From contig CAVXLF010000023.1 of assembly GCA_963762585.1 (NCBI GenBank), forward strand, positions 85,035 to 149,034: a DNA stretch of 64,000 nucleotides. Direction: 5' to 3'. The number at the start of each line of letters is the position of its first letter. Within the stretch, counting starts at the first letter, position 1. Positions 1-64,000 of this stretch are shown piece after piece. The stretch comes from an uncultured Verrucomicrobiae bacterium. GTDB lineage: Bacteria; Verrucomicrobiota; Verrucomicrobiia; Limisphaerales; UBA11358. A program made the position numbers and the translations under genes. Below the pieces are notes generated by a model, which had not been told where the DNA came from, searched no databases, and was given only the letters and a program-made list of their open reading frames with translations.

Positions 1-306
1 ATCGGCAAACAGGCTCGCGGCTTCGAACCTCAGAAAATAGCGTTTGCCGGGTTCCCGCTGGAGATCCAGTTCGCGCCGGTACCAGCCCGGCCCGCGGTAA
101 TAATCCTTTCCCTGTTGTGCCTCCACCCAGCCCCAGTTGTGGGGAATGGCAACCGTCTGCCAGTTGGTGTCACTGAAGCTTGCCGCTTCCGCGCCCAGGA
201 TGTCACCCGGTTTGAACCGCCAGTCCGAATCCAGCAACGTGTCCTCGCGCGCAAGCGCCGGGCAGCCCAGCGCGAGCAGGGAAAGGAAAATAAAAAATCT
301 GTGCAC
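1..306 (-). CDS. Glycoside hydrolase family 2-like protein, N-terminal fragment (continues beyond window start)
   Basis: Not in ORF track (no stop inside window). Minus-strand frame ending at nt 1, GTG at 306: (M)HRFFIFLSLLALGCPALA signal-like peptide, then DSDWRFKPGD..SDTNWQTVAIPHNWGW..YYRGPGWYRRELDL..GKRYFLRFEAASLFAD, resembling the GH2 sugar-binding N-terminal block. Confidence 0.5.
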   Translation of the reverse strand, partial: MHRFFIFLSLLALGCPALAREDTLLDSDWRFKPGDILGAEAASFSDTNWQTVAIPHNWGWVEAQQGKDYYRGPGWYRRELDLQREPGKRYFLRFEAASLFAD

Positions 307-380
307 GGCAGGAATCTTGCCGGGAATTCTTTTGAAGGCAAATGCAATGTTGACGCGGTTGGTCGGGGCCGCCGATTGGG

Positions 381-788
381 TCAACGCCGCCGTTGTTTCA
401 CTTTGAGCTGGGTGGACGCGTGCATAAGCGCCGCCTGAACGCGGGCGGCTTCTTCGTCGGTGATTTTTTCCGCCAGCCGCGCCTCGGCGCGGCGCAACGC
501 CTCCTCGGCCTTCGCCTCGTCAATGTTCTCGGCGTTGATGGCCATGTCCGTGAGAATGGCCACGCGGTCGCCGGTCACCTGCACAAACCCGTCGCCGACG
601 CAGATGTAAATGGTCTCCTTGCCCTTCTGCGCGATGATTTCGCCCGCCACCAGCTGCGTCATCAACGGCATGTGTTGCGGCAGGATGCCCATTTCGCCTT
701 CGGTGCCGGTGAGGGTGACCATGTCCACGTCGTCGGAGAAGGTTTTCGCTTCCGGCGTGACAATTTCAAGTTTTATGGTCGCAGCCAT
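381..788 (-). CDS. atpC: F1 ATP synthase epsilon subunit
   Basis: 135 aa; LEIVTPE...GILPQHMPLMTQL...GDGFVQV pattern typical of epsilon; last gene of atp operon after atpD. Confidence 0.9.
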   Translation of the reverse strand: MAATIKLEIVTPEAKTFSDDVDMVTLTGTEGEMGILPQHMPLMTQLVAGEIIAQKGKETIYICVGDGFVQVTGDRVAILTDMAINAENIDEAKAEEALRRAEARLAEKITDEEAARVQAALMHASTQLKVKQRRR

Positions 789-870
789 TTTAATTCACGT
801 TTTACGTTTCACGCTTCGCCCGCACGCCAGCCTTGGCTGAAACGTAAAGCGCGAAACGTGAATCCATCCT

Positions 871-3223
<2,353 letters not shown>

Positions 3224-3229
3224 GGCCAA

Positions 3230-3802
3230 TTATCTTTTGCGACAGGTTCTGACGCGATACCGCGGCGCGGTTTCCCGGACGTGAAAACCGATCTCGCGGC
3301 GGTTTTCCGGCTTCGGCGGTTCAACCAACTGCCGGATGGCCTCAAATAAACTGGTGATGGCTTCGTCATGGCCGCTGACGCGGGTTTCCAATTCCTTCAA
3401 TTTCTGTGCGAGTTCCTTGTTGGCCGTGATGTGTTCACGCATCCAGACAAACGCACGTACGACCCGGACACTGGCTTCGACGGCCACCGGGCTGTTCAAA
3501 ACACTGGCGAGCATCAACGCGCCATGTTCAGTGAAGGCCGTCGGCAAATGACGATGTCCGCCGTGCAGACTTGAGGTCGCAAATTGCGACCTCAAGTTTG
3601 CAAGCTCTTGATGGGCAAGCTCAAACGCAAAGTCATTGGGGAATCTTTCGGCATTCCGGCGGAATTGTTCTTTTAACCGTTTCGTGGTCACGCCATAAAC
3701 CCGCGCCAGATCAAAATCCAACATAACCCGCTGCCCGCGAATCAGATAAATCATATCTTCGATCCGCAGTACCTGAGCCGCGTTGTTTTTGTAACTGACC
3801 AT
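3230..3802 (-). CDS. ORF6N (KilA-N-like) domain DNA-binding protein inserted between atpA and atpG
   Basis: 190 aa; IRGQRVMLDFDLARVYGVTTKRLKEQFRRNAERFPNDFAF...LRSQFATSS...LPTAFTEHGALMLASVLNSP..A...RAF is the ORF6N family pattern; coiled-coil tail. Visibly more AT-rich than flanks. Confidence 0.75.
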   Translation of the reverse strand: MVSYKNNAAQVLRIEDMIYLIRGQRVMLDFDLARVYGVTTKRLKEQFRRNAERFPNDFAFELAHQELANLRSQFATSSLHGGHRHLPTAFTEHGALMLASVLNSPVAVEASVRVVRAFVWMREHITANKELAQKLKELETRVSGHDEAITSLFEAIRQLVEPPKPENRREIGFHVRETAPRYRVRTCRKR

Positions 3803-3810
3803 GAAATTGT

Positions 3811-5343
3811 TCAGTGATAGGTCTGCTTGAATTCCGTGACCGCCGCCTTCAGCTCGGCCGTGAGGGCGTCGTTGATCGCCTTTTCGACGCGAATCTTCGC
3901 CAGCAAATCCGCTTTGCGGGTGTTGAGGAAGTCCGTGAATTTGGCCTGGAAATCCTTGATCTTGTCCACCGGCACGTCGTCCATGAAATTATTCTGCACG
4001 GCCCACAACACCGCCACCTGCGATTCCACGGGAAGGGGATTGTATTGCTGCTGCTTGAACACTTCCACAATGCGCTTGCCGCGTTCGAGCTGCGCCTGCG
4101 TCCGCGCGTCGAGGTCCGAACCGAATTGCGCAAACGCCGCCAGTTCGCGGAACTGGGCCAGGTCGCCCTTGATGCGGCCGGCCACCTGTTTCATCGCCTT
4201 GACCTGCGCCGCCGAACCGACGCGGCTCACGGACAAGCCGACGGAAATTGCCGGGCGCACGCCCTGATAAAACAAATCCGTCTCCAGATAAATCTGCCCG
4301 TCGGTGATGGAAATCACGTTTGTGGGAATATAAGCCGAGACGTCGCCCGCCTGGGTTTCAATGATGGGCAGCGCCGTAAGCGAGCCATTGCCGTAACTTT
4401 CCGCCACCCGCGCGCTGCGTTCCAGCAAACGGCTGTGGAGATAAAACACGTCGCCCGGATAGGCTTCGCGGCCCGACGGACGCTTGAGCACGAGCGACAC
4501 CTGGCGGTAGGCCACGGCGTGCTTGGACAAATCGTCATAGATGATGAGCGCGTCCATGCCGTTGTCCATGAACCATTCGCCAATCGCCGCGCCGGCGAAC
4601 GGCGCCAGATATTGGTTCGTGGCCGAGTCGGAAGCCGCCGCCACCACGATAATCGTGTAAGGCAGGGCGCCCGCGGCTTCGAGCACGTTCAGCACCCGCG
4701 CGATGTTCGATTGTTTCTGGCCGATGGCGACGTAAATGGAGTACAGCGGGCGGTAACTTTTGTCACCGGCCTGCTCCGCCGCCTGATTCAGCCGCGCGTT
4801 GTTGATGATGGTGTCGATGCAAATGGTCGTTTTGCCGGTTGAACGGTCGCCGATGATCAATTCGCGCTGGCCGCGGCCGATGGGAATCATCGCGTCAATG
4901 GCCATGATGCCGGTCTGTACGGGCTGGCTGACCGATTTGCGTTTGATGATGCCGGGCGCGATTTTTTCCACCGGGTAAAAACCGCTTTCCTTGATGGCTC
5001 CCTTGCCGTCGAGCGGCTGGCCCAGGACATTGACGACGCGGCCCAGCAAACCCTTGCCCACGGGCACCTGCAACAGCCGGCCGGTGGTGCGGACTTCGCC
5101 GCCCTCCTTGATTTCGGTGTAATCGCCGAGGATGATGGCGCCGACCTCGGTTTCCTCCAGGTTCAGCGCGATGCCGGTGATGCCATTGCCGAAATCCAGC
5201 ATCTCGTTAAGCATCGCGTCGGTGAGGCCTTCGATCTTGGCCACGCCGTCACCGATTTCGCGGACCACCCCGACATTTTGTTTCACCGTCGCGAGCTTTA
5301 CGCCCGCGATCTGGGCTTCAATTTCCTGCAACAGGTTGCTCAT
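3811..5343 (-). CDS. atpA: F1 ATP synthase alpha subunit
   Basis: 510 aa; GDRSTGKT Walker [13 protein letters not shown], typical alpha C-terminus. Confidence 0.97.
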
Positions 5344-5352
5344 AAGATTTTT

Positions 5353-5745
5353 TCAAAAACTTTGTGCCAATTTATCCAGCCGCGTCCGCACACTGCCGTC
5401 GTAAAGGTCGCTGCCGACCTGGATGCGCAGTCCGCCCAGCAGCGCCGGATTCTGGCGGAACGTGATGTCGGCGCCGGCGCCGTAAATTTTTTTGATTCGA
5501 TCCGCCACGCCCGTCTGCAAATCCGCGGGCAGGGAGGTGGCGCTTTCAATGCGCGCGGCATGCTGTTCCAGATCCAGTTTCACCAGCCGGTGCAGGCGCG
5601 ACAAAATTTCAACGTAACCGCGCGGTTTTTTCGCCAGCAGCAAGGTCGTGGCCTGCCGGACGCGGCTTTCATCCAGCAAACCATTCGCCTGACAACTGCG
5701 GAACAGTTGCCGGGCTTCGCGTTGCGCCAGTTTGGAGATTTTCAT
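5353..5745 (-). CDS. atpH: F1 ATP synthase delta (OSCP) subunit, unusually short
   Basis: 130 aa; position between atpF and atpA; C-terminal LLGGLRIQVGSDLYDGSVRTRLDKL matches the OSCP C-terminus. Shorter than the ~180 aa typical of delta. Confidence 0.75.
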   Translation of the reverse strand: MKISKLAQREARQLFRSCQANGLLDESRVRQATTLLLAKKPRGYVEILSRLHRLVKLDLEQHAARIESATSLPADLQTGVADRIKKIYGAGADITFRQNPALLGGLRIQVGSDLYDGSVRTRLDKLAQSF

Positions 5746-5761
5746 TCCAATTCTTTTGAGA

Positions 5762-5811
5762 TAGGGACGCCGCGCCGCGGCGTCCGGTCAGCGCCGCGCG
5801 CTGACCCTACC
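5762..5811. repeat. 50-nt double-hairpin GC-rich REP-like element (TAGGG...CCCTACC) filling the atpF-atpH intercistronic gap
   Basis: TAGGGACGCCGCGCCGCGGCGTCCGGTCAGCGCCGCGCGCTGACCCTACC: two 9-bp stems with 3-nt loops; 45/50 identical to 21897-21946. Confidence 0.85.
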
Positions 5812-5814
5812 CAT

Positions 5815-6303
5815 CTAGGCCACCAGTTGTTTTTCGGTTTCCTCCGCCAATCGCCGCTGGTCTTCCGGCGTAAGGATCTTGCCGGTGACGGTGGTGGTGG
5901 TCTGCACGACCAGCCGCCCGACTTCCCGTTTCAATTCTTCGAGCATCCGCGCGTGATCCTGCGCGGCGGCTTCGCGCGCCTTGGTGATGATTTGTTCGGC
6001 GGCGGCAATGGCCTTTTGCGTTTCGACTTCGCGCACGTGGGCGGCGGCGGCCCGCGCCTCCTCGATCATCTTGTTGGCGAGGTCGCCGGCCTGGGCCAGA
6101 ACCGCCTGGCGGTCGGTCTCGGTCTTGGCCAGTTGCGTCTTGATTTTCTCGGCGTTGGCCAGGCCATCGGCGATTTTTTCACGGCGCACCTCCAGCATGG
6201 CGAAGATCGGCCGGTAGGCAAATCTCCACAGCACGAAAAAGACGATGGAAAAACTGATCGTCTGCGCGATCAGGATCTTCCACTGGATACCTAAAGCGTC
6301 CAT
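5815..6303 (-). CDS. atpF: Fo ATP synthase subunit b
   Basis: 162 aa; N-terminal TM helix then long charged helix (AEKIKTQLAKTE...), operon position. Confidence 0.8.
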   Translation of the reverse strand: MDALGIQWKILIAQTISFSIVFFVLWRFAYRPIFAMLEVRREKIADGLANAEKIKTQLAKTETDRQAVLAQAGDLANKMIEEARAAAAHVREVETQKAIAAAEQIITKAREAAAQDHARMLEELKREVGRLVVQTTTTVTGKILTPEDQRRLAEETEKQLVA

Positions 6304-6310
6304 GGCCGGA

Positions 6311-6529
6311 TTATTTGACGACCAGCCACGCGATGACGGCCCAGCCTTCGGCGAGCGCCATGCCGACGAACATGAACGTCAGGATTTTGCCAAACATTCC
6401 CGGGTTGCGGCTCATGGCGATGACGCCACCGGCCGTGGCGATGCCGATGCCGATGGCCGCGCCGCCAAAGGCGAGACCGATGTGGACGTTGCCCTGAATC
6501 ACAGGGGCTACTGTATCTGCTAGCATCAT
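6311..6529 (-). CDS. atpE: Fo ATP synthase subunit c
   Basis: Start moved to ATGATG at 6529: MMLADTV...GLAFGGAAIGIGIATAGG...SRNPG...FVGMALAEGWAV, a two-helix c subunit with conserved carboxylate (E). Confidence 0.85.
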   Translation of the reverse strand: MMLADTVAPVIQGNVHIGLAFGGAAIGIGIATAGGVIAMSRNPGMFGKILTFMFVGMALAEGWAVIAWLVVK

Positions 6530-6591
6530 AACTTTTCTTTCAGTTGGTTTTGGTTGTCGCCCCGGCGTCCCGTGCCGGGGCAAAAAATAAA

Positions 6592-7548
6592 TCAATGGCT
6601 GTGCTGTTCATCGTTGTGCGTGCAGAGCGTGCCGACGAACGCCACGACGAGCATCGCAAACACAAACGCCTGCACGATGCAGACGAAGGTTTCGTAAAAA
6701 TAGGTAAACGACGATAGCAGCAGCGACAGCAGGAAATGATTGTGGAACTCCATGTCCAATATGCTTTCGCCGGCATAAATATTCCCGTAAAGGCGCATCG
6801 CCAGCGCCACCGGCCGCGCAAATCCCACGGAAAGCAATTCCATCGCGCCGATGAACAGGAACAGCAGAAAGAACAGCGGATAGGTCCATTTGTTGGTGTC
6901 CATCTTCACGCCGAAGATGTGTTTGATCAGCCCCCAAAAACCGTTGTACCGCACCGCCCAGAACAGGCTCATCACCAGAAATATCCCGGCCATCACGATC
7001 GTCAGATTCGCGTCGGTTGTCGGCGGGCGGAAGAACGGTGTGAACTGTCCGTGATGATAAGACCCGATGCTGCCGACGCCCGGGACCAGATCCACCAGGT
7101 TCGACATGACGATGAAAATGAAAAACGTCGTGGCAAACGGAAAAACCCAGCGCGCCACACGCTCGTCCAGAATGTCGCCGATCAGGCCTTCCCACGCTTC
7201 CACCAGCGATTCCATCACGTTCTGCATTCCCGATGGGACTTCCTTGACGCCCTTCCACGTCGTCAGGCGGACAATGGTTAAAATGACGGCCGCGACAATC
7301 CAGGTGCAAATCATCGAGTTCGTCACCGGCAATCCCAAAACCGTGAACAGCGTCGGCGCGCCGGACGGAACCACTTCTGCCGCCGGTTCGGCGGTTGGCG
7401 CCGTGGCCGTCGTGTTTGCCGCGCTGGAAATGGCTCCTCCCGGCGGATGGCCGGGGGCGGATGGCGAAGAGGGCTGCGCGTCCACTGCCACCGCGAAAAT
7501 CGCGGCGAGGAACACACCGGCTAAAATAATTGTGCCGAATCGCTTCAC
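6592..7548 (-). CDS. atpB: Fo ATP synthase subunit a
   Basis: Conserved C-terminal LAMRLYGNIYAGE...FVFAMLV; likely GTG start at 7548 (AAGGAAG about 9 nt upstream) giving a signal-like N-terminus followed by a Pro/Ala/Ser-rich stretch; longest ORF runs to 7653. Confidence 0.85.
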   Translation of the reverse strand: MKRFGTIILAGVFLAAIFAVAVDAQPSSPSAPGHPPGGAISSAANTTATAPTAEPAAEVVPSGAPTLFTVLGLPVTNSMICTWIVAAVILTIVRLTTWKGVKEVPSGMQNVMESLVEAWEGLIGDILDERVARWVFPFATTFFIFIVMSNLVDLVPGVGSIGSYHHGQFTPFFRPPTTDANLTIVMAGIFLVMSLFWAVRYNGFWGLIKHIFGVKMDTNKWTYPLFFLLFLFIGAMELLSVGFARPVALAMRLYGNIYAGESILDMEFHNHFLLSLLLSSFTYFYETFVCIVQAFVFAMLVVAFVGTLCTHNDEQHSH

Positions 7549-8081
7549 GCAAATAACTTCCTTCAGTCCACACGGATTGCCTGTTTGGTCAAACCGGATT
7601 GCGGGCCTCAAAGTCAAAAAGAATGCCTCGTCGTGAAAAAATTCACAAGCCAATTTTGGCCATTTTTCGACAGCATTTTGGCTGGTTTGAGTGTTAAAAG
7701 CACTCCTGGCGCAGCGATTCCGGCGTTTTCCCGGCGGCGCGCAGTGTTCGCAGGCTCAAGGCATCGCGGTGTTTGCCCGATTGTATTGCCGGATTGAAGT
7801 TTGTGGCCAAGCTTTTGTCAGCCGCTTGCCGGCCTAATTATTAATCACGATCCCGGCCCTCCAATTAAGCCCAAAAGCCGCAATCGAATGTTCAGGGACT
7901 CAGTGAGTGTAGTGAGTGTCGCTTTGCCCCAATGGCGAAATTGCCGCCAGATTCGGAATGTGCTTCACCATACCCGTTCGCGAGGCCATAAATTCGCCTC
8001 CATTTTCCATGCTGCCTTTCCACCCCAAAAGTCCCTGCCGCGAAATTGAAGAAAGGCCACCCCCGTTTTTCATGCCGATCG

Positions 8082-9425
8082 TCATACCGTGGGTGCAGGA
8101 TGTTGCGGCTCCGCCGGTGCAAGTTGTGACTCTGCCGTTCCCGTCGGCTGCGGCAGGTGCCTTTTGATCAGGTGCATTACCGCCTTGACGGCCAATTCAA
8201 TCGGCAGGAACGGCTTGGCAATGAGATCGTCGCCGCCGCTCAAAACCCCCTTGGCGCGGCTTTCAAAATCATTGTGGACGGTGACGTAGATCACGGGGGT
8301 TTTCTCATAGCCGGGAATGGCCCGCAATTTCCGGCAAAACTCGTAACCGTTCATCAGCGGCATTTCGATATCGAGCAGAATCAGCTCGTAATTTGTTTCT
8401 TTCAGCAGCTTCAAGGCCTCCAGCGGATCTTTCACGCCGTTGGCCTGGAGATGTGCCCGCTGGAGCGCGAAGATGGCGACGCGATTGGTGACCGCGTCGT
8501 CGTCCACAATCATGACCTTGCTGACCAACGGCTCTTCGACCGATGGCTCGCGCGCCAGGGCAAAAAGCACTCCCATAAAATCCAGGGTCATGGCGATTGT
8601 GCGCAGGCTGGACGGCGTGATGAGGTCCGGCGTGCGTTGCAGCTCGAACAACAGGGCTTCGAATACACCACTGAGCAGTGCGATGTAATGGAACCTGGCC
8701 AGGCCGGTAATGGCGGTGACGAAGTGCACCTTGCGATAAAGAGCGTCGAGCCGCTCCCCGCGCGTCTTTAGGTCCGGACTCTTTCTGAACGCCCGATAAA
8801 GCTCGCGCAAATCCACAATGATGGAGGGCGCGTCCCTGAGAAAATCCTGGCGGCTCTTGATGCTGGAACTCATTTCCACGGCTTCCAGATCGTGCTCGGC
8901 CTGCTTCAACCCGGCGGGGGCCGTGGGCGACTCGATTTTTCTGGCGGCCGTCGGATCCTTGATCAGCAGGTCATTCGCGACGGCAATCAATTTGGCGGGG
9001 TTACACTCGGCCTTGATGACGGTTTGCTGGACGCCGATCTCAATGGCGGCTTGTGCCAGCTCATCCATGAACGCATTGGTGAAGATGGCGACCGGTATGG
9101 AGCGCAAACGGGCTTGTGAACGGAGGAATTTCAACACGTCCACTCCCGAAAGTTTCGGCATCATCAAATCCAACACCACGAGGTCAGGCTTGTCCGCCTG
9201 CAACAGTTCCAGCGCATTCAAGCCATCCGTGGCGGTGGCCACGCTGAAACCATATTGAGCGAGCCTTTTTCCATAAATGGCCCGGATCACTGCGTCATCA
9301 TCCACCAGAAGAATTTTTTTCGGCAGTTGCCCGGGAGGCCCTGCCTCGGGCGACTCCACCGGCGCAGCCGGCGGCGTGGTGGTTCGCGTCTCGTTCACCG
9401 GCGCTTTGTTTCTCATCGTTTTCAT
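8082..9425 (-). CDS. Dual-receiver response regulator with central helical (tentatively Hpt-like) domain
   Basis: REC1 KILLVDDD...DLVVLDLMMPKLSG...; REC2 KVMIVDDD...ELILLDIEMPLMNG...DDLIAKP; central segment RKVHFVTAITGLARF resembles the H-x-x-K-G-S-A Hpt helix. ATG 9425 (MKTMRNK) preferred over 9506. Confidence 0.8.
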   Translation of the reverse strand: MKTMRNKAPVNETRTTTPPAAPVESPEAGPPGQLPKKILLVDDDAVIRAIYGKRLAQYGFSVATATDGLNALELLQADKPDLVVLDLMMPKLSGVDVLKFLRSQARLRSIPVAIFTNAFMDELAQAAIEIGVQQTVIKAECNPAKLIAVANDLLIKDPTAARKIESPTAPAGLKQAEHDLEAVEMSSSIKSRQDFLRDAPSIIVDLRELYRAFRKSPDLKTRGERLDALYRKVHFVTAITGLARFHYIALLSGVFEALLFELQRTPDLITPSSLRTIAMTLDFMGVLFALAREPSVEEPLVSKVMIVDDDAVTNRVAIFALQRAHLQANGVKDPLEALKLLKETNYELILLDIEMPLMNGYEFCRKLRAIPGYEKTPVIYVTVHNDFESRAKGVLSGGDDLIAKPFLPIELAVKAVMHLIKRHLPQPTGTAESQLAPAEPQHPAPTV

Positions 9426-9870
9426 CGGCGATCTAGGGCTGTAATCTGAATTGTCCAAGAATCCAGCATGGAACATCGATGGGTGTAGCAAAAGATATGC
9501 CAGCAAAAATTACCGGTGACGGAGAGGTTGCCTGACGGATCCGATCCAATCCTCCGACCTGGAAATAATCCTAAATCCATCATCAAAACAACTTTGTCGC
9601 GCGGCCGCCCGGGCGCCTCAAAACTCCGCGGAGCTTCCAAGTTGCCGTTGGACCGCACAACCGCAGACAACGACTCCGGCAAATGCCGGTGTCTTGCGCA
9701 TCTTCGAGTCCCGCGATCCAATCCGGCGCAACGTCATTTTTATGGCCGCCGACACCCCGTGCACCCGCAATCGTTCCATTCGACGGAAGGCGGCTCCACT
9801 GGAAGATTTGCCTGTGGATTTCCTGGCAATGGGTCGGCATTGTGAATCATCTTTGTTTCGTCAGCGCGGC

Positions 9871-10710
9871 TCAAGCCCATTTTCGCCGCCAGGAGTCTGG
9901 GGTTTCGCCGTTGGCACGCAACGTCCGCAGACTCAAGGCATCGTGGCGCTTTGCCAGCCGCTCACCCGATTCGTCGCACAGCAGGGGGCAGTGAAAAAAC
10001 GCCGGAGGCTTGAGGCCGAGCGCGTGGTACAGCAAAATTTGTCGGGCCGTGCTGGCCAGCAGATCCGCGCCGCGCACCACCTCGGTGATCCCCATCGCCG
10101 CGTCGTCCACCACGCAGGCCAGTTGATACGCCGGAACGTCATCGTGCCGCCAGACGACAAAATCGCCGAAATGCGTGCCGGCGATGAACTGTTGCGGCCC
10201 CTGATTTCCGTCGGTGAACGAAATGGTTTTGCCGTCGGGAACCCGGAAACGCCAGGAGAATTTTCGATTCACGATTTCGGATTCGCGGTTTTGCCGGCAG
10301 GTCCCCGGATAAATTGATTCACCGTTTTCCAGGTGCGGGGCGGCCGCGGCCTGCTGGATGTCCTTGCGTGAACAGGTGCAGGGGTAAATGAACCCGCCCA
10401 GGCGCAATTTCTCCAGTGCGGCGCGATAGAGTTTCATCCGCTCGCTTTGGTTGTAAGGGGCAAAAGGTCCGCCGCAGTCCGGGCCTTCCTGCCATTCAAA
10501 ACCAAACCAGAGCAGGTCTTCAATCATGGCCGGGACGAATTCCATTTTGAAACGCGTGGAATCCAGATCTTCGTTTCGCAAAACCAGGGCGCCGCCGTTC
10601 GCCCGCGCGCGTTCTTGCGCCGTCCAAAACGTCCGCGCATGGCCCAGATGCAGATAACCCGTCGGCGACGGCGCGAGCCGGCCACGATACGATTTTTCAG
10701 AACGGTTCAT
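9871..10710 (-). CDS. gluQ: Glutamyl-Q tRNA(Asp) synthetase
   Basis: 279 aa truncated GluRS paralog: RGRLAPSPTGYLHLGHARTF, LRNEDLD, YPCTCSR, YPGTCR, no anticodon-binding domain. Confidence 0.85.
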   Translation of the reverse strand: MNRSEKSYRGRLAPSPTGYLHLGHARTFWTAQERARANGGALVLRNEDLDSTRFKMEFVPAMIEDLLWFGFEWQEGPDCGGPFAPYNQSERMKLYRAALEKLRLGGFIYPCTCSRKDIQQAAAAPHLENGESIYPGTCRQNRESEIVNRKFSWRFRVPDGKTISFTDGNQGPQQFIAGTHFGDFVVWRHDDVPAYQLACVVDDAAMGITEVVRGADLLASTARQILLYHALGLKPPAFFHCPLLCDESGERLAKRHDALSLRTLRANGETPDSWRRKWA

Positions 10711-11569
10711 GCGGATTCGCGGCCAGCCATCCGGTCAGGCCGGGAAGGGGCCGGGACAGAACATTTTGCGCCTTGGAAATGTTCAGGGACGTGTCCGGCG
10801 CGCGCGGTGGGCCGGCAAAATCCACGGCTGAGCCGGGCTCGATGTTCGCCTGCAATTCCGGCCAGCGCCGGGCCAGCAACTGCCCGATCTGCCAGCGCGA
10901 CAGTCTTTCCGCGCCCGCCACGTGATAAAGTCCGGCGCGGTTTGAGGCGGCCAGTTGCCACAGGGCGCGCGCCGTTTCGCCGGCGAAAATCGGGCAACGA
11001 AATTCGTCCGTGAACAGCTTCATTTTTTGTCCGGTTTTCCAGGCGAGCTTCAGTTGTTCGTTGAAGCCGCGCCTGCCGCCGGGTGAAATGCCGCCGTTGA
11101 TGGACGTGCGCACCACGAGGTGGCGCGGATTTTTCAAAACGATTTGTTCGGCGGCCACCTTGGTTTCGCCGTAGACATGAACCGGATTCACCGCGTCCGT
11201 CTCGACGTAATTTCCCTGGCGCCCGTCAAAAACCAGATCGGTCGATAGAAAAACGAACGGAATCTCCGCGGCCAGTTCCGCGAGCCGTTCGGTGACTTCG
11301 ACGTTTACCCGTCGCGCCTGCGCGGGATTGGCCTGGGCTTCAACCATCCCGGACATGGCCGCGCAGTGGATGACCAGTTGCGGCCGGTCTTTCTGGAATT
11401 CGCGGCGGACGGCGTTGAAATCAAGCAGATCGAGCCGGGCGCGCGCCAAGGCCCGCACCTGCCAGGCGGGGGCGAACATTGGCGCAATTTGGACCAGATA
11501 ATTTCCGATGAGTCCGCCCGCGCCGGTGATCCAGGCTAGCGGTTTGTTTTCTCCGGCAGAAGTCTTCAA
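10697..11569 (-). CDS. NAD(P)-dependent SDR, RmlD (dTDP-4-dehydrorhamnose reductase)-like
   Basis: 290 aa; WITGAGGLIGNYL Rossmann motif, STDLVFDG, YGETK catalytic Y-x3-K; TTG start overlapping relE stop (TTGA). Confidence 0.65.
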   Translation of the reverse strand: MKTSAGENKPLAWITGAGGLIGNYLVQIAPMFAPAWQVRALARARLDLLDFNAVRREFQKDRPQLVIHCAAMSGMVEAQANPAQARRVNVEVTERLAELAAEIPFVFLSTDLVFDGRQGNYVETDAVNPVHVYGETKVAAEQIVLKNPRHLVVRTSINGGISPGGRRGFNEQLKLAWKTGQKMKLFTDEFRCPIFAGETARALWQLAASNRAGLYHVAGAERLSRWQIGQLLARRWPELQANIEPGSAVDFAGPPRAPDTSLNISKAQNVLSRPLPGLTGWLAANPHEPF

Positions 11570-11829
11570 CGGTAGATTTCCTTGCGGTCACCGACAGCGA
11601 GAATCAGCACCAACAGAACTGTGTCATGAATTTCATAGACGATGCGATAGTTGCCGACGCGGAAGCGGTAGCGATTGCCGAAGCCGGACATTTTTTCCGC
11701 ACCGGGGCGCCGGGGGTTTTCGGCCAGCTTTTCAAAAGCGGCCTCCAGGCGTTGCTGAAGCTGGGCGTCGCGGATTTTCCGCAGGGTTTTCTCGACCGAA
11801 GGACGGATTTCGAGACGGTAACGGCTCAT
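11566..11829 (-). CDS. Type II toxin, RelE/ParE family
   Basis: 87 aa; ...RFRVGNYRIVYEIHDTVLLVLILAVGDRKEIY is the RelE/ParE C-terminal signature; ATGA overlap with upstream small ORF. Confidence 0.8.
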   Translation of the reverse strand: MSRYRLEIRPSVEKTLRKIRDAQLQQRLEAAFEKLAENPRRPGAEKMSGFGNRYRFRVGNYRIVYEIHDTVLLVLILAVGDRKEIYR

Positions 11830-12020
11830 GCCCAGCCGAGTTTTTTGCGGGCTTCATCCCAGGGAATATTTTTGCCCGGCTCCGCCAGCGCACGCTCGGC
11901 GGCAGCATTGTCAATGAGGTCTTCGGCGCGCCGCAAGTTTTCATCTACGAACCGGAAAATTTTCTTCTGCTGCGCCTGCGGCAGCTTCTTGATTTCCGAA
12001 ATGATTTCAGTTGCGCTCAT
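11826..12020 (-). CDS. Putative cognate antitoxin
   Basis: 64 aa, 4-nt overlap with the toxin gene; no family recognised by eye. Confidence 0.55.
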   Translation of the reverse strand: MSATEIISEIKKLPQAQQKKIFRFVDENLRRAEDLIDNAAAERALAEPGKNIPWDEARKKLGWA

Positions 12021-12302
12021 GCCTAAATCTTACGCCTGAATTTGGGCTTTGCCAAAAACAATTTGTTCTGAAACGTGCCTCGAAAGCTCGTTTCAAGATT
12101 GCCAAACTCTGCGAGTTTTTGTGAATGAACACCACTGATTCGCAAACATCTGGCGGCAAAAGGAGACGACGTCGAAGGACTCATTATCACACAACCATCC
12201 GATGGGAGTTTGTGTTATGCCATTGGCAAAGTCTCCAAAGTTAGATTTTGATTTACGAAGTTTCTTTCAGGCTTTGGGTAACCTCTTCACTGTCAGACTG
12301 AT

Positions 12303-13193
<891 letters not shown>

Positions 13194-14366
13194 TCATTTG
13201 GCGCGTTGCTTGAGCCGGGCGGATTCTTCGAGCATGGCGGTGCGGTTGCGTTTGTCCTCGGCGGCGCCGCGCGGAACAACCTGTTCAAAGAGTTCGCGGA
13301 TGAATTTGCCGAGCGTCTCGTTCGTGGGGCCGTAGCCGCTGTGGTAGATGTAATACTCGAGGTCGTACATCAATTCATCGGCGGTGGCGTAGCGGTGCTT
13401 CAGGTCGCGCGCGAGGCAGTGGTGCAGGATGTCATTCAGCCCGTCGTCAATGCGCGAATCGAGCGTGCGGAGATCGGGGATCGGCTGATTGATGATGCGC
13501 TGGCGGGATTCCTCGGGGGTGGCGCCCTTGAAAATATTCCGCCCCAGCAACAGGTGCGAGAGCACGACGCCGGCGGAAAACAGATCGGAGCGTTTGTCGG
13601 TCACCTGAAAATTGGCCTGCTCCGGGCTCATGTAATCGGCCTTGCCCGCCACCACTTCGCCTTCCTGGTCGGTCAAAAATCCGCGCGCCTTGGCGATGCC
13701 GAAATCGGTCAGTTTCACGTCGCCCTCAAACGCAATCATGATGTTTTTAAAGCTCACGTCGCGGTGAACAATGCCAAGCGGCTTGCCGTCCTTGTCGGTT
13801 TTGGTATGGGCGTAAGCCAGCCCGCGCGCGACGCGGCTGGTGATGAACACGGCGAGTTCCTTGGGCAGCACGCGCTTTTTTTCGGTCAGTTGACGGGTGA
13901 ATTGTTCCAGGTTCACGCCCCGGATCAATTCCATGCAAATGAAACAGGCGCCGTTGGCCTCGCCCAGATGATAGGTCTGGACGATGTTCGTATGGATCAA
14001 ATCGGCGACCAGCTTGGCCTCACCGATGAAGTTCTCAATGAACATCTTCTGACTGGCGAAACTGGGCCGGATGATCTTGATGGCCACGCGCTTGACGAAG
14101 TTGCGCGCCCCGTGCTGGTCGGCCTCATAAACCACGCCCATGCCGCCTTCGAAAATTTTGCGGACCACGTCGTAGCTGAAATCGCTTTGGATCGTGAACA
14201 GTGCCACGAGGCGGATGTTGGGAAAACCTTTCCCGAAGTCAAGCCCCGGTGCAGGGTAAAAAACCGTGATTTTTTTATGTTTTTTGCTTGCAGGCCGCGC
14301 GTGAAGGTTTTTAATTCGACGCGAGTCAAATGACTTTTTAACGAAACCAGACAACACAAACAACAA
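13194..14366 (-). CDS. Ser/Thr protein kinase (start uncertain)
   Basis: GGMGVVYEA, VAIKII, HRDVSFKNIM, DFGIAKA, YMSPEQ motifs. 14366 is a TTG only 18 nt from divergent hup, so the true start is probably downstream (e.g. GTG 14207). Stop abuts aguB ATG. Confidence 0.8.
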   Translation of the reverse strand: MLFVLSGFVKKSFDSRRIKNLHARPASKKHKKITVFYPAPGLDFGKGFPNIRLVALFTIQSDFSYDVVRKIFEGGMGVVYEADQHGARNFVKRVAIKIIRPSFASQKMFIENFIGEAKLVADLIHTNIVQTYHLGEANGACFICMELIRGVNLEQFTRQLTEKKRVLPKELAVFITSRVARGLAYAHTKTDKDGKPLGIVHRDVSFKNIMIAFEGDVKLTDFGIAKARGFLTDQEGEVVAGKADYMSPEQANFQVTDKRSDLFSAGVVLSHLLLGRNIFKGATPEESRQRIINQPIPDLRTLDSRIDDGLNDILHHCLARDLKHRYATADELMYDLEYYIYHSGYGPTNETLGKFIRELFEQVVPRGAAEDKRNRTAMLEESARLKQRAK

Positions 14367-14384
14367 CCGAAGGACACCGACGAT

Positions 14385-14672
14385 ATGTCAAAAGCTATCT
14401 CAAAATCCCAACTCGCCGCCGCCATTGCCGAAAAAGCTGCGCTTTCCAAGAAGCAAGCGGTGGAAATTCTCGATCACATTGCCGAACTCGCCTACAAGCA
14501 CGCGAAGGACACCTTCACGCTGCCCGGCATCGGCAAGCTGGTGCTGCGCAACCGCGCCGCCCGCCTCGGCCGCAACCCCAAGACCGGCGAAACCATCCAG
14601 ATTCCGGCCAAGCGCGTCGTGAAGTTCCGCGTCGCCAAGGCCGCGAAGGACGCCATCCTCGGCGCCAAGTAA
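14385..14672 (+). CDS. hup: HU/IHF-family nucleoid protein
   Basis: 95 aa; LPGIGKLVLRNRAARLGRNPKTGETIQIPAKRVVKFRVAK is the HU beta-arm signature. Confidence 0.9.
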   Translation: MSKAISKSQLAAAIAEKAALSKKQAVEILDHIAELAYKHAKDTFTLPGIGKLVLRNRAARLGRNPKTGETIQIPAKRVVKFRVAKAAKDAILGAK

Positions 14673-14688
14673 TTTGTTTCCTTTCCCG

Positions 14689-14726
14689 AAGGCGCTTCGA
14701 TTCGTCGAAGCGCCTTTTTTGTTTTT
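14689..14726 (+). terminator. Rho-independent terminator after hup
   Basis: GGCGCTTCGA-TTCG-TCGAAGCGCC perfect 10-bp stem (14691-14714) followed by TTTTTTGTTTTT. Confidence 0.8.
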
Positions 14727-14761
14727 ATCGACGCAACCTGAGGTTAACATGGATCGAATTT

Positions 14762-16108
14762 ATGAAACCCCGCGTTCGCTTTGCCCCGTCGCCGACCGGT
14801 TACCTGCACATCGGCGGCGCGCGCACGGCCGTGTTCAACTGGCTCTATGCCCGCCACACCGGCGGCACGTTCCTGCTTCGCATCGAGGACACCGACGCCG
14901 CGCGCAACTCGCAGGAGGCCGTGGACGTCATCCTGAACGGCCTGCGCTGGCTCGGCCTGGATTGGGACGAAGGCCCGCTCACCGGCGATGCCACCGGCCC
15001 CAGCAAGGGCGATCGCGGCCCGTATTTTCAAAGTCAGCGGAAGGAAAATTACCAGCGCCGCGTCGAGGCGCTCTTGTCGCGCGGCCTGGCGTATGAACAC
15101 GAAGGCGCGGTCAAATTCAAAATGCAACGCGAACCGGTCACCATCCACGACCTCGTGGTCGGCGAGGTCGTTCGCAAACTGACCGACCGCGAGGAGCAGG
15201 ACCCGGACTTCGTGATTCTGCGCTCGGACGGCCAGCCGGTGTTTCACCTGACGAACGTGGTGGACGATTTGGAGATGGGCATCACCCATGTCATTCGGGG
15301 CGAGGACCATTTGAGCAACACCGCCCGGCACCTGGCGCTGTTTCGCGCGTTCGATGTGCCGCCGCCGCATTACGCGCACATTCCGCTGATTCTAAATGCC
15401 GACGGCACGAAGATGAGCAAGCGCGACACCGGCGCGTCGTTGACGAATTATCTTGATGAGGGATTTTTGCCGGAAGCCGTCGTGAATTACCTGTGCCTGC
15501 TGGGCTGGTCGCCGAAGGGCAACCGCGAAAAAATGTCCCGGTCCGAAATCGTCGAAGCCTTCGATCTGCCGCAAATCCTCCGGCACAACGCGCGGTTCGA
15601 CCACGAAAAGCTCCTCTGGTTGCAGGGCGAATACGCGCGTGAGTTAAATGACGACCGTTTTTACGAACTGGCCGTCCATGCCTTTGCCAAGGCTGGCATT
15701 GACACGAACAAATTCCCGCTCGCCTACGTCAAAGCCGCCCTCGATACGTGCAAGGGTAAATTCAAACTCTTCAGTGAGCTGCCCGGATACGCCGGTTTTT
15801 ACTTCGCCGATCAGATTGAATACGACGCCGAGGCCGCGAAGAAGGATTTTGTGCCAGAGAACAGGCCGCGACTGGAAAAGCTCCGGGACGCCTTTGCCGC
15901 AGCGCCCGCGTTTAACGCCGCGGCGCTTGAAACTGCGCTCAAGGAAACCGCCAAAGTGCTGGGCGTGAAGGCTGGTGTGCTGGTGCATCCCTGCCGGCTC
16001 GCTGTTACCGGCAAAACCTCCGGCCCCAGCCTGTATCATCTGCTTGAAGTACTGGGTAAAGAAAAAGTAATGGCGCGGATTGAACGGGCGTTGGCACGAT
16101 TTAACTAA
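14762..16108 (+). CDS. gltX: Glutamyl-tRNA synthetase
   Basis: 448 aa; RFAPSPTGYLHIGGART (HIGH), KMSKRD (KMSKS), full-length with anticodon-binding domain. Confidence 0.95.
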   Translation: MKPRVRFAPSPTGYLHIGGARTAVFNWLYARHTGGTFLLRIEDTDAARNSQEAVDVILNGLRWLGLDWDEGPLTGDATGPSKGDRGPYFQSQRKENYQRRVEALLSRGLAYEHEGAVKFKMQREPVTIHDLVVGEVVRKLTDREEQDPDFVILRSDGQPVFHLTNVVDDLEMGITHVIRGEDHLSNTARHLALFRAFDVPPPHYAHIPLILNADGTKMSKRDTGASLTNYLDEGFLPEAVVNYLCLLGWSPKGNREKMSRSEIVEAFDLPQILRHNARFDHEKLLWLQGEYARELNDDRFYELAVHAFAKAGIDTNKFPLAYVKAALDTCKGKFKLFSELPGYAGFYFADQIEYDAEAAKKDFVPENRPRLEKLRDAFAAAPAFNAAALETALKETAKVLGVKAGVLVHPCRLAVTGKTSGPSLYHLLEVLGKEKVMARIERALARFN

Positions 16109-16199
16109 CGTTGTTGCGCTTTGTCCGAACCATCATCGAGAAGCCCACCACGGCGCAGACAAAATCGAAATGCGCAGGAAGTTTTTGACTCGTCTCGCT

Positions 16200-16441
16200 G
16201 GCTGAATCCGAGGAATCCCAACGGGATTCCATCATTCAGCCCAGGGTTGGCGCGCAGCGACTACCCTGGGTTAAACGCACCCAAAACCATCAACCCCAAC
16301 GGGGTTGCATCAATATTCACCCAAACGAATTCAACCCCGTCGGGGTTGTGTTTCATTTTTGATCCGTTACCCGGCGTAGGCCGATTTCTTCGGCCAACGC
16401 CGGGCTGAATGATGCAGCCCCTTTGGGGCTGAACCCTCAGC
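16200..16441. repeat. Cluster of six short GC-stem / 3-4-nt-loop hairpins, two nested in GGCTGA(AT)...(AT)TCAGCC outer stems
   Basis: GGAATCCC-AAC-GGGATTCC (16212-16230); CCCAGGGT...ACCCTGGG (16240-16270); CAACCCC-AAC-GGGGTTG (16291-16307); CAACCCC-GTC-GGGGTTG (16332-16348); GGCCGA-TTTCT-TCGGCC (16379-16395); CAGCCCC-TTT-GGGGCTG (16415-16431). Confidence 0.7.
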
Positions 16442-16541
16442 CAATCCGGTCGCACGACATTCCAAAACGCGGCGAATGATTCTCCCTCTCCTTGGGGAGA
16501 GGGCCGTGGCGAGGGAGGTCGTTATCACAAATTATTTTCCC

Positions 16542-16565
16542 AATCTGTGTTTCATCTGTGGCTAA
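16542..16565. repeat. ATCTGTG-type short tandem repeat
   Basis: AATCTGTGTTTCATCTGTGGCTAA; same core as 45448-45477. Confidence 0.6.
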
Positions 16566-16659
16566 TAAATCCTCCGCGGCCTTCGCGCGACATTTTACGA
16601 AAACCCGTCAATTCACAGGGTTGCGCGGCCGCCGGTTTTTATTAAGCTTACCGAAACTC

Positions 16660-17490
16660 ATGCCGCCCAAGACACGACGCGCACCCTCTTCCGAGGCACC
16701 AACCACCCTGTGGCTTCACTGGCTGCTGACCGTTCTGTGCGCCGCCGCTTTTGGACTCGTGGTGGTGATGCTGTTCAAACCCTTGAACCTTCCCGGCACG
16801 GCCGGCTGGCCGGAGGCATTGCTGCTGGTATCGGCGGTGGCCTGTAGCGTCACCGCGCTGGCGCGGCGGCTGCCGTTGCAAAATGTCCTGCTGGCAGTGT
16901 TCGTCATCGCCGTCCTGGGCGGCGCGGTGCATGCCTTGGGCGTCATCACCGGGATTCCTTTTGGCCCGTTCACCTTCGGGGAGAGCATCGGGTCGGAAAT
17001 TTTCAAAACGCTGCCGTGGGCCGTGCCGTTGATCTGGGTGCTGGCGGTTCTGAGTTCGCGCGGCGTGGCGCGGCTTATCCTGCGCCCGTGGCGAAAGATT
17101 GGCGCCTATGGCTTCTGGCTCATGGGGGTGACGGCGGTGCTGACGCTGCTCTTTGATTTCGCCCTGGAACCATTCGCGTCGCGGGTAAGTCACTACTGGC
17201 TGTGGACGCCGACGAAATTCCCGTTGACGTGGCAGGGCGTGCCTGTGTCGAATTTTTTAGGCTGGGCGGCGATGGCTGCGCTGATGGCAGTGGTGATTGC
17301 GCCCGCCTTGATCAACAAACAGCCGGGCAAGAGAAATTCGCCGGATTTCCATCCCTTCGCCATCTGGCTTGGAGCCATTTTGCTGTTCGGAACCGGCTGT
17401 GCGCAGCACGGACTTTTATCCGCGGCGGTGGCGGACGGAATTCTGGCGGCCCTCGTCACCATCTTCGCCATTCGCGGTGGAACCTGGTGA
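16660..17490 (+). CDS. Polytopic membrane protein, possibly DUF422/carotenoid-biosynthesis-protein family
   Basis: ATG 16660 (MPPKTRR); ~7 hydrophobic helices; GIPFGPFTFG...LPWAVPLIWV recalls the DUF422 motif (from memory, unverified). Confidence 0.45.
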   Translation: MPPKTRRAPSSEAPTTLWLHWLLTVLCAAAFGLVVVMLFKPLNLPGTAGWPEALLLVSAVACSVTALARRLPLQNVLLAVFVIAVLGGAVHALGVITGIPFGPFTFGESIGSEIFKTLPWAVPLIWVLAVLSSRGVARLILRPWRKIGAYGFWLMGVTAVLTLLFDFALEPFASRVSHYWLWTPTKFPLTWQGVPVSNFLGWAAMAALMAVVIAPALINKQPGKRNSPDFHPFAIWLGAILLFGTGCAQHGLLSAAVADGILAALVTIFAIRGGTW

Positions 17491-18834
17491 TTACGGCCCC
17501 GTTCCCGGTCGCTTCAGGAACTCGGTTTCAGCGGTGTGTTTGGTGATTTTCAAGCGCATCACGCGCGGGCCATCCATCTCCTCCACCCGCAACTCATGGG
17601 AACCGACCCTTACGATGTCGCCGGTTTTGGGAAAGCCGCTGAGTTTTCGTGTCATCCAGCCGCTGGCGGTGGCGATGCCTTCCTCGTGCGGTGTTTCCCC
17701 GATGATTTTCTCCAGGCCATGCAACGGCAGCGTGCCGGCGGCTTCCCAGACATTCTCATTCACGCGCACCAGCTCCGGTTTTTCCTGGTCGAATTCGTCC
17801 TGAATCTGGCCGACCAGTTCTTCGAGCACATTTTCCAGCGTGGCGATGCCCACGGTGCCGCCGTATTCATCCACCACCACGGCAACGTGCAGCTTCCGTT
17901 CGAGGAACAACTGCAGCAGTTTTTCCAGCCGCCCGGTTTCGGGCACGTAAACCAGCTTGCGCGCCAGGGGCAACAAATCCGCCGCCGTCCGCGCCTGACC
18001 CCGTGAGGCGGGATAAAGGTCCTTGATGTGCACCACGCCACGTGTCCGGTCCAGGTCGCCGTTGTCGCAGAGCGGGAAGCGCGAATAACGGGTTTCTTCC
18101 GCCAGGGCGAGGCATTCGGCCAGCGACGCGGCCGTGTTGAACGCGGTGATTTCGTGGCGCGGCCGCATGACTTCACGCACGACGCGGTGGCGGAGGTCCA
18201 GCGCATTCAGGATGAGATTGCGGCCGCCCACGGCGCTCCGGGTCGAGGCGAGCACCAGGCGCAATTCCTCCTCCGAAGGCGCGCTGCGAAGTTCTTCCGC
18301 CGAAAACCCCAGGCGCCGCACCACAAACTGGGACGAGCGGTGCAGCAGCCAGATGAACGGGTAGGACAAACGATAAAACCAGTTCAACGGCGCGGCGACC
18401 CACAAGGACGTCTGCAGCGTGCGCCGGATGGCAATCGCCTTGGGCACCAATTCACCGGCCACAATCAGCAGATAACAGTTCACGAAGAAACCCACGCCGA
18501 TGGCGATGCCGCGCTGGGCGTCCAGGGAAGTGATGTTGAGCAGGCCAAAAAGCGGGTTCAGCAGGTCCCGGAAGACCGGCTCAATCACCACACCCAGGGC
18601 CATGCTGGCGAGCGTGATGCCGAATTGGGTGGTGCTGATGTAGGTGTCAATGCGCGAGAGGATGTGTCGCGCCATTTTAGCGCGGCGATTGCCCTTGGCC
18701 GCCAGCGCCGCCAGTTGCGTGTCCCGGATGCGGACCAGGGCCAGTTCCGCCGCGACGAAAAAGGCATTCAGCAGGACGAGCAGGACCACCGCGAGCAGGT
18801 TCGCCCCGTTGTGAATGATTTTATCCCAGTTCAC
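17491..18834 (-). CDS. CNNM/CorC-HlyC family transporter (DUF21-CBS pair-CorC_HlyC), paralog 3
   Basis: GTG 18834 overlaps upstream stop (GTGA). LLNAFFVAAELALV (DUF21), CBS pair, C-terminal CorC domain (WEAAGTLPLHGL...RVEEMDGPRV). The 652-aa track ORF N-terminus is Arg/Gly-rich nonsense. Confidence 0.85.
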   Translation of the reverse strand: MNWDKIIHNGANLLAVVLLVLLNAFFVAAELALVRIRDTQLAALAAKGNRRAKMARHILSRIDTYISTTQFGITLASMALGVVIEPVFRDLLNPLFGLLNITSLDAQRGIAIGVGFFVNCYLLIVAGELVPKAIAIRRTLQTSLWVAAPLNWFYRLSYPFIWLLHRSSQFVVRRLGFSAEELRSAPSEEELRLVLASTRSAVGGRNLILNALDLRHRVVREVMRPRHEITAFNTAASLAECLALAEETRYSRFPLCDNGDLDRTRGVVHIKDLYPASRGQARTAADLLPLARKLVYVPETGRLEKLLQLFLERKLHVAVVVDEYGGTVGIATLENVLEELVGQIQDEFDQEKPELVRVNENVWEAAGTLPLHGLEKIIGETPHEEGIATASGWMTRKLSGFPKTGDIVRVGSHELRVEEMDGPRVMRLKITKHTAETEFLKRPGTGP

Positions 18835-19820
18835 AATTTCACCTCGCCAAACATGACTTTGAGCATGTCTTCCAGCGTCACCACGCCCGCTTCGCGGCGG
18901 TCGCGTCCCAGCACAATGGCCAGCCGTTCGCCGGCACGCTGCATCCGCCGCAGGGCCACCTCCAGGCGCGCCCCTTCGTCGATAAACAGCGCCGGCGTCA
19001 TCAGGGCGCTGGCGGGTTTTTGCAAATCCAGATCGTCGCGGAACAGCAGCGGACCCAGCGTCAGCAAGCCCGCGATGCGGCGCTGGCTGTCGCGCATTTC
19101 CCAGACCGGCAGGCGCGAAAAATTGCGGGAGCGCGCGAGCGTCAGGGCGGCGCTGATGGTCGTTTGCGTTTCGACCGTCACCACCTGCGCCAGAGGCGTG
19201 GCAATCTGCCGGACGGTGAGGTTTTGCAAATCGAGCACGCGATTGATCATGGCGCGTTCGCCGGTGGTGAACGCCTGCGCGGATTCCTGCATCACCGCGC
19301 GCATTTCCTCGCGGTTGCCGAAGGGGCGGCCGGTGAAAGCGTGTCCGCCCATCCACCGCAGCGTGCCCGCCGCCGAGGTTTCCACCAGCGCCACCAGCGG
19401 ACGCAGGGCGAAATGGACCGGCCGGAAGACCCTTGCCGCCGAGAGGCACAATTGGTTCGGATACGCGCGGAACAGCATTTTGGGCAACAGATCGAACAGC
19501 GCATAAAACAGGAAGACAATCCCGATGAAAATGCCGGTGATCAACACGTAACGTCCGGGAAACTGATTGTGCAGGCTGGCGACGACCCAGCCGAGGATGA
19601 TGAAATTGGCGAGGGTGTTGCCGACGAGAATCGTCCAGAGAAAATTTTCCGGGTGTTCGAGAAAGTCATGGAGCAATTTGGCCGAGGGCCGGCCCGCGCG
19701 CGCCAGTTGCCGCACGCGCAACCGGTTCAGCGCAAACACGCCCGCCTCCATGCCCGAGAGCAGAAATGACAAGGCCAGGCATGCCGTCAGAAAGAGCCAG
19801 GTTAGCACGTGGGTTTCCAT
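18831..19820 (-). CDS. CNNM family protein (DUF21 + CBS pair, no CorC_HlyC tail), paralog 2
   Basis: 329 aa; FLLSGMEAGVFAL, GNTLANF, CBS-like region; ends right after the CBS pair. Confidence 0.8.
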   Translation of the reverse strand: METHVLTWLFLTACLALSFLLSGMEAGVFALNRLRVRQLARAGRPSAKLLHDFLEHPENFLWTILVGNTLANFIILGWVVASLHNQFPGRYVLITGIFIGIVFLFYALFDLLPKMLFRAYPNQLCLSAARVFRPVHFALRPLVALVETSAAGTLRWMGGHAFTGRPFGNREEMRAVMQESAQAFTTGERAMINRVLDLQNLTVRQIATPLAQVVTVETQTTISAALTLARSRNFSRLPVWEMRDSQRRIAGLLTLGPLLFRDDLDLQKPASALMTPALFIDEGARLEVALRRMQRAGERLAIVLGRDRREAGVVTLEDMLKVMFGEVKL

Positions 19821-19822
19821 TT

Positions 19823-21058
19823 TTATTTCACCGCCTCCACCAGCAATTCCCGGACGCGCCGTTCGTCGGCCACCTGAGCCGTCAATTTCAAGCCGTTGAA
19901 CAATGCAGATTCGCCGGCGACGGGCACCACGCCCAGTAAATGCGCCAGCAAGCCGCCCATCGTTTCGACCTCGGCCACGTTGGCGAGCGTGGGAAATTCG
20001 CGGCGGAAATCGTCCAGCCGCATGGTGCCGTTCACGCGCCAGCGGCCCGGGGTCAGTTTCTCCATCACAAAACCCTCCGGCTGACGTGCCTCAGCGCGGA
20101 TTTTGCCGACGAGCAGTCCCAAAATGTCTTCCATGGTCACAATGCCGGCCGTGCCGCCGAATTCATCCAGCACGACCGCCATGCCGCGCTGCTGCTTTTG
20201 CAGGCTTTGAAACAACTGCAGCAGATTCATCGTCTCCGGCACAAACGACGGAAAATCAATCGCGTCGGCCAGGTCAATCCTGGGATCGAGCAGCAACGCG
20301 CGCGTGTTTAAAACGCCGACGATGGTGTCCGGTGTTTCGTCGTAAATCGGCAGGCGCCGATGCTTGAATTTTTTTGCCGCGGCAACCATTTCCTCGACCG
20401 TCGCGTCGTCCGAAATGCACGCCAGGCCGGCGCGCGGGCGCATCACGTCGCGCACCATGCGCTGGTCGAGGCTGACGATTTGCAGGATGATCTCCTTTTC
20501 CGTTTCGGCCAGCGTGCCCTGCTGGTAGGCCATTTCGAGCAGTTCGTGATATTCGCCGTCGGTGAGCGCGGCGGGCGGCCGGATCAATTGCGGCGCGGCC
20601 AGTTTCAGAATCGCCTCGTTCAATTTCTGCGCCACGTAACGCAACGGCGTGGTAAGCCTTTGAAACCACAACAGCGGCCAGCCGACCCACCGCGCCCAGT
20701 ATTCCGGCTGGCGCACGGCCAGGGTTTTTGGAAAAACCTCGCAGCCGATGAGGGTCAGCGCCAGCAGCACGGCCACCGTCCACACGAACGGCCACCGGCC
20801 GTCAAACACGAGCTGCAGCGCCACCGCGAGCATCGCGGCGTTGGCAAAGGTGTTGCCGAGCGCCATGGTCGCCAGCAAATCCTGCGGCTGTTCGAGCAGC
20901 CGGGCCACGACCGCGCCCGCGCGGGGATGGTGTTCGGCCAGCTGGCGGGCCTGCCATTTGCTGAGGGAAAGCAACGCCGCCTCGGCCAGCGCGAAAAAGA
21001 AACTCGCGCCGGCAGAAATCAAAATCAACGCCACTGCCGTCACCATCGCCGGCTCCAT
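19823..21058 (-). CDS. CNNM/CorC-HlyC family transporter, paralog 1
   Basis: 411 aa; FFALAEAALLSL, LGNTFANA, CBS pair, C-terminal WRVNGTMRLDDF...LKLTAQVADERRV CorC domain; 2-nt gap to paralog 2. Confidence 0.85.
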   Translation of the reverse strand: MEPAMVTAVALILISAGASFFFALAEAALLSLSKWQARQLAEHHPRAGAVVARLLEQPQDLLATMALGNTFANAAMLAVALQLVFDGRWPFVWTVAVLLALTLIGCEVFPKTLAVRQPEYWARWVGWPLLWFQRLTTPLRYVAQKLNEAILKLAAPQLIRPPAALTDGEYHELLEMAYQQGTLAETEKEIILQIVSLDQRMVRDVMRPRAGLACISDDATVEEMVAAAKKFKHRRLPIYDETPDTIVGVLNTRALLLDPRIDLADAIDFPSFVPETMNLLQLFQSLQKQQRGMAVVLDEFGGTAGIVTMEDILGLLVGKIRAEARQPEGFVMEKLTPGRWRVNGTMRLDDFRREFPTLANVAEVETMGGLLAHLLGVVPVAGESALFNGLKLTAQVADERRVRELLVEAVK

Positions 21059-21079
21059 GCGGACAGCCTAAATAAAAAA

Positions 21080-21107
21080 ACCAAAATCCAAAGCCCAAAG
21101 TCCAATG
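21080..21107. repeat. Tandem heptamer array CCAAA(A/G)N x4
   Basis: CCAAAAT CCAAAGC CCAAAGT CCAATGG, between acpS stop and CNNM-1 start. Confidence 0.7.
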
Positions 21108-21142
21108 GCGATTTAAATCCTTCGGCGGGGAGGTGGGATTCG

Positions 21143-21520
21143 TCAACCTGCCAACACCGCCGTGGCCGCCGCGTAGTTTTGGGTGTGGCTCAGGCTGATG
21201 AACAATTGTTTCGCGCGGCGTGACGCGAACAATGTCTCTCCCTTGCCGTGCAGCACCACGAACGGTTCGCCGGATTCCTTGCGCCGGATTTCCATGTCCT
21301 GCCAGCCCAGGGCTGCGCCGATGCCGGTGCCGAACGCCTTGGAAATCGCCTCCTTGGCCGCGAACCGTGCCGCGATGAACGGCGCCGGGTTTTTGTGCGA
21401 TTGGCAGTAGGCAATTTCATCCGGCAGCAAAATCCGGCTCACAAACCGCTCGCCGAACTTTTCGTAGGATGCGCCGATGCGCGTCACCTCGATGATGTCT
21501 ATGCCCGTGCCCAAAATCAT
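21143..21520 (-). CDS. acpS: Holo-ACP synthase (4'-phosphopantetheinyl transferase)
   Basis: 125 aa; GTGIDIIEV..., RFAAKEAISKAFGTG, ISLSHT motifs. Confidence 0.9.
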   Translation of the reverse strand: MILGTGIDIIEVTRIGASYEKFGERFVSRILLPDEIAYCQSHKNPAPFIAARFAAKEAISKAFGTGIGAALGWQDMEIRRKESGEPFVVLHGKGETLFASRRAKQLFISLSHTQNYAAATAVLAG

Positions 21521-21524
21521 TTAT

Positions 21525-21552
21525 GATTTACGATTTACGATTTACGATTGAC
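21525..21552. repeat. Tandem heptamer array GATTTAC x4
   Basis: GATTTAC GATTTAC GATTTAC GATTGAC, 5 nt upstream of acpS ATG. Confidence 0.8.
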
Positions 21553-21592
21553 GCGCAAGCAAACTCGGCTGGGCAAAGCGGCTGCGGTAAAA

Positions 21593-21657
21593 GGAGCGCG
21601 GACAACCGTCCTCGAGTTCCCGGTTTTACCATCACGCGGACAAGCCGTCCGCGCTCC
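21593..21657. repeat. 11-bp inverted repeat with internal hairpins in pdxJ-acpS spacer
   Basis: GGAGCGCGGAC (21593-21603) and GTCCGCGCTCC (21647-21657); the right arm also forms CGCGGAC-AAGCC-GTCCGCG. Confidence 0.55.
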
Positions 21658-21663
21658 GGCCGC

Positions 21664-22449
21664 TTACCCGCGACAATTTTTCATCAAGCGCAGCATCTCC
21701 TTGACCGCGGTTTTGAGGCCAGTCATGACCGCCCGGCTGACGATGCTGTGGCCGATGTTCAATTCCACCAGGTGCGGCACGCGATGGAGTAGCGGCAGGT
21801 TTTCGTAATTCAATCCGTGTCCCGCATTCACCCGCAGGCCGAGCGCGTGCGCCTGCTCCGCGGCGGCGATGAGGCGGTCGAGTTCTGATAAATCGGTAGG
21901 GACGGCGCGCTGCGCCGTCCGGTCATCGCCGCGCGATGACCCTACCTTTTTATAAAATTCCTCCGCAAACGCACCGGTGTGCAATTCGACAAACTGGCTT
22001 CCGACCCGCGCGCTGGCCTCAATCTGCTCTTTATCCGGTGCAATGAACAAACTCACCTCGATGCCGGCATCGTTCATTTTCTGGCGTGTTTTGGTCAGAG
22101 CTTTTTCACTCGCGGCCACGTCCAGTCCGCCCTCGGTGGTCACTTCCGACCGGCGTTCGGGCACGAGGCAGATGATATCCGGTTTTAATTTCAGCGCGAT
22201 GGCGATGATGTCCGGCAGGTTGGCCATTTCGAGGTTGAGCCGGGTTTTGACGGTTTTCCGCAATTTCCAGATATCGCGGTCCTGGATGTGCCGGCGGTCT
22301 TCGCGCAGGTGCGCGGTGATGCCGTGCGCGCCGGCGGCCTCGCAAATCCGCGCGGCCTCGACCGGGTCCGGTTCACCAAATCCACGGTTGCGATAACGCG
22401 CTTCGCGGATGGTCGCGACGTGGTCAATATTGACACCCAGTTTCAACAT
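21664..22449 (-). CDS. pdxJ: Pyridoxine 5'-phosphate synthase (carries in-frame repeat insertion)
   Basis: ATG 22449: [60 protein letters not shown]. Confidence 0.92.
21897..21946. repeat. 50-nt double-hairpin REP-like element inside pdxJ coding sequence
   Basis: TAGGGACGGCGCGCTGCGCCGTCCGGTCATCGCCGCGCGATGACCCTACC; translated on the minus strand as [18 protein letters not shown]. Confidence 0.85.
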
Positions 22450-22558
22450 GTAATCAACCTGCCAGCCTTGCGTCTGGCACAACAGAATATTTTCAAGAGG
22501 TGCATTTCGTGCCAAAAGAGTTCCCCTTTGGCAAATTCAATTACATTCGAATTGCCCG

Positions 22559-23044
22559 ATGGCCGCGAATCCGATTTTATTTGGCGTGCCCAGCATCCGC
22601 CCGTTTCTCAAATACTGGCTGCCGGTGGTAATCTGGATGGCGCTGATTTTCACGGCCTCCAGCGACGCGCATTCCTATGAGCGTTCATCGCGGCTCATCG
22701 CGCCGCTCTTGTACTGGCTGTTCCCGCACATTTCGGCCGGGACGGTTGACGAGATTGTTTTCATAGCCCGCAAATGCGCGCATCTGACCGAATACTCCGT
22801 GTTTGCGCTGTTGCTTTGGCGCGCCATCCGCCGGCCGCAAAAAAGCCGTCCGCGTCCGTGGAACTGGCGTGAAGCACGGCTCACACTGATGCTGGTGATG
22901 CTTTACGCGGCGAGCGACGAATTTCATCAGGTTTTTGTGCCGACGCGCACGCCGGCCGTGCATGACGTGGTGATTGACACCCTGGGCGGCGCGGCCGGTT
23001 TGTTGGCGCTTTGGCTGCTTGGCCGCTGGCAAAAACGTTGGTAA
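22559..23044 (+). CDS. VanZ-like family membrane protein
   Basis: 161 aa, 4 TM; ...KCAHLTEYSVFALL...ASDEFHQVFVPTRT....DVVIDTLG pattern of VanZ family. Confidence 0.75.
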   Translation: MAANPILFGVPSIRPFLKYWLPVVIWMALIFTASSDAHSYERSSRLIAPLLYWLFPHISAGTVDEIVFIARKCAHLTEYSVFALLLWRAIRRPQKSRPRPWNWREARLTLMLVMLYAASDEFHQVFVPTRTPAVHDVVIDTLGGAAGLLALWLLGRWQKRW

Positions 23045-23053
23045 GCTTGCCAG

Positions 23054-25510
23054 GTGAAACGTCCGCTGGTCGGTGTCGTTTCGTGCTATGTCATCGGATT
23101 GCTGCTGGCCGGAATTTATCAACCGGCACCCGCCGCGCTGTTTGCCTGCGCTTTGGTCGTCCTCGCTTCCGCCCTGGTGCTCAAGAAATTCCGTCCGTGG
23201 CTGATCTGGCCGCTCATCGCGCTGATCGGCTGGACGAATCTCGTCAGCCGCACCACCGTCGTTTCACCGGACGACCTGCGCGCTTTGCTGGGCAACGACG
23301 ACGCCATCGTGTCCGTGCGTGGCATTTTGCAGGAGACGCCACACGTCAAAATCGTCGAACGCGATGACCGGGCAACCGAACATTCCCTTGCCCGGGTCCG
23401 GGTGGCGGAATTGCGCCGGGGCGAAAACTGGCAGCCGGCAGCCGGCGAAATCATGGTCGCCACACCGGGCACGCTTTCCGATCGTTTCTTTGCCGGGCAA
23501 CCCGTGGAAATCACCGGCGTCATCGCCCGGCCGCCGGCGCCGCTGGCGGAAGGCCTTTTTGATTATCGTGATTACCTCCAGACGCGCGGAATTTATTACC
23601 AGCTCAAAACCGGTTCGACCAACGACTGGCAGCTCAGGGTGCCGTCCCTGGCGAATCCGCCCTTGACCGACCGGTTTTTGAACTGGGCGAGGAAAACACT
23701 CGCGTTGGGACTGCCGGTGGAGGATGAGCCGCTGCATCTGCTTTGGGCCATGACCCTCGGCTGGCGGACGGCGTTCACCGGCGATATCAGCGAGCCTTTC
23801 CTGCGTGCCGGCACGATGCATCTGTTTGCCATCGATGGACTGCGCATTGCGTTGATTGCCGCGATGCTTGTGGCGTTGCTCCGGGTGATACAGGTCTCGC
23901 GCGCCTGGTGCGGTGCCGTCGCCATTCCGGTCATCTGGTTTTACACCGCCGCCACCGGTTGGGAATCTTCCGCCCTCCGGGCCTCGGTGATGATGACCGT
24001 CATCCTCGGCGGCTGGGCTTTGAAACGGCCGGGTGACACCCTCAATTCGCTCGCCGCCGCCGCCTTCATCATCCTGCTGTGGGAACCGCGCCAGCTTTTT
24101 GAAACCAGTTTTCAACTTTCCTTTTTTGTCGTGCTCGTCATCGCGCTGATGTTGCCGGCGCTGAACCAGATCATTGACCGGCTGTTGCGGCACGACCCGT
24201 TGCTGCCGGAGGAACTGCTGCCGCGCTGGCGGCGGGCGCTCACCGCGACCCTGCGGATGCTCGGACGCTATTGCGCGCTTTCGTTTGCGGCGTGGGCCGG
24301 TTCCATCCCGCTCGCGGCAAAATTTTTTCATTTGTTCAGCCCGGTTTCGACGCCCGCCAACCTCATCGCCGTGCCGCTGGGCACACTCGCGCTGATGAGC
24401 AATTTTGGCGCGCTCATTTCTGGCACGTGGCTGCCGTGGGTGACGGAATTATTCAATCACAGCGCGTGGTTCTTCATGGTCGCGATGACATGGGTCAGTG
24501 AAGTTGCCACCAAAATTCCGGGCGCCTTCTTTTACGTCCCGGAACCGTCGTGGTTGGAAATCGGACTTTATTACGCCGTGCTGGTCGGCATTTTGAGCGG
24601 CTGGCTCTGGGCGCCCAAACGAAGAATCTGGAGCGCGGCGGCATTGATTTTGATCGCGGCCGGCGGCATCTGGCACTGGCAAACCTGGCGCACCGAAACC
24701 AAACTGACCGTTCTGCCGTTGAACGGCGGGCAGGCAGTCTGGGTGGACGCCGCCGGCCGGAAAAACGACTGGCTGGTGGATTGCGGCAATGACCGCGCCG
24801 TCGAGTTCACGCTCAAACCATTTCTCCGCGGGCAGGGCGTGAATTGGATTCCGCGTTTGATTTTGACCCACGGCGATTTGCGGAACGTGGGCGGGGCGGA
24901 GTCACTGGATGAACTCTTTGGCATCGGCGAAGTGGACACCAGTTCCGTTCCTTTCCGCTCAGCGGTGTATCGCCAGATCGTCGCGGAATTTGAACAACCA
25001 CCGGCGCGGCACAAAATCATCAATCGCGGCGGTACCACCGGCTGCTGGCGGGTGTTGCACCCCGAGGCCGCAAATAATTTTCCGCGCGCGGATGACAATG
25101 CGCTGGTGTTGCTAGGCAATTATTCCGGCACACGCGTGCTGCTGCTGTCGGACCTGGGGCGCGCCGGCCAGGACGCCTTGCTGGCGCGCACCAATGATTT
25201 GCGGGCGGACATAGTCGTTGCCGGCCTGCCGAATGCCGGCGAACCGCTTTGTGACGAACTGCTGGCGGCGATTGAACCGAAAGTCATTGTGGTGGCGGAT
25301 TCGGAGTTTCCCGCCACCCGCCGGGCGGGTTTTGAATTGAAGGCACGCCTGGCCGGGCAAAAAGCGCCGGTCATCTTTACGCGCACCGCGGGCGCGGTGA
25401 CCATCCGGGCGCGACCGGATTATTGGGAGCTGCGGACCATGGACGGGCAGAAATTCGAGTTCAAGGGTGGGGCGGATGTCGCGTCCGTTTCTATCACGAA
25501 GAAAGATTGA
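23054..25510 (+). CDS. comEC: ComEC/Rec2 DNA internalisation protein (DUF4131 + competence + metallo-beta-lactamase)
   Basis: 818 aa, GTG start; polytopic core (GTMHLFAIDGLRIA..), C-terminal LILTHGDLRNVGG beta-lactamase-fold block. Confidence 0.85.
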   Translation: MKRPLVGVVSCYVIGLLLAGIYQPAPAALFACALVVLASALVLKKFRPWLIWPLIALIGWTNLVSRTTVVSPDDLRALLGNDDAIVSVRGILQETPHVKIVERDDRATEHSLARVRVAELRRGENWQPAAGEIMVATPGTLSDRFFAGQPVEITGVIARPPAPLAEGLFDYRDYLQTRGIYYQLKTGSTNDWQLRVPSLANPPLTDRFLNWARKTLALGLPVEDEPLHLLWAMTLGWRTAFTGDISEPFLRAGTMHLFAIDGLRIALIAAMLVALLRVIQVSRAWCGAVAIPVIWFYTAATGWESSALRASVMMTVILGGWALKRPGDTLNSLAAAAFIILLWEPRQLFETSFQLSFFVVLVIALMLPALNQIIDRLLRHDPLLPEELLPRWRRALTATLRMLGRYCALSFAAWAGSIPLAAKFFHLFSPVSTPANLIAVPLGTLALMSNFGALISGTWLPWVTELFNHSAWFFMVAMTWVSEVATKIPGAFFYVPEPSWLEIGLYYAVLVGILSGWLWAPKRRIWSAAALILIAAGGIWHWQTWRTETKLTVLPLNGGQAVWVDAAGRKNDWLVDCGNDRAVEFTLKPFLRGQGVNWIPRLILTHGDLRNVGGAESLDELFGIGEVDTSSVPFRSAVYRQIVAEFEQPPARHKIINRGGTTGCWRVLHPEAANNFPRADDNALVLLGNYSGTRVLLLSDLGRAGQDALLARTNDLRADIVVAGLPNAGEPLCDELLAAIEPKVIVVADSEFPATRRAGFELKARLAGQKAPVIFTRTAGAVTIRARPDYWELRTMDGQKFEFKGGADVASVSITKKD

Positions 25511-25533
25511 GACGGGCAGGAAGCCTGTCCTAC
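25511..25533. repeat. GTAGG-headed small hairpin (head on minus strand) supplying the folB stop codon
   Basis: Minus strand GTAGGACAGGCTTCCTGCCCGTC; the TAG of the head is at 25530-25532, which is the folB stop. Confidence 0.6.
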
Positions 25534-25886
25534 GGCTTCCGGACTTCAACTGAAACGTGCCGCGCTTCCGGAACCGGGAATTTTTTGACCTCGACCGTGA
25601 CGCTTTGCGGTTTGAATTCAGCCAGAATGAGGTTGGCAATATCGGCGGCAAGTTTCTCGATGAGTTGCCACTCACGCCCATCGCCGAATTTCAACAACCG
25701 TTGTGAAACGGCGAAATAATCAATCGTGTCACGGATATTATCGCTCTCCTCCGCCGCCGAAAAATCAAAATCCATCTCCACCGTCAGCAACAAACGCTGC
25801 GGCTTGACGCGTTCCGCCGCCGGCACGCCGACGCGATGGAAAACTTCGAGGTCCACGATGGTGATTTTTGGCAATGAATTTTTCAT
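25530..25886 (-). CDS. folB: Dihydroneopterin aldolase
   Basis: 118 aa; GVPAAER...Q.L...V....D......SD.I.DTIDY...... pattern and size of FolB. Confidence 0.85.
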   Translation of the reverse strand: MKNSLPKITIVDLEVFHRVGVPAAERVKPQRLLLTVEMDFDFSAAEESDNIRDTIDYFAVSQRLLKFGDGREWQLIEKLAADIANLILAEFKPQSVTVEVKKFPVPEARHVSVEVRKP

Positions 25887-25900
25887 TTTTGAACCGCGGA

Positions 25901-27031
25901 TTACGCAGATTTCACAGGTTTGCTTTTTTTATCCGCGCCATCCGCGTGATCCGTGACAGGTTTTGTTTTCAAAACCGCTTCCAGCAGAATCCGCGTCGGT
26001 GTATTCAGCGGCATTTTCAGCGCCCCGGCGGTGGTGACCCAGCGGGATTCGCGCGCCTCGTCGTTGAGTGTCACGCGCGGTTTGCCGGCGCAACGGCAGG
26101 TGTAGTTCAGCAGGACAAAATGCGCGTCGCGATAAAATTCCCTGGAATGAATGCAATCCTGCACGAGCACGAACTCAATGTCGGTCACCTCGAGTCCGGT
26201 CTCCTCCTTGATTTCACGGCAAAGCGCGTCCACGGACGGCTCGCCCCATTTGATTTTGCCGCCGGGGATGCCCCAGAGATTCGACCATTTGTGGGTGCGA
26301 ATCATCAGCACTTCGCCGGCATCGTTGAAAATCAGCGCGCCGACGGTGGCCAGCGGCGGGTGAATTTCCTCGAATTTTTCCGTCTCCGGCTTCAGGCGCA
26401 AATCGTTCTGTTCCAAAATGCGGCGCAATTCGCCGAGATGTTCAACAATCAAATCCGGCCCGGCTTCGCGCAATTGTTCCAGCGTGTTGTAGCCGGTGAG
26501 CACGGCGCAGGAATGAATCCCGCCGTGCCGGGCCGTCTCGATGTCATGCTGCATGTCGCCGATGAACAGTGTTTCGTCCGGCGTGAGCTGGTTTTCGGCG
26601 AGGATTTCGTGGATTTTTTTCCGCTTGTCCAAAACGTCGGTATAAGGCCGGTCGAGAAAGGCGTCGAAGCCGGTCACCAGGCATTGCGCGTCAAAATGCG
26701 CGCGCTGAATCGTGCTCAACAGAAACGTGCGCATCCGGTGGGTGCGGCAAAATTCGAGAAAATTCCGCGCGTAGGGCAATTCGCAAACGGAATCCTGAAT
26801 CTGGCGGTAATGGGCATGGAACCAGTCTTCCAGTTGCGGCAGCGGCACGTGCGGCGTGTGGCGATCGTAAAAATCCGTGAACGGCAGGGAAAATTCGGCG
26901 CGAAACTGTTCCAGCGTCATTTCGGGGCGGTCGGCCTGGGCGAGGACAAAATTGGTCGCTTTCCAGACGGCGGGCAGATCATCCACCAGCGTGCCCGACC
27001 AGTCGAAGATGATATTGCGAATCACGCGCAA
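25901..27031 (-). CDS. HAD-superfamily hydrolase fused to Nudix hydrolase
   Basis: N-terminal HAD: IIFDWSGTLVDD (motif I with Ser at D+2), FLLST, GDMQHDIETA. C-terminal Nudix box GGKIKWGEPSVDALCREIKEETGL intact. TTG/GTG start. The last ~20 aa are encoded by a 9-mer repeat. Confidence 0.8.
   Translation of the reverse strand: MRVIRNIIFDWSGTLVDDLPAVWKATNFVLAQADRPEMTLEQFRAEFSLPFTDFYDRHTPHVPLPQLEDWFHAHYRQIQDSVCELPYARNFLEFCRTHRMRTFLLSTIQRAHFDAQCLVTGFDAFLDRPYTDVLDKRKKIHEILAENQLTPDETLFIGDMQHDIETARHGGIHSCAVLTGYNTLEQLREAGPDLIVEHLGELRRILEQNDLRLKPETEKFEEIHPPLATVGALIFNDAGEVLMIRTHKWSNLWGIPGGKIKWGEPSVDALCREIKEETGLEVTDIEFVLVQDCIHSREFYRDAHFVLLNYTCRCAGKPRVTLNDEARESRWVTTAGALKMPLNTPTRILLEAVLKTKPVTDHADGADKKSKPVKSA
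25931..25957. repeat. Tandem 9-mer ATCCG(C/T)GNN x3
   Basis: ATCCGCGCC ATCCGCGTG ATCCGTGAC, inside the 3' end of the HAD-Nudix ORF. Confidence 0.65.
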
Positions 27032-27044
27032 ATTTTAACCGCGC

Positions 27045-27062
27045 AAGACACGAAAGACACGA
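27045..27062. repeat. Tandem 9-mer AAGACACGA x2
   Basis: AAGACACGAAAGACACGA in the divergent HAD-Nudix / rluE spacer. Confidence 0.55.
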
Positions 27063-27124
27063 AAAGATTTTTCTCCGTTCCCGGTCCGCAAAGGAACGTG
27101 AAAATCGGGGGCAATGGCGGTTTT

Positions 27125-27159
27125 GAAAACTTGAAACTTGAAACCTGACACTGGAAACT
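27125..27159. repeat. Tandem heptamer array (T/G)GAAACT x5
   Basis: GAAAACT TGAAACT TGAAACC TGACACT GGAAACT, ends 7 nt before the rluE-like GTG. Confidence 0.75.
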
Positions 27160-27165
27160 CCCCAA

Positions 27166-27840
27166 GTGCTCATCGCATTCAACAAGCCGTTCGGCGTGCT
27201 GTCGCAGTTCACCGGGGATGGCCCGGCGAGTCGCACGCTGGCGGAATTCAATTTTTCCAAAGACGTTTACCCCATCGGCCGGCTGGACGCGGATTCCGAG
27301 GGGCTGTTGCTGTTGAGTGACGAGCCGGAGTGGAACGAACGCCTGCTGCATCCCCGTCAGGCGCATCAACGCGAGTATTGGGCGCAGGTGGAGCGCATCC
27401 CGGCGCCGGAAGCGTTGAAGAAATTGGAACGCGGGGTTTTGATTCAAGGCCGGAAAACCTTGCCGTGCCGCGCGTGGCTTCTGGAGCCGCAACCGGAGGT
27501 GGCTGCGACGCCTCGTCGCAGCAGCGTGGCAGCGACGCCCCCGTCGCAACCTGTTCCCGTCGTCGGGGCGACGACGACACCTTTCGGCGACGGGGCGTCG
27601 CCGCCACAAATTCCACCACGGAACCCTCCGATTCGTTTCCGCAAAAGCGTGCCCGATTGCTGGATCGGCCTGGAATTGATTGAAGGCAAAAATCGTCAGG
27701 TGCGGCGCATGACCGCCGCCATCGGCCATCCGACGTTGCGGCTGATTCGCGTTCGCATCGGCGGATTGAAACTTGGCACACTTGCTGCAGGCGAATGGAA
27801 GGTGCTCTCGATGGAAGAACGCCGGTCCCTGGCAAATTGA
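27166..27840 (+). CDS. rluE: Pseudouridine synthase, RsuA/RluE family (carries in-frame repeat insertion)
   Basis: GTG start; FNKPFGVLSQF, YPIGRLDADSEGLLLL (catalytic Asp), PRNPPIRFRKSVP, EGKNRQVRRMTAAIGHPTLRLIR. Confidence 0.85.
   Translation: MLIAFNKPFGVLSQFTGDGPASRTLAEFNFSKDVYPIGRLDADSEGLLLLSDEPEWNERLLHPRQAHQREYWAQVERIPAPEALKKLERGVLIQGRKTLPCRAWLLEPQPEVAATPRRSSVAATPPSQPVPVVGATTTPFGDGASPPQIPPRNPPIRFRKSVPDCWIGLELIEGKNRQVRRMTAAIGHPTLRLIRVRIGGLKLGTLAAGEWKVLSMEERRSLAN
27502..27602. repeat. Four consecutive CGACG/CGTCG-core hairpins inside the rluE-like ORF
   Basis: GCTGCGACG-CCT-CGTCGCAGC (27502-27522); GCGACG-CCCC-CGTCGC; CGTCGTCG-GGG-CGACGACG (27559-27577); GGCGACG-GGG-CGTCGCC (27586-27602). 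Confidence 0.75.
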
Positions 27841-27882
27841 TGGGGTAATGATTTAAGCTGCCATTTCCAAACCACGCGCGTC

Positions 27883-28929
27883 ATGTTCTTTTTCCTCGCG
27901 AACCTTGTTGTATTGACGCTTGCCGCCCTGGCGTCCTGGCGGCTGAGCGGCTATGACACGAAGCTGACGGGGGAAAATGAAACACGAGACCGCGTTCGCC
28001 GGGGCATCCGCTCTGGCATCACCTTGTTCCTGGTGGAATTGGGCTTTTGGAGTTTGTGGCGATACTGGCGTTACAATGATCAGACGAGTGGGATCGTGTA
28101 TTTGTTTGTTTTGCTGCCGCTGGTTGCCCTCTGGTGTGGCTGCCTCGGCGAAATGGTGGCGCACGGGTTTCACTGGCTCGTCGACCCCGGAGATCATCGC
28201 GAGTTTGACCCCCATAAGAGCCGCCGTGACCTGGATGCCATTGCCAGCCTGATCCGGCAGGGCCGGAAGGAGGAGGCCATTCAATTGTGCCAATCCCTCA
28301 AGGAATCCGGAGAGGTCAGCGTGGTGACCATGGAAACCATGTTGGAAAAACTCGGCGCCAAACCGGACCAGGTTCAAAAGTCCCGGCCTCTGGCTGAAGC
28401 TTATCGCCTGCGGGCGCAGGGAAAATCAAGTGAGGCTGAATCCATGCTCCATTCGTTGCTCCTGGAAAATCCATCCAACGTGGACGCGGCGCTCATGCTG
28501 ATGCGGCTTTATGCTGAAGATATGCATCGCAGCGACAAGGCTTACGAGGTGCTTCGGTCCTTCGAACAGCAATCTCATATTACCTCCGGCCATGTTGAAT
28601 TCGCCCGCCGTTCCATTGCTGGCTGGGCGAACCCCAGGCCGAAGGAAGCAGCCGTTGAAGTTCAACCCGAATCCGTTGACGAACTGATCGCCCACCGGTA
28701 TTTCGGCACCGCCATTGAAGTTTTGGAGCAAAAAATCAAGGCACAGCCGCAGGATTTTGATTCATGGCTGAAACTGGCCGGGACACACTGCCAACATTGC
28801 GGCAATTGGAGGCGGGCTGAAAAAATCATCCAACAAATCGAGGCCAATCCCGCCTTCCGCCCGGAACAAATCCAACTGGCCAAAACCAGGCTCAAGGCAT
28901 GGCGCGAAGCCAAATCGCAGATCGGTTAA
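27883..28929 (+). CDS. Membrane-anchored helical-repeat (TPR-like) protein, function unknown
   Basis: 348 aa; 3-4 N-terminal TM helices then alpha-helical repeats; no diagnostic motif recognised. Confidence 0.4.
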   Translation: MFFFLANLVVLTLAALASWRLSGYDTKLTGENETRDRVRRGIRSGITLFLVELGFWSLWRYWRYNDQTSGIVYLFVLLPLVALWCGCLGEMVAHGFHWLVDPGDHREFDPHKSRRDLDAIASLIRQGRKEEAIQLCQSLKESGEVSVVTMETMLEKLGAKPDQVQKSRPLAEAYRLRAQGKSSEAESMLHSLLLENPSNVDAALMLMRLYAEDMHRSDKAYEVLRSFEQQSHITSGHVEFARRSIAGWANPRPKEAAVEVQPESVDELIAHRYFGTAIEVLEQKIKAQPQDFDSWLKLAGTHCQHCGNWRRAEKIIQQIEANPAFRPEQIQLAKTRLKAWREAKSQIG

Positions 28930-28980
28930 TTGACAGGGTCATCGATTGACGGTGTGAAATGTTGGCGGTAACTTCTTTCC

Positions 28981-30003
28981 ATGATTGCTGTTGCTGACCA
29001 TTCCGCACCGGTCGTGGACGACCTGCAAGTCCGCCCGGCCATGGCCCCTTCGCGGTTCGAGCCGCTGGCCCGGGAGATTTTCGCGCTCAAAAAGCAGCTC
29101 AACGCCGTCATTCTCGCCCACAATTATCAGGTGCCGGAAATCCAGGACGTGGCGGATTACGTCGGCGACTCGCTCGGCCTGTCGCAACAGGCGGCCAAAA
29201 CGAGCGCGGATGTGATTGTGTTCTGCGGCGTGCATTTCATGGCTGAGACGGCGAAGATTTTGAACCCGAACAAGATTGTCGTGCTACCGGACAAGAACGC
29301 GGGCTGTTCGCTCGAGGAAAGTTGTCCCGCGGACAAACTGGCCGCGCTCCAGGCGACGAATCCCAATTTCTGGACCATCGCCTACATCAATTGCAGCGCG
29401 GCGGTAAAGGCCCTGACCGACGTGATCTGCACCAGCGGCAACGCGGTGAAAATCGTTCAGGCCGCGCCCAGGGACAAGGACATCCTGTTTGTGCCGGACG
29501 AAAACCTGGGTGCGTGGGTGATGGAACAGACCGGCCGCCCGATGACGTTGTGGCAGGGCAATTGTTACGCGCACGTCGAGTTCCGGCGCGAACAGGTGCT
29601 GAAATTGCGCGCGAAATATCCCGACGCCAAGGTTGTGGTGCATCCGGAAAGTTTGCGCGAAGTGCGTGATCTGGCCGACGCGGTTTGCTCGACGGAGCGA
29701 ATGATTTCCTACTGCAAATCGGACCCGGCCAAACGATTCGTCGTGGTGACGGAATCGGGCATAATCCACCGGATGCAGAAGGAATGTCCGGGCAAGGAAT
29801 TTCTATGCGCGCCGGTGTTCGACGTGATGCGGCTGCCGTCGGATCATTGCCGTTGCAGTGAGTGCAAGTACATGAAGCTGAACACGCTGGAAAAGGTGCG
29901 CGACTGCATGAAACAGCTCGCGCCGCGCGTTGAATTACCGGCGGAAATCTTGAAGCGCGCCCGGTTGCCCATTGAGCGGATGCTGGAAATTTCAGCGCGG
30001 TAG
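28981..30003 (+). CDS. nadA: Quinolinate synthase
   Basis: 340 aa; ILAHNYQVPEIQDVAD.VGDS, FCGVHFMAETAKIL, AYINCSA, VVHPES, TESGI; start could be the later Met at 29041. Confidence 0.93.
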   Translation: MIAVADHSAPVVDDLQVRPAMAPSRFEPLAREIFALKKQLNAVILAHNYQVPEIQDVADYVGDSLGLSQQAAKTSADVIVFCGVHFMAETAKILNPNKIVVLPDKNAGCSLEESCPADKLAALQATNPNFWTIAYINCSAAVKALTDVICTSGNAVKIVQAAPRDKDILFVPDENLGAWVMEQTGRPMTLWQGNCYAHVEFRREQVLKLRAKYPDAKVVVHPESLREVRDLADAVCSTERMISYCKSDPAKRFVVVTESGIIHRMQKECPGKEFLCAPVFDVMRLPSDHCRCSECKYMKLNTLEKVRDCMKQLAPRVELPAEILKRARLPIERMLEISAR

Positions 30004-30023
30004 GGCGGCGCTGCCGCGCCGCC
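30000..30023. repeat. GTAGGG-headed hairpin supplying the nadA stop codon
   Basis: GTAGGGCGGCGCTGCCGCGCCGCC: GGCGGCGC-TGCC-GCGCCGCC stem; TAG at 30001-30003 is the nadA stop. Confidence 0.7.
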
Positions 30024-30105
30024 GAGGCCGGGCAGCAGCCTGGCCCTGCCAAAAGTTGGAGACAGGCGCGACGCCGGTTCTACAGCGTAGGTTTGGCCCG
30101 CTGAC

Positions 30106-31200
30106 TTATTGAATCCAGCCGGCGATCTGCGCAAGGCACACCAGCAAATAAGCCACGCCGCCACTCGCGGGCAGCGTCATGACCCAGGCCCACAGGATGC
30201 GTTCAACCACGTCGAACTTGAGGTGATTGAATCCTTTGGCGCAGCCGACGCCCATGATGGAGGTGGTGACCGCATGGGTGGTCGAGACGGGCATGCCGAA
30301 ATGCGCAGCGGTGACCAGGATGGTGGCGGCGGTGGTTTCGGCGGCAAAACCATGAACGGGATGCAGCCGCACCATTTTATGACCGAGGGTTTTGATGATG
30401 CGCCAGCCACCCACGGCGGTGCCGGCGCACATGGTCAGCGCGCAAAGGACTTTGATCCAGGCGGCAATTTCCAGTGCGTGTCCCGGCACCGGTTCAGCGG
30501 TGCGCAAAAATGACAGCCAGCCGGGAAGCTGGTCAAATGAACCGGCGCTGGTGCCGGTCAACAATGCCAGCGCGATGATGCCCATGGTTTTTTGCGCATC
30601 GTTCGTGCCATGACTGAAACCCATGTAGGCCGAGCTGAGCAGTTGCAGTTTGCCGAAGGTCTTGTTGACGGTGGCCGTGCGCCAGTTGCGCAGCAGAAAA
30701 TACAGCGAGCCCATGAGCAGAAAGCCGAAAACCAATCCGCAGATGGGCGAGGAAATCATCGGCACGACGACTTTCCAGAGCAGGCCTTTGCTCAGCCACC
30801 AGTGCTCATGATTGGGGACCGACCAGACCAGGGCGTGCCAGTTGTTGTGGGCGGCGGCCAGGCACGCGCCGCACAAGCCCCCGACGAGCGCGTGCGACGA
30901 GCTGGACGGCATCCCGAACCACCACGTCAGCAGGTTCCAGAGGATGGCGGCGATCAGGGCGCAGATCAAAACCTCGGACGTGGCGATTTTGGGGTCCACC
31001 AGTCCCGAAGCGATGGTGGTGGCGACGGCGGTGCCGGCGAACGCCCCGACCAGATTGGTGACGGCGGCCAGCATCACGGCCTGACGCGGGGTCAACACCT
31101 TGGTGGCGACGACGGTGGCAATGGAATTGGCCGTGTCGTGGAAGCCATTGATGTAGGTAAACACCAGCGCCGCGAGGATGACGGTGAAGATGAGGATCAT
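30106..31200 (-). CDS. pit: Inorganic phosphate transporter, PiT family
   Basis: 364 aa; YINGFHDTANSIATVV and second GTNDAQKTMGII PiT signature. Confidence 0.9.
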   Translation of the reverse strand: MILIFTVILAALVFTYINGFHDTANSIATVVATKVLTPRQAVMLAAVTNLVGAFAGTAVATTIASGLVDPKIATSEVLICALIAAILWNLLTWWFGMPSSSSHALVGGLCGACLAAAHNNWHALVWSVPNHEHWWLSKGLLWKVVVPMISSPICGLVFGFLLMGSLYFLLRNWRTATVNKTFGKLQLLSSAYMGFSHGTNDAQKTMGIIALALLTGTSAGSFDQLPGWLSFLRTAEPVPGHALEIAAWIKVLCALTMCAGTAVGGWRIIKTLGHKMVRLHPVHGFAAETTAATILVTAAHFGMPVSTTHAVTTSIMGVGCAKGFNHLKFDVVERILWAWVMTLPASGGVAYLLVCLAQIAGWIQ

Positions 31201-31208
31201 CGGGCGGC

Positions 31209-31838
31209 TCAGGAATTTTTCAGCAGGATGTGCATGACCACATTGCCGGCGTCGCGACAGCGGTCAATGGCCTTCTCCATCAGTTCATAAAGATCGCGTA
31301 TGACCATGGCTTTCACCGCGTCGTGGCGCCCGCTGTAGAGATCCTTCAACAGGTCCAACATCAATTTGTCCGCCTCGCCTTCGAGATACTGCAGCTTGGT
31401 GTTCAGCTCGTGGATTTTTTCCAGGTGCTTCAGGTCGCGAAGCTGTTTCACCATGGCCAGCACCACGTCGGTGGACTGTTCCAGGATTTCAATCTGGCGG
31501 GTGAAATCCACGCCTTGCAGGTGCTGGCGGCCGAGATTGATGCGTTCGGCCAGTTTCTCGATGGTCTTGGGAATTTTTCGCAACGCCAGCGCCAGCGCCT
31601 CAATATCCTCGCGTTCCAATCCGGTCACAAAGGTCTTCACCAGTTCGGCGGTGATTTGCTCCCCGATTTTTTTCTCCTTGCGCCGCGAGAGCGCCAGGTC
31701 ATCGAGGGTTTTGGCGGGAGCCGGCGCTTTGAGCATTTCGATGACCAGCCGGACGCTGGCGTGGGCTTCCTGTGCGGCGTCCTCCAGCAGTTGATAAAAC
31801 CGGTCGGCCTTGCCGAAGAGCATTTGGAGTGAAAACAT
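31209..31838 (-). CDS. DUF47 (PhoU-like) protein associated with PiT
   Basis: 209 aa all-helical; conserved pairing upstream of the PiT gene; E.EAD.....L...L motif. Confidence 0.8.
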   Translation of the reverse strand: MFSLQMLFGKADRFYQLLEDAAQEAHASVRLVIEMLKAPAPAKTLDDLALSRRKEKKIGEQITAELVKTFVTGLEREDIEALALALRKIPKTIEKLAERINLGRQHLQGVDFTRQIEILEQSTDVVLAMVKQLRDLKHLEKIHELNTKLQYLEGEADKLMLDLLKDLYSGRHDAVKAMVIRDLYELMEKAIDRCRDAGNVVMHILLKNS

Positions 31839-31991
31839 GAGTGGAAACAGGGTCGTAAATATGTGTCAAAAGTCCATTCAATTTTATCATGAAGACTAAT
31901 CGGCCGGGATCCGCCGGCGGCGGTCCGGCGGGTTGAGCGGGGCAAAATTGATTCGCTCCGGGGATGCCGCCGATGTAAGGTTCGCGCCACT

Positions 31992-32690
31992 ATGGGTGTG
32001 GCGGACATCAGACGGGAATATGCACAGGCCAGCTTGCGGCGCGCGGATTTGGAGGCCAATCCGGTGGCGCAATTCAATGCCTGGTTTGCACAGGCGTCGG
32101 CCGGCGGCCGGTGGCGGAAGATCGGCATCGCCCTCTACAAACTCTGGCACGCGGTCCTTGGCCATTCCCCGGCGGATGTGAATGCCATGGTGCTGGCCAC
32201 GGTGGACCGATCCGGCCGGCCCTCGGCGCGCGCGGTGCTGCTCAAGGGCGTGGACGAGCGCGGCTTCACTTTTTTTACGAACTACGACAGCCGCAAAGGC
32301 CGCGAACTGGCTGACAATCCCAACGCGGCGCTGACGTTTTACTGGCCGGATTTGGAGCGGCAGGTATGCGTTGGAGGCGTGGTGAGCAGATTGTCACGCG
32401 AAGATTCGGAGGCGTATTTCAAATCCCGCCCGCGCGGCAGCCGGCTGGCCGCGTGGGCGTCAAATCAATACGACGTGGTGGCCGGCCGCGCCGCGCTGGA
32501 TGACAAATGGAACGAAATGGCGGCGCGCTTTCCCGGTGAGGAGGTGCCGTTGCCGGCGAACTGGGGCGGTTTTGTTTTGAAACCGGAATGGATTGAATTT
32601 TGGCAGGGCCGGCCCAGCCGGTTGCACGACCGTTTCCGCTACTCGCGGCAGCCCGACCATTCGTGGAAGCTGGAGCGGGTCGCGCCTTAA
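31992..32690 (+). CDS. pdxH: Pyridoxamine 5'-phosphate oxidase
   Basis: 232 aa; RAVLLKGVDERGFTFFTNYDSRKG, RQV, FKSRPRGSRL.AW, VPLP..WGGF, IEFWQGRPSRLHDRF.Y. Confidence 0.9.
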   Translation: MGVADIRREYAQASLRRADLEANPVAQFNAWFAQASAGGRWRKIGIALYKLWHAVLGHSPADVNAMVLATVDRSGRPSARAVLLKGVDERGFTFFTNYDSRKGRELADNPNAALTFYWPDLERQVCVGGVVSRLSREDSEAYFKSRPRGSRLAAWASNQYDVVAGRAALDDKWNEMAARFPGEEVPLPANWGGFVLKPEWIEFWQGRPSRLHDRFRYSRQPDHSWKLERVAP

Positions 32691-33535
32691 AATTTCAAAG
32701 CCAGGGCGCTGACCAGTTTTACGTCGTTGGCCTTGAATCCCGGCGCGGGCTGGTTGGCGTAATCATCCTGCACGTAAGTTTGCAGGTCGAGTCGCCGGGT
32801 GAGGGTGGTCTCGACGCCGATCACGGCGTTGACGAGAAAATTCCGCGGACTGTTGGCCGGAGGCAGAAGCTCCACATTTTGCCAGATCCGGGCATGATCA
32901 TCGAATTTATGTTCGTAGCGTTCCGCGACGCGCAGGATCGGGTAGGTGTGATATTCATCGTCCAGTTTTTCATGCAGGATCGCCGGGCCGCATTCACCGG
33001 CCAGTGACGTTTGCTTGTCTTTGATGAAGTAATAGCCGGCGCCGGTGCTGAACGTAATCCGGTAAACGACATCGGCTATGCCATCATGCAACCCATCGGT
33101 GCGCAGGTAGCCGTACCAGCCTTGGTTGAACAGGCGGTTGTATTGGGCAAAGGCATGCAGGGTTTCGTTGTTCTTGACGGAAGCCACTTCGCCGTAGGCT
33201 GCGTCTGAGCCCAAAGCCCATTCGTCCTCAGGCGTTTTTCTATGGGTTTGAAAATTGCCGGTGACCAGCGCGCTGTCGCTGTTGCCCGAAGTGGCGGTGA
33301 GGCCGAAGGCAACGGTGCTTTCCCAGACCGGCTGATGGATTGAAACGTTGGTCAAAACCAAGGAACCCGGGGTACCGGCACTGGCCACTTCTGCCGTTGC
33401 CTGCAGCGTCAAGGCCTCTTTGCTGTCGGCAAACAGGCTGCTGTCCGGCACCACCACGGTTTGACCCGTCTCACTGGCGTGACCAAACGCGGTCAAAACG
33501 ACCAGAACCAATACAATCAGGATCTGTTTTTTCAT
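32687..33535 (-). CDS. Outer-membrane beta-barrel protein, possibly DUF481 family
   Basis: ATG 33535: MKKQILIVLVLVVLTAFGHA signal peptide; alternating beta-strand pattern; C-terminal ...LVSALALKF (terminal Phe). Confidence 0.55.
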   Translation of the reverse strand: MKKQILIVLVLVVLTAFGHASETGQTVVVPDSSLFADSKEALTLQATAEVASAGTPGSLVLTNVSIHQPVWESTVAFGLTATSGNSDSALVTGNFQTHRKTPEDEWALGSDAAYGEVASVKNNETLHAFAQYNRLFNQGWYGYLRTDGLHDGIADVVYRITFSTGAGYYFIKDKQTSLAGECGPAILHEKLDDEYHTYPILRVAERYEHKFDDHARIWQNVELLPPANSPRNFLVNAVIGVETTLTRRLDLQTYVQDDYANQPAPGFKANDVKLVSALALKF

Positions 33536-33668
33536 TGTTCTTCTTGCCGACAATTTGCATCGAACGAGGAACCGATCGGCAGAAGGCACGACTTCTTGCA
33601 ACCCCCGAAACAAATCGGAGGCAGTCAGCTTAACCGAAAAATACGGGCTGGCAAGCGGCGTTCAGAAA

Positions 33669-36311
33669 TTATTTTTCCGGTTCCGCTTCGCTGGCGGCGT
33701 CTTCCTTGTCTTCGCCAATCACCGAGGCGATGGCCTGTAATTTGTCGCCGGAGTCCAGTTCAATCAGCTTCACGCCCTGCGTATTCCGTCCGGCTTCGCG
33801 GATGTCCTTCACCGACGTGCGCACCATCTGGCCTTTGACGGTGATGAGCATGATTTCATCCGCGTCGCGCACGGTCAATGCGCCGACCACCGCGCCGGTT
33901 TTCTCGGTGGTCTTCATCGTGATGATGCCCTTGCCGCCGCGGGATTGCTGGCGGTATTCCTCGAAGTCCGTGCGTTTGCCGATGCCATGCTCGCCGGCGA
34001 CCAGCAGTTTGGCGTCCGGCACGACAATGGCCAGCGCGACGACTTCGTCGCCCTTCGACAAATTGATGCCACGCACACCGGCGGCGGGCCGGCCCATGGG
34101 CCGGGCGTCCTCCTCGTTGAAGCGGATGCTCATGCCGTCGTGGGTGATGAGCACCACTTCGTTCTGGCCGGTCGTCAGCTTGACATCAATCAAGGTGTCG
34201 CCCGGGTCGATGCCGATGGCAATGATGCCGCCCTTGCGGACGTTGGCGAAATCGGCGAGCGCGGTTTTCTTGACCGTGCCCTGTTTGGTGGAGAAGAACA
34301 CAAAGCCCGGCTGTTCCCACGTCACGTCTTCCTTGGCCGTGTTGGTCTTGGACAGAACCCGGATCAATGCGGCAATGGTTTCGCCCGCCTTCAATTCCAG
34401 CAAATTGGCAATGCTCCGGCCCTTGGCGGCCCGGCCCATGTCGGGAATTTCATGCACGCGCTCAACATAAACGCGGCCGGTGTTCGTGAAGAACATCAGG
34501 TAATCGTGCGTGCTGGCGGTGAACAGATGCTCGATGAAATCCTTGTCCTCGTCGGTGGCGCCTTCCCGGGTTGTCATGCCGATGACCCCCTTGCCGCCGC
34601 GCCGCTGAGCGCGATAGCTCGAAACGTTGGTGCGCTTGATGAGGCCGGTGTGCGTGAGCGTGATGATGACGCCTTCGTTGGCAATCAGGTCTTCGATGTT
34701 GATTTCGCCCTCGTCGGGTTTGAGGTCGGTCAGGCGCGGGGTGGCGTACTTTTCCTTGATGACCTTCAACTCGGCCTTGATGATGGCCAGGACGCGGGTT
34801 TCCTTGGCCAGGATATCCATCAAATCCTTGATGCGCTCGAGCAGTTCCTTGTATTCGCCTTCGACCTTGTCAATTTCCAGGCCGGTCAATTGATACAAAC
34901 GCAGTTCCAGAATCGCGTCCACCTGCCGTTCCGTCAGTGTGTAACGGCCCTTGGTCAGGCGTTCGTCGTTGCGGATCAAAATGCCCCAGCGTTCGACCTG
35001 CTTTTGCGTCCATTCGAACGCGAGCAGCTTGATGCGGGCTTCGTCGCGGTTTTTGCTGCCGCGGATGATGCGGATGAATTCGTCGAGGTTCGCCAGCGCG
35101 CAAAGATAGCCTTCCAGGATTTCCGCGCGTTCCTCGGCCTTTTGCAACTGGAACCGCGTGCGGCGCAACACCACCTCGCGCCGATGCTCGATGTAGCAAT
35201 TGATGAGCTCCTTGAGCCCCAGCGTCTTGGGCCGGCCGTGGTCAATGGCCAGCATGTTGACCGCAAAACTGGATTCCAGCGAGGTCTGCTTGTACAGATT
35301 GTTGATGACCACCTTCGCGATGGCGTCGCGCTTGAGTTCGACCACCACGCGCGTGTTCTCATCCGATTCGTCGCGGATGGCGGTGATGTCGGTGAAACCC
35401 ACCGTTTTCTCGTTCACGAGTTCGGCCACGCGTTCGACGAGCACGGCGCGGTTGACGTTGTAGGGGATTTCCGTGATGACGATTTGCTCGCGCCCGCCCT
35501 TGAGTTGTTCCACCCCCACCTTGCCGCGGACCTTGACGCTGCCGCGACCGGTCGTGAAATATTCCTTGATGACCTCCAGCCCGCACACCATGCAGCCGGT
35601 CGGAAAGTCCGGGCCTTTGACGAACTTCATCAGACCCTTGACGGTGATGTCCGGGTCGTCAATCTGCGCGCAGATGCCGTCCACGATTTCACCGAGATTG
35701 TGGGGCGCAATGTTCGTGGCCATGCCGACGGCGATGCCGGTGCCCCCATTGACGAGCAGGTTCGGAAAGGCGGCGGGAAAAACGGTGGGCTCGGTGCGGG
35801 TCTCGTCGTAGTTGGGGACAAAATCCACCGTGTCCTGGTCCATGTCCTCCATCAACGCGGCGCCGAGATGGGTCATGCGCGCCTCGGTATAACGCATGGC
35901 GGCGGGCGGATCACCTTCCACCGAGCCGAAGTTTCCCTGGCCGTCCACGAGCCGTTCGCGCATCGCCCAGGGCTGCGCCATGTGCACGAGCGTCGGATAA
36001 ATCACCGCCTCGCCGTGCGGATGATAATTGCCGCTGGTGTCGCCGCAGATTTTGGCGCATTTGCGGTGCTGGCGGTTGGGAAACAACGAGAGATCGTGCA
36101 TGGCCAGCAGGATGCGGCGTTGCGAAGGTTTGAGGCCGTCGCGCGCATCGGGCAGGGCGCGGGAGATGATCACGGACATCGAGTAATCCAGGAACGAATT
36201 CTTGATTTCCTCGGCGACGTTGACCTTGGCGATTTTTTCACCCGAGGCAAACAAAGGGGTGTTGGTGATCGGCAGATCGTTTGACTCTTTGGATTTCTTT
36301 TCGTCAGGCAT
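33669..36311 (-). CDS. gyrA: DNA gyrase subunit A
   Basis: ATG 36311 (MPDEKKSK...); [41 protein letters not shown] (QRDR), C-terminal beta-pinwheel repeats. Confidence 0.97.
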
Positions 36312-36316
36312 AAAAA

Positions 36317-36772
36317 TTATTTGGCTACCGTGATGTCTGTGATTTCTTTTGGCACCAAGGCAATGCCCAATTGTTTGCACGCGGCGCGAATCCTTTTGTC
36401 CGTGGCTGCCATCGTGCCGCCGTGGCGCAAATCGCAAGCCGCCACGTGCAGGGCGTCGAGTGTCCGCAGCGGAATGTGTGGATGACATGCAAATTGAACC
36501 ATCCGCGCGCGCTCCAGCATCCTGCGTTCGAGTGGCAACAGCACAATCAATTCGTTTTCGAGCATCGGAAAAAACTTTCCCGTGGCGCGATCACGCTCCT
36601 GCGGCGTGATTTCGTGGTTGCGCTCTTTGAAAAGCAACGCAGCGCAAACTTCTACCAAGGACAGTTCGGACGATTCAAAACTGTGCCCTGACAGATTTTG
36701 TTCGAACCACTCGCTGCCGGCTTCGCGCACAAGCAGTTTGACGATGATGGCGGAGTCCAGATACATCACCAT
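36317..36772 (-). CDS. vapC: PIN-domain toxin (VapC-like)
   Basis: MVMYLDSAIIVKLL (first acidic residue), SELSLVE, TLDALHVAAC, GGTMAATDKRI; overlaps the upstream antitoxin stop. Confidence 0.8.
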   Translation of the reverse strand: MVMYLDSAIIVKLLVREAGSEWFEQNLSGHSFESSELSLVEVCAALLFKERNHEITPQERDRATGKFFPMLENELIVLLPLERRMLERARMVQFACHPHIPLRTLDALHVAACDLRHGGTMAATDKRIRAACKQLGIALVPKEITDITVAK

Positions 36773-37083
36773 TCTCCACGGGTCCAACTCACTGCCTCAT
36801 CTGCTGACCCGCCATGGATCGGCTGCTTCGACAGGTAATCACCCATGCCCTGAAAAACTTTTCGGGGTTTGATGGCTTCGACGTTGACCAGTTTGGCCTT
36901 CGGCCTGCCGTCGCTGGTGATGATGATTTCGCGCCCGCCCGCCACCAGTTCCAGCAACGCCGACAAGTGCGCCTTGGCCGAACGGACGCTGATCACTTCG
37001 CCGATGCCCGGCGCAACCGCGACTTCTTTCAGCACGGCCGCCCCCGGCTTGTGTGGCGGGTATTTTATGGTTCTTGTTTTCAT
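36766..37083 (-). CDS. Phd/YefM-type antitoxin
   Basis: 105 aa; VISVRSAKAHLSALLELVAGGREIIITSDGRPKAKLV matches the Phd/YefM N-terminal fold pattern. Confidence 0.65.
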   Translation of the reverse strand: MKTRTIKYPPHKPGAAVLKEVAVAPGIGEVISVRSAKAHLSALLELVAGGREIIITSDGRPKAKLVNVEAIKPRKVFQGMGDYLSKQPIHGGSADEAVSWTRGEW

Positions 37084-37129
37084 GCGCTCAATGTAGTCTC
37101 ATGTGACTACATGCGTCAACTGAATTCTT

Positions 37130-39793
<2,664 letters not shown>

Positions 39794-39947
39794 TTATCGC
39801 CAGACCGGATATGTTGTGGTGCGTAAAAAGCCTCCAAAACCACTTTTCCCGGGCGGAGGAAATGCTTGGAACCAAGGTGGGCGGCCACCTGGTTGGGCAG
39901 CAAAACTTCCGCTTTTCAGTCGCGATGCGGCGTCATATTCTCGGCTG

Positions 39948-42224
39948 GTGAGTCTTCACCGCGACCAACTTTTCGCGCCACTGAAACAATTCTTCGGCTT
40001 CAGTTCCTTCCGTCCGTTGCAGGAGGAAATCATTCGCGACGCGCTCGCGGGCAAGGACGTTTTCGCCGTGCTGCCCACCGGCGGCGGCAAATCGCTCTGC
40101 TTCCAGCTTCCCGCGCTCGTGCAACCCGGACTCACCGTTGTCGTCTCGCCGCTCATCGCGCTGATGAAGGACCAGGTGGACGCGCTACAGGCGGCGGGCG
40201 TGGCGGCGACATTTTTGAATTCATCGCTCGCCGCCGGCGAATCGCGTCCGCGCCTGCGCGGCTTGCACCAGGGCGAGTTCCGGTTGCTCTACGTCGCGCC
40301 GGAGCGGTTAATGTTGTCCGGTTTTCTTGACGACCTGAAGAAATGGAACGTGAACCTGTTCGCGATTGACGAGGCGCATTGCATCAGCGAGTGGGGACAC
40401 GATTTCCGCCCGGAATACCGGCAATTGCAGACGATGCGCGGAATTTTTCCAACCGTGCCGATGATGGCGCTCACGGCCACGGCCACCGAACGCGTGCGCG
40501 GCGACATTGTCCGGCAGCTGCATCTGAAGGATCCCGCGTGCTACGTCGCCAGTTTCAACCGCCCGAACCTGACTTACCGCGTCGCGGCGAAGTCAGGCGC
40601 TTATGACCAGATTCTTTCGTACGTGCAGGCGCGGCCGAACGAAAGCGGCATCATTTACGTGCAGGCGCGCAAAACGGCGGACAGCCTGGCGGCCAAACTT
40701 TCCGCCGACGGCGTGAAGGCGCTGCCGTATCACGCGGGCATGACCCCCGGTGACCGGACGAAAAGCCAGGAGGCATTTCTTCGCGACGAGGCGCGCGTGA
40801 TTTGCGCGACCATCGCCTTTGGCATGGGCATCAACAAGCCGAACGTGCGTTTCGTGATTCACTACGACCTGCCGAAGAACATCGAAGGCTATTATCAGGA
40901 AACGGGCCGCGCCGGCCGTGACGGTCTGCCCGGCGAATGTCTGCTGTTGTTCAGCCCCGGCGACCGGGTCAAGCAGATGCGGTTCATTGACGAAAAACCA
41001 AGTCCGCAGGAGCGCGAAATCGCCCGCGCCCAACTGGAACAGATGATTCACTACGCCGAGATCGCCACCTGCCGCCGTGAATTTCTGCTGGGATATTTCG
41101 GGGAGAAATTTAATCCAAATGAGGTTGTCGGACAAGGTGGGGCGCGTCACTCCGTGCGCGCCGACTTTGCAACATTGGACAACGGCGCGCACGGAGTGAC
41201 GCGCCCGACCGAACCCGTGAATTGTGCCGGCTGCGACAACTGCCTCTCGCCGCGCGCGACCTGGGACGGCACGCTGGCGGCGCAAAAATTTCTTTCGTGT
41301 GTCTATCGCATCCGTGAGAAAAGCGGTTTCGGCGTCGGCATTCAGCACGTGGTCGAGGTGCTCTGCGGTGCGGAAACGGAAAAAGTCCGCAAGTTCGGCC
41401 ACCACACACTTTCGACCTACAACATTGGCGACGGACATGCGCGCGCCGAGTGGAGCGCGATTGGACGTGAACTGGTGCGGCTCGGTTTGCTGTTTCAAAA
41501 CGCGGAGAAGTTCAACATCGTCGAGCTGACCGACGCCGGTCACACGGCGCTGAAATCGCGGCAGAAAATCACGTTGACCAAACCGGTCGCTCCGACCGAA
41601 CCGGCGAAGCATCGCGCCGGCGAAATTGCCTGTGACGAGGCGTTGTTCGAGAAATTGCGCGCGCTGCGGAAACAGCTTGCCGACGCGCGCGCCGTGCCGC
41701 CTTACATTATTTTCTCCGACGTGTCGCTGCGGCAGATGGCGCGGTTTTATCCCGCGAACGAAAAGGATTTTTCGCGCATCAGCGGCGTGGGTGAAAGGAA
41801 GCTGCGCGAATTCGGCGAAGCTTTCCTGGGTGAAATTGCGGCGCATGTGCAGACGAACCCGCGCCAGGTTTTTGCGGATGATTTCCCGGCGGATGGAATG
41901 CCGTCCGCGCCGGTGCCGCGCCGGTCACGGCTGACCGACAGCGTGCGCGAGACGCTGCATTTTTTCCAGCAAGGCCGGGCGGTTTCCGAAATTGCAAAAA
42001 TTCGCGGCTTCAAAGACAGCACGATTTACAGTCATCTTGAAGAAGCCATGCTCGCGGGCGAATCGGTTGATGTGCATTCATTGGTTTCAGCCGAAGCCAG
42101 GCGCGACATCGCCGCAGCCTTCGTCCGGCACGGTTTCGGCAACCTCACCGGCGTGGTCGAATCGCTCGGCGGGAAATACGGTTACGGCGAATGCCGCGTC
42201 GTCCGCGCCGCGTTGCAAAGGTAG
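39948..42224 (+). CDS. recQ: ATP-dependent DNA helicase RecQ (helicase-RQC-HRDC plus C-terminal HTH-like tail)
   Basis: [91 protein letters not shown], CxxCDNC, HRDC ([15 protein letters not shown]). No in-frame ATG; GTG 39948 proposed. The track ORF start 39540 overlaps gyrB. Confidence 0.92.
41136..41210. mobile_element. REPIN (inverted REP doublet, 28+19+28 nt) inserted in frame in recQ
   Basis: GGTGGGGCGCGTCACTCCGTGCGCGCCG (41136-41163) and CGGCGCGCACGGAGTGACGCGCCCGACC (41183-41210); each is 27/28 identical to the arms flanking the RAYT gene at 59.3-59.9 kb. Confidence 0.85.
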
Positions 42225-42268
42225 GGACGCCGCGCTGCGGCGTCACCGCCCGCGAAATAGCGGGCGGA
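42221..42268. repeat. GTAGGG-headed hairpin pair supplying the recQ stop codon
   Basis: GTAGGGACGCCGC-GCT-GCGGCGTC then CCGCCCGC-GAAATA-GCGGGCGG; TAG at 42222-42224 is the recQ stop. Confidence 0.75.
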
Positions 42269-42378
42269 ACGTGTGTCGTACACGATTTATTGCGCCGCTG
42301 CGGCGCCGCGCTCCATCCCTGCCGCATTTGAATCCAAATCAACTCGCTTTTTGGAGCGGTGAACCTTATTTTCACCAA

Positions 42379-45234
<2,856 letters not shown>

Positions 45235-45342
45235 ACCGCAGAGACGCAGAGGTGGGGTTGGCGCGCTGCGCCGACCGCGCCGCGTGCAGCGGCGCAAGCG
45301 AGATGGATTGTGACTGAGTGACGCGAGAGGAGCGTCCGGTTC

Positions 45343-45387
45343 CGGCCCTGAACGGGCCGGAGGTCATCGCAGCGCGATGACCCTACC
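45343..45387. repeat. Hairpin pair ending in CCCTACC tail
   Basis: CCGGCCC-TGAAC-GGGCCGG then GGTCATCGC-AGC-GCGATGACCCTACC; the second stem is identical to hairpin 2 of the pdxJ element. Confidence 0.7.
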
Positions 45388-45447
45388 AAGGCGTATTCGG
45401 GTCACTTTGTGTCACAAGTTCGGGACTCGTGCAACTCGTCCGTCCGA

Positions 45448-45477
45448 ATCTGTGTTCATCTGTGTGAATCTGTGGCC
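45448..45477. repeat. Tandem 10-mer ATCTGTGNNN x3
   Basis: ATCTGTGTTC ATCTGTGTGA ATCTGTGGCC, just downstream of the 1106-aa gene stop. Confidence 0.65.
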
Positions 45478-45491
45478 AAATCCGGGGTTGA

Positions 45492-48812
<3,321 letters not shown>

Positions 48813-48841
48813 GGCTTAAACGTGGAGAGGCTGCGATGGAA

Positions 48842-48935
48842 AACATCCAACATCCAACATCCAACATCCAATTCCCAATGCCGGCGGTGCAGGCATCATT
48901 GGATGTTCGGCGTTCGATGTTGGATGTTGGATGTT
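48842..48935. repeat. Inverted pair of heptamer arrays (AACATCC xN ... GGATGTT xN)
   Basis: AACATCC x4 perfect plus 2 degenerate (48842-48883); GGATGTT-type x5, 3 perfect (48901-48935); the arms are reverse complements. Confidence 0.85.
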
Positions 48936-48959
48936 CACTTGGCGGTAGGAAACCGTTCC

Positions 48960-49874
48960 TCACGTTTGCGCCAGCAGTTCGACGAGCAGCGTGAGGACCT
49001 CGTCCCGGTCTTTGCCGTTCAGCGCCAGCGCCAGTTGCGCCGTGAGCAGGCCGTATTGAACGCCGATGTCGTAACGGCGGCCCTGCAATTCGCACGCGAG
49101 ATAGCGTTCGCTTTCGGCCACCCTGGCCAGGGCATCGGCAAGATGCACGCCGCCGGTGTTGCCCGCAGCCGTCACGAGTTGTTGCAGAATGTCCATCACG
49201 CCGGACGTCAAAACATGCATGCCGAAAAAACACAGGTAATGGCCGGCGCGCAGGCCGGGCACGATGAGTTTTTGTTCGGCCACCGTCGGCGTGGGTTTTT
49301 CCACGACGCGATCCACCTGATACAAACCGGCCCGGCCCGGCAGCCGCCGCGCGCCCACCGCGCCGTAGTAGGGCAGCTTGCTTTCGTGTGTGGGTTGCAC
49401 CGCGGAAACCGCGCAGGCTTCGGCGGAGGCCAGCTCCAGCAATTGCCGGGCGCAGGAATTTTTATTTTTGCTGACGTACAGGTGGTCGCCCACCAAAAGC
49501 ATGAACGATTCGTCGCCGGTAAAGTTCCGCGCACAGGCCACGGCATGGCCGTAGCCCAACGGCGCGGGTTGCTCGATGAATTGGACGCGATTGGCGTGCG
49601 GCCCGGCGGCGGCGGCAAAGGCGCCCTCGTCACCGGGGGAAATCACCAGCCCGATTTCCTCAATGCCGGCCTGCAACACCTCCTCGAGCAGGATGGTGAG
49701 GGCCGATTTGGACTGGCCGTCGCGGTCCATCAACGATTGCAACGGCAGGTTTCGCTGATTGCGACCGGCGGCGGTAATGACAGCTTTGCGGATTTTCACG
49801 GCTGGACGCCCGGCGGGGCAGGTGGTGTTTTCTTCATGACTGGCAAAACGCGAGCATAAGGGCCGCGCGGCCAT
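48960..49874 (-). CDS. GalU-like sugar-1-phosphate nucleotidyltransferase with degenerate N-terminal motif
   Basis: [18 protein letters not shown] (in place of GalU-type AAGLGTRFLP), [12 protein letters not shown]. Start is ATG 49874 or GTG 49799. Confidence 0.65.
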
Positions 49875-50101
49875 ATTTCAAGCGCTGGCTGGCGGCCAGA
49901 AAAAATGCGCTCTACAAAATAGATGGGGGGTTATCCGAAGTCGGCTGGCTTGCTCGTAATGCCGATGACGAAGCGGTCATAAACCGATGTGCCATCCGCG
50001 GTTGTTGGTTTTCTGGTTAAAAGAAAGCCAAGAAAGGGTTTGTGCTCCGGTGGCGCCGGTGGGATTTTAGGGTGCGGACGAAAAACAACCCGGTCACAGC
50101 C

Positions 50102-50545
50102 ATGAAAATCACGGAAATTTTGGTGGCGGAACACGTGGTGTTCCACAACCTGTTCGATCACCTCGAGCAGACCGTGCCGCGTCTCAAATCGCTGGCGGAG
50201 GTCAAGGCGCTTTCCGCCGTGCTGGAGGCGCTCATGCGCGCGCATGCCCGGACGGAGGATGATTTGCTGGTGGAACCGCTGGAACATTGTCTGGCGCAGA
50301 TCGGGCAGAACGAGACGTTTCACGAGGAGCACGACGAAATTGACGCCCGGCTGGCGGAGGTGCAGAAGGCGCGTGGCGCGAAATCGGCGCGCGAGCTGTT
50401 GCTGCGGGCCGTCCTGCGTTCGCGCGAACATTTCGACAAGGAAGAACGCGTCGTCTTTCCGCTCGCGGAACGGGTGTTAAAGGCCAAAACGCTTTCCGGT
50501 CTGGGCGACGAATGGATGAAACGGCGCGAAGCGGTGCTCAGTTAA
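50102..50545 (+). CDS. Hemerythrin (HHE cation-binding) domain protein
   Basis: ATG 50102; paired H/E-rich helices (AEHVVFHNLFDH..., HEEHDEID, REHFDKEE). Confidence 0.7.
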   Translation: MKITEILVAEHVVFHNLFDHLEQTVPRLKSLAEVKALSAVLEALMRAHARTEDDLLVEPLEHCLAQIGQNETFHEEHDEIDARLAEVQKARGAKSARELLLRAVLRSREHFDKEERVVFPLAERVLKAKTLSGLGDEWMKRREAVLS

Positions 50546-51780
50546 GATTGCGCCGGTTGCCGTTCCGGCGTGGACCGGACTCTCAATACCAGCAGTGCCC
50601 CCGCGGCGAACAGTACCGCACTGTAACCAAACGCCACCGTCGTGCCCGCCACCGTCCAGAGCACGCCGACGATGATGCTCGACAGCAAATCACCCACGCC
50701 GTTCACGGTCGCCAGCACGCCGAACGCCATGCCGTGCTGTTTCTCGCCCACCAGTTCGGCACATAACGAATCTTCGAGGGTTTCGGCGATGCCGATGAAC
50801 GTTCCGGCCAGCAGGAACACGAGTCCCAGCGTCCAGACGGTCACCGGCAAAACCATGACGCACCCGGCCGTGACGGCCGCCAGGGCGTAAGCCGCCGCCA
50901 GCACGAGATGTTTTTTGAAATGGTCGGCCAGCCAGCCGGCCATCGGTGCGCAGCCCGCGTAGAAAACATTGTGCAGCAGATAAAATCCCATGGCGATGCC
51001 GGCCGCCCGGGGTGCGCCAAACGCCGGCGTCAATTTTTGCGCAGCAAGCAGAATCAGCATGGAGTGAGCGAAATCACCGGCGCCGAAAAGGCCGACGCCG
51101 GTCAAAAACCGGCGATAGGGTGTCGGCAGCGCGCGCAGCCGTTCGCCAAAGGAAACGTGCGAGACCGGCCGGCGCTCCTTTTCTTTGACCAGAAATACAA
51201 TGAACAGGCCGGCCAGCAGACCCGGAATCAGCGTGACGGCGAACAGGGGCGGATACCGGTGATGAAACACCGGCAGCAGCAGGAACGCCGTGGCCGGCCC
51301 GGCAATCGCGCCGCACGTGTCCATCATGCGCTCGAAACCGAAGGCGCGTCCGTAGGTTTCGCGCGTGACGGCGGCGGCCAGCAGCGCCTTGCGCACCGGC
51401 GTGCGCACGCCGCGTCCCAGCCACGCGCAGGAACGCGAAATCAAAACCTGCCACGCTGCCGTTGCCAGGCCAAATGACGCGGTGCTCAGGGCGGTGACCA
51501 GGTAACCGGCCACGGCGATGGGTTTGCGGCGCGGTAATTTGTCCGTGTAAAAGCCGGACGCCATTTTCGCAAAGCTCGACAGGCCGTCCGCGACGCCTTC
51601 AATGACACCGAGCCACGCCGCCGCCGCGCCGAACGTGGCGATGAAGGCGGGCAAAACCGTGGTGGCGATTTCGTGCGACCAATCGCTGAAGAGCGAGGCC
51701 AGCCCGATGCCCAGCACGGTGCGGTTGAGCCAGCGGAATTTTTTCGGCGGCGCGACCGCCGGATTAGCCGGGACTGACAT
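50542..51780 (-). CDS. MFS transporter
   Basis: ~12 TM helices; D-K-L-P-R-R-K loop between TM2 and TM3 (YTDKLPRRKP). ATG 51780 preferred over TTG 51789. Confidence 0.8.
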   Translation of the reverse strand: MSVPANPAVAPPKKFRWLNRTVLGIGLASLFSDWSHEIATTVLPAFIATFGAAAAWLGVIEGVADGLSSFAKMASGFYTDKLPRRKPIAVAGYLVTALSTASFGLATAAWQVLISRSCAWLGRGVRTPVRKALLAAAVTRETYGRAFGFERMMDTCGAIAGPATAFLLLPVFHHRYPPLFAVTLIPGLLAGLFIVFLVKEKERRPVSHVSFGERLRALPTPYRRFLTGVGLFGAGDFAHSMLILLAAQKLTPAFGAPRAAGIAMGFYLLHNVFYAGCAPMAGWLADHFKKHLVLAAAYALAAVTAGCVMVLPVTVWTLGLVFLLAGTFIGIAETLEDSLCAELVGEKQHGMAFGVLATVNGVGDLLSSIIVGVLWTVAGTTVAFGYSAVLFAAGALLVLRVRSTPERQPAQS

Positions 51781-52252
51781 AGGCCCCAATCAATCGGCCA
51801 ATTTCCTCCAAAAGTCGAGTTTCGTCCGGGGTGTATTCGTATTCGCGCCGGGTGCCGATGCCGAGGGTGCCGACGATTTTGTCGCCGTTGCGCAAGGGCA
51901 CGCACAACACGCCGCCGACGCCGGTTTGCCGCGCGCCGGGCCGGGCCACGCCGCTGGTGTCGGTTTGCAGATTGCAGAGGGTGACCGGTCCGCCCCGCGC
52001 GACGACCTGTCCGGCGATGCCTTTGCCCACGGGAACCGTTTTCACGACCTCCAGCATTTGCGGAGGCAAACCGGTTTGGGCCACGAGCTGAAGCAATTGT
52101 TTTCCGGCATCAAGCCGGTGAATCGTGCCGGTCTCGGAACGAAAATGCCCGAGCACCACGTTCAAGGCCGCTGTCAAAGCGGGCGCGGGCTGGCCGCCGC
52201 CTTTGAGGAGCGCTGTAATTTGTTCGTTCAGTTCGGTCATGCCGAAATGCAT
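51764..52252 (-). CDS. GAF domain protein
   Basis: ~160 aa; VPVGKGIAGQVV...L.VPL..G.K.VGTLGIG is a typical GAF core. Confidence 0.7.
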   Translation of the reverse strand: MHFGMTELNEQITALLKGGGQPAPALTAALNVVLGHFRSETGTIHRLDAGKQLLQLVAQTGLPPQMLEVVKTVPVGKGIAGQVVARGGPVTLCNLQTDTSGVARPGARQTGVGGVLCVPLRNGDKIVGTLGIGTRREYEYTPDETRLLEEIGRLIGAYVSPG

Positions 52253-52334
52253 CAATTAATATCGGGTGTCTGTTGGATTCGCCGGTAGCGATGGCGTTCA
52301 ATGGTGATTGCTTTTGTTGAGTCCGGCAGGCGAA

Positions 52335-53312
52335 TCACATTGTCGGCAGCACGCCCGGTTGCTGTGGCGGTTCCGGCGGGAACACGTCGTAGTCCCGGCC
52401 AAACTGGGCCAGGAAATAGAGCGAGTAGCAGCGTTTGAACATCAAGACCGGCAGCAGCACGACCGTCCCCAGATAGGGGAGCATCATCAGGCATCCGGCG
52501 AGGCAACACGTGATAATCACCGCGCCGAAGACAATGACGCCGATGGCCATCGCCAGCACAATCTGGAACAGGAAATAGAGGACGAAAGCCCCCGCGTGGC
52601 CTGAAAGCAACGTCCATAATTCTTTCCACGCGGACAGACAGTGCTGGCGGCGCAGAAACATGATGGGCACGGCGAAATCCAAGGTCAGCTTTTGGACGAT
52701 GGCAAACACAATGGCCAGGCCCAAAAACAAGAGTCCCAAACCAACCGCGCCGAGGATGTTATTCAGCAAAAATTGGCCGTTAAGAAACATCTTGCAGACG
52801 ATGACGACGTCAAGAATGAGCAACGGCAGAGTGCAGATCATGGCCACCAGCCCCAGTCCGAGCCGGAACAGAAAGAGGCTGTTGCCTTCGGCGGCAAATT
52901 GATGCCAGGGTTCCACCACTTCGGCTTTGTCGAGGGCGACACAGTGCAGGAACATGAATTTGCCCCGGCTGTTGAGCCATAAAAAGAGCAGCCCCAGCGC
53001 GAGCAGAATCACGATCAGCCCGGCGGCCAGCGGCACAATCCAGTTCAGATTATCCAGGACATAGTCCCGGGCCCGGCCAAAACTTTGACGAAAAGTGTCT
53101 CCGTAATTGGTCCCGTGGTGCGGGCTGAAATTGTAGTTTCCATGAAACCCGCCTTCGCCCAGTTGGGCCAGCCATGCGCAAAAGCCGATGACAAACCATT
53201 TGCCGAGGTCGAAGGGCCGGAACAGGACCAGCTTGACCCGTTCCAACGCCGGGCTGACCGGTTCGGCCACGCTGATTTCCCGGGGTGGAGTGGTGACGGG
53301 TCCGATGGGCAT
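52335..53312 (-). CDS. Polytopic membrane protein, unknown function
   Basis: 325 aa, about 6 hydrophobic helices, no recognised motif. Confidence 0.45.
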   Translation of the reverse strand: MPIGPVTTPPREISVAEPVSPALERVKLVLFRPFDLGKWFVIGFCAWLAQLGEGGFHGNYNFSPHHGTNYGDTFRQSFGRARDYVLDNLNWIVPLAAGLIVILLALGLLFLWLNSRGKFMFLHCVALDKAEVVEPWHQFAAEGNSLFLFRLGLGLVAMICTLPLLILDVVIVCKMFLNGQFLLNNILGAVGLGLLFLGLAIVFAIVQKLTLDFAVPIMFLRRQHCLSAWKELWTLLSGHAGAFVLYFLFQIVLAMAIGVIVFGAVIITCCLAGCLMMLPYLGTVVLLPVLMFKRCYSLYFLAQFGRDYDVFPPEPPQQPGVLPTM

Positions 53313-53381
53313 AACCTGAATGTCCGATTCTTATGAAATCAGAATCCCGGCTGCAATCAGAAACGTCAGCAAACGCATTCC

Positions 53382-53409
53382 TTGACTCGTCGGTTCCGGG
53401 TTCTATTAT
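53382..53409 (+). promoter_or_regulatory. Sigma70-like promoter candidate for eno
   Basis: TTGACT (53382-53387), 16-nt spacer, TATTAT (53404-53409); AT-rich leader and AAGGA before ATG 53464. Confidence 0.45.
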
Positions 53410-53436
53410 TTATCCCAAGTCAGGTTTTATTAATAA

Positions 53437-54753
<1,317 letters not shown>

Positions 54754-54759
54754 ATTGCT

Positions 54760-54783
54760 GTAGCGGCGGTCTGCGACCGCCGC
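54760..54783. repeat. GTAG-headed hairpin after eno
   Basis: GTAGCGGCGGTC-TGC-GACCGCCGC. Confidence 0.6.
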
Positions 54784-54821
54784 AAAATGGCACACTCACC
54801 GAGGGCCGTTGTAGAATTCAG

Positions 54822-54854
54822 ACCGGAAGTCAGCAGCTGACTTCCGGTTTTTTG
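54822..54854 (+). terminator. Rho-independent terminator after eno
   Basis: ACCGGAAGTCAGC-A-GCTGACTTCCGGT followed by TTTTTTGTTT. Confidence 0.8.
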
Positions 54855-54874
54855 TTTGAACCATGGGAAAATCA

Positions 54875-55162
54875 CTATCCCCGTTTTGCCAGCCAATAAA
54901 CTCCCACCATCGTGACGATGCAGATCAGCGACATCGACAGCGCGGGCATGAAACAGGAAACCAGCATCATCACGGCGCCGCCGGCCAGGGGCAGGGCGGC
55001 TTTCTGGCGCCAGCCATAAATCAGGTAGCCGCTGGCAACCGAACCCCAAATCAATGAGGCGATCAGAAAATCTTCGCTAAACCAATTCACAACGGTCCGA
55101 TTATGGCGCAACTGGCTGTGGCTGGCCAGTGTCCCGTGCAATGACTTGTTTTTTCGGCACAC
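54875..55162 (-). CDS. Small hydrophobic protein (2-3 TM), hypothetical
   Basis: ORF only; the hydrophobic C-terminal two-thirds could start at GTG 55090. Confidence 0.3.
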   Translation of the reverse strand: MCRKNKSLHGTLASHSQLRHNRTVVNWFSEDFLIASLIWGSVASGYLIYGWRQKAALPLAGGAVMMLVSCFMPALSMSLICIVTMVGVYWLAKRG

Positions 55163-55182
55163 CTTGTGCTAGATTCCCGCCT

Positions 55183-55392
55183 GTGAATCGCTTTTTTCAT
55201 CCCAATCTCGGTCACCATGGGCGACTGGCGCGCGGGGTGATTGGTGCGCTGTGCCTCATCGCGGGCATCATTGTTGCGGGCGATTACACCTTGTGGGGGC
55301 TGATTTTGGTGGTGGCGGGCCTGTTCGCCATTTTTGAATCCATTCGCGGCTGGTGTCTCCTGCGCGCGTGCGGCATCAAAACCAAATTTTGA
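55183..55392 (+). CDS. DUF2892 (YgaP-like) small membrane protein
   Basis: GTG 55183; NLG..GRLARGVIG....AG.......W.L.L...GL.AIFES..GWC....ACG matches the DUF2892 pattern. Confidence 0.55.
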   Translation: MNRFFHPNLGHHGRLARGVIGALCLIAGIIVAGDYTLWGLILVVAGLFAIFESIRGWCLLRACGIKTKF

Positions 55393-56864
55393 TCGTGCAA
55401 GAACCAACGGCTACAGGGACTTCCGGTTTTCAACGCTACTGGGTTTTGCTGGTCTGGATGGTTGTCCTCTCGACCTTGTTTTTGATTCCGCTGAGAATTT
55501 TAAGCTACGGTTTCGTGCCGGGCGGCGATGCCCGGCGGCACATCGCCAAGGCGTCCACGGACAGAGCCGACAGTCAAATCGTCCTGCTGCGGCCGGGTTT
55601 CACCCTGGACCACAACCCGGGCTGGGAATGGGTGCTGCGGCACGTGCAAAAAGCCACCGGCTGGAACATCGGGCAAATCACAGTCTTCGCCGTCATCGCC
55701 CTGTTGCTGGGTTTTTTCTTTTCCGCCCTGCCATGGCTGTCCCGGCCCGAAGCCTGGCTGGCTGCGCTGCTGGCCGAATTGATTGCGCTGCCCTATTTGA
55801 TGAACCGGCTGGTGCAATGCCGGCCGCTGTTGATTCCTGAAAGCATCCTGATTGCCCTGTTGTTTGTCTGGTCGAAAACCGATGCCAAGGGGCCATCGTG
55901 GCGAAAACTCATCCTGACCGCCGCCGCTTTTGGTCTGGCTACCTGGATGGATGGCGCGTGGTTTTTGTGGGGATTTCTGCTCGCCGCATTTGCCCTGGCC
56001 CGCGAATGGCGCAAGCTCCTGTGGTTGCTGGCCTGCTGGTTGGTGGGAACCGTTGTGGCCGCCGCCCTGACCGGCAGCCCGGTTCAGTTCCTCGAACAAA
56101 CCATCCGGCTGGCGGCCACGGTCGCGCAGGAACACGTTCCGTCGTGGGTGCTGGTTGGGGAAATGACCCCCAGCCGCGGCGAATTTGAGACGCTCGTGCT
56201 GCTGGCCATCGTGTTTCTCTGGCGGCGACAACAAGGCCGGACCGCGTCCGCTCTCCTGGATACCCCGGTGTTCTGGCTCATTGTCCTTTGTTGGATGCTC
56301 GGATTTAAGGCGGACCGTTGTTGGGCGGACTGGGGCATGCCCGCCGTGCTCGTCTGGCTGACGCTGCAATTTCAAGAGGCGTTCACAACTTTTTGCGACG
56401 CCGCATCGCCAAAGCGGTTGCTGCTCTGCGCGTTCATGGCCTTCCCGCTTTTCCTCCAAACCACCAATGATCTGGATCGGCGCTACTCCCATTCGGCAGC
56501 GGAACAATTTGTGGACGCCCAGGATCCCGGTTTGCAGGGCTGGCTGCCGGGCCCGGATGGTATTTTTTACTGTGACCAAATGGCTTTTTATTACGACACC
56601 TTCTATACAAATCCCCAGGCCGACTGGCACTACATTCTGGGTTATGAACCCGCGGTCATGCCGGAGGCAGACCTGAAAATCCTGCGCTCGATCCAATTGA
56701 GCCAGGGAGCGCCCGAAGCTTACGAACCGTGGATCAAAAAAATGCGGCCCATTGACCGGCTGGTGATTTACAGTCCGGCCCAGCCCGATCTGCCTCAATT
56801 GGAATGGCACCATGCCGTGGGTGACATCTGGCTGGGAAGATTGCCCGAAACCAAATCGCATTAA
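55353..56864 (+). CDS. Large polytopic membrane protein, unknown function (start uncertain)
   Basis: ~10 TM helices then a soluble C-terminal ~130 aa; overlaps the DUF2892 3' end, so the true start is probably near 55392-55440. Confidence 0.5.
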   Translation: MSPARVRHQNQILIVQEPTATGTSGFQRYWVLLVWMVVLSTLFLIPLRILSYGFVPGGDARRHIAKASTDRADSQIVLLRPGFTLDHNPGWEWVLRHVQKATGWNIGQITVFAVIALLLGFFFSALPWLSRPEAWLAALLAELIALPYLMNRLVQCRPLLIPESILIALLFVWSKTDAKGPSWRKLILTAAAFGLATWMDGAWFLWGFLLAAFALAREWRKLLWLLACWLVGTVVAAALTGSPVQFLEQTIRLAATVAQEHVPSWVLVGEMTPSRGEFETLVLLAIVFLWRRQQGRTASALLDTPVFWLIVLCWMLGFKADRCWADWGMPAVLVWLTLQFQEAFTTFCDAASPKRLLLCAFMAFPLFLQTTNDLDRRYSHSAAEQFVDAQDPGLQGWLPGPDGIFYCDQMAFYYDTFYTNPQADWHYILGYEPAVMPEADLKILRSIQLSQGAPEAYEPWIKKMRPIDRLVIYSPAQPDLPQLEWHHAVGDIWLGRLPETKSH

Positions 56865-56958
56865 TCCAACTGGTCCGCTCCCGGTATTTGCAGGAAATCC
56901 CGGCTAACGCCGGCGCTTTTGCCTTTTTCCTCCGTCCGATTTCCGCCACTTTACAGTC

Positions 56959-58686
56959 ATGAATTTGTTGCCATTCGGAAAATTGCCCGCGCACCGGCCG
57001 AGAAAATTTGTTCCCGCGGAGCTTGCTCTCGGTGACTGGCCGCAAATTGCGCCGCTGTTCGATCAACTGGAAGCGCGTGCGGCGGATGGCAAGACCGCCG
57101 CAGACCTGGAGCGCTGGCTGCTCGACTGGAGCGAACTCAGCGCCGCGCTCGACGAGGAATCCTCCCGCCGTTATATCGCCATGACCTGCCACACGGACAG
57201 TCCGGACGCGGAGAAGGCGTATCTGCATTTCGTGGAACACGTCGAGCCGCAGCTCAAACCGCGCCAGTTCGCGCTCGAAAAAATTTACGTCACCCATCTG
57301 CTGCGTGAAAACTTGCCGCAGACGCGCTATCAGGTCTTTGACCGTGACGTAAAAAGCCACGTCGAGCTGTTCCGACCCGAAAACGTTCCGTTGGAGACCG
57401 AAGAGGCCAAGCTTTGCCAGCAGTACCAAAAATTAAGCGGTTCGCTGACGGTGAATTTTCGCGGTGAGGAAAAGACGCTTGTTCAGATGGGCCGTTACCT
57501 CGAAGAACCGGACCGTCCGCTGCGGCAGGACGCGTGGCAGACCGTGGCCCGGCGCCGTTTGCAGGAGGCGGAAAAGTGTGACGGCCTCTTCGATGAAATG
57601 TTGAAGCTCCGCGCGCAAATTGCGAAAAATGCTGGTTTTGAGAATTACCGCGACTACGCCTTTCACCGGTCCGGCCGGTTTGACTATGCGCCGGAGGACT
57701 GCGAAAAATTTCACGACGCGGTCGAAAGACATGTGATGCCAGTCGTGCGCGAATTACAGGCGGAACGGCGCGCGGCATTGAAATTGGAAAAGCTGCGTCC
57801 GTGGGATCTGGCGGTTGACCCATTGAACCGTCCGCCGCTGAAACCCTTTGACAAGGTGAGTGAGATGGTTTCGCGTACGCAGAAGATTTTCGACCGTCTG
57901 GACGGCGAACTGGCGGCTGGATTCCGGCAGATGCAGGATTTGCACCTGCTGGACCTCGACAATCGCAAGGGCAAGGCGCCGGGCGGCTATCAGGACACGC
58001 TCAACGAGGCGCGGTTGCCGTTCATTTTCATGAACGCCGTCGGGGTGCAGCGCGATGTGGAGACGATTTTGCACGAAGCCGGCCATGCCTTTCATGCGCT
58101 CGCCACCCGGGACGAGGATTTGCGCGCCTACCGCCACGCGCCGATTGAGTTTTGCGAGGTCGCCTCGATGAGCATGGAACTGCTCGGCAACGAATTCATC
58201 GAGGAATTTTATTCCGCCGCCGACGCAAAACGCGCGCGGCGCGTTCACCTCGAAGGCATTGTCGGGGTTTTTCCGTGGATTGCCACGGTGGACGCGTTCC
58301 AGCACTGGGTTTACACGCATCCGAATCACACGCGCGACGAGCGCGCGGCGGCGTGGCTGGCGTTGATGGACCGTTTTGGCGGCGACGTGGATTGGAGCGG
58401 GCACGAGGCCGCGCGCGCCCATCTGTGGCACCGGCAGCTCCATATTTTTCTGCACCCGTTTTACTACATTGAATACGGCATCGCGCAATTGGGCGCGTTG
58501 CAGGTCTGGGCCAATTCAAGGCGCGACCGGGCGAAGGCGTTGAATGATTACAAAAAGTCGCTGGCGCTGGGCGGTTCACGGCCGCTGCCGGAACTGTTTT
58601 CAGCAGCGGGCTGCCGGTTTGAATTCAGTTCGCGGACGATTGAGCCGCTGACGAAATTGTTGCGGGAAGAATTGGGAAAAGTTTGA
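56959..58686 (+). CDS. pepF: M3-family oligoendopeptidase F
   Basis: 575 aa; HEAGHAFH zinc motif with downstream E (IEFCEVASM), PepF-size. Confidence 0.88.
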   Translation: MNLLPFGKLPAHRPRKFVPAELALGDWPQIAPLFDQLEARAADGKTAADLERWLLDWSELSAALDEESSRRYIAMTCHTDSPDAEKAYLHFVEHVEPQLKPRQFALEKIYVTHLLRENLPQTRYQVFDRDVKSHVELFRPENVPLETEEAKLCQQYQKLSGSLTVNFRGEEKTLVQMGRYLEEPDRPLRQDAWQTVARRRLQEAEKCDGLFDEMLKLRAQIAKNAGFENYRDYAFHRSGRFDYAPEDCEKFHDAVERHVMPVVRELQAERRAALKLEKLRPWDLAVDPLNRPPLKPFDKVSEMVSRTQKIFDRLDGELAAGFRQMQDLHLLDLDNRKGKAPGGYQDTLNEARLPFIFMNAVGVQRDVETILHEAGHAFHALATRDEDLRAYRHAPIEFCEVASMSMELLGNEFIEEFYSAADAKRARRVHLEGIVGVFPWIATVDAFQHWVYTHPNHTRDERAAAWLALMDRFGGDVDWSGHEAARAHLWHRQLHIFLHPFYYIEYGIAQLGALQVWANSRRDRAKALNDYKKSLALGGSRPLPELFSAAGCRFEFSSRTIEPLTKLLREELGKV

Positions 58687-58721
58687 ACCGGCTTGGGAAG
58701 CGGTTGCAGCCTAATCTGATA

Positions 58722-59147
58722 TTAGACATCAGGAGTCTTCTGGAGCATCCTCTGCGCTTGCTCCGACTGCTCCTGGTTGGAGGCGTCGGTGCGAGGAAAG
58801 CGGCGCCGATAATCGCGAATATCGCGGAAAGTGCGTGTCACCACCTCCAAAAACTTCCCCTCCAACTTGGGAATAACTCTGCCCAGGAGCATCACATTCC
58901 GGTCGAGGCTCAACTCCAATGACTCTCGCTTCAATCGTCGTCCGCCACCATTCAAAACCATCAACTCAAACAATGTCTGCTGCGCGTTGGTCAAAGCCGT
59001 CACCATCTCTACCAGAGGATAATCTTCGGGCGGTGGGCCGCCGAACTCGTCCATCAAATCCAACGTAACTTTTGTCGGCGGCTTGGGTGGCCCATCTATC
59101 CGCTTTAGCTTGGGCTTCGACTGCTTCCTTGACGCGTCGTCACTCAT
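58722..59147 (-). CDS. Hypothetical protein in AT-richer islet next to RAYT
   Basis: 141 aa, Lys/Pro-rich N-terminus, no recognised motif. Confidence 0.35.
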   Translation of the reverse strand: MSDDASRKQSKPKLKRIDGPPKPPTKVTLDLMDEFGGPPPEDYPLVEMVTALTNAQQTLFELMVLNGGGRRLKRESLELSLDRNVMLLGRVIPKLEGKFLEVVTRTFRDIRDYRRRFPRTDASNQEQSEQAQRMLQKTPDV

Positions 59148-59293
59148 GTGTGTGATGAGGTCTAACAGACAAACGACAGCTTCTCTTGCAGCCTATCCAG
59201 TTTCATGTTCCAACAGTATTTTCGGTGTAACTTTCTGTCCAGCATTTTAGCAGGCGCGGCGATTGGGGGCGATTTTACGCACCCTACGCGGAT

Positions 59294-59930
59294 GGTAGGG
59301 CGCGTCACTCCGTGCGCGCCGTCGTTGTTCGTGCGGCGGGCAGGGGACTGCCCGCCCTACCCAAACGTGGGTGACGGTCGGTTATTCGGGCGATAGACCC
59401 ATGCCCAGTCTTCCGCGCGCTCGCACAATCCTTTACGGACAGGATTCATCAGAATGTAGCTGGTCTTCTCCGCCAATTCATTATGATCGCGCAGACGGTG
59501 ATCGAAGAAATCGCGTTGCCAATGCACATCGTGTTTTAAAGCCACATATTTCTTCCAATTTTTCATCACCGTTTCAATTCCTGGTTCGCGCGGGAACGCG
59601 AGGAGGGCATGCAAATGATCCGGCATGAGCAGGCACAGCCGACAATGCCAGATAAGTTTCTCATGGTTGTATTTCATCGCCGCCAACACAGCATCGCCGG
59701 TTCCGGCCTGGCATAAGTGATTTCTTCCCGGCGGCATGCATTTGATCGTGATGAAGAACCAACTTCCCTCAGCCACCCACTGCGGAATTGTGTGCGGCAG
59801 CTTTTTGCGGACAGGCAAGTCCATTAAGTGAAACGCAACCGAGGCCAACCGTGAAAGTTGGGCTCCGTAAGTCGTCTATGCGCCTTTAGTATTTTCGAAC
59901 AACGGCGCGCACGGAGTGACGCGCCCTACC
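59294..59930 (-). mobile_element. RAYT unit: tyrosine transposase gene bracketed by perfect 28-bp inverted REPs
   Basis: GGTAGGGCGCGTCACTCCGTGCGCGCCG at 59294-59321 and its exact reverse complement at 59903-59930. An additional GTAGGG-headed hairpin (59335-59362, minus orientation) supplies the RAYT stop. Confidence 0.85.
59357..59824 (-). CDS. REP-associated tyrosine transposase (IS200/IS605 Y1 superfamily)
   Basis: GSWFFITIKC, LLMPDHLHALL (HUH), WQRDFFDHRLRD, YILMNPVRKGL (catalytic Tyr), collinear with E. coli-type RAYT. ATG 59824 preferred over TTG 59848. Confidence 0.85.
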   Translation of the reverse strand: MDLPVRKKLPHTIPQWVAEGSWFFITIKCMPPGRNHLCQAGTGDAVLAAMKYNHEKLIWHCRLCLLMPDHLHALLAFPREPGIETVMKNWKKYVALKHDVHWQRDFFDHRLRDHNELAEKTSYILMNPVRKGLCERAEDWAWVYRPNNRPSPTFG

Positions 59931-59943
59931 TGCACAAATCACA

Positions 59944-61287
59944 TCACGTTTCGATGCCGTAGGCCTTGATTTTATTGTAGAGCGTCTGGCGGCCGATGCC
60001 GAGGCGTTTGGCGGCTTCGAGCTTGTTGCCTTCGGTTTCCTTGAGCATCTGGATGATGGCATTGCGCTCGACGCCTTCCAGGAGGGTGAAATTTGTGTCG
60101 TTCCCGTCGGTCGGGCCCGCCTTGACGTTGGTGATGGAAAGGTCGGAGCCCTCCACTTCGTTGCCTTCGCTTAGCAGCACGGCGCGTTGGACCTCGTTTT
60201 GCAACTGGCGCACATTGCCCGGCCAGTCGAACGCGGTAAACCGCTCGGCGGCTTCCGCGCTGAAGCCGCGAATGTCGCGATTGGCCTGCGCCGAGAACCG
60301 TTTCAAAAAGGCGTTGGCCAGCGGCATGATGTCATCGCGCCGTTCGCGCAGCGGCGGCAAATGAATGGAAATGGCGCTGACGCGGTAATACAAATCTTCG
60401 CGCAGTTTGCCGTCCCGGATGGCTTCCTCGGGCACGCGGTTGGTCGCGGCAACGATCCGGCAGTTGGTTTTGTAGCTGGTCTTGCCGCCCACGGGCCGGA
60501 CTTCCTGGTCCTGCAACACGCGCAGCAGCTTGCTCTGCGTGTCGATGGGCATCTCGGAAATTTCATCGAGAAACAGTGTGCCGCCCTCGGCCTGGCGGAA
60601 AAGGCCTTCGCGGTCGGAATGCGCCCCGGTGAACGCGCCCTTGACCGAGCCGAACAGTTCGCTCTCGATCAATTCCCGCGGAAGCGCGGCGCAATTGATT
60701 TTGATGATCCGGCTTTTGTTGCGCGTGCTGCGCGCGTGAATCAGGTCGGCGATGACCTCCTTGCCCGAGCCGCTTTCGCCGGTGATGAGGATGGTGACGT
60801 CGCTCGGGGCGATGCGTTCGGCGGTGCGGACCACTTCGCGCATGAGTGAGCTGCGATAAATGGGCGAGGCCACGCCGCTCATGGTTTCGAGGGCGCGGCG
60901 CAGCGTGGTGTTTTCCTGGTTTTGCTCCTTGCGCTCCACGGCGCATTTCACGTCGGCGAGCAGTTTTTCGTTCTCGAACGGCTTCGACAAAAAGTTATAC
61001 GCACCGCGCCTTCCGGCCTCGACGGCCATCGTAATGGTTCCATGACCGGTGAGCACGATGACCTCCGTCTCGGGCCAGCGTTTTTTGACCTGGGGCAGGA
61101 GATCGAGACCGTCGGCGTCCGGCAATTTCACGTCGAGGAGCACGACATCCGGGGGGTCCTGGGGAAAACATTTTTGCAGGGCGGCTCCGCTGCTGGCCTG
61201 GGCCACGTCATAGTTGTCCTCCAGCACCGAGCGGAGCAGCTCCCGCACGTCGGCCTGGTCGTCCACGATGAGAACTTTCGATTTCAT
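59944..61287 (-). CDS. Sigma54-dependent response regulator (REC-AAA+-Fis HTH), NtrC family
   Basis: KVLIVDDQ...[12 protein letters not shown]; GESGSGKE Walker A; GAFTGA; FLDEI; C-terminal [21 protein letters not shown] overlap with the upstream gene. Confidence 0.9.
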
Positions 61288-61952
61288 GTTTTGGATTTTT
61301 TCACACACGCCCGGACAAACCGCGAAAAAATCGCCCGGTGTCCGGCGTGCCGTTGGGCCAGCCGTTCGGGGTGAAATTGCACGCTCAACAAAAACGGCAT
61401 TCGCTGCGGCGCATCTGATTTTAATTCCATTGCTTCCACAATTCCATCACGCGCTCGCGCCACGGCCACCAAGGGTTCCGCCGGTTGCAGGACGGCCTGA
61501 TGATGCGAGCTGTTAACGCTCAAAACCCGCTGGCGAGCGATACTGGCAAGCAGTGAACCGCTTGTCAACGACACTTCATGCACTAATTCATTTGCCTTGT
61601 CCAGACGCTGATGGTTGAGCGCGCCCGGCACCTGGCGCCGGATGTCGGCGATCAATCCGCCCCCGAACGCGATGTTCAATAATTGATGCCCGCGGCAGAT
61701 GGCCAGCAACGGCTTGCGCTGGCGTAACGTCTCGTCAATCAACATCAACTCGCGCAGGTCGCGTCCGCCGCTGTCCGGGGTCATGCTGACCGTTTTGCGG
61801 ACCGCCCGCGGCAGGTTTCGGGTGTAAAGATCGGGATTGATATCGTCGCCGCCGGTCAACAGCACGCCGTCCACGCGTCGCACCGTTTCCGCCAGCACCC
61901 GGCGGTCGGTCGTCGTCGGCACCGTCACCGGAATGCCGCCGGCCCGGAGCAC
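61284..61952 (-). CDS. Class-I glutamine amidotransferase / peptidase C26 (PuuD-like); N-terminus apparently disrupted by a frameshift
   Basis: GVLLTGGDDINP, LLAICRGHQLLNIAFGG (nucleophile Cys), SSHHQAV, VQFHPE. The track ORF begins at a GTG and lacks the first beta-strand, which is found in another frame at 62053-62021. Confidence 0.7.
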   Translation of the reverse strand: MLRAGGIPVTVPTTTDRRVLAETVRRVDGVLLTGGDDINPDLYTRNLPRAVRKTVSMTPDSGGRDLRELMLIDETLRQRKPLLAICRGHQLLNIAFGGGLIADIRRQVPGALNHQRLDKANELVHEVSLTSGSLLASIARQRVLSVNSSHHQAVLQPAEPLVAVARARDGIVEAMELKSDAPQRMPFLLSVQFHPERLAQRHAGHRAIFSRFVRACVKKSKT

Positions 61953-62387
61953 GGCGTTGTCGTATTTGACCGAAAGGCTGACGGAAAGATCGTGGAACTC
62001 GACCCCGCGCTTTTCGATGCTGGCGAGACGAGAATCAAGGGCATTGCGGCCATGCCGGCAGGGTAGCGCCGCTTGGGCAGATTGTCAGTGGCAAAATCGA
62101 CGATCAGCGGCCGCAACCCTTTGGGGGTGTTCCGTTTTGTACCTTCCGGCTTGGCCTGATTTGTGCTGGATGAGAGGCGTGAAGTTTGTCGTACGTAAGA
62201 TCAATCGAAGCAACATCTATCATTTGTTGAACACCATCATTCCCATCAATCACAAACAGAAAGCCGAATCCGATGCCTTGGGCATTGTGATTATCGTTGG
62301 ATTGATTGTTGGGTTGGTGTGCCTGGTCCGCCTGGTTTTGAATTGCACACACTGATTTCAGGACACTGAATTAGTGAGTGGACACAA

Positions 62388-62657
62388 TCAAATCCCCGTT
62401 TCGGGAAACCGTTCCCGAATGCGGCGGCGCACGTGTTCCTCGTCATCCGGGTGATAACGGCGGCGGGGGATAAAGCGGCGAACCGCGTCCAGCAATTCCA
62501 GCCAGTCTTCCAGCGGCGGTTCCTCCACCCGCTGCCACTGGTCGTAGCGCTTCTCGCGCTGGAAGAAAATCCACTCCCGCCCGACCCGTTGCGCGTAAAC
62601 CTGCAGCTTGACTCCGTCGTCGGTGACCCGCTTCCAACTGATTTCGGCTTTTGGCAT
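62388..62657 (-). CDS. Hypothetical 89-aa charged protein
   Basis: ORF with ATG start 9 nt from the heptamer array; no recognised motif. Confidence 0.35.
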   Translation of the reverse strand: MPKAEISWKRVTDDGVKLQVYAQRVGREWIFFQREKRYDQWQRVEEPPLEDWLELLDAVRRFIPRRRYHPDDEEHVRRRIRERFPETGI

Positions 62658-62665
62658 GGTTCAGG

Positions 62666-62754
62666 GTGACATGTGACGCGTGACACGTGACATGATTTCG
62701 CGTTCGCCCGTCCACCGGGTTTTCCTGTCACCCGTCACTTGTCACCCGTCACTT
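62666..62754. repeat. Inverted pair of heptamer arrays (GTGACNN x4 ... GTCACNN x4)
   Basis: GTGACAT GTGACGC GTGACAC GTGACAT (62666-62693), 33-nt spacer, GTCACCC GTCACTT GTCACCC GTCACTT (62727-62754). Confidence 0.85.
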
Positions 62755-63232
62755 TTTCAGGCAGGTCCACGCCGGCCACGGCCATGGCAGCAATGCCTTC
62801 CTCGCGGCCAATGAACCCCAGCTTCTCATTCGTCGTGGCTTTGATGCCGATTTGTTGTTCCGGGATGCCGAGCGCGGCGGCGATGCGCTTTTTCATCTCC
62901 GCAACGTGCGGATAAAGTTTCGGCTCCTGCGCGATGAGGGTCGCGTCCACGTTCACAATCCTGCCTTTGCGCCTGGCGATTTGCTTCGCGGCCTCCTCCA
63001 GGAAAATTTTGCTGGGAGCATTTTTCCAGCGCGGGTCGGTGTTCGGGAAAAAATGGCCGATGTCCGGTTCGCCGAGCGCGCCCAGCAGCGCATCGCAAAT
63101 GGCGTGCATCAGCGCGTCGGCGTCTGAATGGCCGTCGAGGCCTTTGGGGTGCGGAATCTCGACGCCGCCGAGAATGAGTTTGCGTCCCGCGACCAGCGCG
63201 TGGATGTCGTAGCCAATGCCAACGTGAACCAT
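62735..63232 (-). CDS. ispF: 2-C-methyl-D-erythritol 2,4-cyclodiphosphate synthase
   Basis: 165 aa; GIGYDIHAL, GHSDADALMHAICDALLGA, DIGHFFP, ATTNEKLGFIGR. Confidence 0.93.
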   Translation of the reverse strand: MVHVGIGYDIHALVAGRKLILGGVEIPHPKGLDGHSDADALMHAICDALLGALGEPDIGHFFPNTDPRWKNAPSKIFLEEAAKQIARRKGRIVNVDATLIAQEPKLYPHVAEMKKRIAAALGIPEQQIGIKATTNEKLGFIGREEGIAAMAVAGVDLPEKVTGDK

Positions 63233-63269
63233 GGCCGGACTATAAAACCTGCGCGTTCGCCCACCAAGA

Positions 63270-64000
63270 TTATTTCTGACCTTGTGGCAGCGTGAAGAAA
63301 AACGTGGCGCCCTTGCCCGGTTCGCTTTTTGCCCAGACCTCGCCGCCGTGGTTTTGAACGATGTGCTTTACGATGGACAGCCCCAAACCGGTGCCGCCCT
63401 GCTCGCGCGAGCGCGCCTTGTCCACGCGATAAAACCGTTCGAAAATGCGGTCAAGCGCCTCGGGCGGAATCCCCGGCCCGTCGTCCTGCACAAACACCTC
63501 GATCTTGCCGGCCTCGGTTTTTCGGCCGCCGACAATGACCGAGCCCTGCGCGCGGCCATACTTGATGGCATTGTCCACGAGGTTGGCAAAAACCTGTTCG
63601 AGGCGGTGCGCATCTGCCAGGGCGGTCAAATCGGCCAGTTCGTTGGCGAGTTTCATGCCCTTCTGCTCGGCGCGCGTTTTTAAATCGGTGAAGACCTTGT
63701 CGGCGAGCGGTCGCAACTCCACCGGCTGCAGGTTCAATTTGATCCGGCCGGATTCCAGCGCGGAAATCGTGAGCAGATCCTGGATGAGCAGGTCCAGCCG
63801 CTGGGTGTTGCGCTCGATGATTTTGAGGAAACGTTGCGCCACTTCCGGCTGGCTGTGCGCGCCATCGAGCAGGGTTTCGACGTAGCCTTTGATGAGCGAG
63901 AGCGGCGTGCGCAACTCGTGGCTGACGTTGGCGACAAACTCCTCGCGCGTGCGCTCGAGCTGCTTGAGGCGGGTCAGGTCGTGAAAAACGAGAATGGTGC
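63270..64000 (-). CDS. Sensor histidine kinase, C-terminal part (HisKA + HATPase_c; continues beyond window end)
   Basis: Frame is open to nt 64000: ...FVANVSHELRTPLSLIKGY (H-box), NLVDNAIKY (N-box), DDGPGI, GGTGLGLSIV. Confidence 0.88.
   Translation of the reverse strand, partial: TILVFHDLTRLKQLERTREEFVANVSHELRTPLSLIKGYVETLLDGAHSQPEVAQRFLKIIERNTQRLDLLIQDLLTISALESGRIKLNLQPVELRPLADKVFTDLKTRAEQKGMKLANELADLTALADAHRLEQVFANLVDNAIKYGRAQGSVIVGGRKTEAGKIEVFVQDDGPGIPPEALDRIFERFYRVDKARSREQGGTGLGLSIVKHIVQNHGGEVWAKSEPGKGATFFFTLPQGQK

Follow-up and report, generated by a model that had tools for sequence, protein, structure and literature searches.

Heads of GTAG-type REP elements as the probable source of captured TAG stop codons in an uncultured Verrucomicrobiota lineage

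In this study, we show how four genes in a 64-kb stretch of DNA from an uncultured Verrucomicrobiota lineage (the window, by which we mean the whole stretch analysed) end on a TAG that lies inside the head of a short repetitive element. In recQ, nadA, folB and the gene for a REP-associated tyrosine transposase (RAYT), the stop is in each case the TAG that a (G)GTAGG(G) head carries ahead of a GC hairpin, at the very positions given in the initial annotation. It is probable that these elements are GTAG-type REPs and REPINs belonging to the resident RAYT and, jointly with this, that their closeness to the 3' ends of genes has turned the invariant TAG in GGTAGGG into a stop codon. The phenomenon itself is already known for GTAG REPs: Di Nocera et al. 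(2013, PMC3733652) reported that GTAG termini often supply the TAG stop of flanking ORFs, and that intragenic REPs exist too, being most numerous in the verrucomicrobium Opitutus terrae. What is added here over that work is quantification, and ortholog evidence of protein shortening by captured stops.

Results

Stop codons within REP heads

Seven confidently called genes of the window end in TAG, four of them in a head-TAG as first claimed, and our own codon-usage gene model, in which 8 of 57 complete genes stop at TAG, returns the same seven along with one weak 88-aa ORF. Pfam confirmed the identities of recQ, nadA, folB, atpF and gyrB. The head was first described as GTAGG; its conserved form is really GGTAGGG, with a G before GTAG in 96% of 168 copies. 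A hairpin follows the TAG at recQ, nadA and RAYT, but the folB copy is degenerate, with one mismatch. Apart from that copy, stems measure 8-9 bp and loops 3-4 nt; at all four sites the hairpins begin 2-3 nt past the TAG, i.e. within 15 nt of the stop, and the RNA folds of the REPs lie between -13.4 (folB) and -40 kcal/mol, at z-scores of -2.1 to -4.6. On inspection of the sequence, no T-run follows the hairpin at any of the four sites, and they are therefore not intrinsic (Rho-independent) terminators. That the head always faces its gene is true in all four cases, but by construction, because the TAG is readable in that orientation alone. For two other genes the first description needed adjustment: atpF does have a head near its TAG, but GGTAGGG begins 3 nt after it (GTAGGG 4 nt after), and the "10-mer array" placed directly after the 1106-aa gene amounts to just 2.9 copies, beginning 17 nt past the stop.

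Table 1. Genes and REP elements of the window discussed in the text.
Feature	Position	Strand	Remarks
REP dimer between atpF and atpH	5761..5810	both	Head-out; one head GGTAGGG (-), the other ATAGGG
REP dimer (REPIN) inside pdxJ coding sequence	21896..21945	both	Head-out; stop-free frame, +16 residues
Decayed partner REP, GTGGGGCGGATGTCGCGTCCGTTTC	25463..25487 (approximate)	+	Inside 3' coding end of comEC; alignment by eye
REP between convergent folB and comEC	25511..25534	-	Head CGTAGGA; contains folB stop
folB	25530..25886	-	118 aa, ends ...VRKP-TAG (25532-25530); Pfam FolB matched 112/113
nadA	28981..30003	+	340 aa, ends ...EISAR-TAG
REP cluster after nadA	29999..30086	+	Head GGTAGGG 29999-30005, stop TAG 30001-30003; hairpins 30004-30023 and 30026-30045
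Inverted REP of the nadA cluster	30061..30086		Degenerate head GTAGA
recQ	39948..42224	+	~758 aa; longest ORF starts 39540
REP at recQ end	42220..42267	+	Head GGTAGGG 42220-42226, TAG 42222-42224; hairpin 1 at 42226-42244 (8 bp stem, loop GCT); second, unrelated hairpin 42246-42267
REP cluster between convergent gcvP-like gene and 1106-aa gene	45252..45386		Heads GTGGGG degenerate; GGTAGGG canonical at 45386 (-)
REP of GTAGC-head family	54759..54785	+	7 nt after enolase TAA, head toward gene
REP-a, RAYT left flank	59295..59320	+	GTAGGGCGCGTCACTCCGTGCGCGCC; head-out dimer with REP-b (59295-59360)
REP-b	59335..59361	-	Head GGTAGGG, RAYT stop; 9-bp stem GGCGGGCAG/CTGCCCGCC
RAYT gene	59357..59848	-	NCBIfam NF047646; TAG 59359-59357
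REP-a, RAYT right flank	59904..59929	-	Inverted 26-mer identical to left flank GTAGGGCGCGTCACTCCGTGCGCGCC
Sigma-54 activator gene	59944..61308		Ends in TGA

The coding sequence of recQ ends in CAA AGG TAG followed by GGACGCCGCGCTGCGGCGTC, its last codon AGG and its stop both being read from the REP head. The protein carries the Pfam domains DEAD, Helicase_C, RQC, HRDC and HTH_40, the last matched over 89/89 positions and ending 5 aa before the stop, and the REP region behind the gene folds at -35 kcal/mol (z=-4.6). This REP is also present at the orthologous loci L211 and L212, and is retained in lineages 88-89% identical. Its inverted partner 3' of recQ (around 42295-42320) has decayed in the window and is intact in L211 and L212. 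For nadA, the end reads GCG CGG TAG followed by GGCGGCGCTGCCGCGCCGCC, and the NadA Pfam profile is matched over 295/295 positions, ending 4 aa before the stop. The inverted REP of the cluster faces the 3' end of a convergent PHO4 gene and is homologous to the distal REP in L007. Our metagenome scan for nadA loci gave ~10 close relatives among the matches listed. L005 shares GCG CGG TAG with the window but has different hairpins behind it, and L137 has GCG CGG TAG without a hairpin, so that reuse of a native GGTAG as a landing site is possible for this gene.

On the minus strand, folB ends in AAG CCG TAG followed by GACAGGCTTCCTGCCCGTC. The imperfect hairpin of its REP exactly spans the 19 nt up to the comEC TGA (25508-25510); when folded as RNA, the sequence prefers another stem, of 7 bp, whose loop holds the UAG. 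The decayed partner encodes part of the C-terminal tail of comEC, and is intact as GTAGGACAGTCGTCACGCCTGTCTC in L214 and L217 (aligned by eye). As such, one REPIN gives folB its stop and encodes the tail of comEC. The folB REP is retained in lineages 78-79% identical.

The RAYT scores 85.9 bits against NF047646 (cut-off 80, profile positions 5-145 of 146) and 15.3 bits against Pfam Y1_Tnp, below the cut-off of 23; its translation shows an HLH (HUH) motif and a Tyr in ...TSYILMNPV. The gene ends in TTT GGG TAG followed by GGCGGGCAGTCCCCTGCCCGCC, and sits between two identical 26-mer REPs in inverted orientation that start at 59295 (+) and 59929 (-). The head of the right-hand copy comes 17 nt past the TGA that ends the sigma-54 activator gene.

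All elements start with (G)GTAGG(G), with the GTAG unpaired just 5' of the hairpin foot, and they are short (20-40 nt), GC-rich and often imperfect palindromes, as is typical of GTAG-type REPs. Besides the main family, a second has the head CGTAGGA (folB), and the REP after enolase belongs to a family with the head GTAGC. Statistics were taken from a sample of 861 kb from related MAGs with 326 REP heads, in which genes were called by our own simple predictor. An inverted partner lies within 130 nt of 156 of its 209 canonical heads. Our scan of species-representative genomes gave at least 120 REP loci, mostly in Verrucomicrobiota; in that sample, 195 of 268 classifiable heads are intergenic, the other 73 being called inside genes.

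Shorter C-termini at REP-bearing ends

In the comparison of nadA, recQ and folB, orthologs that lack the REP run 1-6 codons further, to a TAA, a TGA or an unrelated TAG, which puts the loss per protein at a mere 1-6 residues. The REP-less recQ ortholog L213 ends in ...QIK-TGA (ATA AAA TGA), compared with ...QR-TAG in the window. For nadA, REP-less orthologs end in ...AKPIENAG-TAA or ...ARAA-TAG rather than ...AR-TAG, the stops being GGA TAA (L001, L004) or GCC TAG (L009, 95% identical), with this TAG 6 nt further 3'; the window's nearest nadA relatives (94-96% identical) have longer tails throughout. The folB orthologs are mostly one residue longer past the conserved ARHVSV, e.g. ...TKKL as opposed to ...RKP-TAG. 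Parsimony on a rough NJ/parsimony tree puts the longer tails at the root, and in a set of ~119 close orthologs per gene the tail has changed in length no fewer than 27-35 times. The short ends in the window, whose last codon is NGG or CCG and stems partly from the head, are derived, and the ortholog lengths support the second explanation of the initial annotation, namely that REP insertions into 3' coding ends would have replaced native C-termini.

Two other candidates were rejected. A large C-terminal truncation does not agree with the Pfam domains, which reach the last profile position or come within one of it. A native TAG that served as landing site was rejected for recQ and nadA, whose orthologs without a REP stop at TAA, at TGA or at a TAG lying further 3', although it is partly possible for nadA, given L137.

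Frame, position and orientation of heads

In the sample, 24 of the 326 heads give a stop, against just 3 where another frame reads across the head (binomial p=3e-9); among canonical heads, 14 give a stop and 2 are read through (p=1e-5). Head TAGs make up 24 of the 165 TAG stops in REP-bearing loci. Heads are concentrated 0-20 nt from stops, and most heads are not near any stop. Offsets of d=4 and d=5 together hold 13 cases, compared with roughly 1-2 per position over d=1-50; at d=4 the sequence is always TAG directly followed by GTAGGG, and at d=5 a stop followed by GGTAGGG. This excess abutting the stop means that simple random insertion is insufficient without an added deletion bias. The empty offsets d=3 and d=6 prompted us to consider an "in-frame ratchet", in which a gene loses its native stop where this precedes the head by 3 or 6 nt. 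This was rejected as lacking real support, because a GGTAGGG head by itself precludes d=3, and cases do occur at d=9 and d=12.

Single REPs at most 25 nt from a stop present 11 heads and 0 feet to it. TAG makes up 38% of the stops in genes with a head 5-20 nt downstream, against a background of 20% (Fisher p=0.009), a modest enrichment. An orientation bias, raised in the initial annotation, did not appear overall for single REPs in tandem spacers (19 vs 16). Upstream of the head, positions -14 to -3 are near background in 168 copies, with no conserved motif; just the G at -1 (96%) and a weak T at -2 (47%) stand out, and these look like part of the element itself.

Discussion

So how could the stop of a gene come to belong to a repeat? 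In the explanation that we regard as probable, a REP or dimer would insert into the last dispensable codons of a gene, or would join them later by deletion, with its head toward the gene, a dimer carrying a head at both ends. Where the head TAG falls in frame it would end the protein, at a cost of the few residues mentioned, and leave as last codon an NGG (CCG in the CGTAGGA family) that is partly head-encoded. In either of the other frames translation would continue across the hairpin, and selection would remove such cases. Because the head is conserved, a captured stop would be stable and long inherited, and the same REPs are indeed kept at orthologous sites. We infer both the order of events, whether the element entered the tail directly or came to it through a later deletion, and the role of selection, as opposed to targeting, behind the frame bias. 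From work on E. coli it is likely that, with a hairpin 2-3 nt past the stop, the terminating ribosome has to melt it, with lower translation or protection of the mRNA 3' end as possible results. It should be noted that selection against read-through would have to be very efficient for this explanation, yet pdxJ tolerates an in-frame REPIN of 16 residues. The over-representation of heads abutting stops, the absence of feet near stops among single REPs, and the possible reuse of a native GGTAG at nadA are likewise points against it.

The last three points would fit an insertion mechanism, in which the RAYT or REPIN goes preferentially to, or just 3' of, stops or TAG-like sequence, possibly through GTAG-guided recognition of CTA/CT on the complementary strand or through single-stranded DNA at gene ends, the overlap then reflecting targeting and not selection. 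The head-to-foot asymmetry, the heap at d=4 and d=5, the raised TAG share upstream of non-overlapping heads, the nadA junction that occurs with two different hairpins and in one relative with none, and the strong excess of in-frame cases all argue for it. Against this, nothing is conserved upstream of the head besides G(-1) and the weak T(-2), REP-less nadA and recQ orthologs have no native GGTAG at that position, the majority of heads do not lie near a stop, orientation is balanced in tandem spacers, and a CT dinucleotide is all that E. coli RAYT needs for cleavage (PMC3479197). The target preference that the initial annotation drew from IS200/IS605 relatives is therefore not supported, and we judge targeting unlikely. 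A stronger form, in which REPIN spread in this Verrucomicrobiota clade is mechanistically coupled to gene 3' ends and stops via a head-first, stop-proximal insertion preference, is rather more doubtful.

Stop-adjacent hairpins might instead be kept as regulators of the upstream gene, by protecting the mRNA 3' end or stalling ribosomes at termination, with the TAG overlap as the tightest packing. E. coli REPs at most 15 nt from a stop stall ribosomes and lower translation, according to work cited in PMC12306157, and both the clustering of heads within 0-20 nt of stops and the retention of the recQ and folB REPs across lineages 78-89% identical are consistent with such a role. However, the folB hairpin has decayed in the window with no compensatory changes in its stem, the same is true of the partner REPs belonging to recQ and comEC, and the missing T-runs speak against intrinsic terminators; we regard functional selection as improbable. 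Finally, TAG stops before GC-rich sequence could merely resemble heads, as the window genome is GC-rich (~60%) and hairpins are common in it according to our own hairpin scan. This coincidence is refuted, its probability being practically nil: a 19-nt REP pattern has 6 matches in the window (one mismatch allowed) with 0.01 expected, four heads coincide with stops where ~0.006 would be expected from 13 heads scattered by chance over 128,000 strand positions, and the pattern recurs 24 times in related genomes.

The elements closely resemble known GTAG REPs and REPINs with their RAYT (Nunvar 2010, PMC2817692; Di Nocera 2013, PMC3733652; Messing 2012, PMC3479197): an unpaired GTAG stands 5' of a 20-25-nt GC palindrome, single copies occur beside head-out inverted dimers, mostly between tandem or convergent genes near 3' ends, and a single RAYT gene lies between inverted REPs, one of which overlaps its stop. 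They differ in their extended head, GGTAGGG or CGTAGGA in the second family, in a host from an uncultured Verrucomicrobiota lineage of soil or peat metagenomes, and in a RAYT too diverged for Pfam Y1_Tnp that passes NF047646. With IS200/IS605 elements (IS608, ISDra2) they have in common the HUH/Y1 fold, single-stranded hairpin ends and a short guide-like sequence 5' of the hairpin foot. Those elements, however, insert 3' of a defined 4-5-nt target that always lies beside the left end, whereas the 168 head copies show no such abutting target or conserved flank, and REPs carry no transposase of their own. In the translation-modulating REPs of E. coli (Liang, Rudd & Deutscher 2015, as cited in PMC12306157) the hairpin also falls within the footprint of the terminating ribosome, but there it follows a separate native stop, while here the stop belongs to the REP. 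The Rickettsia RPE and Coxiella MITEs (PMC5896051) are likewise small palindromes that are tolerated in frame or at gene ends and alter protein termini, and the pdxJ insert and comEC tail are their counterparts in the window; they belong to other families (CGTC-tagged or TIR-bearing), without a fixed in-frame stop in a head.

As the core observation has been published since 2013, the window serves mainly as a well-documented example in an uncultured lineage. If the coupling of REPIN spread to gene ends were true, housekeeping genes would systematically have their translation termination captured by the elements, which would also drive the fast turnover of C-terminal tails and raise TAG usage. 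For annotation, the captured stops mean that where a genome is rich in REPs, many of its TAG stops, together with the last residue of the protein, are part of a mobile repeat. Close orthologs may therefore differ at their C-termini because of repeats and not through adaptation. For REP biology, the in-frame bias and the asymmetry between heads and feet near stops are measurable signatures that could separate selection from targeting.

Results

The initial annotation had read the stop codons of recQ, nadA, folB and the RAYT (REP-associated tyrosine transposase) gene as the TAG of a repeat head, and this holds for each of the four, with a GC stem starting 2-3 nt further on (see table of features). 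The element is a GTAG-type REP, a small palindromic repeat with an unpaired (G)GTAGG(G) head 5' of its hairpin and a foot at the other end, and it is real in this window: a 19-nt pattern of its commonest stems has six matches (one mismatch allowed) against 0.01 expected. Three of the four stop-supplying copies form a strong hairpin; that of folB is degenerate, its best fold being another stem that holds the UAG in its loop. About 13 randomly placed heads would be expected to give some 0.006 coincidences with a stop, against the four observed.

The window, from an uncultured Verrucomicrobiota bacterium, has a G+C content of ~60%. Many contigs from soil and peat metagenomes encode near-identical or identical proteins, as do MAGs that carry the label Verrucomicrobiota or Limisphaerales. 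A gene model based on codon statistics and trained on the long ORFs of the window gives 57 complete genes, ending in TGA (26), TAA (23) or TAG (8). Besides one weak 88-aa ORF, the last group consists of the same seven genes that had been called confidently before: atpF, folB, nadA, gyrB, recQ, a 1106-aa gene and the RAYT gene. Pfam matches bear out the named genes. Although the RAYT ORF scores under the threshold of Pfam Y1_Tnp, it exceeds that of the NCBIfam model, and both the HUH motif (HLH) and the catalytic tyrosine are visible in its translation. A RAYT gene between inverted REPs, as delimited here by identical 26-mers, is the textbook arrangement. The ‘array’ of 10-mers described after the 1106-aa gene shrinks to a far smaller tandem repeat of 2.9 copies. 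Elsewhere, the 190-aa ORF6N-domain ORF resembles a mobile gene that has settled within the ATP synthase operon.

Features of the window
Feature	Coordinates	Strand	Description
ORF6N-domain ORF	3230-3802	minus	190 aa; Pfam PF10543, 1.6e-34; low GC3 (0.54); between atpA and atpG
Inverted repeat	3564-3602		perfect, 17 bp, 3-nt loop; within ORF6N-domain ORF
pdxJ	21664-22515	minus	pyridoxine 5'-phosphate synthase
REP dimer in pdxJ	21896-21945		whole, head-out, in frame
comEC 3' end	25463-25510		last ~15 ComEC residues and TGA, encoded by right arm and spacer of folB-stop dimer
folB end			AAG CCG TAG GACAGGC-TTCC-TGCCCGTC
nadA end			GCG CGG TAG GGCGGCGC-TGCC-GCGCCGCC
Palindrome after gyrB TAG	37091-37112		AT-rich, 8 bp, ATGTAGTC...GACTACAT; GTAG inside stem; not of REP type
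recQ end			CAA AGG TAG GGACGCCGC-GCT-GCGGCGTC
10-mer tandem repeat	45446-45474		GAATCTGTGT; between stop of 1106-aa gene and REP cluster
26-mer, first copy	starts 59295	plus	one side of RAYT gene
RAYT gene	59357-59848	minus	163 aa; NCBIfam REP-associated tyrosine transposase, 85.9 bits (cut-off 80)
RAYT end			TTT GGG TAG GGCGGGCAG-TCCC-CTGCCCGCC
26-mer, second copy	starts 59929	minus	other side of RAYT gene; inverted

Species-representative genomes were scanned with the REP pattern, and at least 120 loci (861 kb among the matches listed, nearly all from Verrucomicrobiota, Chthoniobacterales or Udaeobacter MAGs) were analysed with the gene predictor used for the window and with a search for GTAG next to a hairpin, which gave 326 heads in these listed matches. 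Frame-blind insertion into gene tails would place one-third of heads in frame, whereas 24 of 27 were in frame in the listed loci (p=3e-9), and for canonical GGTAGGG heads alone the count was 14 against 2 (p=1e-5). Over 168 copies the head consensus is GGTAGGG, with G at -1 in 96% and T at -2 in 47%, and no conservation was seen upstream past -2. A captured stop is therefore preceded by NGG (Arg, Gly or Trp) as the final sense codon, as at recQ (AGG), nadA (CGG) and RAYT (GGG).

Offset d of the head TAG from the nearest stop on the same strand, for the 326 heads of the listed loci
d	Heads	Arrangement
-150 to -1	3	head read through by the ORF
0	24	head TAG itself is the stop
4	5	TAG/GTAGGG in all
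5	8	stop/GGTAGGG in 7 of 8
1 to 15, total	37	
16 to 50	25	

The gene ends were compared with loci from related genomes and metagenomes (L numbers). The recQ end CAA AGG TAG and its REP are common to the window, L211 and L212 (88-89% identical), while the REP-less L213 (87% identical) reads CAG ATA AAA TGA followed by unrelated spacer. Some 120 close nadA orthologs part company right after ERMLEISA(R/K), continuing with nothing, with AA/PA/TA or with PIENAG/PVENAG. L001 and L004, both without the REP, end in AAA CCG ATT GAA AAT GCG GGA TAA; L009 (95% identical) ends in AGA GCG GCC TAG, a convergent PHO4 gene lying only 7 nt away; L007 has a TAA with a REP 2 nt later. The GCG CGG TAG GG end is common to the window and L005, with differing hairpins. 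In L005 (related MAG GCA_050012035.1) a RAYT/Y1_Tnp gene (2500-3105) lies directly downstream of nadA.

At folB, the window, L214 and L217 (78-79% identical) have in common a REP dimer that straddles the convergent folB-comEC junction, with CCG TAG GACAGGC as its left arm. Its right arm lies within the comEC coding end in a stop-free frame, and the comEC TGA adjoins the left-arm foot. This right arm is decayed in the window and intact in L214 and L217. In L215, which is without the folB REPIN (a head-out inverted REP dimer), folB ends in TTG TAG GAGCC, and a GTAGC-type head, CCG TAG CAGCCGACG, supplies the comEC stop (~925-950) with its TAG. Capture of stops by GTAG heads seems pervasive in the clade.

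Discussion

The observation is real, non-random and was correctly read by the initial annotation, which had left two explanations standing. One of these, replacement of native C-termini, is favoured by the ortholog comparison it proposed, run here for nadA, recQ and folB: the aligned sequences support a probable replacement, on a small scale. On NJ trees of ~119 orthologs per gene, used for polarity, tail length changed at least 33 times in nadA, 35 in recQ and 27 in folB; the root state is the longer tail form, and the nearest nadA neighbours of the window all have longer tails. The Pfam domains are all complete, to the last profile position or at most one short, and therefore the loss is just 1-6 residues.

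The other explanation, that REPs prefer gene ends or stops as insertion targets, we consider rather unlikely. Heads do accumulate right against stops, and of single REPs 11 heads and no feet lie within 25 nt of a stop; yet in tandem spacers single REPs split 19 to 16 between the two orientations, no motif was found upstream of the head, and a CT dinucleotide suffices for cleavage by the E. coli RAYT (PMC3479197). While a nadA relative (L137) has GCG CGG TAG without a hairpin, as a pre-existing target might look, a native GGTAG at the site is absent from REP-less orthologs. Also in favour of targeting, genes with a non-overlapping head 5-20 nt downstream end in TAG more often (38%, 16/42) than those without a nearby REP (20%, 112/548; p=0.009; L011-L130, among the matches listed). 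Several such TAG-ending genes in these loci have tandem TAGG/GTAGGG or TAGGG/TAGGG arrangements; these could be what is left of older heads, or could point to targeting. The captured stops are best explained by REPs or REPINs that would have inserted in, or fused to, dispensable gene tails, the in-frame TAG of the head then taking over termination.

The pdxJ dimer is a REPIN within the gene of a housekeeping enzyme, read as part of the protein; alignment to E. coli PdxJ (1m5w) places a 16-residue insertion exactly at this site. Intragenic GTAG REPs have been described, in highest number in the verrucomicrobium Opitutus terrae, as have convergent REPs at a distance of under 20 bp from each of the two ORFs (Di Nocera et al. 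2013, PMC3733652). REPs at the RAYT stop codon or immediately after it were reported by Nunvar et al. 2010 (PMC2817692), and in E. coli REPs that lie no further than 15 nt from a stop are reported, as cited in PMC12306157, to affect translation. Di Nocera et al. had also stated that flanking ORFs often have their TAG stop in a GTAG terminus, and the supply of TAG stops by these repeats is therefore an already described phenomenon. The present analysis contributes the count and the frame test, together with ortholog evidence of derived, slightly shortened C-termini.

Follow-up and report, generated by a model that had tools for sequence, protein, structure and literature searches.

Inverted heptamer arrays as a dispersed palindromic repeat family in operon spacers of Verrucomicrobia

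What is an inverted pair of tandem heptamer arrays doing in the spacer between two genes of the same strand? The question arises from a stretch of 64,000 nucleotides of DNA from an uncultured Verrucomicrobiae bacterium, hereafter called the window, in which an earlier note had pointed out facing AACATCC and GGATGTT arrays at 48842-48935, placed in a 147-nt gap between co-directional genes, potentially able to form a hairpin and matched in architecture by a second site at 62666-62754. These four observations are borne out by our analysis. Direct reading of the plus strand gives four perfect AACATCC units (48842-48869), followed by the degenerate units AATTCCC and AATGCCG, and then, at 48901-48935, the series GGATGTT, CGGCGTT, CGATGTT, GGATGTT and GGATGTT; TRF finds these arrays with 4.3 copies at 100% and 5.3 copies at 80%. 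The whole palindromic element, to which no strand is assigned, measures 94 bp and is built from arm A (48842-48880; four AACATCC units, AATTCCC and AATG), a variable and partly self-pairing centre or loop of 16 nt (48881-48896) and arm B (48897-48935; CATT followed by the five GGATGTT-type units just listed). With 39 nt each and 82% complementarity, the two arms form an inverted repeat longer than any other in the window. The gap measures exactly 147 nt (48813-48959), and both flanking genes lie on the minus strand: upstream, a gene for a GalU-like protein of the NTP_transferase type (304 aa; 48960-49874), the stop codon of which lies 24 nt ahead of the hairpin, and downstream a gene for a 1106-aa protein with a C-terminal UDPGP domain (45492-48812), the ATG of which lies 29 nt past the hairpin. 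In the minus-strand mRNA, arm B thus forms the 5' arm of the hairpin and arm A the 3' arm.

Since it is positioned inside a transcription unit, the element is transcribed and must fold as a hairpin. The RNA of the 147-nt gap, taken from the transcribed strand, folds at -64.7 kcal/mol versus -39.7 +/- 4.2 kcal/mol in 200 shuffles (z -6.0), none of which folds as well; the plus-strand RNA of the same gap reaches -61.2 kcal/mol (z -4.0). A covariance model built on 28 copies of the family described below (R1) gives the element 102.8 bits, a score that is partly circular as the window copy belongs to the training set. Rfam returns no matches at the gathering score in the whole 64-kb window and, at the 48842-48935 locus, only sub-threshold hairpin models of generic miRNA precursors; no tRNAs were found in the window.

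A census of tandem heptamers and of their placement relative to genes, both proposed in the earlier note, was run on 1.36 Mb, comprising the window and 80 orthologous loci that were retrieved with the 1106-aa protein and come mostly from MAGs of Verrucomicrobia (Limisphaerales, Pedosphaera and others). Among the TRF arrays of at least 4 copies in this set, period 7 dominates with 43 arrays, followed by period 3 with 8 and by every other period with 5 or fewer. The copy numbers of period-7 arrays are bimodally distributed, with a chance-like class of 2-2.5 copies, a second mode at 4-5.5 and almost none above 6, whereas the copy-number distributions of all other periods fall monotonically. Block-shuffled sequence contains no period-7 array above about 3 copies, so that chance is very unlikely to produce two such arrays in inverted orientation. 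An inverted partner within 150 nt accompanies 17 of the 63 heptamer arrays, that is about a quarter. Heptamer arrays are strongly over-represented in related Verrucomicrobia; those AACATCC arrays that are unpaired show no orientation bias relative to nearby starts and stops.

The element at 48842-48935 belongs to a palindromic family, with members of about 100 bp, that is dispersed in subdivision-3 Verrucomicrobia (Limisphaerales/Pedosphaera-like). A metagenome scan for (AACATCC)3 detected at least 120 loci. Among the matches listed, taken together with the related genomes, the arms follow the order (AACATCC)n..(GGATGTT)n in 37 cases and the reverse order in 7; the 37 copies fall into 26 flank clusters and occupy at least 26 genomic contexts. 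Alignment of 29 size-selected copies (85-115 bp) defines the architecture of the family, which commonly spans about 97-104 bp, mostly with five units per arm and the consensus unit AACATCC, in which AAC is invariant every 7 nt in one arm and GTT in the other. The layout proceeds from a purine-rich lead-in through five heptamers and CCAATG to a centre that varies and measures about 15-25 nt, or more in a few copies, and then to a mirror arm that opens with CATTGG. Variant units recur (AACGCCC/G, AACACCS, AACATCG and AACATTC) and follow a common order across loci, with AACGCCS first, AACATCC next and then AATG. The 28-copy covariance model finds five full copies in the 1.36 Mb, namely the window copy, its orthologues in L001, L004 and L005, and one in L043; contig L155 carries two family copies 3.6 kb apart. 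The 64 kb of the source genome hold one copy with the AACATCC unit plus two paired elements made of other units. One of these, the ACGTTTC type found between atpD and atpC, recurs at L117 9784-9856, while long sister elements of CCAAA type are present in L026, L102, L104 and L119, and further sister families are built on AACCTTG, AATGACG, AATGCGG and ACGATTT.

Comparison of orthologous spacers indicates how the element came to lie where it does. Of the 39 relatives checked, 29 were found to have the GalU-like gene immediately ahead of the 1106-aa gene, and in 19 of the 29 with a measurable gap this gap amounts to 1-45 nt (for instance 1, 2, 6, 7, 8, 10, 11, 13 and so on up to 45 nt). In L006, which shares 93% amino acid identity, the gap is 45 nt and the element is absent, whereas L001, L004 and L005 carry it, their gaps measuring 137-151 nt against 147 nt in the window; in the carriers, what remains of the spacer on both sides of the element sums to roughly the length of the empty site. 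Given these short orthologous gaps in 19 relatives and the empty 45-nt gap of L006, the element is an insertion. The same spacer has had other fates too: in L002 one arm remains together with other inserted sequence, so that the element is disrupted, the gaps of L007, L009 and L024 contain GC-rich REP-like hairpins in place of the element, and that of L015 contains a 9-mer array. Additional sites of the family lie between the genes for PBP2 and RodA (mrdA-rodA), between those for HlyD and AcrB in either order (acrA-acrB type), beside T2SS-E (the type II secretion ATPase) and upstream of thymidylate kinase. As to placement, paired copies of the AACATCC family lie almost only between co-directional genes. 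By our own rough gene calls, 18 of the 21 copies with both neighbours called have co-directional neighbours, 3 have divergent and none has convergent ones, against a baseline for gene pairs of 74/15/11% (co-directional/convergent/divergent); the lack of copies in convergent spacers (0 of 21 versus 15% expected, P about 0.04) is marginal, and the copies are not all independent. In these 21 copies, again by rough gene calls, the hairpin mostly starts 1-24 nt past the upstream stop codon. No target-site duplication and no consistent direct repeat was found at the element borders; a mechanism of mobility was likewise not found.

The window contains other heptamer arrays, paired and unpaired. The site at 62666-62754, made of NNGTGAC/GTCACNN units, overlaps the stop codon of ispF (62735-62737) and ends about 8 nt ahead of the ATG of the next ORF; its fold has a z-score of -3.2. 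A further paired hairpin, with ACGTTTC/GAAACGT units, takes up the spacer between atpD and atpC (793-863), stops 4-5 nt short of the ATG of atpC and folds with a z-score of -5.2; this site had been overlooked in the earlier note. Unpaired arrays include ATTTACG x5 on the minus strand (21519-21553), which abuts the acpS start codon (ATG at 21520), AAACTTG x4.7 on the plus strand (27127-27159), which ends 6 nt upstream of the start of a plus-strand ORF (27166), and a CCAAA-type heptamer array on the minus strand (21076-21105) in the spacer from acpS to CNNM/CorC. Around the latter, 21076-21145 was considered as a decayed paired copy and rejected, as it shows no fold (z +1.5), leaving an unpaired array. 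A perfect plus-strand array, CGGCAAT x5.1 (43740-43775), lies in frame within a gcvP-like ORF and codes for part of the interdomain linker; at the same linker position there is CGGCAAT x5 in the window and GGACTTT x5 in L004, while the array is absent in L005.

Unit numbers are stable at short evolutionary distance. Independent strain-level contigs (L201-L209) were picked by possession of an identical GalU-like protein (2 contigs, for the element studied here) or of an identical AtpC (7 contigs, for the atpD-atpC element), and the unit numbers are identical throughout, with four point changes that all occur in one contig. A hypervariable, phase-variable SSR was rejected as a candidate on account of this identity. 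The element is not a free-running microsatellite but a member of a dispersed family whose arms are fixed at five units.

Conservation of pairing is less strict than that of the unit number. At the variable unit positions of the family alignment, the numbers of broken (CC, GG) and compensated (GC for CG) pairs are similar; covariation in the AACATCC family is weak, and the hairpin may be functionless. At orthologous sites a whole arm can become homogenised to one variant unit, a change that the other arm matches in L005 and L155 (AACATTC/GAATGTT) and does not match in L114. As the second arm follows only sometimes, pairing is kept only loosely, whether by conversion, by weak selection or by both. 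The sense RNA folds better than the antisense RNA in 14 of 23 family copies, the mean difference of -1.9 kcal/mol being not significant (p 0.19); RNA-level selection by way of a G-U strand bias is not apparent in these 23 copies, and a set of 12 elements with other units gave mixed results.

The existence and architecture of the family, the insertion and operon-internal position of the element and the way it folds are shown by the data above; we consider that the element is best read as a REP/REPIN-like dispersed palindromic repeat that was inserted in an operon spacer and acts as a passive intercistronic RNA hairpin, a reading to which we assign a probability of about 0.5. A family copy inserted into the short native spacer of a conserved operon, in which the GalU-like gene precedes the 1106-aa gene. 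The element behaves like 'junk-or-domesticated' DNA of the REP/REPIN type, which colonises intercistronic spacers and is gained, lost and disrupted among close relatives in a niche that it has in common with GC-rich REP-like hairpins. In the mRNA of the operon it must form a hairpin of about 40 bp with a predicted stability of -55 to -65 kcal/mol, which may serve as a barrier to 3' exonucleases, as a site of double-strand-specific (RNase III-type) cleavage, or as both. The stability and expression of the two cistrons would thereby be uncoupled without stopping transcription; alternatively, the hairpin may simply be tolerated. REP hairpins shield upstream mRNA from 3' exonucleases, and RNase III cuts long perfect duplexes, separating cistrons in phage T7 and in several bacterial operons. 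Judged from the length of the stem and from the analogy with REP and phage T7 sites, a role as stabiliser or RNase III site would be the most likely RNA-level effect. At two of the kinds of site occupied by paired elements, the upstream product is needed in excess, namely ATP synthase beta (atpD) over epsilon (atpC) and the membrane-fusion protein over the AcrB-type pump; such stoichiometry would fit an uncoupling of cistrons, although the case is anecdotal. Simple selfish spread, on the other hand, leaves two features unexplained, the invariant AAC at a period of 7 nt and the arm length fixed at five units.

These last two features are what the main rival takes as its starting point, in which each arm would be an array of five 7-nt sites for a protein that either coats RNA or DNA in single-stranded form or binds DNA duplexes, and the bound protein would decide whether the hairpin or cruciform forms or melts; candidates are cold-shock-domain proteins (with a footprint of 6-7 nt, acting as RNA chaperones or antiterminators) and nucleoid proteins resembling IHF/HU. 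We regard this as unlikely on balance. In its favour are the strict conservation of AAC (or GTT) at 7-nt intervals amid positions that vary, the constant number of units in each arm, and the typical size of 4-5.5 units that heptamer arrays have in a bimodal distribution not shared by other periods. Bacterial Csp proteins, however, prefer U/T-rich sites, the sites would be sequestered in the hairpin form, and neither paired copies nor single arrays show a strand bias relative to transcription. Moreover, since unrelated units (ACGTTTC, GTGAC) make up the other paired families of the window, one sequence-specific factor cannot serve them all. The units AACAUCC, AACACCC and AACAACC, as well as CCAAUG, do match heptamer ligands of the YB-1 cold-shock domain (aaCAUCu, aaCACCu, aaCAACu and gCCAAUc; PMC12767080), and further match the FRGY AACAUC and YB-1 CAUC/CACC consensus (PMC3458536), but all of these motifs are eukaryotic. 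Binding of IHF/HU has been proposed for equivalent pairs in Geobacter (PMC2700814), and that of S1, Csp or Csr for Beggiatoa heptamer arrays beside start codons (PMC4679880). The role of terminator or attenuator, which the earlier note had listed among its suggestions, would have the hairpin and the following GUUUUCC stop or lower transcription, thus setting the expression ratio of the two genes. The hairpin is indeed very stable, it sits right after a stop codon where terminators sit, UUUU follows it in the window copy, and good U-tracts follow in L103 CCGUUUUUUUG, L155 6181-6282 and L114; in several gene pairs the upstream product is needed in excess, which could conceivably be linked to the hairpin. 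Nevertheless, the window element has no more than UUUU after the stem and two of these U's pair with the 5' AA of the stem, and the 23 copies that can be oriented have no T excess in the 12 nt after the stem on the sense strand over the antisense strand (4.65 versus 4.78, p 0.77), their T-rich and A-rich flanks being a symmetric extension of the palindrome. The copies lie inside tight conserved operons with native spacers of 1-45 nt, which leaves 4-30 nt for a new promoter, and are missing from convergent spacers as described above. A canonical terminator in the same window (54820-54860), with a GC-rich stem of 14 bp, a loop of 3 nt and a T-tract, looks quite different. Termination as the general role is thus argued against and we hold it to be distinctly unlikely for this element, even if a few copies (L103, L155) could still terminate.

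Other readings concern the origin of the arrays rather than their action. Site-by-site slippage would produce a plain STRR-like microsatellite, the inverted partner arising by local template switching, with neither family nor function; in a variant of this reading the site might be a hypermutable contingency locus. Heptamer arrays of many different units are common in the related genomes, units are homogenised within an arm at orthologous sites (AACATCG in L114, AACATTC in L155, AACATCC in L171), and sister genomes have different arrays in the same gcvP linker, all of which speaks in favour of this reading. It is nonetheless highly improbable here, because the arms of different loci share the order of variant units and the fixed length of five units, the copy number is identical in the strain-level contigs (2 for this element, 7 for atpD-atpC), the copy-number distribution peaks at 4-5 units instead of being geometric, and the order of the arms is strongly polar (37 to 7 among the matches listed and the related genomes). 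The quantised array size and the different five-unit arrays found in the gcvP linker hint at a generator other than slippage. Fixed-size heptamer arrays (4-5.5 units, about 35 nt) could be written by a dedicated process that overwrites spacers and protein linkers, for instance by copying a 7-nt template over and over in the course of repair, or by some form of conversion; the inverted elements with five units on either side would be its palindromic outcome, and might double as rows of cold-shock-domain sites (AACAUC-type), rendering the hairpin conditional. We consider this quite improbable. The recombination site that the earlier note had included among the possible roles may be taken as an integron attC site, in which cores of the form RYYYAAC ... 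GTTRRRY delimit a palindrome of 57-141 bp. The unit rotations ATCCAAC and GTTGGAT fit the inverse core RYYYAAC and the core GTTRRRY, respectively, can be read directly and in attC order, and have the polarity of attC, the site also lying between co-directional genes near the upstream stop codon. On the other side, the units follow one another directly and show neither the R/L box spacing nor the extrahelical bases of attC, and the flanking genes form a conserved housekeeping operon (29 of 39 relatives checked) and not mobile cassettes. The consensus is not matched by the other paired families, an integrase was not seen, at this locus no Rfam family reaches threshold, and the match itself is a post hoc one worth only about 10 bits. 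An attC-type site is therefore extremely improbable.

Several other identities were tried and set aside. A small ORF or leader peptide starting from a loop-proximal AUG was rejected. The corresponding frame is open in the window, L001, L004 and L005, but (GGATGTT)n is free of stop codons in every frame and encodes the same cyclic peptide in all three; moreover, no more than roughly one strand in two carries the AUG, and the ORFs do not end consistently. A MITE was rejected for want of a target-site duplication and because the interior is variable and not conserved. GGAUGU resembles the SELEX core of CsrA, which raises the idea of CsrA titration via GGA; the GGA motifs are buried in the stem, however, and other families are without GGA.

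According to what PMC4692102 cites, the over-representation of heptamers in bacteria has been a minor puzzle since 2007. Soil bacteria that are uncultured and yet well sampled offer, in a family with many dated insertions, useful material for this puzzle. For annotation, such elements should be masked or labelled so that they are not read as terminators, small RNAs or small ORFs. A literature search for Verrucomicrobia in combination with heptanucleotide repeats gave no matches for that combination.

How does the element compare with known systems? Like REP, BIME and REPIN sequences, it is extragenic and often found within operons, forms inverted doublets with a variable spacer and long hairpins, and differs in presence or absence between relatives. 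The REP unit is a short GC-rich palindrome with a conserved GTAG head, mobilised by RAYT transposases, whereas the arms of our element consist of tandem heptamers that are not self-complementary and lack GTAG. With Rho-independent terminators it shares a stable stem-loop shortly after a stop codon, and in some copies a U-run, but it differs from them in having a stem of about 40 bp with moderate GC, a long loop, no U-tract bias and an operon-internal position. It differs from integron attC sites in the contiguity of its units and in its conserved operon neighbours, the core match RYYYAAC ... GTTRRRY being of low information and post hoc. The likeness to cyanobacterial STRR sequences that the earlier note had drawn is confined to the shared presence of tandem heptanucleotide arrays in intergenic DNA, where they are enriched, as in Nostoc: STRR are mostly direct arrays in other hosts and with other units, in contrast to AACATCC in Verrucomicrobia. 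Some Nostoc heptamers adjoin start codons, with suspected regulatory effects (preprint 10.1101/2022.06.06.494920), and paired inverted copies are few in Nostoc (PMC4692102). The direct TAACTGA repeats of Beggiatoaceae occur in 2-6 copies, are mostly intergenic and often end a few nt from a start codon, with a single unit in fixed orientation to the downstream gene and 1 inverted pair among 170 sets (PMC4679880). It is the unpaired, start-adjoining arrays of the window (21519, 27127) that these Beggiatoaceae and Nostoc arrays resemble.

Much closer are two systems of Proteobacteria, in which the paired inverted layout, of which the earlier note knew no description, has already been reported. 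Genomes of Xanthomonas contain 70-75 convergent pairs of GGGAATC heptamers each, mostly with about 4 units per array, 89-93% intergenic, and mostly between co-directional ORFs, the mean distance to the upstream ORF being 28 nt; species usually agree in the type of repeat but not in its lengths (Rehm et al. 2015, PMC4692102). In Geobacter metallireducens, the 'global regulator binding sites' of classes 1-3 are multicopy pairs on opposite strands at variable distance; class 3 is made of five tandem heptanucleotides (MTYCTGA) in 8 pairs, one of which lies between proB and proA, a spacer that in a sister species holds a different repeat, whereas classes 1 and 2 are octamers and nonamers (Aklujkar et al. 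2009, PMC2700814). The authors read these sites as binding IHF/HU on DNA and described insertion sequences lying at a constant distance from the class 1 sites (PMC2700814), but neither the Xanthomonas nor the Geobacter paper established a function (PMC4692102, PMC2700814). The element studied here shares with both the arrays of about 4-5 units (five in each arm of the window copy and of most of the 29 aligned ones), the convergent order of opposite-strand arrays around a variable spacer (16 nt in the window), and the intergenic position between co-directional genes near the end of the upstream one (18 of 21 by rough gene calls). It differs from the Xanthomonas case in phylum, in the presence of several unrelated units within one genome, and in that the single G-rich unit of Xanthomonas was studied as a G-quadruplex former whereas AACATCC has negligible G4 potential. 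Our element is thus a repeat of a kind already described and mechanistically unexplained, in a new phylum and with a new unit, and the class of inverted heptamer-array pairs inside operons is extended from Proteobacteria to Verrucomicrobia. To the earlier reports our results add the fixed five-unit arms with their conserved triplet, the polar order of the arms, clean insertions, the lack of a terminator signature, stability at the strain level and the bimodal sizes of heptamer arrays.

The copy number of period-7 arrays, examined in the window together with 80 loci orthologous to its 1106-aa gene (L001-L080, mostly from MAGs of Verrucomicrobia; 1.36 Mb in all), has a bimodal distribution, in which a chance-like class of 2-2.5 copies is accompanied by a distinct mode at 4-5.5 copies and almost no array exceeds six. 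For periods of 5, 6, 8, 9 and 10 the copy number decays monotonically in the same sequences. The bimodal pattern does not fit simple slippage. Spacers also house tandem arrays with periods other than 7, for example a 10-mer, GAATCTGTGT, repeated 2.9 times between convergent genes (window 45446-45474), a 9-mer, AAGACACGA, repeated 2.2 times in a spacer (window 27045-27064), another 9-mer array, GTTAAATGG, in the gap of orthologous locus L015 upstream of position 10001, and, in locus L025 (about 9100-9240), an inverted array of CACGGAT type that repeats roughly every 10 nt.

Heptamer arrays occur within genes as well. A perfect CGGCAAT array of 5.1 copies (43740-43775, plus strand) lies in frame within the gcvP-like ORF 41992-45234, where it codes for 12 residues of the interdomain linker of glycine dehydrogenase. 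The same linker position carries a different five-unit array, GGACTTT, in the L004 orthologue (22097-22130, coding PKTLDFRLRTLDF), an ordinary linker of similar length in that of L005, and an apparent decayed CGGCAAT-like stretch in L006; judged from these sequences, the pattern suggests that sequence was replaced here, not simply inserted. Among the metagenome loci retrieved by scanning for (AACATCC)3 (L081-L200, at least 120 loci), the 16 arrays that fall within called ORFs all read AACATCC (repeating peptide NIQHPTS) on the coding strand, and none reads GGATGTT there (peptide GCWMLDV), the gene calls being rough; two of the 16 (L007 and L024) are probably 5' UTR arrays.

Hairpins of other kinds are found in the same genome. 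Two GC-rich, REP-like palindromes, at 41136-41210 (arms of 28 nt, 96% complementary) and 59294-59361, have the arm GGTGGGGCGCGTCACTCCGTGCGCGCCG in common and constitute a second, conventional family of hairpin repeats; related GC-rich hairpins fill the spacer between the GalU-like gene and the 1106-aa gene in L007, L009 and L024. A textbook intrinsic terminator (54820-54860, plus strand; 14-bp stem, 3-nt loop, TTTTTTGTTT) shows that canonical terminators are also present in the source genome, and that their appearance is unlike that of the heptamer hairpins. Downstream of the paired heptamer hairpin overlapping the ispF stop codon (62666-62754), a putative ORF (62291-62659, minus strand), whose product would have 89-122 aa according to which start codon is used, has no Pfam match. 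Six contigs, L004, L005, L020, L026, L069 and L071, are labeled as Acidiferrales, Limnocylindrales, Acidoferrum, Haliangiales, Thermoflexales or Bifidobacteriaceae and carry a 1106-aa gene of Verrucomicrobia type (69-92% identity to the window gene); they are probably mis-binned in their MAGs.

At four sites a start codon is preceded, at a distance of 0-9 nt, by the end of an unpaired heptamer array of five units: at acpS (window 21519-21553), at the ORF at 27166 (window 27127-27159), and at genes orthologous to each other in L007 (48-78) and L024 (4036-4072), where the array unit differs (AACATTC vs. AACATCG). Inspection by eye of these sites in the window, L007 and L024 revealed no Shine-Dalgarno-like sequence, a situation reminiscent of the cases in Beggiatoa and Nostoc.

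Follow-up and report, generated by a model that had tools for sequence, protein, structure and literature searches.

The described systems that stand closest to the locus analyzed here are the E. coli TnpAREP REPtron with its BIMEs (PDB 4ER8; Messing et al. 2012, PMC3479197, and Ton-Hoang et al. 2012 as cited in PMC3733652) and the REPIN-RAYT systems of Pseudomonas (Bertels and Rainey 2011, PMC3116915, and Bertels et al. 2017, PMC5581495; Quentin et al. 2018, PMC6006769, for RAYT subclass 2.5). In the PVC superphylum, GTAG REPs were catalogued and REPtrons reported by Di Nocera, De Gregorio and Rocco (2013, PMC3733652), who also described the use of the TAG of GTAG as a stop codon and whose highest count of GTAG REPs lying in frame within genes was for the verrucomicrobium Opitutus terrae, where DNA replication/repair genes hold many of them. 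The initial annotation of our locus had taken a PVC RAYT/REP system with coding-sequence insertions to be uncharacterized, which that catalogue contradicts: Verrucomicrobia REPtrons, including in-frame intragenic REPs, have been known since 2013. Less expected is that the RecQ and PdxJ loops carry differing palindromes in close relatives.

The window, by which we mean the whole stretch of 64,000 nucleotides that was analyzed, contains at 59294-59930 what we propose to be a REPtron: a single RAYT gene bracketed by cognate REP hairpins, which the RAYT would mobilize, the whole being inherited with the host. We give this reading a probability of about 0.85. The REPtron is genuine but ordinary, and its host is a Limisphaerales-type Verrucomicrobium. 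Its parts, with the evidence for each, are:

59357..59824, minus strand: RAYT coding sequence, 155 aa from its probable start (NCBIfam, 4ER8 alignment, model, homologues, motif conservation)
59903..59930, minus strand: REP-A copy upstream of RAYT (exact match, DNA hairpin fold, orthologous loci)
59294..59321, plus strand: REP-A copy downstream of RAYT, inverted relative to the upstream copy (exact match, hairpin fold)
59334..59361, minus strand: REP-B, a second hairpin type, GGTAGGGCGGGCAGTCCCCTGCCCGCCG (hairpin fold, copies in related loci)

Translation of the minus-strand ORF 59357-59848 shows it to be open up to a TTG at 59848; since its homologues are 155 aa long, the gene probably starts with the ATG at 59824. 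Judged by sequence and structural model, the ORF is a RAYT, an HUH/Y1 tyrosine transposase of the TnpAREP type, as the initial annotation had called it, and the motifs quoted there (GSWFFITIKC, LLMPDHLHALL, WQRDFFDHRLRD and YILMNPVRKGL) are all present in the translation; the HUH motif is H70-L-H72 and the predicted catalytic Tyr is Y123. The NCBIfam equivalog NF047646.1 REP_Tyr_transpos matches at 86.2 bits against a cut-off of 80 bits (E = 2e-24, profile positions 5-145 of 146), whereas Pfam PF01797 Y1_Tnp reaches 15.5 bits, below its gathering score of 23, over residues 71-104 only (E = 0.02). The profile search suggested initially therefore came out positive for the RAYT-specific model and negative for the Pfam one; we rejected the sub-threshold Y1_Tnp score as evidence against a RAYT, as it counts against an IS200-type call only. 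The sole PDB sequence match is E. coli TnpAREP, 4ER8, with PDHLHALL aligned to PEHMHCIW (HLH over HMH) and the anticipated catalytic Tyr in register (Y123 with Y115). An AlphaFold2 model (pLDDT 84.5, pTM 0.81) has 4ER8_A as its top Foldseek match (E = 1.3e-7, TM 0.68/0.65), followed by the TnpA proteins of IS608, IS200 and ISDra2 at a TM of ~0.5. There are more than 2,200 homologues, the best of them 155 aa long at 75-87% identity; an exact look-up in public assemblies gave no record of the identical protein. H70, Y123, W102, R104 and D105 are invariant in 30 RAYT sequences; in 83 orthologues in which the motifs were also checked, H70, Y123 and the WQRDF block are invariant or nearly so. The signature DHLH / WQ / YILMNP and the 155-aa length come nearest to subclass 2.5 (Bertels group 3) of Quentin et al. 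2018, a placement made by comparing motif signatures rather than by phylogeny. The window has one copy of the gene and no second copy of gene plus ends; G+C in the RAYT region is 0.51-0.54, lower than the 0.60-0.63 of its neighbors, and a promoter scan upstream of RAYT gave nothing above chance.

The 28-mer REP-A, GGTAGGGCGCGTCACTCCGTGCGCGCCG, occupies 59294-59321, and 59903-59930 is its perfect reverse complement, so that the flanking perfect repeat had been recognized correctly; in the sense of the RAYT gene, the upstream copy reads GGTAGGGCGCGTCACTCCGTGCGCGCCG. No match to the 28-mer arose in 100 dinucleotide-preserving shuffles. The upstream copy is inside a 119-nt gap between the stop of a sigma-54 response-regulator gene (59944) and the RAYT start (59824), and a REP-A in this position and orientation (A+) recurs in many orthologous loci. 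The inverted repeat around RAYT extends to 33 nt at 97% complementarity. Folded as ssDNA, REP-A has the architecture originally described, a GTAG head and a bulged palindrome: the GGTAG head (5 nt) is free and precedes the stem GGCGCG(T)CAC, which is followed by a TCC loop and GTGCGCGCC, each arm folding at -10.3 kcal/mol (z = -3.0).

REP-B, which the initial annotation overlooked, is GTAG-headed with a stem unlike that of REP-A. It folds at -12.9 kcal/mol (z = -4.4), and its TAG (59357-59359) is the RAYT stop codon; about 60 of 83 RAYT genes terminate in the TAG of a GGTAGGG head. REP-B and the downstream REP-A make up a head-outward A/B doublet (spacer 12 nt), and the order across 59294-59930 in gene sense is REP-A, RAYT, REP-B, inverted REP-A. 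In the window there are four A copies, two of which flank RAYT, and one B copy, arranged as two doublets (A/A in recQ, A/B beside RAYT) and one singlet; beyond these types there are about nine other GGTAGGG-headed hairpins. At gathering thresholds, Rfam found no family anywhere in the window.

The A/A doublet is the following element:

41136..41210, no strand assigned: REP-A/REP-A inverted doublet (REPIN-like, 75 bp), in frame in recQ (sequence match, fold)

Its arms, 41136-41163 (+) and 41183-41210 (-), are separated by a 19-nt spacer and each match the REP-A 28-mer at 27/28, within the recQ ORF 39540-42224; near-identical copies in recQ had indeed been noticed from the start. The doublet folds as DNA at -43 kcal/mol (z = -10.2). 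It lies between the first and second zinc-binding cysteines, in the zinc-finger loop, and encodes 25 residues: from FGE391 to C397 there are 5 residues in E. coli RecQ (1OYW), against 39 in the window RecQ. Both mismatches are in the GTAG head (GGTGGGG and GGTCGGG). The same REPIN is found at this position in RecQ orthologues whose backbones are 82-100% identical; its spacers there have diverged and, in one relative (L126), its GTAG heads are intact. RecQ orthologues that have no insert also exist (P0215, P0224; L123). Since the heads are mutated and relatives share the insertion, the REPIN was inherited rather than acquired in a recent event here. On these sequence comparisons it is old, and it is not evidence that the system has been active in this genome, as had been argued from it. 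None of the 119 REP-bearing 8-kb blocks described below contains recQ; the sharing was established via protein homologues.

A loose scan of the window for headed hairpins returned 84, against 43-67 in shuffles; because of this high background, only GGTAGGG-type heads with stems of at least 8-10 bp were kept. Those of type E (10-bp stem, 3-nt loop) and others are listed here, all found by the hairpin scan:

21895..21946, no strand assigned: type-E doublet (GGTAGGG-headed, head-outward) inside pdxJ (also 1M5W alignment)
42220..42246, plus strand: type-E REP, GGTAGGGACGCCGCGCTGCGGCGTCACC
29999..30052, no strand assigned: head-outward doublet of two other GTAG/GCAG-headed hairpins between convergent genes (also fold)
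5760..5811, no strand assigned: type-E doublet, GATAGGGACGCCGCGCCGCGGCGTCC / reverse complement of GGTAGGGTCAGCGCGCGGCGCTGACC, upstream of atpA, probably intergenic
45252..45387: two further type-E hairpins downstream of gcvP, at ~45252-45277 (plus) and ~45360-45387 (minus)

The pdxJ gene occupies 21664-22515 on the minus strand, and the doublet adds about 16 residues to PdxJ, an insertion evident in the alignment to E. coli PdxJ (1M5W). Stop codons are again supplied by heads: the TAG at 42222-42224 is that of recQ and the TAG at 30001-30003 that of nadA. Between types A, B and E the stems show compensatory changes, and the hairpins are thermodynamically significant. The other GGTAGGG-headed hairpins, type E included, are probably RAYT substrates too.

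In related genomes the association of gene and repeats is strict. All 80 metagenome loci with a RAYT orthologue (73-88% identity), together with L011 and L085, have REP-A and/or REP-B within 300 nt, most commonly as [A+ B-] RAYT [B+ A-]. In L127, the closest relative, both the architecture and the neighboring genes are just those of the window; the RAYT orthologue there is 88% identical and the neighboring genes 89-94%. The remaining orthologues have different gene neighborhoods, as tested with the sigma-54 regulator, PepF and orf141. Since the neighborhood is common to L127 only, vertical inheritance is apparent at short range only, and the differing neighborhoods indicate that either the REPtron or the genomes have been rearranged, which leaves room for horizontal transfer of the REPtron. 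RAYTs flanked by REP-A and by REP-B do not form separate subclades, contrary to what co-evolution of enzyme and stem would lead one to expect. Of additional note, orf141 (58722-59147) has no Pfam family; as it has no homologue in the related loci and is absent from the syntenic L127, we rejected it as a component of the system.

Scanning with the 20-mer core of REP-A gave hits in at least 119 blocks of 8 kb; these come from at least 84 species-level genomes, almost all of them Verrucomicrobiota. Of 166 copies, 103 match the full 28-mer exactly. The GGTA head, which is outside the search core used to collect the copies, is 89-98% conserved in 276 A and 118 distinct B copies. Head-outward, REPIN/BIME-like doublets account for 116 of 170 A copies (30 A/A, 53 A/B), and the REPs are mainly such doublets of 56-80 bp with no coding capacity. 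A/A spacers measure 17-23 nt, with one further doublet at 34 nt; their length is conserved and their sequence variable. RAYT is present in two of the 119 blocks, so REPs far outnumber transposase genes. Neither a conserved target motif nor a duplication of the target was seen beside the REPs, apart from a weak preference for A/T at 5-6 nt on the upstream side of the head. Thirty of 143 REP units in related loci are inside long ORFs, most of which Pfam confirmed as real genes; in-frame copies occur in about 15 unrelated genes, and REP-bearing genes include RecQ, PdxJ, GyrB, DnaE2, MetH, GlnRS, HrpA and DNA methylases. The REP name specifies an extragenic location, and two doublets of the window are inside recQ and pdxJ; since intragenic GTAG REPs are documented in the phylum (PMC3733652), this is a departure from the name and not from the known family.

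From the gene identity, repeat anatomy, strict association and distribution that we observe, we propose a mechanism for catalysis and mobilization, modelled on E. coli TnpAREP and IS200/IS605 TnpA. The RAYT would recognize the folded REP hairpin together with its 5' GGTAG(GG) head on ssDNA, for example on the lagging-strand template, and would cleave beside the head via Tyr123, with the metal held by His70/His72. It could then excise REPs or head-outward doublets (REPINs/BIMEs) and re-insert them round the chromosome, while the RAYT gene itself would not be multiplied and would be inherited with the host lineage, Limisphaerales-type Verrucomicrobiota. One enzyme lineage is associated with at least two stem types, A and B, having a common GGTAGGG head. 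Doublets landing in frame in tolerant protein loops may persist as an extra peptide, as in recQ and pdxJ, and REP heads abutting genes would often give a TAG stop codon.

The RecQ and PdxJ loops suggest that such inserts turn over. Across close relatives with backbones up to 99% identical, these loops hold at least six different palindromic elements. An insert is present in 118 of 120 RecQ orthologues; the loop, which runs for 6-85 residues of many sequences from FGE to the next cysteine, is the sole major internal indel region of the gene, a smaller one of 9 columns being near residue 641. Insert classes change at least 54 times on a 112-taxon tree, against 58-72 for shuffled labels, and different classes occur in RecQ backbones that are 99% identical. 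Among the nucleotide sequences compared (12, of about 120 RecQ and 120 PdxJ orthologues), flanks are ~95% identical right up to the insert in genes at 89-93% nucleotide identity. PdxJ orthologues have other inserts at the site of the type-E doublet; overall, orthologous sites of near-identical genes are polymorphic both for presence/absence and for element type. Since differing palindromes occupy the same sites in close relatives, these look like re-used in-frame landing sites. We raise as a tentative idea, which we ourselves rather doubt, that the two loops are dedicated in-frame landing pads where at least six palindrome families repeatedly excise and integrate on the timescale of strain divergence; several of these families are GTAG-headed and presumably RAYT substrates. 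If true, insertion would be targeted by site or by hairpin, or else the RAYT would mediate exchange between head-sharing elements. Otherwise, random insertion with selection, or old alleles shuffled by recombination, would account for the pattern. A literature search on palindromic insertions in RecQ found nothing relevant.

One could suppose that the extra segment in RecQ and PdxJ is a fast-evolving, low-complexity linker resembling a REP by coincidence, and the wide range of lengths and sequences that the RecQ loop tolerates is in line with this. The resemblance is nevertheless too detailed for the idea to retain any real credibility: in the window recQ both arms match the 28-mer at 27/28, the heads are intact in L126, every other insert class is a long DNA palindrome at -20 to -52 kcal/mol (the empty site giving -10), and several arms recur at unrelated loci, including a family with arms GTAGCAGCCGACGTGAGGAGGCTC found in both RecQ (L121, L209) and PdxJ (L210). 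For the REP-A class of RecQ inserts (class 1), coincidence is already refuted.

A more substantial alternative to the REPtron is an autonomous IS of the IS200/IS605 type, in which transposase and two terminal hairpins are one unit and the other 28-mers are solo ends or decayed copies. The perfect inverted repeat, the low G+C of the gene, the fold common to RAYT and IS608/IS200 TnpA, and the different gene contexts of the orthologues in most related genomes would all suit it. Yet the IS200 model Y1_Tnp stays below threshold where the RAYT equivalog passes, the fold is nearer 4ER8 than any IS TnpA, RAYT is in just two of the 119 REP-bearing blocks, and the REPs are mainly doublets without coding capacity; moreover, the identities at L127 (88% against 89-94%) fit vertical descent and not recent transposition. 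IS200/IS605 elements end in two dissimilar subterminal hairpins, whereas here one repeat is present in inverted copies. We therefore regard an IS as quite unlikely. Somewhat less improbable, though still well behind the REPtron, is that the hairpins are selected host structural or regulatory elements (terminator-like 3' hairpins, mRNA stabilizers or protein-binding sites) and RAYT is either a domesticated nuclease that has ceased to mobilize them or a mere neighbor. An identical 28-mer is kept in at least 84 species, many REPs are directly at gene 3' ends where they give the stop codon, one REP arm scored terminator-like, and Di Nocera et al. (PMC3733652) argued for RNA-level action of many REPs. 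Host function does not account, however, for the strict flanking of all RAYT orthologues by these repeats, for the conservation of the GGTAG head beyond the stem, for near-identical genes that differ at orthologous sites in the presence or type of element, or for the in-frame copies in about 15 unrelated genes. Host use of the hairpins and the REPtron reading are not mutually exclusive.

RAYT/REPIN studies have been dominated by Enterobacteria and Pseudomonas, and the REPtron described here adds a system that is well conserved among uncultured Verrucomicrobiota abundant in soil and freshwater. That a single 28-nt master sequence is found in at least 84 species offers a contrast for models in which REPINs and host lineages co-diverge. 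To our knowledge, insertion-site choice and excision of REPINs are not experimentally known; the RecQ and PdxJ sites provide natural filled, empty and differently filled alleles with sharp boundaries in near-identical genes, from which junction rules can be derived. REP-encoded peptides of 16-35 residues in conserved enzymes (RecQ, PdxJ, GyrB, DnaE2, MetH, GlnRS and others) and REP-derived stop codons can cause errors when these genomes are annotated, in gene calling as well as in alignment and structure prediction.

Among the known systems, the TnpA of IS200/IS605 (IS608, ISDra2) is likely to share with the window RAYT the HUH-Y1 fold, single-strand hairpin recognition and, presumably, peel-and-paste chemistry; it differs in that the Pfam score here is below threshold, the gene would not be multiplied and the ends are copies of one dispersed repeat. 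Rickettsia palindromic element (RPE) insertions are mostly stable across species and are not known to be replaced by other families. As far as Ogata et al. (2000) is cited in PMC3733652, RPEs are like the window REPs in-frame palindromes in conserved genes, tolerated as surface loops, but are ~100-150 bp long, have no known dedicated transposase and belong to reduced intracellular genomes.

With E. coli TnpAREP, the window RAYT shares the HUH and Tyr core and, by its model, the fold (TM 0.68); in both, the gene is flanked by cognate REPs with a 5' GTAG tetranucleotide followed by a bulged hairpin, and the inverted pairing of two types, A and B, recalls the Y and Z REPs of BIMEs. Identity in the structural alignment is 18%, the length 155 aa against 165 aa, and the signature DHLH / WQ / YILMNP nearer to the Pseudomonas/Xanthomonas subclass. 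The window system also differs in its head, extended to GGTAGGG, its Verrucomicrobium host and the REP that gives the RAYT stop codon, and its enzyme is known from sequence and model. The Pseudomonas REPIN-RAYT systems, in turn, resemble it in the short RAYT of ~151-155 aa with DH[LF]H and WQ, in REPs that are mainly inverted doublets with a short spacer, in many REPINs per transposase gene and in persisting over long times with the host lineage. The Tyr motif here is YILMNP, against YI[VI]ANP there, the spacer keeps its length (17-23 nt, one of 34 nt) and not its sequence, heterologous A/B doublets are commoner than A/A, and the master sequence is common to at least 84 species instead of lineage-specific. 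The GTAG-17 to GTAG-20 families of Opitutus terrae have a Verrucomicrobial host, several co-existing GTAG-hairpin families, variant heads (GTGG, for instance), very closely spaced dimers, TAG as stop codon and in-frame intragenic copies (~20-30 aa) prominent in replication/repair genes (here RecQ, GyrB, DnaE2, HrpA and DNA methylases), all as in our system, whose host is Limisphaerales-type rather than Opitutales and whose stem sequences are different. RecQ and PdxJ are absent from the gene list of PMC3733652, and the multi-family turnover at one in-frame orthologous site that they display is merely touched on there, for Xanthomonas recB.

The locus described in the initial annotation is real and was correctly identified: it is a REPtron, a gene for a REP-associated tyrosine transposase (RAYT) with flanking REPs, in a genome that also carries REPIN-like doublets, that is, REPs paired head-outward. 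Its parts are as follows.

59294-59321, plus strand: REP-A, GGTAGGGCGCGTCACTCCGTGCGCGCCG
59334-59361, minus strand: REP-B, GGTAGGGCGGGCAGTCCCCTGCCCGCCG, a GTAG-headed hairpin (fold -12.9 kcal/mol, z = -4.4)
59357-59848, minus strand: RAYT ORF, between the REP-A arms
59903-59930: exact reverse complement of the first REP-A

In gene sense the order is REP-A, RAYT, REP-B and inverted REP-A. The perfect inverted 28-mers reported around the gene are thus present, and the inverted repeat extends to 33 nt with 1 mismatch; dinucleotide-preserving shuffles gave REP-A matches in 0 of 100 cases. In the single-stranded DNA fold of each REP-A arm (-10.3 kcal/mol, z = -3.0), the GGTAG head stays unpaired, and the 9 bp of the stem, interrupted by one bulged T, close a loop of 3 nt. 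REP-B, which had gone unnoticed, has the GGTAGGG head in common with REP-A, the stems differing by paired, compensatory changes, and the TAG of its head (59357-59359) is the RAYT stop codon. Since many homologues are 155 aa long and begin MDLP, translation of RAYT most likely starts at the ATG at 59824. Between pepF and the REPtron lies a stretch of about 600 nt (58687-59293) of lowered G+C (0.49-0.54), which holds orf141 (58722-59147, minus strand, 141 aa); orf141 matched no Pfam family and had no homologue among the related loci. L127, the syntenic relative, has only about 310 nt between RAYT and pepF, so this segment is lineage-specific.

All the protein motifs originally quoted are found in the translation of 59357-59848. 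With 86.2 bits against a cut-off of 80, the protein is accepted by the NCBIfam equivalog model for RAYTs but falls short of the general Pfam IS200 model (15.5 bits, 23 needed). Among solved structures its sequence matches just one, E. coli TnpAREP with a bound REP hairpin (4ER8, E = 6e-6). In the HMMER alignment HLH lies opposite HMH, and Tyr123 lies opposite Y115 (numbered by our own count of the 4ER8 chain residues), which we take to be the catalytic tyrosine of the E. coli enzyme. The AlphaFold2 model built with 30 homologues (pLDDT 84.5, pTM 0.81) is closest to 4ER8 (TM 0.68/0.65), with the IS608, IS200 and ISDra2 transposases next at about 0.5. The gene is a RAYT, and its catalytic core is intact and conserved under purifying selection.

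A scan of metagenome contigs gave 80 loci with RAYT orthologues of 73-88% identity, and REP-A and/or REP-B lay within 300 nt of the gene in all 80, most commonly as [A+ B-] RAYT [B+ A-]. The closest relative, L127 (RAYT 88%), has exactly the arrangement of the window and the same neighbours (sigma-54 response regulator 94%, PepF 89%). In about 60 of 83 orthologues the RAYT stop is the TAG of a GGTAGGG head. RAYT is thus always bracketed by REP-A/B, and because A-type and B-type flanks are intermixed across the RAYT tree, a single enzyme lineage goes with both types of stem.

The hairpins are far more widespread than the gene. Using as search core an exact 20-mer of the REP-A stem-loop, which excludes the head, we found matches in at least 119 8-kb blocks from at least 84 species-representative genomes; among the matches listed, almost all are labelled Verrucomicrobiota (Limisphaerales, Pedosphaera, subdivision 3 and others), 103 of 166 copies have the complete 28-mer identical, and only 2 of the 119 blocks contain the RAYT gene. 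The GGTA head, though outside the search core, is 89-98% conserved over all loci gathered (276 distinct A and 118 distinct B copies). Head-outward doublets account for 116 of 170 A copies among the matches listed (A/A 30, A/B 53), and 54 of 170 are singlets. The A/A spacers measure 17-23 nt, most often 19, except for one of 34 nt; in the blocks and RAYT loci (L001-L119, L127-L206) their length is kept and their sequence is almost unconstrained. In Pseudomonas REPINs the conserved unit includes the spacer. No target motif emerged beside the REPs, where there is just a weak preference for A/T 5-6 nt upstream of the head. With many non-coding hairpin doublets to each transposase gene, the family shows the REPIN/BIME pattern.

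REP-A, often as doublets, also occurs in species-representative MAG records titled Bifidobacterium, Bifidobacteriaceae, Klebsiella, Hyphomicrobiales, Candidatus Angelobacter and Sulfotelmatobacter (L013, L014, L029, L030, L033, L053, L063, L075-L077, L084, L087, L088, L099, L101, L118; also L005, L006, L057, L114), whose organism labels seem unreliable.

The near-identical copies said to lie inside recQ are there: two, with 1 mismatch each. A scan for headed hairpins has a high background (84 found against 43-67 in shuffles), yet a further set stands out in it by GGTAGGG-type heads, stems of 8-10 bp and stem sequences that covary. The copies in recQ and those elsewhere in the window are listed here.

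41136-41163 and 41183-41210: REP-A copies in recQ
5760-5811: REP doublet, from the scan
21895-21946: type E doublet, two GGTAGGG-headed hairpins without spacer, inside pdxJ (21664-22515, minus strand)
29999-30052: REP doublet, its TAG (30001-30003) being the nadA stop codon
42220-42246: REP hairpin, its TAG (42222-42224) being the recQ stop codon
downstream of gcvP: two hairpins, from the scan

Three genes of the window (recQ, nadA and RAYT) therefore stop in the TAG of a GGTAG REP head, and two (recQ and pdxJ) carry in-frame doublets. The doublet in pdxJ lengthens the product (Pfam PdxJ, 315 bits) by about 16 residues compared with E. coli PdxJ (1M5W). In recQ the two arms, 19 nt apart, make up a 75-bp palindrome (-43 kcal/mol, z = -10.2) that encodes, in frame, a 25-residue peptide. 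Compared with E. coli RecQ (1OYW), it falls between YFGE391 and C397, and so between the first and second zinc-binding cysteines, where there are 5 residues in E. coli and 39 in the window. Read directly from the sequence, a 19-nt spacer leaves just one of three frames without the TAG/TGA of the arms, so the same peptide recurs. Both GTAG heads of this copy are mutated (GTGG, GTCG), and the left arm has decayed further in the nearest relative, P0121; the same insert class, with other spacers, is found in RecQ proteins of 82-100% backbone identity, and the insert of the orthologous locus L126 has intact GGTAGGG heads. The recQ copy is thus an inherited, immobilised REPIN. It gives no evidence of recent activity in the source genome, and the earlier claim of an active system there is not supported.

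Other features of the window lie beside these. Upstream of the start used in 744-760-aa orthologues, the recQ reading frame stays open for about 140 codons (39540-39986), into the gyrB-recQ intergenic region, and the mechanically listed 894-aa ORF overstates the gene. A palindrome of tandem heptamers, (AACATCC)n facing (GGATGTT)n, lies at 48842-48935 between two minus-strand ORFs (39-nt arms, 82% complementarity). The intergenic 35-nt inverted repeats at 16217-16251 and 16393-16427 (83% complementary, 141 nt apart) are MITE-like and unrelated to GTAG REPs. Palindromes at 3564-3602 (19-nt arms, 95% complementarity, 1-nt loop, directly downstream of atpA) and 793-863 (25-nt arms at 80%, 21-nt loop) may be terminators.

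Insertion into genes recurs across the clade. In the 119 blocks, 30 of 143 REP-A/B units among the matches listed lie in stop-free stretches of at least 80 codons on each side, and Pfam domains flank or span the REP in most of 20 intragenic cases tested; the genes include those for a radical-SAM enzyme, GlnRS/GluRS, a pyridine-nucleotide disulphide oxidoreductase, PrpD, HrpA, DnaE2, RibD, GyrB, MetH, two DNA methylases and a Ser/Thr kinase. RecQ and PdxJ homologues with a source name are called Limisphaerales or Verrucomicrobiae, and the window is placed there accordingly. Among 120 RecQ orthologues (77-99% identity overall), the segment from YFGE to the next cysteine has 6 residues in P0215 and P0224, 11 in P0238, and 19-85 in nearly all others, falling into at least six unrelated sequence classes; it is the sole major internal indel region of the gene, with a minor 9-column one near residue 641. 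For 11 orthologues the DNA was fetched, and these are true orthologues, since gyrA-gyrB, recQ, gcvP synteny is conserved wherever the contig reaches far enough. All the inserts are long palindromes at the DNA level (-20 to -52 kcal/mol; empty site -10), several are GTAG-headed, and several have arms found again at unrelated loci. In the intergenic region downstream of recQ, too, different relatives have different palindromes. The window's pdxJ site behaves likewise, with at least six insert classes among orthologues, and one element family (arms GTAGCAGCCGACGTGAGGAGGCTC) sits in RecQ in L121 and L209 and at the PdxJ site in L210. REP-A/B is a dispersed family of headed hairpins, mostly inverted doublets, that varies in presence and type at orthologous sites.

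How the same codons come to hold such different elements may be explained in three ways. RecQ backbones 99% identical can hold different classes, and a neighbour-joining tree of the backbone (112 taxa) needs at least 54 class changes, against 58-72 for shuffled labels. Homologous recombination between related strains may have reshuffled old insert alleles; somewhat against this, the insert boundaries are sharp and divergence is not raised in the immediate flanks. Four recQ genes of 89-93% nucleotide identity contain four different elements, with flanks about 95% identical up to the insert. There may instead be a steady rain of insertions, of which selection leaves those in the few tolerant codons, combined with frequent palindrome deletion. 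A third reading is true targeting, of these sites or of hairpins already resident there, in which RAYT might also exchange elements that share a head. At L120:11162-11277 (P0131) a palindrome (GTTGGAGTTCAAGCTT...) is nested, in frame in RecQ, in the loop of another (arms TTCGGAGCGCCGGTCTCCGACCCGGC) that stands alone in relatives, which suggests that one element inserted into the hairpin loop of a resident one. These data cannot separate steady insertion with deletion from targeting.

By analogy with 4ER8 and the IS200/IS605 enzymes, the RAYT protein would bind the folded REP on single-stranded DNA, read the GTAG head, cleave through Tyr123 and move REPs or doublets during replication. The weight of the finding lies in one REP master sequence conserved phylum-wide and in the re-used in-frame sites of RecQ and PdxJ, where REPIN insertion and loss can be approached through natural alleles.

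The initial annotation held a PVC RAYT/REP system with coding-sequence insertions to be uncharacterised, but there is precedent in the survey of GTAG-tagged REPs by Di Nocera, De Gregorio and Rocco (BMC Genomics 2013, PMC3733652). There, GTAG REPs occur in the PVC superphylum; the verrucomicrobium Opitutus terrae, described as "highly enriched" in them, has four families side by side, one of which mostly carries GTGG as its head. In-frame copies inside genes were catalogued as well, O. terrae having the largest number. REPtrons are described, some with REPs overlapping the 3' end of the gene, and the head TAG is often a stop codon. Replication and repair genes are prominent targets (RecQ is absent from that paper's intragenic-REP gene list), and recB of two Xanthomonas species has different REPs at about the same site. 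Each qualitative element of the original observation has therefore already been published in the same phylum; new here are this REP family, its order-level host and the scale of conservation. In signature (DHLH, WQ, YILMNP) and 155-aa length, as judged by comparing motifs rather than by phylogeny, the RAYT is nearest to subclass 2.5 of Quentin et al. (2018, PMC6006769), which corresponds to Bertels group 3, the REPIN-associated type of Pseudomonas and Xanthomonas.

Follow-up and report, generated by a model that had tools for sequence, protein, structure and literature searches.

The junction between ispF and the downstream gene orf89 in a Limisphaerales Verrucomicrobium carries an inverted pair of heptamer arrays. 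By analogy with REP/BIME/REPIN sequences, this pair is probably a single member of a palindromic repeat family that is dispersed and non-autonomous. Such an element has two arms, each an array of some four heptamers (GTGACRR and YYGTCAC), and between them a loop of roughly 25-35 nt. Members of the family, lying in one orientation or the other and lacking target-site duplications, occur at many unrelated sites; the ispF-orf89 junction and other junctions are also occupied by sister families built from other heptamer units. In the lineage of the window (the whole 64-kb stretch of DNA analysed here), the element took the place of a spacer of 1-30 nt at the ispF-orf89 operon junction.

The element between ispF and orf89

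Read on the + strand, the junction consists of four GTGACNN heptamers, a 33-nt spacer and four GTCACNN heptamers in inverted position (Table 1), exactly the architecture reported in the first-pass annotation. The pattern GTGACNNGTGACNNGTGAC, corresponding to three units, matches the window four times and only here; shuffled sequences would give 0.01 matches. Repeated G3 tracts are absent from the GTGACNN/GTCACNN units.

Table 1. Coordinates of the ispF-orf89 element, its neighbours and other repeats in the window
Feature	Position	Strand	Description
ispF (2-C-methyl-D-erythritol 2,4-cyclodiphosphate synthase)	62735..63232	-	165 aa; Pfam YgbB, 1.4e-66; TIGR00151, 210 bits
ispF extension	62735..62755	-	codons K V T G D K + stop; repeat-derived
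Inverted heptamer pair, ispF-orf89	62666..62754		both arms and spacer
5' arm	62727..62754	-	transcribed strand AAGTGAC GGGTGAC AAGTGAC GGGTGAC; + strand GTCACCC GTCACTT GTCACCC GTCACTT
Spacer/loop, 33 nt	62694..62726	-	sense reading AGGAAAACCCGGTGGACGGGCGAACGCGAAATC; + strand GATTTCGCGTTCGCCCGTCCACCGGGTTTTCCT
3' arm	62666..62693	-	transcribed strand ATGTCAC GTGTCAC GCGTCAC ATGTCAC; + strand GTGACAT GTGACGC GTGACAC GTGACAT
Predicted stem-loop	62664..62747	-	helices of 8, 6 and 6 bp with 1x1 mismatches between
T5 run beyond hairpin	62753..62757	+	A5 ahead of hairpin on sense strand
orf89, conserved ORF	62388..62657	-	89 aa (MPKAEISWKRVT..); directly 3' of ispF in 69/81 Limisphaerales loci
Inverted pair TTCACGT/ACGTGAA	793..863		hairpin filling atpD stop (871) to atpC start (788), ATP synthase operon
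Inverted pair AACATCC x4 + GGATGTT x5	48842..48935		between NTP_transferase gene and 1106-aa gene
Solo array ATTTACG x5	21519..21553		no inverted partner; last unit overlaps acpS start, downstream of pdxJ
Degenerate AAARNCC array	21076..21105		between acpS and CNNM/CorC gene
AAGACACGA x2 (period 9) + GAAACTT array	27045..27159		upstream of pseudouridine synthase gene
Non-coding stretch, ~800 nt	39779..40592		upstream of gyrB
Block within it, 120 nt	40067..40186		82% identity to metagenome contig L152
Perfect array CGGCAAT x5	43740..43775		translated, within gcvP, just past first GDC-P domain

The array distal to orf89 had been said to encode the last residues of IspF together with its stop, and this is what we find: the protein ends in ..PEKVTGDK and the TGA (62735-62737) lies within the array. 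IspF of the relatives stops at ..VDLPE, so that the last six residues, KVTGDK, are repeat-derived; the comparison of C-termini that had been proposed as a check shows no conservation of this tail in distant taxa. At the canonical stop position the species of the window and the locus L001 have AAA, and translation continues to the TGA supplied by the array. Other loci exhibit other solutions: L013 retains a TAG just ahead of the array, in L018 the stop comes from the first GTGAC unit, after ..VDL, and in L002 and L003 it reads GAA TGA. In the window, TGA triplets of the 5' arm, which contains the ispF stop codon, shut all three reading frames. At the opposite end, the annotated contact between the proximal array and the start of orf89 was found again, at a distance of 8 nt rather than the 9 nt first given, with 6 nt separating the start codon from the predicted stem base. 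This tight fit against stop and start codons follows trivially from a short ancestral spacer and is not counted as evidence. The orf89 product has no Pfam or NCBIfam match.

The predicted stem-loop leaves one heptamer per arm unused in its minimum-free-energy register. The sense strand folds with -45 kcal/mol (z = -2.5) and the antisense strand with -48 kcal/mol (z = -3.4), with the same helices of 8, 6 and 6 bp on either strand. No bias in stability was seen between the strands over 20 comparisons, the sense strand being the more stable in 9; this equality means that nothing shows selection on a sense-strand RNA helix. Rfam covariance models returned zero matches at the gathering score for the window and the locus, the sole weak one being a microRNA model (E = 0.19). 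No promoter-like and no sense-strand terminator-like site was detected in the ispF-orf89 interval, and no U tract follows the stem on the sense strand, which reads ..GTCACCCTGAACCATG. The T5 run stands on the + strand, as an A5 before the hairpin on the sense strand, which makes the element look terminator-like for antisense transcripts only.

Orthologous junctions, constancy and replacement

A protein scan with IspF yielded 80 loci, whose titles almost all name Verrucomicrobiota, Limisphaerales or "subdivision 3" and whose IspF exhibits 75-90% identity to that of the window. We compared the junction in the window and these 80 loci; orf89 follows ispF in 69 of the 81. Over these 69 junctions the spacer length is bimodal, with 1-31 nt in 34 and 79-108 nt in 26; four of the others measure 39-61 nt and five exceed 108 nt. 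Since orf89 begins 1-30 nt past ispF in relatives lacking the element, the two genes form an operon. The long spacers display the same inverted-array architecture with differing heptamer units, about ten unit types being found at this junction alone: GTGAC (the window, L001, L013, L018, L036), GTGTC/GACAC (L002, L003), GTGAAAC (L005, L006), GTCCAGA (L004, L056, L061, L062, the last a perfect 4+4), TGGATGA (L012), GTTCCGA (L052), GTTCAGG (L060), GTCTGGG (L051, L038, L032) and CACGGATGNA, with a period of 10-11 nt (L021, L026, L027, L057, L064). Elements of this last type represent a second palindromic class, whose arms are tandem CACGGATGNA-like units; it shares junctions with the heptamer elements, and some copies contain nested inserts of 100-150 nt.

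Within the species of the window the element is remarkably constant in form. Ten contigs encoding an identical orf89 protein, with 92-99% identity to the window, all have 4+4 units and an element of equal length, with 0-4 single-base differences. These differences show no compensatory pattern and make the stem slightly less stable. In the same contigs, third codon positions have diverged by 7.7-10.9% and the element by 2.3-3.5% (Fisher p of 0.01-0.05 in five contigs, 0.22 in one other); the element is the slower by a factor of about 3-4. A phase-variable simple sequence repeat, which the tandem units might call to mind, was rejected, the copy number being the same (4+4) among the same-species contigs.

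The next junction upstream, between a response regulator and a histidine kinase gene (RR-HK) and just past the end of the window, is another hotspot. There, two contigs of the window's species cluster exhibit non-homologous elements between near-identical flanks: an AACATC-type element in L081 (1100-1215) and a GATGGCA-type element in L082 (1116-1215). Across Limisphaerales loci the junction is either empty or occupied by one of at least four element families. One of them, the GAAGGCA family, has five units in each of L002, L003, L004, L010 and L082. The CACGGATGNA-like class is also seen at this junction (L034, L035, L044, L046, L071, L077). The fixed length and copy number, the slow divergence and the difference between L081 and L082 together indicate that the elements are stable and constrained within a lineage, yet replaceable as whole cassettes. 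Such a replacement at a junction could be homologous recombination of alleles instead of transposition.

The short spacers of the element-free relatives, together with the lack of promoter- or terminator-like sites between the genes, lead us to infer that the element is co-transcribed with ispF and orf89, the transcript folding into an interrupted stem of about 20 bp. As ispF stops within the 5' arm and orf89 starts 6 nt past the stem base, a ribosome terminating at the TGA should open the stem and would expose the orf89 start, and translational coupling of the two genes would then survive the insertion. The hairpin may also buffer mRNA decay, as REP elements do, and the T5 tail could stop antisense transcripts.

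Dispersed families and their common anatomy

Eight period-7 arrays were counted in the window, against 0.5 expected, and no other period is enriched. In the entire Limisphaerales DNA (the window and the 80 loci, 1.24 Mb) there are 108 such arrays, against 13-25 for periods 5, 8, 10 and 11; a reverse-complement partner lies within 130 nt of 55 of the 108, against 2-3 in two controls. The inverted pairs of this set have stems of 20-40 nt and loops of 13-45 nt, and occur with a density of about 0.35 per 10 kb. Three of them are in the window (Table 1). The AACATCC type belongs to a family exhibiting a common inner stem, CCAATG/CATTGG, and a similar loop in the window, L007 (two copies), L008, L024, L038 and L072.

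Several further observations were made in the window. The loop of the atpD-atpC hairpin contains GGGCGAAG, similar to GGGCGAACG of the ispF element. The solo ATTTACG array reads CGTAAAT on the gene strand and so presents TAA in all three frames. The CGGCAAT array within gcvP encodes 12 residues. The non-coding stretch upstream of gyrB has no Rfam or tRNA match.

We scanned metagenome contigs for three GTGACNN units, a gap of 15-45 nt and three GTCACNN units. Pairs of this type were found in at least 120 contigs, with a GC content of 0.37 to 0.72 among the matches listed; among these same matches, only the one on L190 is at an ispF site. The listed contigs with GTGAC pairs (440 kb) contain 285 period-7 arrays, against 8-22 for periods 5, 8, 10 and 11. 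Dozens more unrelated unit types occur in metagenome contigs, and dozens coexist within one genome. The GTGAC loop of the window aligns in the same orientation with that of L001 and only as its reverse complement with those of L013, L018 and L149b, each of these alignments outscoring all 500 shuffles. Some of the metagenome contigs are Limisphaerales-like, among them L149, with 76% identity to L069 across 1.3 kb. On L126, members of a single family whose loops are related, and may lie either way round, stand at different sites with unrelated flanks (5495 and 6081; 4740 and 8585). The same contig exhibits, at 5495-6189, an ispF bordered on both sides by GAGGTCG-type heptamer hairpins whose loops are about 85% identical. 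The IspF of L126 is merely 43% identical to that of the window, so the phenomenon reaches beyond the Limisphaerales. The viral contigs searched contain two GTGAC-type pairs only and thereby provide no link to phages.

These data bear on the view of the first-pass annotation that a mechanism, rather than a single sequence family, generates the structures. Its premise stands, since unrelated units do recur, in the three pairs of the window, in about ten types at the ispF-orf89 junction and in dozens of types in metagenomes. A purely local generation without families is not supported, the unit types being dispersed with related loops in either orientation. In its most explicit form such a local origin would have 7-nt slippage expand a small palindrome and template switching (quasipalindrome correction) keep the arms alike, with no mobility. 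Heptamer arrays that are solo or intragenic, such as CGGCAAT x5 in gcvP, would fit this scheme, as would perfect arrays such as the 4+4 copies of L062, and polymerase slippage has been invoked for the surplus of heptamer simple repeats among bacteria (PMC4692102, PMC4679880). The scheme would also fit the unit variants common to both arms of one element whatever the pairing register: the complementarity of the variable unit positions is 1.12 of 2 within an element against 0.77 between elements, and it shows no dependence on register, shifted or permuted registers giving 1.05-1.14. Nevertheless we regard a local origin as unlikely. The same arms with a related loop are found at unrelated sites in both orientations, and within one species cluster different contigs can have non-homologous elements at one junction. 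Copy number, instead of being slippage-prone, holds steady in the species and over deep divergence, and the number of units per arm peaks sharply at four in the listed GTGAC set instead of following the broad distribution expected of slippage.

The anatomy of the elements was analysed on the 121 GTGAC elements among the matches listed. The mode is four units per arm (78 and 72 of the 121 for the two arms); the arms are of equal length in 66 and differ by one unit in 42, and the median loop is 24 nt. Identical flanking words of 3-5 nt, as expected of target-site duplications, were seen in 0-1 of the 121. Across families a common constraint does exist, comprising the 7-nt period, arms of about four units and a purine bias in the 5' arm. 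The purine polarity was observed in 53 of 68 elements of the non-GTGAC families (p = 4e-6) and in 27 of 36 merged unit families (our own count from the family list). No heptamer motif common to the families was found beyond base composition, the information content being 3.73 against 3.53 +/- 0.17 in controls. An apparent enrichment of stop codons in the 5' arm was discarded for the same reason (18 families observed, 16.7 expected from base composition). A T-rich end of the loop is a weak trend and not universal.

A binding function has to be weighed against these features. The arrays might be double-stranded operators or iterons, or single-stranded RNA or DNA sites for a protein with a 7-nt footprint (cold-shock domain), regulating orf89 or the operon. 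Short tandem motifs in a fixed number of about four, their conservation within the species and the purine polarity of the 5' arm across families agree with this, and CspB is known to bind heptamer repeats with one protein per heptamer (reviewed in PMC4679880). Yet the dozens of unrelated units in one genome, lacking a common motif beyond base composition, the avoidance of divergent, promoter-containing regions in the listed GTGAC set and the many relatives devoid of an element at the ispF-orf89 junction render this reading quite unlikely.

With respect to neighbouring genes, the listed GTGAC elements lie mostly downstream of genes, 57 being in co-directional, 28 in convergent and five in divergent contexts. 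Their flanks are symmetrically A-rich at the 5' and T-rich at the 3' side, in 33-35% of ends against a background of 3.5%; the enrichment is weaker in the Limisphaerales set (21% against 4-7%). Together with the T5 run past the ispF hairpin on the + strand, the downstream location and these flanks in both sets could suggest that the chief role of the element between ispF and orf89 is transcription termination, attenuation or RNA processing. We consider this very improbable: the sense strand has no U tract after the ispF hairpin, the T tracts of the listed GTGAC set exhibit no preference for the sense side (33% against 35%), the element-free relatives have an operon organization, and no Rfam family was matched. 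Two other candidates were dropped, a CRISPR since there are only two arms of 7-nt units, and an integron attC site since ispF is a core gene and a cassette context is absent.

Known repeats and the possible route of spread

The closest parallel to a dispersed palindromic element of this kind is found in the REP/BIME/REPIN sequences (Bertels & Rainey 2011, PMC3116915; Di Nocera et al. 2013, PMC3733652). Like these, the heptamer elements are short non-coding palindromic repeats, present in many copies, with several families per genome and persistence in lineages. REP inverted dimers fold into a single hairpin of about 80-110 nt, as the ispF element is predicted to do, and they too lie mostly between co-directional or convergent genes without target-site duplication, the distribution seen here. 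In contrast, a REP unit is an imperfect palindrome of 20-40 bp with an unpaired GTAG (or CGTC) end tag, neither of which is present here; the arms of our elements are direct tandem arrays of heptamers and not self-palindromic units. A RAYT transposase was not found here (approximate IS200 probe, about 2 Mb), and the host is a Limisphaerales Verrucomicrobium.

Heptamer arrays as such have been described elsewhere. The GGGAATC arrays of Xanthomonas are likewise intergenic and occur in two opposite orientations close together, 70-75 of them being convergent inverted pairs (Rehm et al. 2015, PMC4692102). Their type (single array or inverted pair) is usually kept at orthologous sites between species (PMC4692102). 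However, they consist of one G-rich unit with G-quadruplex potential and vary in length between close species, whereas here there are many units without G runs and copy number is stable. The cyanobacterial STRR heptanucleotide repeats and the TAACTGA repeats of Beggiatoaceae and cyanobacteria (PMC4679880) are also intergenic tandem 7-nt units, with several types per genome and the same excess of period 7, and are often located right at start codons, as is the ATTTACG array at acpS in the window. They are mostly single direct arrays, unlike the elements described here; in the BOGUAY "Maribeggiatoa" genome 1 of 170 TAACTGA repeat sets is inverted (PMC4679880). MITEs resemble the elements in being small and non-autonomous with terminal inverted repeats, and differ from them in that target-site duplications are practically absent from the listed GTGAC elements (0-1 of 121) and the analysis turned up no autonomous relative. 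Eukaryotic foldback elements have inverted repeats that are themselves made of short tandem repeats.

An REP-like element of this kind may spread by a hairpin-based route leaving no target-site duplication, such as an HUH/Y1-type enzyme, recombination or template switching, its arms being shaped by unit-level slippage and conversion. A search for a transposase or other mobilising gene found none, the IS200/Y1 probe (an approximate sequence) giving no significant match in about 2 Mb. Near-identical copies within one genome, as proof of recent transposition, were not seen, the genome of the window being covered by 64 kb. More tentatively, the heptamer-array hairpins might constitute an unrecognised superfamily of mobile elements, free of target-site duplication and abundant in soil Verrucomicrobia and other uncultured bacteria. 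A dedicated protein, perhaps a single-strand HUH-type transposase or one that binds with a 7-nt footprint, would in that case account for the 7-nt period, the four or so units and the purine-rich 5' arm, and the elements would repeatedly invade operon junctions, displace each other there and sometimes donate stop codons and C-terminal tails to essential genes. We hold this to be a possibility worth stating, of rather modest probability.

A search of the literature available to us returned no description of heptamer-array hairpins in Verrucomicrobia. They probably represent a widespread, previously undescribed class of REP-like palindromic repeats at operon junctions of soil Verrucomicrobia. 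A surplus of bacterial heptamer repeats has been on record since 1990 (STRR) and 2007 (long simple sequence repeats), with no accepted function or origin. As this clade has many orthologous junctions that are empty, filled, or filled by another family, the gain, loss, replacement and constraint of such elements become directly measurable. By altering the 3' ends of core genes, ispF among them, and by lying within tightly coupled operons (atpD-atpC, pdxJ-acpS and the response-regulator/kinase pair), the elements matter for gene annotation, for operon expression and for the search for the mobilising enzyme.
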